Part shown: positions 1 through 27,731 of the stretch, in pieces
How the letters are laid out: each line of letters starts with the position of its first letter
How positions within the stretch are numbered: the stretch's first letter is position 1
From: a virus
Lineage: Duplodnaviria; Caudoviricetes
Length of the DNA stretch: 27,731 bases
Virus record (IMG/VR): IMGVR_UViG_3300020439_000054
Span: 1-27,731 of that record
Reading direction: 5' to 3' (one strand)
Made by a program: the position numbers and the translations under genes
The notes under the pieces: generated by a model
Told to the model about the DNA's origin: nothing
Seen by the model: the letters and a program-made list of their open reading frames with translations, nothing else
The model's database searches: none

Positions 1-55
1 TGATGGAAGTACCCTGAATTGCTTCTCCTGGTGTCATGCTATATACATTTGCCAT
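1..55 (-). CDS. 5' end of probable major capsid protein (truncated by window edge)
   Basis: ATG at 55 with AAGGAGAGA RBS; reads MANVYSMTPGEAIQGTSI, open to the edge. Product inferred only from position after portal and scaffold. Confidence 0.5.
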   Translation of the reverse strand, partial: MANVYSMTPGEAIQGTSI

Positions 56-72
56 CTTAATCTCTCCTTAAA

Positions 73-972
73 TTAATTTCCAAATGGATTCTTTTTCTTG
101 TAATTACCAATCATTGAATCCATCATTTGATCTTCCACACTCTTTGATGACTGCACATTAGCACCTGGTTGCACACCTATTGGCGTAGGTATTGCTAGTT
201 TCTGTTGTCTTTGTTGCATAAGAGCTTGTTTCTGTTGAGCTTCGGGAGTTATTTGCTGTATTTCAGGCACTTGTCCCTGTTCAACATTACTCATCTTATG
301 TAATCTAACAAGATTATCTAAAGACAAAGAATCTGGTTTACTCATCTTATCAATGAAATCATTAGCCTGTTGAGGTGTATAGTTATATTTAGACTGTAAA
401 TCTGAAATTACTTTCTGATTACGTTGAAACTGAGCTTGTTCAGCTTGCTGTCTTTGTATATCCATAGTACGTCTTTCGTCTACTTTATCCATATAATTAG
501 CTAAGTTGTCCATATACTGCTCCTGTTTAGCTAGGTATTTACCTGAATCGCTATCAGGATCAGCCAGTGCTTCAGAGTGATCATATCCAGCAGGCTTACG
601 AGGTTTAACAGGTCTTTCTAATGAAGGTGTCTCCTCTTTAGTCTGTTCTGCAGGTGTAGATGCTTGAGCTTTCATAAGCTCTGTAACTTGTGATTTCAGT
701 AAATCTACTTCAGCTGCACGTTTATCTGCTTGACTTTGCCAATATTGATATTGACTATCGTCACTCTTTGGATCTTTTGCTTCTTGAACTTCAGAAGGTT
801 GACTTTCTTCGACTATCTCTGGTTGCTCAGTTACATTAGCAACAAATTGCTCTGACTGAGGTTGTCCAAAAACTTCTGCAAAAATGTCTTCTTGAGAGGT
901 AGGTTCAGTTGCAGTCTGACTTTCTACCTGTTGCTCATCCACATTGTCCATTTTTTTTTCTTCGTTTTGCAT
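73..972 (-). CDS. Probable capsid scaffolding protein
   Basis: 299 aa, acidic and Q/E-rich, disordered N-terminus plus coiled-coil-like segments; AAGGAG RBS; directly downstream of portal. Confidence 0.65.
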   Translation of the reverse strand: MQNEEKKMDNVDEQQVESQTATEPTSQEDIFAEVFGQPQSEQFVANVTEQPEIVEESQPSEVQEAKDPKSDDSQYQYWQSQADKRAAEVDLLKSQVTELMKAQASTPAEQTKEETPSLERPVKPRKPAGYDHSEALADPDSDSGKYLAKQEQYMDNLANYMDKVDERRTMDIQRQQAEQAQFQRNQKVISDLQSKYNYTPQQANDFIDKMSKPDSLSLDNLVRLHKMSNVEQGQVPEIQQITPEAQQKQALMQQRQQKLAIPTPIGVQPGANVQSSKSVEDQMMDSMIGNYKKKNPFGN

Positions 973-986
973 ATTTATCTCCTTTT

Positions 987-3329
987 CTAACTCTCTGTTT
1001 CCTGTTCACTCAACAACGGAGTTATGTCAAACATATTCTCTTCTTCAAGTTGTTGTTCTACTTCAGGTGTAACAGAGTTCATCAGATTTGATTTTGCATC
1101 GTTAAGTCTAGCTTTATATAAGCTAGCTGCCATATCAGCCCTATTAGATATCTTATCTAAATCTGAGCTAAATTTCTCGACTTCTAAACGTTTCTTAGCA
1201 TGTACTTCTTCACGTGTAGCAGTCTGTAAGTCTCCCTTGACTTTCTTTAATTCTTCTTGCAACCCTTGTAATTGTGCCATCATTTGTTGCATTTGTCCAG
1301 CACGTTCCATAACTCCTTCTATATCTACGAGTTCTGTTTTCTTTAATACTTCTGTTTGGTCTATAAGTCCCATTTGATACATTTGCATATATGTATTTAA
1401 TAATGCCATTCTATTTGATGGTAAAGTAGAACCAGATACGACAACTAAATCATATCTACCAACACCAATATCATGGTATTTAGTTACACTTCCATCTCCC
1501 ATTTCTTTATAAAAATTAATTTGTTCTTCTTTTTCTAAACCATTTGGTTGTACAAGTCTAATAACTTTTTCTTCTGTATAAAGTTGCTGTATTAAAGGTA
1601 TTGCAACCTTACCAACCTGATTTAAAAAGTTTTCTATATCATCTCTTCTAGATTTAATTCTACGCTGGCCAAACTCATCTACAACTAATGTACCTCTATA
1701 AGTAGACGGTGCACTTCTACCACTACCCTGCATCATCTCAAAAATACCAAAGCCATATTCTAAGTCATACTTAGCATCAGCTTCATTTTTATACAGTTCA
1801 TTTGGTAATGGGACTGGGCCAGCTACAATCGGTGCACCCAATTCAGCATCAAATTCAATTACACTTGTACCTGCTTTGCTCCATTCTTCTTCTATCTGTC
1901 TTAAATCAGCAGACCCTCTAGGTATTAAAAGCTTTACATTGGTACTTGTACTTGCATGTGCTATAATTAATGAACGTATTTTATTTATATATTCTTGTAA
2001 AGGTCTATACAATCTTACATCAGACTCTGGATAGGGATTTCTATGATGTACATTCATTAATGGTATAATAGGATAATCTTCTGTTGGTAACATTCTTTTG
2101 TATAGCAAATGATCTCCTACTGTAACAACCATCTCTATACAAGGTTTTGTTATTTCATTAGCAGTTATTTCTCCTAATCCTATCAATTCTTCTGGTGATA
2201 CAGGTATTAATGTAATAGTACTACCAGGTATAGCATCTGGTGTTTCAATTCCATTAACTCTTACAGGTTCTGCTTGAACCATGTTGCCCATTTCATCCAC
2301 TTGAGGTTCTGGTAGTTCATAATGAAATGTACCGCCAGTATCCATTAACACTCTAGTTAAATCAGAAACAGCCTCATCTTCAAAGACAATAACCTCTTCA
2401 CCAGTAATTTTTCTTATTTTTATATATATTTTGCCAATATATTCTGCAAACTCTGAATCATCCATTAAAAATTCTCTTTGAGAAAATGGTTCAAAGATAT
2501 TGTAATATGGCATCATAACTCTAGAATAACGCTCTGTATACTTTCTTTTTGTGTGCATTTGAGTATCATCGTCACCAAAAAACATTTGTCCTTCAGTTGC
2601 AGCTAAATTAGTTACAGGATAATCGTCTTCATTATCTGGTTCTGGATTTGCTTGTTCGATAATATCCATATACTCAGGATATACTAACTCTGCATACTCA
2701 TCTGTCATATACTTACATACTAAAATATGTGCAGCATCTCTAGCGTATATATCTTTTGAGTTTGGATCTATAAAAACATCTAAAGGATTTATAGATTTAA
2801 TACATACTTCTCCTTTACCTAAATCTGCCTGTGGGTCTTGATATACTTGCATAACCCCCATACCACCGACATAGTAATCATCTATAATCTTTTTTAACTC
2901 TTCATCTCCAGATGATTGTTGCCATATGTATTGAAATAAATCAGAAAATACTCTAGCTGTCTTTCTATCAGAATCTTCACGTGCAGTTGCTCTAAACTGA
3001 GGTGAGTTGTATGTAAGCAAAGATTTTGCTGTTTCTACAATAGGGTGAATACGATTGACTACGATAGGAGCCTGTCCACGTGATTCTAATACTTCTTGTT
3101 CTTCGTTAGTCCATTGAGCACCAGCTCTAAATTCTATAGACTCTTGAAACTTTTGAGCCCAAAGTTCTCTTGAACTCTTATATTCTGTAAATAATTCTCT
3201 TGTTAACTCTACTTCTTCAGGAATAGTATATGCACTGATTCTACCATCATCAAAACCAAAAACAGTTTTATTGTCTGTCTTGTTCTGTTTTCTTGTTGCT
3301 GCTTTCTTTTTTTGAATCGTCCTTGGCAC
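987..3329 (-). CDS. Portal protein (P22 gp1-like)
   Basis: 780 aa; N-terminal FRAGAQWT...GQAPIVVNRI pattern typical of P22-type portals; C-terminal Q-rich coiled coil; follows TerL; GTG start with GAGG RBS. Confidence 0.85.
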   Translation of the reverse strand: MPRTIQKKKAATRKQNKTDNKTVFGFDDGRISAYTIPEEVELTRELFTEYKSSRELWAQKFQESIEFRAGAQWTNEEQEVLESRGQAPIVVNRIHPIVETAKSLLTYNSPQFRATAREDSDRKTARVFSDLFQYIWQQSSGDEELKKIIDDYYVGGMGVMQVYQDPQADLGKGEVCIKSINPLDVFIDPNSKDIYARDAAHILVCKYMTDEYAELVYPEYMDIIEQANPEPDNEDDYPVTNLAATEGQMFFGDDDTQMHTKRKYTERYSRVMMPYYNIFEPFSQREFLMDDSEFAEYIGKIYIKIRKITGEEVIVFEDEAVSDLTRVLMDTGGTFHYELPEPQVDEMGNMVQAEPVRVNGIETPDAIPGSTITLIPVSPEELIGLGEITANEITKPCIEMVVTVGDHLLYKRMLPTEDYPIIPLMNVHHRNPYPESDVRLYRPLQEYINKIRSLIIAHASTSTNVKLLIPRGSADLRQIEEEWSKAGTSVIEFDAELGAPIVAGPVPLPNELYKNEADAKYDLEYGFGIFEMMQGSGRSAPSTYRGTLVVDEFGQRRIKSRRDDIENFLNQVGKVAIPLIQQLYTEEKVIRLVQPNGLEKEEQINFYKEMGDGSVTKYHDIGVGRYDLVVVSGSTLPSNRMALLNTYMQMYQMGLIDQTEVLKKTELVDIEGVMERAGQMQQMMAQLQGLQEELKKVKGDLQTATREEVHAKKRLEVEKFSSDLDKISNRADMAASLYKARLNDAKSNLMNSVTPEVEQQLEEENMFDITPLLSEQETES

Positions 3330-3423
3330 GTTTAACCTCTATATATCCCTTCGGTATTTCGATATTTAATTTTGAAAGAATGTCTTCCATATTTAATGTA
3401 TATTTATCTTTATCGTAGTCCAT
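3268..3423 (-). CDS. Small hypothetical protein (51 aa, MDYDKDKYTL...), overlaps portal start
   Basis: Translated by hand; fills the TerL-portal gap just downstream of a sigma70-like promoter; weak RBS. Confidence 0.4.
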   Translation of the reverse strand: MDYDKDKYTLNMEDILSKLNIEIPKGYIEVKRAKDDSKKESSNKKTEQDRQ

Positions 3424-3437
3424 AAAGTTTTATCCGT

Positions 3438-3466
3438 AATTTATTATTAAATTAAACACTTGTCAA
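3438..3466 (-). promoter_or_regulatory. Sigma70-type promoter for portal/head genes
   Basis: Minus strand TTGACA (3466-3461), 17 nt, TAAATT (3443-3438). Confidence 0.65.
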
Positions 3467-3473
3467 GTACTTT

Positions 3474-4955
3474 TTATATTAATTTCCAATTTTTTCTTTG
3501 AGGAAACAAATAATCATCTTCTTCGTAAACTAACTCAGCTTCATGTACAGGTTTATAACAATTTTTATTAGCATAGAAAAATCCATCTAATAAGTCATCA
3601 TGTTTACCTCTAGGGTATAAAGTAAGTTCATCTACTAGTGCTTGCATATTTTTTTGTATAAATACTTTATTATTAGCAAATATAGGCTGCAAACTTTCTA
3701 ATCTGTACGATTTTCTAGTTCTAGGGTTTTCTTTTATTTCTAATCCTGGTATAAATAAACCCTCTTCTTCTGCACGTTCTTTAATATATTGACGTAACAT
3801 TTCCTGATACCCCACAGATTCTATTCTAGTTTTAGAACTTCTGTAGTTTTTAAAGTTATGTATGATAGCATCTGCTAAATCTAGAGGAGTCGCCCTCTTT
3901 CTGAAATACGGGAGTACCCAACGATTATTATCACTATCAATAGCAATATTGAATATAACACTGTAATCAGCTCCTTTCTTGGTACTAGATGCGGGATCGA
4001 CTCCAGTAAACACGTTTACAGGTCTAATCTCTTCCACTTCCTCACCATTTATGTTCGTCAGTACGAGATTCGACAATCCCTGTTCATCTCTTTCGATGTA
4101 TCCATCGTAGTAGTTAATATCTTCGGCACGGAATAAATTGTCTTCATCTCCTACGATTTGACACAAATATTCTCTATAAAATACCGATAATCTGTTAATA
4201 CTGTCTAATTCTTCTTTCTTTTCTATTAATTTTTTAATAGGCCATACTTCAGGCCATAATGCTGTACCAGATTCTAAATCAGGGCTAAACATTAAGTTAC
4301 TCCAACCTTTCATGTCTTTTAACGTCTCAACCATACATCTTTCATGTTGAGGAGTACCAATAACACATATCCTCCCACGGAGTGGGTCCAAGGATGGAAC
4401 ACCAGATTGTAGAAGCCAACGTAGATTATACTCCATAGCTTCTGCAGTTTTTGTATTAACCTCATCTTCAGGATCATCCAGTATAAGCAAAGTCGGTCTT
4501 TGATTACCATGTTTGATACCTCTAATTTGTTGTCCTGTTCCTTTACATATAATAATACTTCCATCTTTTAGTTCTATCTCTGTATTAGTCCACTTCCTAG
4601 CCGAGTTCTGTCCCCAGTATCCAAAAAAGTATCTAAACTCTTGAGAATAATCTAATACATCTTTTATAGTACCTAACAACTTTGTAGCATGTGATTGCGT
4701 TCTAGATACCAATACAATTACTTTTACACCTTTATCCATCATCAAATGCCATAAAGGATATACACCAGCTACGATAGAAGACTTAGCATGTCCACGTGGT
4801 GCTATAATATTAATTTGTTTTTTCTCACTTTTTAGTTCTTCTACTATATCGTAATGAAATCCTGGTGAGTTTTCACTAAACATATTAGGCATAACCATCC
4901 TACCGAACAGAAGCATATCCTGTTCCATTTCTAATAATATTTTCTTTTTATCCAT
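3474..4955 (-). CDS. terL: Terminase large subunit
   Basis: Walker A APRGHAKS, Walker B LLILDDPE, coupling motif IGTP, RNase H-like GVDPA and HDDLLD; ATG at 4955 overlaps the upstream TGA. Confidence 0.95.
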   Translation of the reverse strand: MDKKKILLEMEQDMLLFGRMVMPNMFSENSPGFHYDIVEELKSEKKQINIIAPRGHAKSSIVAGVYPLWHLMMDKGVKVIVLVSRTQSHATKLLGTIKDVLDYSQEFRYFFGYWGQNSARKWTNTEIELKDGSIIICKGTGQQIRGIKHGNQRPTLLILDDPEDEVNTKTAEAMEYNLRWLLQSGVPSLDPLRGRICVIGTPQHERCMVETLKDMKGWSNLMFSPDLESGTALWPEVWPIKKLIEKKEELDSINRLSVFYREYLCQIVGDEDNLFRAEDINYYDGYIERDEQGLSNLVLTNINGEEVEEIRPVNVFTGVDPASSTKKGADYSVIFNIAIDSDNNRWVLPYFRKRATPLDLADAIIHNFKNYRSSKTRIESVGYQEMLRQYIKERAEEEGLFIPGLEIKENPRTRKSYRLESLQPIFANNKVFIQKNMQALVDELTLYPRGKHDDLLDGFFYANKNCYKPVHEAELVYEEDDYLFPQRKNWKLI

Positions 4956-5065
4956 CAATCTTTTATAATTAAAGTAAGCTTAAAGTCTTCTGCTACTTGT
5001 GTAAGTACAGCAAGGAACTCTATCATATCTATCTTCTTACCTTCTAACTTAATCGTTTTCTTCAT
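4955..5065 (-). CDS. Small hypothetical protein (36 aa, MKKTIKLEGKK...)
   Basis: Translated by hand; start overlaps the end of the TerS candidate, stop overlaps TerL ATG (TGATG), suggesting translational coupling. Confidence 0.5.
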   Translation of the reverse strand: MKKTIKLEGKKIDMIEFLAVLTQVAEDFKLTLIIKD

Positions 5066-5816
5066 CTAACATTCTCGTTTGTGTTGCTTTTAGCTTTTTA
5101 GTTTGTTTATCATATGTATCTGCTATCTGATGAGACATATCCATTTCTATAGACTCTGTTATTTGTTTATTCTTAGGTTTCATATCTAGAAACTCAGATA
5201 ATTCTTTTGCAGCACGTATCATATTAGCTGGATCTTCTTTCATCTTAGCTACATCTACTGCATCTTTTATAACATCTAGTACGTATCCTTCGTCAATCTC
5301 TCTATCTATTAGTATTTCTTTTAGCTTATCAGCCATAATCTTCTTAACCTCTTTAGTTTTTAACAATTTTTTTACAGCCATCTGCGGATTTTTCTGATCT
5401 GGCCTGTAAATTGTACCAATTTTATGTAAATCAGGCTTTTTACCTGATATTTTGTAGGCTAGAAACGCATCTATTGCTAATTCTGCTCTATCTCTTACTG
5501 CTTCTAGCTCTGCATACGTTTTAGTAGACACATTACTGTAGTTTTTACTATGGTAATGGGGTTCAAACTTTAATTTACCAGTCTTTGATACCCATTGCCT
5601 ACCATATGGAAACACCATTTCAACACTTGTACCATAAATGTTACGCTGTAAACACTCAGCCACATAACCATCGTCACTAATTCCCCAATCACCAGGGCTA
5701 CACTTGTTCCAATGTTTATATTTCTTGCCAGTTTCCTTAAATTCTTCCAGAGGATAAACGTAATAGTCTTCCTCTTCAAAGTTATTTACCTTCAGTCTTC
5801 TCGTTATCTTTATCAT
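5049..5816 (-). CDS. Probable terminase small subunit with extra N-terminal domain
   Basis: Upstream of TerL; C-terminal half has a TerS-like helical pattern (KLLKTKEVKKIM...YVLDVIKDAV...IRAAKELSEFLDM). Confidence 0.65.
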   Translation of the reverse strand: MIKITRRLKVNNFEEEDYYVYPLEEFKETGKKYKHWNKCSPGDWGISDDGYVAECLQRNIYGTSVEMVFPYGRQWVSKTGKLKFEPHYHSKNYSNVSTKTYAELEAVRDRAELAIDAFLAYKISGKKPDLHKIGTIYRPDQKNPQMAVKKLLKTKEVKKIMADKLKEILIDREIDEGYVLDVIKDAVDVAKMKEDPANMIRAAKELSEFLDMKPKNKQITESIEMDMSHQIADTYDKQTKKLKATQTRMLDEEND

Positions 5817-6003
5817 CTAACGGGTATTTTTTTTCTAAAAATTTTATAAATTCTTCTTTATCGCCTTTCATATTCATATATTCATCTAGGGCCTTATCAC
5901 CGTTGAAAACTTGCAATCTTAACTGCTCTAACTGAATCATCAAGGCTCCAATCATTCCTGCTAATTCTTTAATGTTAGGTTTCTTTTTTTGTTTTGGTAT
6001 CAT
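5782..6003 (-). CDS. Hypothetical protein (73 aa)
   Basis: AAGGA upstream of ATG; co-oriented with and overlapping the TerS candidate. Confidence 0.65.
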   Translation of the reverse strand: MIPKQKKKPNIKELAGMIGALMIQLEQLRLQVFNGDKALDEYMNMKGDKEEFIKFLEKKYPLDDKDNEKTEGK

Positions 6004-6010
6004 TTTTTAC

Positions 6011-6039
6011 TTGACATCCTTATTTTTTAGTAGTATACT
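6011..6039 (+). promoter_or_regulatory. Near-consensus sigma70 promoter, rightward
   Basis: TTGACA (6011-6016), 17 nt, TATACT (6034-6039). Confidence 0.7.
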
Positions 6040-6084
6040 ATAAGTAGTACTTAACACATGTGTAAGTATACTTTAAGTATTACT
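6031..6084. repeat. Array of abutting short palindromes, AGTA(N0-1)TACT x4
   Basis: TAGTATACTA 6031-6040, TAAGTAgTACTTA 6041-6053, ACACATGTGT 6054-6063, AAGTATACTT 6064-6073, AGTAtTACT 6076-6084. Confidence 0.75.
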
Positions 6085-6295
6085 AGTTCAATTCCCTAAT
6101 AACATCAACATTCATTTCTATAGCTTCATACACAAAATCAATCTCAGCTTGTGCATAATGCATACTCTTTACATGAATATGTTCTTCATTACCAGGCTCA
6201 AATTCAAATTCGATCCATTCATCTGTCTTTTTATCTAATTTCTGGAGCTTTCCAGTCATTACCATCATAAACAACATCTTCTTTGGTATCTTCAT
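6083..6295 (-). CDS. Hypothetical protein (70 aa), likely leaderless
   Basis: ORF track starts at 6316, but that ATG lies inside the promoter spacer; ATG 6295 is 7 nt past the -10 box. Confidence 0.6.
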   Translation of the reverse strand: MKIPKKMLFMMVMTGKLQKLDKKTDEWIEFEFEPGNEEHIHVKSMHYAQAEIDFVYEAIEMNVDVIRELN

Positions 6296-6302
6296 AATTT
6301 TA

Positions 6303-6331
6303 AATATACAACCCATTTTTCAAAAATGCAA
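6303..6331 (-). promoter_or_regulatory. Sigma70-type promoter heading the packaging operon
   Basis: Minus strand TTGCAT (6331-6326), 17 nt, TATATT (6308-6303). Confidence 0.55.
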
Positions 6332-6375
6332 CTAGAATGTATGTACGTCTTATATATAGTAATAGCCCCAAGCCT

Positions 6376-6430
6376 TTGACTTGGCTTGACTTGGCTTTTA
6401 GTTGAGTTTAGTCAATTACTTTAACTAAAA
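6376..6430. repeat. Tandem TTGACTTGGC x2 followed by an inverted repeat
   Basis: 6376-6385 and 6386-6395 identical; TTTTAGTTGA 6396-6405 / TTAACTAAAA 6421-6430 (one G-T pair). Confidence 0.6.
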
Positions 6431-6443
6431 TGGAGGGTTAACT

Positions 6444-6710
6444 ATGTTAATCATTAAGTATGTGAATTACGAATCACAAGGTAGTAGTGAGAAAACTACT
6501 AAGTTAGACAAAGGTTCTGTCCAAGCAGGAGATTTTGTGCAATTAAAGAAACCATTTGCGGAAGCAAACGATCAAGAAAAAGCAGAAGTATCTGCATTGT
6601 TAAAAGAAGGTTGTGAGTTAAGCACTAACCAGTCTCCAGGTATGAAAAAGCAGAACAGATACGCAGTATCAGGTTCAGACTCTACTGAGGAAGCTTCTTG
6701 GAATGAGTAA
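6444..6710 (+). CDS. Hypothetical early protein (88 aa)
   Basis: GGAGG RBS; TAA TAG double stop; followed by a terminator. Confidence 0.8.
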   Translation: MLIIKYVNYESQGSSEKTTKLDKGSVQAGDFVQLKKPFAEANDQEKAEVSALLKEGCELSTNQSPGMKKQNRYAVSGSDSTEEASWNE

Positions 6711-6715
6711 TAGAT

Positions 6716-6740
6716 AGAGGGACTTTGTTCCCTCTTTCTT
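6716..6740 (+). terminator. Intrinsic terminator
   Basis: AGAGGGA-ctttgt-TCCCTCT then TTCTT, directly after the stop codon. Confidence 0.65.
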
Positions 6741-6776
6741 ACTATTACTTAATACCCTACAATAGCGGTAAATGTG

Positions 6777-6800
6777 TTAAAACTTAAAACTTAAAACTTA
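6777..6800. repeat. 7-bp tandem repeat TTAAAAC x3.4
   Basis: ttaaaac ttaaaac ttaaaac tta directly before the GAGGAG RBS. Confidence 0.75.
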
Positions 6801-6808
6801 GAGAGGAG

Positions 6809-7030
6809 TTGGTCGTGAGTTACTTAGAAACTTGTAGTAAGCCTGAACTAGTTCATCAGCTTACATTAGTCTTTACTTGCAACAATAGAACAATACTAGA
6901 TAGTAATGTTCAACAAGTATTAGATGAATCTACAAAAGAAGAACTAATAGCATACAGACGACTTGGTGTCGTTAAAAGTATGAGAAGAATAACCAAGATA
7001 GTAAAACAAAGAATTAAAGCAAGTGCTTAG
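6809..7030 (+). CDS. Hypothetical protein (~71-73 aa)
   Basis: GAGGAG RBS; GTG at 6815 is the better-spaced start. Confidence 0.65.
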   Translation: MVVSYLETCSKPELVHQLTLVFTCNNRTILDSNVQQVLDESTKEELIAYRRLGVVKSMRRITKIVKQRIKASA

Positions 7031-7469
7031 CTAGTATTTGCTTTAATGTTCGTAAGCATGTGAATGTGTATTAACCCACATCATGCTGATTAGGTCTCGA
7101 TAGAGTATGAGCATACTAAATAGTATGTGAATGGCTAGCAAAAGCTAGTACCAATCGAACTCTGCACTAAAGTGATAACGAGTAGGTTATCACCAATAAA
7201 TGCATAGAATACAAGGTCAATCAGTCGAGCCTTGCTATGCCACATGATTAATACAATGAACAAGAGTGGAGACACTATCAAACTTGTTTGAGTATGCCTG
7301 ATAAGGTATGAGTGTGTATTGGTGTGAGGGAGGCTCCTCACCAGGTAAATCAACAGAGTTGCAAGTAAACTCTAATCTTGCACGAACACGCTAGTCTGTT
7401 AAGCCACACAGCCATCAATGTAGATGTGTTGTAAAACTTAACAGACTAGTAGTTTTACTCAGATACCTA
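7013..7469 (+). ncRNA. Candidate large structured non-coding RNA
   Basis: At least 10 helices with G-U pairs on the + strand, a GAGA tetraloop, an H-type pseudoknot (7355-7382), a 13-bp perfect stem (7391-7403/7437-7449), and no + strand ORF of 60 aa or more. Confidence 0.6.
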
Positions 7470-7487
7470 CAATAAAAGGAGTGTGGT

Positions 7488-7760
7488 ATGAGTAATTTAA
7501 TAGCAATAACTGTCATGATAGGACTAACAATAATATGTTTGTTCTTACTATGTATGTTAATGATAAAATGTTTCTATACATTAGTACATTATCATGATAT
7601 GTTGCAAACAGAAAGAGTAAAAGTGGTTGCATTGGAAGAAGATAACAAGCAAAAAGATCTGAAGATACAAGAATTAAAGCGACCACACACAACACGCAAC
7701 GAGTACTTAACAAAGGAATTGTTCGATGACATCAAGCAAAACCAATTTGAACAAGTATAA
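7488..7760 (+). CDS. Membrane-anchored protein with coiled coil (90 aa)
   Basis: AAGGAG RBS; hydrophobic N-terminal ~25 aa; charged C-terminal half. Confidence 0.75.
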   Translation: MSNLIAITVMIGLTIICLFLLCMLMIKCFYTLVHYHDMLQTERVKVVALEEDNKQKDLKIQELKRPHTTRNEYLTKELFDDIKQNQFEQV

Positions 7761-7869
7761 GAAGCGTGCAGTTAGTAAAAACCAAATCCGTAAACTTGTC
7801 AATATGCAGAAAGCAAAGGCCGAAAGAGCCGCTGATAAGTTTATGGATTGGGTGGAGAGTTGGAGATAG
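7726..7869 (+). CDS. Small basic hypothetical protein (47 aa, MTSSKTNLNKYKKR...)
   Basis: Translated by hand; AAGGA RBS; overlaps the previous gene's end. Confidence 0.5.
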   Translation: MTSSKTNLNKYKKRAVSKNQIRKLVNMQKAKAERAADKFMDWVESWR

Positions 7870-7876
7870 ATTCGGT

Positions 7877-7947
7877 GGCTATGTAGTGCAGCTAGAGACT
7901 CAAGAGTCTAAGATGGTAATAAAGGTATACAACTGGCTGCACTAGCC
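7877..7947 (+). other. Intergenic branched stem-loop
   Basis: TAGTGCAGCTAG 7884-7895 / CTGGCTGCACTA 7933-7944 enclosing AGACTC-aa-GAGTCT 7896-7909. Confidence 0.6.
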
Positions 7948-7961
7948 TATAAGGAGGAAAG

Positions 7962-8360
7962 ATGAAACCTAGAATAGAAGAAGTCTTGTACTCACAATAC
8001 GAAGTTAGAGACGGTAACTGTATGGGCATCAAGGACATATTTCAATGTAATATAGATTTTACAATAGACATTGACAACATTGTAGCTGTTGAAATGATGT
8101 GGGAAAGATATCACAACAATACAATATGGTGTTATTTGGGAGTACCAAAGACACAAGATGAAATAGTAAATGATGGTATGCTTGGATTAAGAAATTATGA
8201 TAGTAAGTATAAACCTTATGGTCCTTACATGAGAGTTAATGTGGATTTGTTTAGAAAAGCATTGTATTATGAGAGGAATGACATACCATATGAAGTATAC
8301 TTGAAACTAGCAAGAAAGTATATACATGTAAAGATAAGAACGAGGTGTCTAGATGGATGA
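7962..8360 (+). CDS. Hypothetical protein (132 aa)
   Basis: AAGGAGG RBS. Confidence 0.8.
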   Translation: MKPRIEEVLYSQYEVRDGNCMGIKDIFQCNIDFTIDIDNIVAVEMMWERYHNNTIWCYLGVPKTQDEIVNDGMLGLRNYDSKYKPYGPYMRVNVDLFRKALYYERNDIPYEVYLKLARKYIHVKIRTRCLDG

Positions 8361-8547
8361 AGTAATAAAACCAAGGTCAAAAGCTATGACTAGTAAGCAA
8401 AGAGAAGATATGAGAATAGAGTTTCATAAAAGATATGGAGCTTGGTACTATTTTAACTACAAAAAGTATAGTACATTCAGAGCTTCTAGCAAAACTTGGA
8501 TAGAAAAGTTTGACAAACAGAGTAATCGTGATAAACAAGGATGGTGA
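8353..8547 (+). CDS. Hypothetical protein (64 aa)
   Basis: GAGGT RBS; overlaps the upstream stop. Confidence 0.7.
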   Translation: MDEVIKPRSKAMTSKQREDMRIEFHKRYGAWYYFNYKKYSTFRASSKTWIEKFDKQSNRDKQGW

Positions 8548-8548
8548 A

Positions 8549-8710
8549 ATGAAAGAAAGAAAAGTAATATCAGTAAGTAACAGAAAAGGTACAATGATGG
8601 TAATAGATGTCGAGACAATACCAAATAAGAAGAACAGGTTAGGTAAACCCTACAAAGTTTCTACTACAAAGCATGTCAAGATAGATAAATCATTATTGAA
8701 AGGAGAGTAA
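8549..8710 (+). CDS. Small basic hypothetical protein (53 aa)
   Basis: ATG 8549 immediately after the previous stop is preferred over TTG 8510. Confidence 0.6.
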   Translation: MKERKVISVSNRKGTMMVIDVETIPNKKNRLGKPYKVSTTKHVKIDKSLLKGE

Positions 8711-8712
8711 CT

Positions 8713-8853
8713 ATGTTTTATGATGTAGATCAAGATGTGCTGTACTACACGTGTCTTACAGCAACAGAACTACTTTTCTTTATGGTTTGTATTATAGTAT
8801 TATACGAAGCAGTAAAATATATTGTAAGGTTGGTACGTAATGGAAACAAATAA
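8713..8853 (+). CDS. Small single-pass membrane protein (46 aa)
   Basis: Translated by hand: MFYDVDQDVLYYTCLTATELLFFMVCIIVLYEAVKYIVRLVRNGNK; AAGGAG RBS. Confidence 0.65.
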   Translation: MFYDVDQDVLYYTCLTATELLFFMVCIIVLYEAVKYIVRLVRNGNK

Positions 8854-9253
8854 TAAAGAAATACTCAGACGATTTGATGAAGAGATGACTTGGGCTGGAG
8901 AACAGCTTGAAGCATGTAAAGATATAGAATCGTTTGAATTAAGAACTGCAATAGTTGAGAAAGTTTTGACTATTGCACAAGAGAGATTGGAAAATGGTGC
9001 AGATAAATATGAACGTCAAGTTCCAATAACTTTGCAAGAGTGTATAGATGTAAATCGAAACAACCTTGCAGAATCAATAGAAGAAGTAATAGATGGTTTG
9101 ATATATGTAATAGCTGAGACTATTTTACAAACTCAACTTACAGATGACATAACATCTAGTTACTTGAAGAAAGCTAAGGCATATCAGTTTTACAGCTTGT
9201 ATTTTTTGATGATAGCTGATATGCAAGATCAAAAAGGAAAAGAAAATGAGTGA
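8840..9253 (+). CDS. All-alpha protein, possibly NTP pyrophosphohydrolase (MazG-like superfamily)
   Basis: RLENGADKY...ESIEEVIDGLIY resembles the G-x-x-K-Y / E-x-x-E-E-x-x-D pattern of phage all-alpha pyrophosphatases. Confidence 0.45.
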   Translation: METNNKEILRRFDEEMTWAGEQLEACKDIESFELRTAIVEKVLTIAQERLENGADKYERQVPITLQECIDVNRNNLAESIEEVIDGLIYVIAETILQTQLTDDITSSYLKKAKAYQFYSLYFLMIADMQDQKGKENE

Positions 9254-9551
9254 TCAATCAACACGCTCGTTTACTGGCGTGAGATATAAAGTAAACAGTT
9301 CAGATTGGGTAGTAGATAACTCCGATGCTGTTAATAGATGTGTGACAGTTAGAGATTTGTTTGACTATCTTCAAACAGCAGATAGAGCTAACTACGATCT
9401 TATAGACAGAGATAGTTCTGTTGTAAGAATGAATATGAACAAAGTTAATTTCAATGCGGAGTTAACTGCAATAAGGCCTAACGATAGTGATGGCGATGGT
9501 CAGCTAGCATATGTTGCTTTCAATAAGCAGTCTATGAAGGGTGGTCAGTAA
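9246..9551 (+). CDS. Ubiquitin-like (beta-grasp, ThiS/MoaD-type) protein ending KGG-Q
   Basis: TVRDLFDYL helix, VVRMN strand, terminal AYVAF strand, di-glycine plus one extra residue; first gene before E2-JAB-E1; AAGGA RBS; TAA TAA TAA stops. Confidence 0.75.
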   Translation: MSDQSTRSFTGVRYKVNSSDWVVDNSDAVNRCVTVRDLFDYLQTADRANYDLIDRDSSVVRMNMNKVNFNAELTAIRPNDSDGDGQLAYVAFNKQSMKGGQ

Positions 9552-9559
9552 TAATAACC

Positions 9560-9583
9560 GAGGGGTGACTTATGTTGCCCCTC
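9560..9583 (+). other. GC-rich hairpin between Ubl and E2 genes
   Basis: GAGGGGTGAC-ttat-GTTGCCCCTC, 10 bp with 2 G-U pairs; no U tract. Confidence 0.7.
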
Positions 9584-9601
9584 AATACCTTAGGAGGATA
9601 A

Positions 9602-11476
9602 ATGTCGTGGATTAAGGAAAGTTGGGATGATATTGACATAGATATCAATAGCATCGCACAGGAAATAATAGTGGGTCCATCAAATAGAGTCGCAAGAGCT
9701 ATGATGGAATTGAATAACAGATACATTACTTGTAACTACATGTCAGGTAATAGAAGTATGTTAGAACCACTAAAGCCAGTAGGTTTTACAAGAACTTACA
9801 GGTGGTCACCAGGGTACCAAGATATTATCAAAGAATGTATAACCGAAAGAATTATGCAGATAGATAAGAAAGGTACTCTAACAACAATGTTCAATAGAAT
9901 GGGTAACAACGAATGGAACTTAAGGAACTTCAAAGAAAGAGTTCTTACAATAGATGATATGCTAAAAGATTTAAGGTCCCGAAATGTTACAACAGACTCA
10001 GATCTTGAGATAGCTTCAGAAAATTTACAAGCTATCTTTGACAAACTAAATCAGAAAGCTAATGAAGCTGACTTAATATTTGGTTTGAGAGATGACATTG
10101 AACATAAAATATCTTTCGAGTATTACAACGACGATAAGTATGAAGATATAAGTGATGAACAAAGAGAACTATTAAGGTTTCTTACTGGTAAAGTTAGATT
10201 ACAATTACACTACAAGAATCCAAAGATAGAATTACATATGAGTAGATTAAATGGTAGAGAAGTAAACAAAAGCTATGGTCAATTTAGATTGGCACAAGAT
10301 TTGTATATGACATTCTCACTACCTTTCTATCCTTTGTTTCAATCTTTGTTTACAGCTAACTTTGAAAGTCTGAACTGGAGAGATTTACATCAAGACTATA
10401 GAGCTAGAAATACAATATCTACTTATCTAACAAGAGCAGATATGCCAAGCAATGTTGCAGCTACTAACTTTAGTACAGATAGAGCTATTCAAGCATGGTG
10501 CGGTGGTAAAGATGCAGGACTTAGATCTCATCCTTACATTGGTAATGGTTCAAGTATTTACGAGTACAATGATGATGGTAGTTCTTTTACTGACTTTGGA
10601 GTTAGATATCAAGCACATCATGTATGTTTTGGTACTATGGATGATTCAATAAGAGATGCTTTTACAAAGCTAGACTTTGTAGAACTAATTAGTTTGATAG
10701 AAGATTGGAATAGATGGGATATATATGATACAAATCCACTTAACAATATATCTTACTGCATTAGAACATTACCAGCAAAAGATGTTGATGCTAGTTTCAT
10801 TACAGATTCAGGCAACTTTAATGCTGAGTTAGTACATCAGAATCTTATGAATGATATGCATGGAGATTATCGCCAGTTACGTGACAATAGTTACTTTGGA
10901 CGACCTAGAATAGAATACAATGACCATTCTATGGATTATGGGTATAGTCAAAATGTTAGTAGTATACATAATGCTTTAGATGATTATGCAAATCCTAAAG
11001 AACATACAGACTATAGTTCTGTTCCATATTATGGTTGGAACTTCTCTCATCATTGGTGGACTCCAAACAAAGAGATGATTCGTAGAACTTCATTACCATG
11101 TCTTGATATAGGCATGTTAGATTACAATGACTATGTTGATGAAGAAGGTAATAAAGTTGAAGATGAACATTGGGTAGTAACTGAAAAGATGGTAACTGTT
11201 CATATGGAGTACATTTATGCAAACATATCTAGGGTAGTACACATACTAGATGAAGATGAATGTATTACAAGAGACTATGGCTATTACAAACAAATGAAAG
11301 ATGTTATTGACTATGTAGAAAATGGTTGTATAACAAGCTTTGATTTAGATGTAAAAGAAAGTATAGCAGAACAAACAGAGCTTGAACAAATAGAAGCTGA
11401 AGATGAACACTATGATTACTTGTATTACCAACAACAAATGGATGATGCAATAGAAAGAGAGTTTGACAATGAGTAA
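9602..11476 (+). CDS. Multidomain protein with prokaryotic E2 (UBC-like) domain
   Basis: HPYI (H310) followed by HVCFG (C342) and amphipathic helices; AGGAGG RBS; lies between Ubl and JAB genes. Confidence 0.65.
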   Translation: MSWIKESWDDIDIDINSIAQEIIVGPSNRVARAMMELNNRYITCNYMSGNRSMLEPLKPVGFTRTYRWSPGYQDIIKECITERIMQIDKKGTLTTMFNRMGNNEWNLRNFKERVLTIDDMLKDLRSRNVTTDSDLEIASENLQAIFDKLNQKANEADLIFGLRDDIEHKISFEYYNDDKYEDISDEQRELLRFLTGKVRLQLHYKNPKIELHMSRLNGREVNKSYGQFRLAQDLYMTFSLPFYPLFQSLFTANFESLNWRDLHQDYRARNTISTYLTRADMPSNVAATNFSTDRAIQAWCGGKDAGLRSHPYIGNGSSIYEYNDDGSSFTDFGVRYQAHHVCFGTMDDSIRDAFTKLDFVELISLIEDWNRWDIYDTNPLNNISYCIRTLPAKDVDASFITDSGNFNAELVHQNLMNDMHGDYRQLRDNSYFGRPRIEYNDHSMDYGYSQNVSSIHNALDDYANPKEHTDYSSVPYYGWNFSHHWWTPNKEMIRRTSLPCLDIGMLDYNDYVDEEGNKVEDEHWVVTEKMVTVHMEYIYANISRVVHILDEDECITRDYGYYKQMKDVIDYVENGCITSFDLDVKESIAEQTELEQIEAEDEHYDYLYYQQQMDDAIEREFDNE

Positions 11477-12371
11477 GTTCGTAATGAATAAAGATGATTG
11501 GGATAAAATACATGAGTATTGTAAGTATGCATACGATAAGTATTCATCAGAAATTGGTGGATACTTAACTGTATCATATGAAAATGATAAGTTTGTATTT
11601 CATAGTCCAGTCATATTAGAGCAAGAAATATCAGGTGGCAATACTGAGATTACAGCAGAAGCACTAACAGAATACTATATGAAAGTAGATATAGAAAATA
11701 CTGGTAAACCATATTGGTTATGTTGGTGGCATAGTCATCATACTATGGGTGTATTTTGGTCAGCTACTGATGATGCAGCAATAGCATCACAAGAGTGTAA
11801 CAACTATACATTTGCTCTTGTAACTAACTTGAAAAGAGAACAGATCTTAAGAGTTAGTGATTGGAAAACTGGTATACAAACAGATACTAAAGTAGAAATA
11901 CTAGGTGATAAGTTTGAAATATCAGATGAAACAAAGAAAGAAGTGGATACACTTTGCAAAGAAGAGAAACTTGTAATCAAAAAAGTAAATTCTCCTATCG
12001 TAAATAGAAGTGTTTATTACAATGATTATAGTGGCTGGGGAAGTCAAGTATCTCTTTGGAAAGATCAAGTTGATCAAGAGAAAGTAGACTTAGAAGCAGA
12101 CATTGATAACATATTAATTGATTATCAATCTGATGATGACTACGAAGCATGTAGAAAAAAGTTTGCTAATCTCAATAGAAAACAAGGTCATAAAAAAAGT
12201 GAACTAAGAGTTGCTTTACTAGATAAGAAAATACTCGATAAAGTTATAAACTCTGCACTAGCAGAAGAGTACATATATCCTAAGGGTACACAACATAACG
12301 TAGAAAACATGATAGCAAACGCAGAGTTAGACGATGTGTTCAATGCTAGTTTTGAAAGGAGCTCGAAATGA
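11469..12371 (+). CDS. JAB/MPN+ (JAMM) metallo-isopeptidase
   Basis: EIGG glutamate and exact H-x-H-x7-S-x2-D motif (WWHSHHTMGVFWSATDD); C-terminal extension; ATG 11469 preferred over TTG 11463. Confidence 0.9.
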   Translation: MSKFVMNKDDWDKIHEYCKYAYDKYSSEIGGYLTVSYENDKFVFHSPVILEQEISGGNTEITAEALTEYYMKVDIENTGKPYWLCWWHSHHTMGVFWSATDDAAIASQECNNYTFALVTNLKREQILRVSDWKTGIQTDTKVEILGDKFEISDETKKEVDTLCKEEKLVIKKVNSPIVNRSVYYNDYSGWGSQVSLWKDQVDQEKVDLEADIDNILIDYQSDDDYEACRKKFANLNRKQGHKKSELRVALLDKKILDKVINSALAEEYIYPKGTQHNVENMIANAELDDVFNASFERSSK

Positions 12372-13021
12372 ATGAAAGATATTCAGGGTTAGTTAATAAC
12401 TTTAATACTTACGCATATCATTTCTTAGGTTGCGGTGCTATTGGTAGTGCCGCAGCTGTAACTATGGCTAAGATGGGTGCAAATATAATACATTTGTATG
12501 ACATGGACATAGTAGAAAGTCCTAACATAGGTGTTTCAATTTATGATAGGAACGATTTGAATAAGCAAAAAGTAATTGCATTGAGAGATAGATTGTTAGC
12601 AATCAATCCAAGAATAGATGTTGTTACTCATCACGGTGAGTTTCAAAACATTTATGAAGAACATAATAACATTGTTATTTTGGGGTTTGATTCTATGAAA
12701 TCTAGGTTAGATGCAGTTACTAATATACTACAAACGGTATCACCAGATATCTTAATTGATGGTCGTATGGGTGCAGAACATTATCAACAGTATACATTTA
12801 AGAAACCAACGCTTACGAAATATAAAGCAACTTGGTATGATGATGATACAGCTGATGATGAACCATGTAATGCTAAAGCTACAAGTTATTGTAGTAGTAT
12901 GAGTGGTAGTTTCATATGTAATAGTGTGAAACAAATCTTGAAAAATGAACCATATCTAGAAGATATTACTTTCAATTTTCAGCATATGTCATTAGATTCT
13001 AATGATGGTTTTGTAGGTTAA
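12368..13021 (+). CDS. ThiF/MoeB-family E1 adenylyltransferase
   Basis: GCGAIGS nucleotide loop, DMDIVESPNI, KQKV, GFDSMKSR, IDGRMG, candidate catalytic Cys in EPCNAK; ATGA overlap with JAB. Confidence 0.92.
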   Translation: MNERYSGLVNNFNTYAYHFLGCGAIGSAAAVTMAKMGANIIHLYDMDIVESPNIGVSIYDRNDLNKQKVIALRDRLLAINPRIDVVTHHGEFQNIYEEHNNIVILGFDSMKSRLDAVTNILQTVSPDILIDGRMGAEHYQQYTFKKPTLTKYKATWYDDDTADDEPCNAKATSYCSSMSGSFICNSVKQILKNEPYLEDITFNFQHMSLDSNDGFVG

Positions 13022-13027
13022 CAAACT

Positions 13028-13083
13028 GGTGTGGCGGCTATATACCTCTCTCTCAGATCCACTATCTCATGGGTCGCCACATC
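13028..13083 (+). other. 12-bp stem with large pyrimidine-rich loop after E1
   Basis: GGTGTGGCGGCT 13028-13039 / GGTCGCCACATC 13072-13083 (with G-U pairs). Confidence 0.6.
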
Positions 13084-13102
13084 TATACACGAAAGGAAAG
13101 TT

Positions 13103-13387
13103 ATGTCAAAGAAACAAGACACAACATGGTCAATAAAACACGAGGGTAAGTTAAATCCTAATAATATCATCTTCACTAATAAGTATAAAGAACTATCACA
13201 AAAACTTAAAGAAGTTGATGATTCAATAAAAGTAATACACAATGAAGATCCAGGACTGTTAGTATGTACAGTATGTAACACAGGTTCAAATCCAACAGGA
13301 GAAGCTGATGAGTTTGGAGATATATGGGTAGCATATTGTCAAGGTTGTGGTGATTATGGTGAATTTGTTTACGAAAAAGACTTGTAA
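13103..13387 (+). CDS. Zinc-ribbon protein (94 aa)
   Basis: CTVC...CQGC; GAAAGGA RBS before ATG 13103; the track's GTG 13031 lies in a hairpin. Confidence 0.7.
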   Translation: MSKKQDTTWSIKHEGKLNPNNIIFTNKYKELSQKLKEVDDSIKVIHNEDPGLLVCTVCNTGSNPTGEADEFGDIWVAYCQGCGDYGEFVYEKDL

Positions 13388-13410
13388 AATTCAATACTTA
13401 GGAGTATATT
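13382..13410 (+). promoter_or_regulatory. Sigma70-type promoter for replication module
   Basis: TTGTAA (13382-13387), 17 nt, TATATT (13405-13410); flanked by inverted repeat CTTGTAA/TTACAAG. Confidence 0.55.
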
Positions 13411-13455
13411 ACAAGGCTCAATAGAGCGTAATAATAATAAGAAACGAAAGGTAAT

Positions 13456-14046
13456 TTGAATATGAAGTTCAAAGGTAAAGAATATACTGAAGTAAAAGAT
13501 CGTATCGATGCATTCTTGTCTGATTACCCTGAAGCTACAATAGAAACAACATTAGTTTCAGTTAACAATATAACAGATACACCAACAGGTGAACGATGCA
13601 ACGAATACTTAGTATCTGCTACAGTATTCCCTTCAAAAGAAAACAATCCAGATCAATACTATACAGGTCATGCAGCTGAACGTGACAATACTGGATTTGT
13701 TAACAAGACATCAGCACTAGAAAATTGTGAAACATCAGCAGTTGGTAGAGCATTAGCCTTTGCTGGATATGGTGGTGGATACGCAATAGCTTCAAAAGAA
13801 GAAGTAGATAATGCAAAAGCTGCACAAAAGAAATCTCATGTAACAGTAAAAATGTTAGAAGAGTTAGATGCTAGTTTTAAGAAAGCTACACCATACTTAG
13901 ATGAAGCAATGATTAAAAGATATAATGAACAGCGTACTGCTGGACATTTTGATACTAAGCTCAGAGTCAATGCTACAATGCAATACTTTAGTCAAATGAT
14001 TAAGGAGGGCAAGAATGTCACAGAAGACAAAAAGAATGCCAAGTGA
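13456..14046 (+). CDS. Probable ssDNA-annealing recombinase (Rad52/Sak-like)
   Basis: KEYTEVKDRI...TGHA...SALENCETSAVGRALA pattern; near SSB and primase-helicase; start may be ATG 13462. Confidence 0.6.
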   Translation: MNMKFKGKEYTEVKDRIDAFLSDYPEATIETTLVSVNNITDTPTGERCNEYLVSATVFPSKENNPDQYYTGHAAERDNTGFVNKTSALENCETSAVGRALAFAGYGGGYAIASKEEVDNAKAAQKKSHVTVKMLEELDASFKKATPYLDEAMIKRYNEQRTAGHFDTKLRVNATMQYFSQMIKEGKNVTEDKKNAK

Positions 14047-14272
14047 GCATAGAATATCTGGTTTAGAAGAAGGAGATATTCAAACTATTACTAACGATTT
14101 TGGTGATTTTGTATTACTAAGATTACCATTCAATGGTGGTGAGTATGGATATAACCTTATTGACACAACAAGAGCTGTAGTTGCATTGCAAACACATTGT
14201 GAATCTCATAATGAAATGATGCGTGATGCTATTGCAGATAAGACTAACGATTACATGGAGGATAGTAAGTAA
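14015..14272 (+). CDS. Hypothetical protein (85 aa)
   Basis: AAGGAGG RBS; stop overlaps the next ATG (TAATG). Confidence 0.75.
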   Translation: MSQKTKRMPSEHRISGLEEGDIQTITNDFGDFVLLRLPFNGGEYGYNLIDTTRAVVALQTHCESHNEMMRDAIADKTNDYMEDSK

Positions 14273-14811
14273 TGGCAATTACAGGTACTAAATACAAAAA
14301 CAGTAGTAAAAACATTCGTAATTACTTTGTGAATGATACTACAATAACTGATGTTCAAGTAATGGATTCTCAATACACAGACATGAGTTTAAAGTTACAA
14401 TTAACAGATGATAACAATGGATATACATACACTTGTTTCGTAAATCAAAACTTTGAGAAAGATACAAACGGTGTAGTTACTGGTATGGCTTATCCAGATG
14501 ATTTGAATACGTTATTTGTAGCAGCAAAATGTGATCTAAACGTAAGTGATGCTGGTATTCTAGATACTAAATCATTAGAATCTTTAATGGATAAAAAGAT
14601 ATCTTGCATTAGTTACAAATCAACAGGTAAATACAAACGTAATACTTGGGGAGTTGTATCTAGTCCAGATAATAAAGAACAATTAGAATCTAGATTTAAC
14701 CAACAGCTTACAAAAGGTTATCCTAAAGACTATGATAAGTCTACATCCGAAACTGAAGTAACAGTTGAAACAGCTAAGGAAACTTTCCAAGGTGAGGAAG
14801 TACCATTTTAA
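14272..14811 (+). CDS. Probable single-stranded DNA-binding protein
   Basis: Beta-rich body with acidic tail ending EEVPF; replication context. Confidence 0.65.
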   Translation: MAITGTKYKNSSKNIRNYFVNDTTITDVQVMDSQYTDMSLKLQLTDDNNGYTYTCFVNQNFEKDTNGVVTGMAYPDDLNTLFVAAKCDLNVSDAGILDTKSLESLMDKKISCISYKSTGKYKRNTWGVVSSPDNKEQLESRFNQQLTKGYPKDYDKSTSETEVTVETAKETFQGEEVPF

Positions 14812-15062
14812 TGACAGCTGAAGAAATAGTAATTGCATGGATAAAAAGCATCAAGAATAAAAATGATGTATTTTATAGTTATGATTTGGAAGGTGCATTA
14901 CCATTGTATGGTAGGTTAGCACACCAAAAATTACACACTGCAAGTACTTATGCTAGGGCATTTAGAAAGATACGTGAAAGTAATACTTTAAAAGCACATG
15001 GCATAACATTAGAAGAGGTTGAACATAAAAGTGGGAAAGTAAAAGGATGGAAAATAGGATAA
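14811..15062 (+). CDS. Small protein, possibly winged-helix DNA-binding
   Basis: 83 aa; TASTYARAFRKIRE helix followed by a beta-hairpin-like end; TAATG coupling. Confidence 0.5.
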   Translation: MTAEEIVIAWIKSIKNKNDVFYSYDLEGALPLYGRLAHQKLHTASTYARAFRKIRESNTLKAHGITLEEVEHKSGKVKGWKIG

Positions 15063-16837
15063 TCGAAGTAGTACAAGGTGAGATTAGAAATAGAAATAAT
15101 CTTATGTCTATTGATGATTACCTTGAACTAGAAAGTAAAAATGCTTTTGGTAAAGAGATGTATAGATCTTATTACATGTTTGATAAAACGTATAAAGATC
15201 ATGTAATTCTAAACAAAAGTGTAAAGGGATACAATGGTTTAGTGTATCCAGATAGATTAATAATAGATGTTGATAAAGGAGAAGTTGATGGAGAAAGTTT
15301 ACAAAACTATCTCAGACATGTTTGTAATGAGTTGTTTGATTTTGGTGTTAATAGCAACCACGTTAATATCTGGTTTAGTGGTAGTGGTTATCACCTTGAC
15401 CTACTTAACGTATTTGGCTTTCAACCAAATAAAAACTTACATGTCAAAGTTAAAGCTACTCTAAGTGAACACTTTAGTTTTGGTGACAACATATATGATA
15501 AGACTAGAATTATAAGATCAAACTGGTCTTTGAATACTAAAACTAACTTATATAAAGTTTGGATTCCATTAGAAGATATTTGGACAATGGGATACGACGA
15601 TGTATGTAAGATAGCTAAATCTAAGAAAGCATACAATATGTATGTAAAAACTAAACCTAACTTTTATGCTACATTAAATAGTTATGACGTAGTTATAGAA
15701 CCATATTTACAAAGTTCTATTATAGCAAGTCCTAATAGTAATGCAAGCATAACACCTGTTCGTACTGGTGATACTAATTCAGTGGTCACTTGTGTACAAC
15801 ATATCTTTAATGAAGGACCTTCGCAAGGTTCACGTAATAAAAACATGATGCGTATGATAAGTTCTTGGAAAAGAGCTGGAATACCATTCATAGTTACATT
15901 AAATGGTATGATGAAATGGTCACAAGGTGAACTAGAATCACATGAAATAGAACGTACAGTAATGAATGTATACGACAATCAATACATATATGGTTGTGAT
16001 GATGCGATACTTATGGAGTATTGTGATCCAAAATGTATACACTTCAAACGTAAAGACTATGTATTAGATATTCGTGATGTTGATTCATTAGAAGATACAT
16101 TCAAGGAGTATATACAAAAAGACTTTACTAAACGCAGTATAAACATTAAAGATGTATTTCCTGGTGGACCAGACTATATGTTTAAACCAGGTGAATTAGT
16201 TGTCTTTAGTGGTGATACTGGTATGGGTAAGACAGCCTTTGTTCAAAACTTAGTAACAAAAGCAAAGAAAGACACTTTGTTTCTATCGTTAGAAATGAAT
16301 GAAATACTAATATGGAGAAGATTTGTACAAATTGCATTTAACAAGACAAGTGATTGGGTAATGGAACAGTACAAAATAAATCCAGAATTTTCAGTAAAAG
16401 ACTTATTAAGTCATCTGAATATTATGGTGATAGCTCCAGAAATTGAAGCTGTTAAGAAAGTTGTAGCACAATATGAACCTAATATATTAGTAGTTGATAC
16501 TACTGATGAAATGCAAGTAGATAGATTCGATGGTGAAATACAAAAACAAAACGTTGTTATAGATGCACTCAAACAGATTGCACAACGTAACAATACTTTG
16601 ATATTTGCAATACATCATTTGAATAAAGCTAGTGCATCACAAGGTACAGTTGGATTACACTCTCTTAAAGGTTCTTCAAATGTAGTTCAGAAAGCTGATA
16701 AAGTTATTGTTTTAAAAGGTAATCGTAACGAAATTTATAGGACTATTATTTCAGAGAAATCTAGAGATGATGGTAAACTAGAATTTGTTACAGAGTTTGA
16801 ACCTGAAACAATGACATTTAAACGAATAGAAATTTAA
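15047..16837 (+). CDS. Primase-helicase: AEP primase/polymerase + PriCT-like + DnaB/RecA-type helicase
   Basis: IIDVD, FSGSGYH and IYD AEP motifs; GSRN; Walker A GDTGMGKT; Walker B LVVD; HHLN, KGSS, ADKVIVL, KSRD. Confidence 0.85.
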   Translation: MENRIIEVVQGEIRNRNNLMSIDDYLELESKNAFGKEMYRSYYMFDKTYKDHVILNKSVKGYNGLVYPDRLIIDVDKGEVDGESLQNYLRHVCNELFDFGVNSNHVNIWFSGSGYHLDLLNVFGFQPNKNLHVKVKATLSEHFSFGDNIYDKTRIIRSNWSLNTKTNLYKVWIPLEDIWTMGYDDVCKIAKSKKAYNMYVKTKPNFYATLNSYDVVIEPYLQSSIIASPNSNASITPVRTGDTNSVVTCVQHIFNEGPSQGSRNKNMMRMISSWKRAGIPFIVTLNGMMKWSQGELESHEIERTVMNVYDNQYIYGCDDAILMEYCDPKCIHFKRKDYVLDIRDVDSLEDTFKEYIQKDFTKRSINIKDVFPGGPDYMFKPGELVVFSGDTGMGKTAFVQNLVTKAKKDTLFLSLEMNEILIWRRFVQIAFNKTSDWVMEQYKINPEFSVKDLLSHLNIMVIAPEIEAVKKVVAQYEPNILVVDTTDEMQVDRFDGEIQKQNVVIDALKQIAQRNNTLIFAIHHLNKASASQGTVGLHSLKGSSNVVQKADKVIVLKGNRNEIYRTIISEKSRDDGKLEFVTEFEPETMTFKRIEI

Positions 16838-16847
16838 GGAGAATAAG

Positions 16848-17051
16848 ATGATTAGAATCATTAGATCAAAATCCGATACTGGTAATCGCACTACAAAGAT
16901 AAGATTCTTTAGTGTATTTGATATTGGTTTTTACACAACTGACAACCTAGGCAAACACAAAGGTATACTATTTGGTATAGGTAATAAACAATTACATATA
17001 ACTTATAGAAGCTGGAACACTGGAATAGAAGGTGTTATAAGTGACGCATAG
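16848..17051 (+). CDS. Hypothetical protein (67 aa)
   Basis: AAGGAG RBS. Confidence 0.7.
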   Translation: MIRIIRSKSDTGNRTTKIRFFSVFDIGFYTTDNLGKHKGILFGIGNKQLHITYRSWNTGIEGVISDA

Positions 17052-17367
17052 GAATAAAGTACGTGGCAACAATCTTGAAAGAGAAGTTGTCAATGCAGCT
17101 AAAGATGCTGGGCTCTCTGCAAAGAGGGCCTATGCCTCTGATGGTAGATCATTAGGCAAATCAGAAGTTGTTGATGTAATAGTAGAAGATTATTGTGTTC
17201 AAGCTAAACGAAGAAAACGTATAGCAGAATGGCTTTATCCAGATAATCATGGCGATGATGTTGATGTTGTTGTTACACGTATGGATAGAAAAGAAGCGTT
17301 AGTTGTAATACCACTAACTGAATGGTTAAGATTAATTAAAATAGAAAGGGACAATCATGATGATTGA
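17041..17367 (+). CDS. Holliday junction resolvase-like PD-(D/E)xK nuclease
   Basis: RGNNLEREV, VDV and VQAKR motifs; GTG start with AAGGTG RBS. Confidence 0.8.
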   Translation: MTHRNKVRGNNLEREVVNAAKDAGLSAKRAYASDGRSLGKSEVVDVIVEDYCVQAKRRKRIAEWLYPDNHGDDVDVVVTRMDRKEALVVIPLTEWLRLIKIERDNHDD

Positions 17368-17530
17368 AATGAATAAAGATGAAGCTACTATAATAATTAA
17401 GTTAGCTCAAAAAATTATAACAGCTCTTGAAGATGAGCTTAAACAAAAACATAACAAACAAATCAGAGAATCAGAAGATAAAGAAGATACTACTGAAGGT
17501 TATGTAAATCAAAGTGGGAGTTACGAATGA
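17357..17530 (+). CDS. Hypothetical protein (57 aa)
   Basis: Translated by hand (MMIEMNKDEA...); AAGGGA RBS. Confidence 0.6.
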   Translation: MMIEMNKDEATIIIKLAQKIITALEDELKQKHNKQIRESEDKEDTTEGYVNQSGSYE

Positions 17531-17679
17531 GTGAAAAAGAAATGACATTGGTATTCTATAATCCAGCTGAAGTACTGTTAATGAAAGCAGCTTTAGTTAA
17601 TTATAAGAAAGCACCATTTGTATCTAAACAAGAGATGATCATATTAGAAGAATTACTTGATCGTGTTAACGATCTGTAA
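17527..17679 (+). CDS. Hypothetical protein (50 aa)
   Basis: Translated by hand (MSEKEMTLVF...); GGGAG RBS; ATGA overlap. Confidence 0.6.
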   Translation: MSEKEMTLVFYNPAEVLLMKAALVNYKKAPFVSKQEMIILEELLDRVNDL

Positions 17680-17697
17680 TACACATATACTCCTATA

Positions 17698-17859
17698 GAT
17701 AATGAGGTGGTTTTGGTTATATTTCCACCTCGTTATCACAGATTTGGCCTGTAAAATACGGCTTAAAAGGAGTCGGGCAGGTATTGAACCCTGTATTACT
17801 CTTGTAAGCAAATACAAATTGGTTGGCAAACTATATTAGTATATTAACAGCAGGCCAAA
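17698..17859. other. Structured intergenic region between convergent modules
   Basis: 13-bp stem 17698-17710/17725-17737; 10-bp stem 17743-17752/17850-17859 enclosing smaller hairpins. Confidence 0.55.
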
Positions 17860-17906
17860 AACTTTAGGTTAAAGTAAAAATAATAGCCACCGAAAAAAAA
17901 GAAAAC

Positions 17907-20900
17907 TTAATCTTCATCGAAGATAGAGAAGTCTGGATCTATTGGTTCATCTCTACTAGCTTTTTCTTTTTGCTCTTGTCTCATTTCGTGAACAGCATGT
18001 AATGGTAATCCAGTCATAAAGTCTACAGCCATAGCTGGACTATTGTATGTTCTTAAACCATCTCTTACAAGTCTACCAAATGGAAAATAACTATACAAAG
18101 TATAATCTTTGAACTGATCAAAGTCTTGATTTAGTATAGCAGTTATAGGTTGCATTACAAATCTACCAATAGGTGGTGTTACAACTTGCAATGGTGCTAA
18201 CACTGGATGTGGATAAGAACTAAAGAATGCTCTATCTCTTGCTTTCTTATCACCAAATAATAATGCAGCAGTATCTTGTAACCAATTCATAGGAGGAGAT
18301 AAAGCATATTCAAATATAGTAGATACAAATATATTAGCAAGAGCTAATGACATTAAATCAAAAGTAAATTGTCGTTGAGCTTTCTTACTTGCTAGTACTT
18401 CTGTGTTCCATTCTGCTTGTCTAGCTTCTTTAAACAATCTCATACGTCTACCAATACTATTCCATGCATATGGCTGGAATCTAGTCAATACACGACCTAA
18501 TGATGTATTAGCAAAGTTAGGTCTAAATGTAGCTTGATACATAAACTGAGACGCTTCAACACCTTTCAATGCATAGTTAATAAGTACTGGACTATCAAAA
18601 GGTATCTGATCTTTTATAGGTTCTAATACACTATCTCTCATGTTAATGTAGTTAGCTAAGAATGCAGTACCACGTAGTTTACGTTCTGACCATTTCATAG
18701 GTAAAGCACCAAACTCTACAATAGGTACTTCTACTTTTAAATCTCTAGCTACTTCTCTTAATGTTTTACGTTGCAACTGCTCATAGGTAGCTTTTGTTTG
18801 TACATCATTCTCTCTGGTACTCTTGTTAACACGTTTAATAAATTCTTGCCAAAACTTTCTCACACCTTTTTTACCAAAGTTTCTATCTAATGCTACCATG
18901 TCTAAGAACATTTGATCATATACACCTAATGATTCTAACCATGTATCTATATCAGCTCTAGATTCAAAACCTCTTTCTTGTTTCTTACCTGTAGATTCAT
19001 TAAAGAACTCAAACTTAGCATTCATACCTTGCATCATACTTAGTAAGTAGTTAGTACTATTTGCTTTTCTAAATGCACTCCAACCTGTATCAGCAATAGT
19101 ATTTACAGTACCACCATACATATTTGTAATAGCAGTTTTAGGGTGTGATAGTAGTGATAACAACTCAAACCTTCCTTCCAAGTCACTGATACCTCTTATA
19201 CGATTCAATACAGCATTTCTTCTTTCTGCTTCACCAATGACTTTACCTTTTACATTTTTAACTTCAGGTAAACTACCAAATAATCTACCACCAAACAACT
19301 TGTTTATACCATCAAATAGTTTTACAGCAGACTCATCACTAGTTAAATGATACAATGAATTATATTTACCAGTTACATTTACTTCTTGTGAAAGTTTTTT
19401 AGCTCTGGTCATACGTAAATTGTTTACTTCTTTAGTAGCCTGCTTAACATCGTTCTGATTTTTAAATAGTATGTTTTGTTTTTCTGCACCACTAACTCTA
19501 ATAGCAATATCAAAATCTAACAACTTATCTTTCTCTGCTACACTAAGTCTTAAGCCCTCACGTGATAAGTTATTATCAATATATCTTTTGTAAAGCCCTT
19601 GGTCTTTCTTCTCAATACCATGTATATTCAATGCTCTATAGTTAGACATACCTAACATATTTGTAAAAGCATCTCTCATATATCTAGACCAGTTCTCAAC
19701 AAACCCTTCTTTACCATTAACCTTATCAAATCTTCTTAACAATAACTCAGCTCTAAACCCAGCTAAATTAGTAAGATGTGCTTTTATTAGTTGTTGTTTA
19801 TAACGTTTCATCACATCAATATTTTTACTATAGTAAGGTAAGAACTCTTGTCCTCTGTTTCTTAACATAGAAGCAGTATAGTCTCCAACATATCCTTTGT
19901 AATTACTTCTAGTAAATAGATCTCTTACTTGTGCTTCTGATTCATAACCACCATTACTAGCACTATTATCCATCTCTCTTCTAAATCTAGCCATTAAAGT
20001 GTCTTTAAATATATTAATAGCTTCAGACTTAGATAGTTCATTATATTCAACAGCCATACGTAAGTCTAATGGTAGTTGTTGGAAACCACCTGGTTGTTTA
20101 ACTTCTTCAATTCTTTGTTTGATTTGTTTCTCTGCAAATGCTTGTATCTTTGGTATGTTAGCAGCTATATCAAAATGTCCCATACGTGGCATATAACCTC
20201 TATATACGTCTCCTACAATATGTTCTCTATAAGAAGCTTTGTCCATTTCTTTTTTAATAAACTTAGTTACAATACCTCTTTCTTTAATATTCAAAGGTTT
20301 ATCTAGGTTGATTTCTGGATAAGAAAATTCTAATCTATCTCTTATTTGCATATGATACTTAATAAAAAAATAGTCATTAATACTAAAGAACTCACCAAAT
20401 ATTGTACGATCTGGTGCTGCTTGTAAGTCAAACTTCTTAAACATTAAGTTAACTAACTCTGGTCTTATTAATCCATGAACATCTAAGAACATACTTTCCA
20501 TTTTATTCAATGCAATGTTTTTATTTAACAATGCTGTTTGTTGTTCACTCATTGTCATATTTTCTATTTGATCTTTAGTGTATCCTTCAAAAGCAGTTAA
20601 TGGTTGTTTAGATTTATACAAATTCATTTTTACTTTTTGTTGCTTGAAAAACTTTTCAATACTTTCCCAATTACTTTTTATGTAAGAGTTGTTTATAGAT
20701 TTTAAGTCTTGTGCAAATCTCTGTGCTAATCTTTCACTATAAGTTTGTGCATCTATCATCTCAGACTTACCACCATCTTTTGCTGGCCACGGAAATTTTA
20801 AACCAGTAAGCTTAGCTACAGTATCTGTAGAATCTATAAATGCTTCTTTGATTCTTTGTTTTGCAGTTGGACTTGTTTCATTGGAAGGATACTTACCTTG

Positions 20901-23900
20901 TTGATATTCGTTTATATTCCAAGCATGTTCTATTAACAAGTCTCTATGTTTTATAAGATTAGCATTATCTATATTTAAGAAGTTGTAAAAACCATTATGT
21001 TGTGCTTCAATACCAGATGCCATTAGTTTTTGCAAAGTATCAAATTTATCTATAGTTTTTCTACCTAACTCTAATGTACTAGTAGGTAATATAATATTCA
21101 TTGTTTTAGGTTTTTGTTGTCCAAACTTATCAATAACTGGTACTGCAGCTTTAATATATTCTATCTCTTCAAATGTTTCTAACTTCTTACCTATAACTTT
21201 ATAGTTTAACATCTGTTCTAACCAACCTGGTTTTTTAATTAATTTACCAGTAGTTTTATCTACAATACTTTTAGCACTAAATCTTTCTTCTAATGCATTA
21301 TTCAACATTCTTAAGTCTGATGTATTTAAAGTATCTAATCTTCTACCTACACCTTCTAATTTAAATGTAAGACCAATCCAAAACTCTTCAAATCTAGCTA
21401 TAGTACTAGGAGTCTTTCTCATTATGTCTCTTAGTCTATCTATTTCAACTTGTGCTTCATCAGTAAGTAGTTCATTTGGTTTTGCTTTTTTCTTTAACCA
21501 ATCAAACTGTGGTAATATTTCATCTAACATTTCATTAGTTTTCTTTAACTGGTCTACAGTTTCTGGAGTATCTTTAATAGGTTTTTTTACTGTTCCTTTT
21601 TCTATTGGAACTTTATAAAGAGTACCGTCATCATCTGCTTCAAACTCATAGTCCATTACTTCTTCTTCAACTCTTTTTTCTTTCTTTTTAAGTTTATTAT
21701 CTCTTACTTCTGTAAGATTGTTTTTTACTCCTGTGTCATAATCAAAGCTAGGCTCTACATCAAAAGGTATTTCTTCTTCAAGATATTTCTTTAAACTTAT
21801 AGACTCTTCAGGTAGTTTTAATTGTTCTGTAATGTTTTCTGTTATTTCTTTTAAATATTTAGATTGAGATTTAAAAAATTCTTCTCTATTACTATTTTTA
21901 ATAGCTAAAGATCTGTAAGCATAATCTAATGTTGGCCTTAATTTTTTAAACGATCTACCTTTTTCTTTTAAATAATCATGTATACCAGAACTTTCTAAAT
22001 CATTTAATAAATTATTCTCAGTTAAACGTTGTATTTCTTTTCTAATCTTATTATCTACTTCAACAAAATCTTTTTCTTGGTGCTTTAGTATGTCTGTTTG
22101 TGCACTTCTAAAATCACGTGTCAACAACCAATAGTCAATTAAAGTTTCAATCTCATTAACTAAATCATCTCTATTCTTGTATTGATTTCTATACTTATCT
22201 TTTAATCTAACTATAATACCATTAATTTCTTTAGGAGTAATCTTAATTTCTTTCTCCATATTACCTATACCATATAACTGTGTTTCAGTATAAAAGAATG
22301 ATTTTATTCTATAGGTAGTATCTACAATATCTGCTACAATTTTTTCTGCTGTTTCTGTTCCTACTCCAGTATTAGCAGCTTCTCTAATAAAATCTCTACT
22401 TCTTTGCAAGCTTGAAAAAATACCTTGGTAATCCATTAACTTATCATGCATAAGATATGGACTAGTATTCATAATTTCTTTTAAGTTAATCTCTGTTTCT
22501 ATATGTGTATTCCAAAAATCTTTTAATCCAAAACGTTTAAATAGTTTATCACCTTTAACTAATTCTCTTAACTTTTGTACATACAATCTAGCAACATCTA
22601 ATTCACTTCTACCGCTTTCTGCTTGATTTTTTAATGCTGCTTCATTGTAATAAAACTTATACGGATTAATAAAGAAGTCAGGTGTTCTCATAACAGCTTC
22701 TGCTATATTAGAATAAAAAGGTATATCAGTGCCCATTTCATTCATGTATTCTTGTGCAACTCTACTATATTCATTGATCTTTAATACACTATTACCACTT
22801 ACTTTATACATATCTTTATGTACTTTTTCTGTAAGATATAAACCATATGCATTTTCTGTTGTAGCAAAATAATTATTACCTTTAAGAGAAGGAGTGTATA
22901 TAGTTGTACCATTTACCTCCATAACATCTCCAGTAACCTTAAAATAAGTTTCCCATACCTTGTTAATAATCTTATTATAAAATTCTACCTTTGAAAAATT
23001 AGCAGAGTCAGCCATAAGATTAACAATATTAACACTATCTAATTGTAATTGTTTAGCAATCTGTTCTAATGTAACTTTACCAGCCTTACCAGGTAATGTA
23101 TCATTCAATCTAATTTGTATTTTACCATCTGATGGTTTTTCATTATATACATAACTTGTTTCAAATACACCATTACGTTTTACAATTACATCAGCTAAGT
23201 TCTGCATACGTGTCATGGCATCTACTATAATACCCATTTGTTGCTTACCACGTCTAGCCATTCTTGCTACTTCTATTCTAGAATTTACATCTACTAAGTC
23301 TGCAAAATTACCAGCAGGTCCTTTATCTTGAGCTTCAGATATTAAATCTTTAAATATTTGAGTAGGTTTTTCAAAGTTATATAATACACCATCTTGTAAA
23401 AATTCATTATCATATTTCTTAAATGCTTCTCTTATGTTCTTCGACATACCAGAATATACTGAAACAGAGTCAGCATCTTTATCTGCACCACCTAAATAAT
23501 AATCATTCTTAGATGTTGTATATATACCAAAACCTTTTCTATCTACAAACCCTGCAAAGTCTAACACTCTTACTCCACCATTACTACTATTAGGAGAACG
23601 TACTAACATAAATTGCATAGCAGCTGCTAATGCTTCTTTATCTGCTTTATCATACTTAGTTTGAGTAGGTGATAATGATTCTTTATATTTACCAAATGCA
23701 GACTCCAATGATTGTACACCACCTAAATTATCAGGTAATGCTATCTCATATTCTTTTGCAAAATTTCTACCCATCATAAATGTATTATCATTTAACTCTG
23801 GATGTCTAGCAAATGTCTCACTATCTCTTGGTCCTAACTTACCTGTAGTAGAATGCTTTATTTGAGGAGATACAATTCTAGATGTTCTATATCTAGCCAA

Positions 23901-26900
23901 TGATTTATCTACAAACTTTTTAATATTTGGTTGTAATAATATACCAGGGTCATAATCTAATCTTGTTAATATATCGGGTATTTCATAAACTTCTAACCCC
24001 ATTAATCTTTGTGCTACTTCATCTGTACTCTCTGTTACTAACTCTCTATAATCTTCACGACCTCTATTTAATATCTTATCTATTACTTTACGTGACAAAG
24101 GACTAGTAATATCTCTAGATAAAACATTATTTAAACTCTCAATACTAATATCATTTACATTAAAATCATATGTTTCAGGTAGTTTATATTGTCTATCTTG
24201 TAATGATTGTTGTGCTATCTGATCAAACTCTGCTGTTCTATTTGGATCACCATTGTAAGAATCTTCTACTAACTTATTATAATCATCTTTAACACCTTTA
24301 GCTAAGTCTGGTCCTAGTTGTTGTTCATTTATTTTATCTAATATTTGTTTTTGAAATGGTGCTGGTTTATTGCCTTTAAAGTTTTCATATACACCCATAT
24401 TTAAATACAATTCATCAGGTCTCATTTTAAATGGTTGTAATGTACTATCTACTAACGTCCAAGAATCTGTAGCTTTTACAAACTCTATAGTATGTTCTCT
24501 TAATCCTAAACTTGTTTTAGCTGCAGTTTTAGGTACAATAAAATCTATACCATTTTCAAACATAAATTTTTGTTGTGCTTCTGTAGCTCTAAATGTACCA
24601 GTTTTTAATAATATATTACCAATAGGATTCTCTCCATACTCAGGTCCCTTATATCCTACTAACTTTAAAAAACCATTATTAGAAGGTCTAAAGTTTCTAG
24701 TTTGTATAGCATCAAATACTTCATGTCTAGCTATAACTGCAGCATCAGTACCAGATTCAGAGTTATTAAACATAGGGTCCTGAAAATCTTTTACCATTAT
24801 CATATTAAACTTACCAGCTTCTCTATTATTAGCAGGATTGTTTTTAGCTTCTGTAGATGTAGTATTTACATATTCAGCAGCTTCCAATGGTATATCAGCA
24901 CCTTGTGATAGGTTTGCATATTTGTTAAATTTTTGTACATTAGCATATAAAGGATTGTTTATATATTTTTTAGTAGCAGCAACCATAAGGTCAATACTAA
25001 ATCCATTTCTAGGGTCATACAATCCAGACTCAATTAATGTATAAAATATATTAGATAAAGTTGCATCATCTTTTACTTTAAACTTTAATCCTTCTACTTC
25101 ATTTTCTAATCTTCTAAAAAACTCTAAACGATTATTATCTCTTATTGCTTTAGTAAATGCATATCTATGTACAACAAGATTACCATTATCTTTTGTACCA
25201 CCATATATGTACATACCTTTTTCATCTAAAGATTTAATTAATCTATTTTGAACTTCTTTTGTAAATTGTTCTTTAATATTAAATGCATTGTCATGTACTT
25301 GTTTTCTACTAGCATTTTTAAAATCTAAGGGCCCACCATTTGTTCTATCATAAACAGGTATTTCTACAATCTCATCATTTCTACCCATTCTTTCTTTTGT
25401 AAATTTTTCAAAGTATGATTTTCTTATAAGCAATCTTGCTTCTACTGGATCACCTGCAAAAGTTTTATTCCATTTACTTTGAGGTCTATCTCCACCTAAT
25501 ACTTCACCCTTAAAATCTCTTTCTGGTATCTTACGTATCTCAACAACATCACCAGTTAAATCTATTTCATAGTCTACTCTTCTTGTAAAATTCTTTTTTA
25601 GTTTTAAATAACTACCAAGTCTTTGGTTATTAACACCTACATCAGTAAAGAATGTATTAGGTAATCCTAACTTTTCATATTCTTTTAATATTGCAGCTTT
25701 AGTAGGATTTAATTCATAGTTATTATCTTTTGCTAACTTGGCTATGGTAACATTAATTTCATCTAAATTTCTACCAATCTTAAATCCTCTAATATCATTA
25801 GCTATTAATTCTAAGTCTCTATTTTTTATAGCAACCTTAGGTTCATTCAAGTCTGCATTAGCTGATATCTCTAACATTTCATTGTATGCTATATCTATTT
25901 TGTTTTGTAATACTTGATTCTTTATAGTATCAGTAGCATCAGGTTTTACATTTTCATATTCAGCTGGTCTTTCTTGTACTCTAATATCTATATCAGTAGG
26001 ACCTTGTAAGTCTTGTACTGCTCTATCTTGCTTAACTTGTTTAAATACTTGTTCAAACTGTGGTTGTGTAAGTTGATTAATATCAAAACCTAATTTTTCT
26101 ACAGCTTTTGCTATCTCAGGTATTTTCTGTAAGTCTCCCATAAGTGGAGCATGCATATTAAATTTTTGTGCAACTACTTTAGCTATATAAGTTTCTACAT
26201 ATGCTTGGTCGTTCTTGCTTAATGCTTGGAACTCAGGATCTTTTCTTGCTACATCTATAGCTTCTTGTTCTGTCATACCTAGTCTATAATTCTTATAATC
26301 ATTCTTCATTATAAACTTAGTTCTTGCAGCAAACCCAGCTGACTTAGTAGTAGCACCAAAGAATGCACCTAACATATATTCATATACTTGTTCTGCTACT
26401 GGTAATCCTTGTGCAGTAGCCATACCACCCTGAGCAATAGAACCTAATGTACCACGTACAATCATGTTCAATCCTTCAGTCTTAGCTGCATCTTTAGATA
26501 CTTCAGTTGCTACCTGACGTATAGTATCTTGACCTAACTTTCTAGTCTTAGGATTTTCTAATAATCTACCTACATTAACATAGTTACCTATTGTACCAAA
26601 CAAAGCACCAGCAGCAGCACCATGCATAGCAGAATCTATCATACCCTTAGGGCCATCTTTCCATGCTGATACACCTAATGCTACACCAAGATGTATACCT
26701 TGTTCTCCTATGTTTCTTAATTTAGGACTAGCAAATATACCCTTAGATAAATAACCACCTGCTGTTACCCCTGCACCACCTAAGAAATTTTTAGATTGTT
26801 CTACTACATAATCAGCTACCTTCATTGGTACTGATTGTAATGTAAATGTTTTTGGTCCAACTTTTTTACGTAAGAATCCTGGAGCTTTACTACCTGCTGC

Positions 26901-27341
26901 TTGTAATGCACCTCTAGTAACAGCACTACCACCTATGGCTGCACGTTTAGCAGCTGCTATTGGTATATACTGTCCCATAGAAAAGAATGATGCAACTACA
27001 TCAGGAGCAAAACCTATAAGGTGTCCTAATTTATTTGCAATAGATTCAGCAGTAGTATCAGGTTCTTCTGACCAACCTAATGTAGTAAAACCTTCTACTA
27101 AACCACTTGTAAATTGATTCATAGTAGAAAGCAAGTTAGCATCGGCAGCTTCTAAATCTCTGTTAAATTTTAAATCTACCTTCTTAAACTGTCTTTCTAT
27201 ATAATCAACTTCTTCTTCTGTGAAAGATGTTGGATTAGTTCTATATGCAAGTTCTAAACGATTAAAGTATTCTTGTGGTTCAATTATTTTTTGACGTACT
27301 AATTGATCTAAATACTTTAATTCAGGATTTATTAATTTCAT
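17907..27341 (-). CDS. Giant virion/ejection protein containing a two-barrel RNA polymerase
   Basis: GTDAA (D866), FLK, LLKTG, TAAK, VRSP (R1248), LGGADKDAD (D1287/1289/1291), GKQQMGII, MADSA (D1445); no Cys seen in 3144 aa; Gly/Ala-rich hydrophobic N-terminus. Confidence 0.8.
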   Translation of the reverse strand: MKLINPELKYLDQLVRQKIIEPQEYFNRLELAYRTNPTSFTEEEVDYIERQFKKVDLKFNRDLEAADANLLSTMNQFTSGLVEGFTTLGWSEEPDTTAESIANKLGHLIGFAPDVVASFFSMGQYIPIAAAKRAAIGGSAVTRGALQAAGSKAPGFLRKKVGPKTFTLQSVPMKVADYVVEQSKNFLGGAGVTAGGYLSKGIFASPKLRNIGEQGIHLGVALGVSAWKDGPKGMIDSAMHGAAAGALFGTIGNYVNVGRLLENPKTRKLGQDTIRQVATEVSKDAAKTEGLNMIVRGTLGSIAQGGMATAQGLPVAEQVYEYMLGAFFGATTKSAGFAARTKFIMKNDYKNYRLGMTEQEAIDVARKDPEFQALSKNDQAYVETYIAKVVAQKFNMHAPLMGDLQKIPEIAKAVEKLGFDINQLTQPQFEQVFKQVKQDRAVQDLQGPTDIDIRVQERPAEYENVKPDATDTIKNQVLQNKIDIAYNEMLEISANADLNEPKVAIKNRDLELIANDIRGFKIGRNLDEINVTIAKLAKDNNYELNPTKAAILKEYEKLGLPNTFFTDVGVNNQRLGSYLKLKKNFTRRVDYEIDLTGDVVEIRKIPERDFKGEVLGGDRPQSKWNKTFAGDPVEARLLIRKSYFEKFTKERMGRNDEIVEIPVYDRTNGGPLDFKNASRKQVHDNAFNIKEQFTKEVQNRLIKSLDEKGMYIYGGTKDNGNLVVHRYAFTKAIRDNNRLEFFRRLENEVEGLKFKVKDDATLSNIFYTLIESGLYDPRNGFSIDLMVAATKKYINNPLYANVQKFNKYANLSQGADIPLEAAEYVNTTSTEAKNNPANNREAGKFNMIMVKDFQDPMFNNSESGTDAAVIARHEVFDAIQTRNFRPSNNGFLKLVGYKGPEYGENPIGNILLKTGTFRATEAQQKFMFENGIDFIVPKTAAKTSLGLREHTIEFVKATDSWTLVDSTLQPFKMRPDELYLNMGVYENFKGNKPAPFQKQILDKINEQQLGPDLAKGVKDDYNKLVEDSYNGDPNRTAEFDQIAQQSLQDRQYKLPETYDFNVNDISIESLNNVLSRDITSPLSRKVIDKILNRGREDYRELVTESTDEVAQRLMGLEVYEIPDILTRLDYDPGILLQPNIKKFVDKSLARYRTSRIVSPQIKHSTTGKLGPRDSETFARHPELNDNTFMMGRNFAKEYEIALPDNLGGVQSLESAFGKYKESLSPTQTKYDKADKEALAAAMQFMLVRSPNSSNGGVRVLDFAGFVDRKGFGIYTTSKNDYYLGGADKDADSVSVYSGMSKNIREAFKKYDNEFLQDGVLYNFEKPTQIFKDLISEAQDKGPAGNFADLVDVNSRIEVARMARRGKQQMGIIVDAMTRMQNLADVIVKRNGVFETSYVYNEKPSDGKIQIRLNDTLPGKAGKVTLEQIAKQLQLDSVNIVNLMADSANFSKVEFYNKIINKVWETYFKVTGDVMEVNGTTIYTPSLKGNNYFATTENAYGLYLTEKVHKDMYKVSGNSVLKINEYSRVAQEYMNEMGTDIPFYSNIAEAVMRTPDFFINPYKFYYNEAALKNQAESGRSELDVARLYVQKLRELVKGDKLFKRFGLKDFWNTHIETEINLKEIMNTSPYLMHDKLMDYQGIFSSLQRSRDFIREAANTGVGTETAEKIVADIVDTTYRIKSFFYTETQLYGIGNMEKEIKITPKEINGIIVRLKDKYRNQYKNRDDLVNEIETLIDYWLLTRDFRSAQTDILKHQEKDFVEVDNKIRKEIQRLTENNLLNDLESSGIHDYLKEKGRSFKKLRPTLDYAYRSLAIKNSNREEFFKSQSKYLKEITENITEQLKLPEESISLKKYLEEEIPFDVEPSFDYDTGVKNNLTEVRDNKLKKKEKRVEEEVMDYEFEADDDGTLYKVPIEKGTVKKPIKDTPETVDQLKKTNEMLDEILPQFDWLKKKAKPNELLTDEAQVEIDRLRDIMRKTPSTIARFEEFWIGLTFKLEGVGRRLDTLNTSDLRMLNNALEERFSAKSIVDKTTGKLIKKPGWLEQMLNYKVIGKKLETFEEIEYIKAAVPVIDKFGQQKPKTMNIILPTSTLELGRKTIDKFDTLQKLMASGIEAQHNGFYNFLNIDNANLIKHRDLLIEHAWNINEYQQGKYPSNETSPTAKQRIKEAFIDSTDTVAKLTGLKFPWPAKDGGKSEMIDAQTYSERLAQRFAQDLKSINNSYIKSNWESIEKFFKQQKVKMNLYKSKQPLTAFEGYTKDQIENMTMSEQQTALLNKNIALNKMESMFLDVHGLIRPELVNLMFKKFDLQAAPDRTIFGEFFSINDYFFIKYHMQIRDRLEFSYPEINLDKPLNIKERGIVTKFIKKEMDKASYREHIVGDVYRGYMPRMGHFDIAANIPKIQAFAEKQIKQRIEEVKQPGGFQQLPLDLRMAVEYNELSKSEAINIFKDTLMARFRREMDNSASNGGYESEAQVRDLFTRSNYKGYVGDYTASMLRNRGQEFLPYYSKNIDVMKRYKQQLIKAHLTNLAGFRAELLLRRFDKVNGKEGFVENWSRYMRDAFTNMLGMSNYRALNIHGIEKKDQGLYKRYIDNNLSREGLRLSVAEKDKLLDFDIAIRVSGAEKQNILFKNQNDVKQATKEVNNLRMTRAKKLSQEVNVTGKYNSLYHLTSDESAVKLFDGINKLFGGRLFGSLPEVKNVKGKVIGEAERRNAVLNRIRGISDLEGRFELLSLLSHPKTAITNMYGGTVNTIADTGWSAFRKANSTNYLLSMMQGMNAKFEFFNESTGKKQERGFESRADIDTWLESLGVYDQMFLDMVALDRNFGKKGVRKFWQEFIKRVNKSTRENDVQTKATYEQLQRKTLREVARDLKVEVPIVEFGALPMKWSERKLRGTAFLANYINMRDSVLEPIKDQIPFDSPVLINYALKGVEASQFMYQATFRPNFANTSLGRVLTRFQPYAWNSIGRRMRLFKEARQAEWNTEVLASKKAQRQFTFDLMSLALANIFVSTIFEYALSPPMNWLQDTAALLFGDKKARDRAFFSSYPHPVLAPLQVVTPPIGRFVMQPITAILNQDFDQFKDYTLYSYFPFGRLVRDGLRTYNSPAMAVDFMTGLPLHAVHEMRQEQKEKASRDEPIDPDFSIFDED

Positions 27342-27354
27342 TTACAATCCTTAA

Positions 27355-27731
27355 TTATTTTTCTAAGTAATCTATAATACCATTTAAAGTGTCAATCTGC
27401 TTTTCAGATTCTTTTAACAACTCAGCTTCATTTCTACCAAAGAATCCAACTATAGCAGAAGTACCTGGTGCTCTTCTACTCTTATCAAATTGTTGTGTTT
27501 CTTTTGCCATATCAATAGAGCTTTGTATATTATTTCTAAGTTGTACAAGTTTATTTTTAGTAGCTACAACTGATACAGCATCTTTACCACCTAGTTCTTT
27601 TTGTGCCATAACCTTAGAGATAGCACCAGATTGACTAGTTATTAACTCATCATTCGCATCTACAAAATCTTTAAAATCTCTACGTATAGCACCTGGTGTA
27701 CCACCACTAAACAATCCTGTACCACCAAAGT
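27355..27731 (-). CDS. 3' part of a probable internal virion protein (truncated)
   Basis: Frame open to the window edge; helical, Cys-free segment; directly upstream of the giant gene. Confidence 0.6.
   Translation of the reverse strand, partial: FGGTGLFSGGTPGAIRRDFKDFVDANDELITSQSGAISKVMAQKELGGKDAVSVVATKNKLVQLRNNIQSSIDMAKETQQFDKSRRAPGTSAIVGFFGRNEAELLKESEKQIDTLNGIIDYLEK

Follow-up and report, generated by a model that had tools for sequence, protein, structure and literature searches.

A large, doubly pseudoknotted RNA, apparently of a previously undescribed class, in a group of marine phages

The window analysed here, a 27.7-kb virus record estimated to be 56% complete, contains what is almost certainly a real structured RNA, and this large, ornate and doubly pseudoknotted phage RNA appears to represent a class that has so far gone undescribed. 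It sits in the 457-nt gap between the open reading frames (ORFs) at 6809-7030 and 7488-7760, where a rightward block of genes begins, divergent from the packaging genes. Since small variable ORFs precede the replication genes in this block, we take it to be the early region. A near-consensus sigma-70 promoter (11/12) lies in the divergent region at 6011-6039 (+) and is directed into the early block. The gene products of the window include a P22-like portal, a terminase large subunit, a DnaB-like helicase, a RusA-like resolvase, Prok-JAB and ThiF; an ORF of 3144 aa at 17907-27341 (-) has no Pfam, PHROG or PDB match. Near-complete relatives of the phage measure 44-54 kb, isolate phages are all distant (their best terminase matches are only ~25% identical), and the RNA runs that contain this stretch are marine or seawater wherever labelled.

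We recovered 26 distinct full-length homolog sequences in five subtypes (A-E), with identities to the window of 76-94% in subtype A, ~51% in B and 39-44% in C. The overall fold consists of a 5' hairpin, a five-way junction closed by helix P1 and then a terminator-like hairpin. In window coordinates, the features are:

6752-6762 (canonical) and 8649-8655: copies of the motif ATACCCTACAA on either side of the variant copy given last in this list
7013-7047 (+): P0, the 5' hairpin, of ~15 bp with a conserved 5-nt loop, U(A/C)GCU, at 7028-7032
7048-7387 (+): conserved core, a five-way junction of 340 nt here and 338-404 nt in homologs
7048-7053/7382-7387 (+): P1, the closing helix, 100% paired in 22/22 sequences, with two-sided changes at 5/6 pairs
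7055-7087 (+): P2 arm, following P1 after a 2-nt linker, its loop containing the 5' strand of pseudoknot PK1 (7072-7076)
7088-7155 (+): P3 domain, a four-way junction whose three small hairpins have GAUA, AAAU and A-rich loops, showing covariation
7158-7164/7354-7360 (+): P4, a long-range helix that encloses the large 3' domain, with several sequence versions, in 24/24 sequences parsed
7172-7179/7186-7193 (+): rival local hairpin in its subtype-A form, mutually exclusive with PK1
7180-7189 (+): staple strand, with 7180-7183 pairing to the P8 loop (pseudoknot PK2), A7184 as linker and 7185-7189 pairing to the P2 loop (PK1)
7194-7198/7317-7321 (+): P5, closing the P6 and P7 domain, with two-sided changes at 3/5 pairs (subtype A)
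7202-7240 (+): P6, a bulged hairpin inside P5
7241-7316 (+): P7 domain, with a GNRA hairpin at 7265-7276, an A-rich bulge at 7277-7282 and a GNUA-loop hairpin at 7296-7307
7324-7341 (+): P9, a variable hairpin within P4
7347-7353 (+): linker AAAUCAA, conserved and single-stranded
7361-7381 (+): P8, a 5-bp stem with a 10-11-nt loop that holds the PK2 strand, abutting the 3' strand of P1
7390-7456 (+): terminator-like 3' hairpin and short U run, unconserved in sequence and beyond the conserved core
7462-7472 (+): variant copy of ATACCCTACAA, the post-terminator motif of this phage group

P4 thus encloses the staple strand, P5 with the P6 and P7 domain, P9 and the AAAUCAA linker. The P0 stem varies in sequence among subtypes while its pairing is kept in 23 of the 24 sequences scored (L242, which has a variant, lies outside this count), and it overlaps the stop codon of the ORF at 6809-7030 only in the window phage and its closest relatives. 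At the other end, an outer helix replaces the 3' hairpin in subtypes C and E; an outer helix at 7000-7007/7452-7459 is present in the window and its two closest relatives and was not given by a duplex scan in the other members of A and B.

Homologs were collected by several routes, which bear on how conservation is to be read. A search with the ORF at 5049-5816, a putative small terminase gene (terS) by its position and without a database label, gave 80 loci, in two of which an island at 7002/7048-7388 was the sole similarity around the gap. A pattern taken from P6, the most conserved hairpin, returned 23 viral, 21 metagenomic and 52 cellular loci; a covariance model built on the 3' 220 nt of the RNA accepted 17, 20 and none of these, respectively, and the matches it rejected (6 viral, one metagenomic and all 52 in GTDB genomes) are attributed to chance. 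The last viral pattern scan produced 26 matches, 22 by chance and four that were already known. Protein-anchored searches added subtype D (L193-L195; best score 71 bits), subtype E (L242; 108 bits) and L202, and the P6 pattern is absent from all of these. Since most homologs were retrieved through that pattern, the conservation of P6 is inflated: its apparent invariance in subtypes A-C is partly an effect of ascertainment, and D and E show variation in it. Presumed likenesses of P6 to group II domain 5 and to SRP helix 8 were dropped, as the bases concerned are altered in subtypes D and E.

The initial annotation had read the gap as a large phage non-coding RNA of no known family, and this reading is upheld by covariation, by indels, by database searches and by contigs from RNA libraries. 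The region 7000-7480 folds at -160 kcal/mol, with z-scores against shuffled sequences of -9.6 on the + strand and -6.2 on the - strand, compared with -2.0 and -1.3 for two coding control regions. Indels are not multiples of three in 20 of the 21 homologs compared (the remaining one has a single 21-nt insertion), indicating that the element is non-coding, and no reading frame was found in the RNA. Rfam includes models for raiA, RNase P, SRP, IMES, manA and introns. ROOL, GOLLD and OLE are also among its families, according to the available part of 10.1101/2024.12.08.627333. A covariance-model search of 7000-7480 against Rfam 15 gave zero matches at E<=1, as did one over the RNA of seven homolog loci at E<=5, and the RNA was unmatched at the gathering threshold in 17 carrier loci. 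ARAGORN reported no tRNA or tmRNA in the window or in any of 43 loci, and blastn against 50,697 phage records left the RNA unmatched. The RNA is nowhere described in the literature searched, whose coverage stops at subscription journals. A screen of IMG/VR gives RNA candidates of at most 151 nt in the accessible part of PMC10690425, and six of its supplementary files yielded nothing that matches either of two P6 motifs or of two contig names, although files 1, 2 and 4 could list fragments.

Covariation provides the main support for the structure. When 22 sequences are aligned by MAFFT without fitting, 90.8% of cells are paired, against 30-39% when partners are slid, and 38 of the 78 pairs show two-sided changes. 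Within subtype A the figure rises to 99.3% of cells over 95 pairs (24-41% in slid controls), 15 of them with two-sided changes. A model-fitted alignment of all 26 sequences, which is biased towards the structure, gives 96% pairing in the 3' part and two-sided changes at 40 of 50 pairs, and P8 in this alignment is 99% paired with two-sided changes at three of its five pairs. The invariant unpaired bases are mostly GNRA or GNUA loop bases (the tetraloop G and A) and a bulged A, which are typical of tertiary packing. Two further candidates were set aside: an apparent invariance of AGUAG reflects a register coincidence in subtype C, and a 19-nt inverted repeat at 6865-6883/7358-7376, which shows no covariation in L127, was taken as chance. 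The alternative that the gap forms a single-stranded DNA structure, also raised in the initial annotation, is disfavoured, because the outcome of many one-sided changes is a G-U pair on the + strand, and because tetraloops of the GNRA type have been conserved.

All ten helices checked from that annotation (eight stems or junction helices and two closing pairs) do pair in the window, and homologs support most of them (subtype A). The stems at 7202-7240, 7258-7289 and 7296-7307 were checked separately, in the register adopted here. The larger design of the annotation holds less well, two of its helices and both of its closing pairs being unsupported. The junction helix placed at 7249-7255/7315-7321 has two-sided changes at none of its seven pairs, whereas P5, which shares its 3' strand, has three in five. 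Covarying helices conflict with the closing pairs proposed at 7091/7469 and 7103/7460, conservation of sequence is absent 3' of 7450, and an architecture closed at 7460/7469 is wrong, the conserved unit ending at 7387. The hairpin at 7390-7450 pairs as proposed but lies outside the conserved core. The one at 7172-7179/7186-7193 likewise pairs and is kept in subtype A, yet it is a form specific to that subtype and competes with a pseudoknot. P1, P4, P8 and both pseudoknots had been overlooked.

The pseudoknots share one staple strand, PK2 joining 7180-7183 to 7369-7372 and PK1 joining 7185-7189 to 7072-7076. A search by geometry alone found P1, P2, P4, P8 and the staple (4 nt, one A, 5 nt) in all 24 sequences parsed, the parse taking in 24 of 25 sequences and leaving out L242; shuffled-linker controls reached the same staple score in 0-7 of 200 trials. 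PK2 occurs in five versions (GAGU/ACUC, CAGU/ACUG, UAGU/ACUA, GGUU/AGCC and GGG/CCC, one of the five having 3/4 pairs), and PK1 in four, plus one more through a G-U change. A local helix of at least 5 bp competes with PK1 in all 25 sequences (L083 was read by eye), occupying the 3' strand of PK1 in subtypes A, B and D and the 5' strand in C and E. In its subtype-A form the inner 6 bp are kept in 13/13 rows, with zero two-sided changes. The rival helix could allow folding in two steps, or PK1 could be swapped between molecules. The latter would suit an RNA-only homo-oligomer, a dimer or cage like those of ROOL and GOLLD, in which PK1, PK2 and the P0 loop pair between molecules. The universal rival helix fits such an assembly, as does the P0 loop, whose two central bases are self-complementary and are both altered in L125 (GC to AU), and no phage protein partner was found; ROOL and GOLLD are themselves phage RNAs that form protein-free cages, as stated in the available part of 10.1101/2024.12.08.627333. 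We nonetheless consider an oligomer unlikely: the double change in the P0 loop is a single event, short rival helices may arise by chance, and the RNA is far shorter than ROOL (~581 nt) or GOLLD (often >800 nt). An oligomer would in any case be a form and not a function, and is compatible with the decoy or scaffold role that we favour below.

Evidence of expression comes from assembled contigs of 8 of the 20 listed RNA runs, the runs having been selected by their match to this stretch; such contigs show neither strand, ends nor level, so depth was unused for ranking and bare flanks were not read as silence. Five of these runs, which come from four studies, have contigs over the element that all lie within 7010-7414 (7012-7381; 7015-7414; 7010-7375; 7038-7375; and 7026-7213 together with 7241-7412). 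Two contigs end in library adapter, at 7012 and 7015, and one run also contained a short piece of a subtype-B-like relative. The other three runs cross the boundary of the element, with a contig at 7040-7858, one at 6926-7079 and pieces over 7351-7633; the run with the contig at 7040-7858 is possibly the source sample. Taken together, these contigs give a weak though consistent hint of a discrete RNA that runs from ~7010 to 7400-7455 and starts at the foot of P0.

All genomically placed homologs belong to one marine phage group, in which the RNA is present as a single copy in one early-region slot. In all 24 loci that reach far enough it lies to the right of the same two small conserved genes, with the putative terS visible in 19; the ORFs adjoining it change between subtypes, and it never interrupts a conserved ORF. 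It is carried by 5 of the 41 loci that are anchored on terS and have 2.6 kb or more of DNA upstream, and its carriers are scattered on the terS tree (16/50, a count enriched by pattern-found loci and wrongly including L240, which has a terS in common with L242). The RNA is absent from all five tested relatives that are 91-99% complete, which excludes an essential packaging or replication role, including that of a phi29-type packaging RNA. The carrier L242 and the non-carrier L240 have flanks that are 96-99% identical and differ by a clean unit of 466 nt that contains exactly the RNA. The RNA is optional and swappable.

In L242, 8-nt direct repeats bracket the 466-nt unit, whose ends form a 16-bp inverted repeat or stem; these features would fit a selfish non-autonomous mobile element. 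The position of the RNA, 1.2-3.5 kb from the terminase genes, and its folding as DNA (z -7.2) could alternatively point to a DNA structure such as an origin or packaging signal, or to a packaging RNA. Both ideas are very improbable. The RNA is always single-copy and in one slot, its ends vary among subtypes, changes that preserve G-U pairs and the tetraloops indicate RNA, and the state of L240 is explained by loss of the unit between short repeats that lie at the base of a long stem. A cis-acting two-state switch, an attenuator or riboswitch-like leader for the downstream ORFs, would make use of the two mutually exclusive PK1 pairings and of the terminator-like hairpin directly after P1, and one contig does span 7040-7858. 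Yet the downstream ORF and the 3' structures vary among subtypes, C and E having an outer helix in place of the hairpin, clean loss of the unit leaves the downstream DNA unchanged, and a separate cassette-start motif follows the hairpin, all of which make such a switch improbable.

That motif, ATACCCTACAA, is present in 32 of 69 relatives at a distance of 0.84-1.37 kb from where terS starts, mostly directly after a terminator-like hairpin, and is possibly a phage-specific promoter or processing site; its copy at 7462-7472 is likely the start signal of the next cassette. As variant copies flank the RNA, separately expressed cassettes are suggested. In four loci (L116:2980-3030, L080, L039 and L250), a short hairpin with GGCAACAGAA takes the usual place of the terminator hairpin before the motif and resembles, weakly (E 0.00026), the final part of the alphaproteobacterial tmRNA model. 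A second small structured motif lies at 7866-7950 in the window, where a ribosome-binding site closely follows a stem that carries a variable insert. L002 and L119 show compensatory changes in this motif, and it has relatives in L003, L007 and L019.

We tentatively favour the explanation that the RNA is a stand-alone, trans-acting non-coding RNA that, being abundant and stable, would bind a host protein of the RNA-binding or anti-phage kind as its decoy or scaffold. This role is inferred from the location of the RNA and from the exclusion of other roles, optional and swappable cargo in the early region of phages being typically host-takeover or counter-defence material. Comparison of five carriers with five non-carriers revealed no protein family that tracks the RNA, and five carrier genomes contain no long complementary match that could be an antisense target. 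Since no phage protein qualifies, a host factor, or possibly the RNA itself, would be the partner. It is conceivable that this partner is a defence protein that cuts tRNA or senses RNA, and that the RNA titrates it by mass action at an early stage of infection. A link to a ubiquitin-like module was considered and rejected, as two carriers that are 93-99% complete have no ThiF gene. The module itself, ubiquitin-like in appearance, occupies 9246-13021 in the window and comprises a 101-aa ORF ending in GGQ, a 624-aa ORF with zero Atlas matches, a Prok-JAB protein scoring below the Pfam cut-off and a ThiF whose best isolate matches are crAss-like and Flavobacterium phages; it is present in two of four near-complete carriers.

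The proposed surface for such a partner is a corner of the folded RNA. P1 would stack with P8, and the P2 and P8 loops would be drawn together by the staple strand. The order of helices (closing stem, 2-nt linker, arm, arm, large arm, 5-bp arm, closing stem) resembles a tRNA cloverleaf with huge inserts, and a corner like the tRNA elbow could therefore be what a host factor recognises. This parallel is topological only: ARAGORN is null, no CCA is encoded, contigs extend 5' of P1, and P1 and P8 together have 11 or 13 bp, against 12 expected.

A new-class ribozyme, acting in trans or processing the early transcript, is the main functional rival. Its size, three multi-stem junctions and two pseudoknots place the RNA among those regarded as 'biochemically sophisticated' in the available part of PMC5737381, and 28 of ~220 positions show no variation among the 26 sequences. 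Most large structured bacterial RNAs with known function are ribozymes, according to the accessible part of PMC10861870, which counts against the decoy. A ribozyme is nevertheless rather unlikely. No Rfam ribozyme matches, contigs from the eight RNA runs contain no excision or circle joint, conserved ORFs are never interrupted, the invariant bases are dispersed over tetraloops and bulges, and P6, the most conserved hairpin, is altered in subtypes D and E. A bolder and more doubtful proposal than the decoy or scaffold is a new RNA class whose tRNA-like corner, itself switchable, would disarm or hijack a host machine with no phage protein involved (or a new ribozyme), as one of several interchangeable cassettes in the slot.

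Non-carriers hold other long non-coding stretches in the same slot, and four of nine tested fold at z -4.5 to -8.0 (L007:3990-4450, L024:3890-4450, L057:4400-5040 and L069:3020-3420, the last on the minus strand). These stretches have zero Rfam matches at gathering and are probably further new RNA families; some share parts, L007 with L019 and L040 with L057. By eye, a tRNA-like stretch can be seen at ~4020-4100 in L080 and a hammerhead-like CUGAUGA..GAAA at ~3830-3880 (minus strand) in L074, both uncalled by ARAGORN and at Rfam gathering. Since the slot appears to hold more uncatalogued structured RNAs, this phage group may be a rich supply of new RNA classes and of RNA-based counter-defence. 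If the cassettes prove interchangeable, the slot would be an RNA-based counterpart of anti-defence gene hot spots.

Large ornate RNAs of bacteria and phages are rare, and most with known function are catalysts or core machines, as far as the available parts of PMC5737381 and PMC10861870 indicate. The RNA described here contributes a compact class whose tertiary model is well supported, and it can be made directly in vitro for probing, cryo-EM and activity tests. Several known classes can be set apart from it. Group I and II introns are disfavoured by the null Rfam result, by an intergenic location throughout, by the lack of joints in the contigs and by loss of the AGC-like stretch of P6 in subtype D. 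Guides of the OMEGA/HEARO or retron type are disfavoured since no protein co-segregates and no self-target was found, and the 29 window ORFs gave no Pfam match to a nuclease or reverse transcriptase. With tRNA and the tRNA-like domain of tmRNA, the RNA has in common the helix order around a central junction and a 5-bp arm that abuts the closing stem. It differs in having no CCA after P1, 7-nt T-loop, anticodon arm or tag reading frame, and its indels are non-triplet.

Comparison with the large non-coding RNAs is closer. Like raiA, as presented in the accessible part of PMC10861870, the RNA would be stand-alone and trans-acting; both have two covarying pseudoknots, occur in varied gene contexts and show no obvious protein partner. 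Whereas raiA is found on the chromosomes of Bacillota and Actinomycetota, as a single-copy gene in which 51 positions are highly conserved, the window RNA is optional, phage-only and of another fold. GOLLD, in the sources as available, is likewise phage-borne, has marine members and is better conserved in its 3' region than in its 5' region; the window RNA is at most half its size and Rfam-unmatched. ROOL and GOLLD also often lie beside tRNA genes, in contrast to the window RNA, with no tRNA gene in the window or in 43/43 loci. ROOL occurs in phages and prophages and is abundant and non-essential where studied, according to the available parts of PMC5737381, 10.1101/2024.12.08.627333 and PMC12191101, and has ~581 nt, six multistem junctions as well as three pseudoknots (PMC5737381, available part). 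The window RNA, with a core of 338-404 nt, three junctions, two pseudoknots, another fold and no Rfam match, was found only in one marine phage group, and it shares with ROOL, as far as the accessible literature describes it, the character of a large, multi-junction, pseudoknotted phage RNA without a known protein partner.
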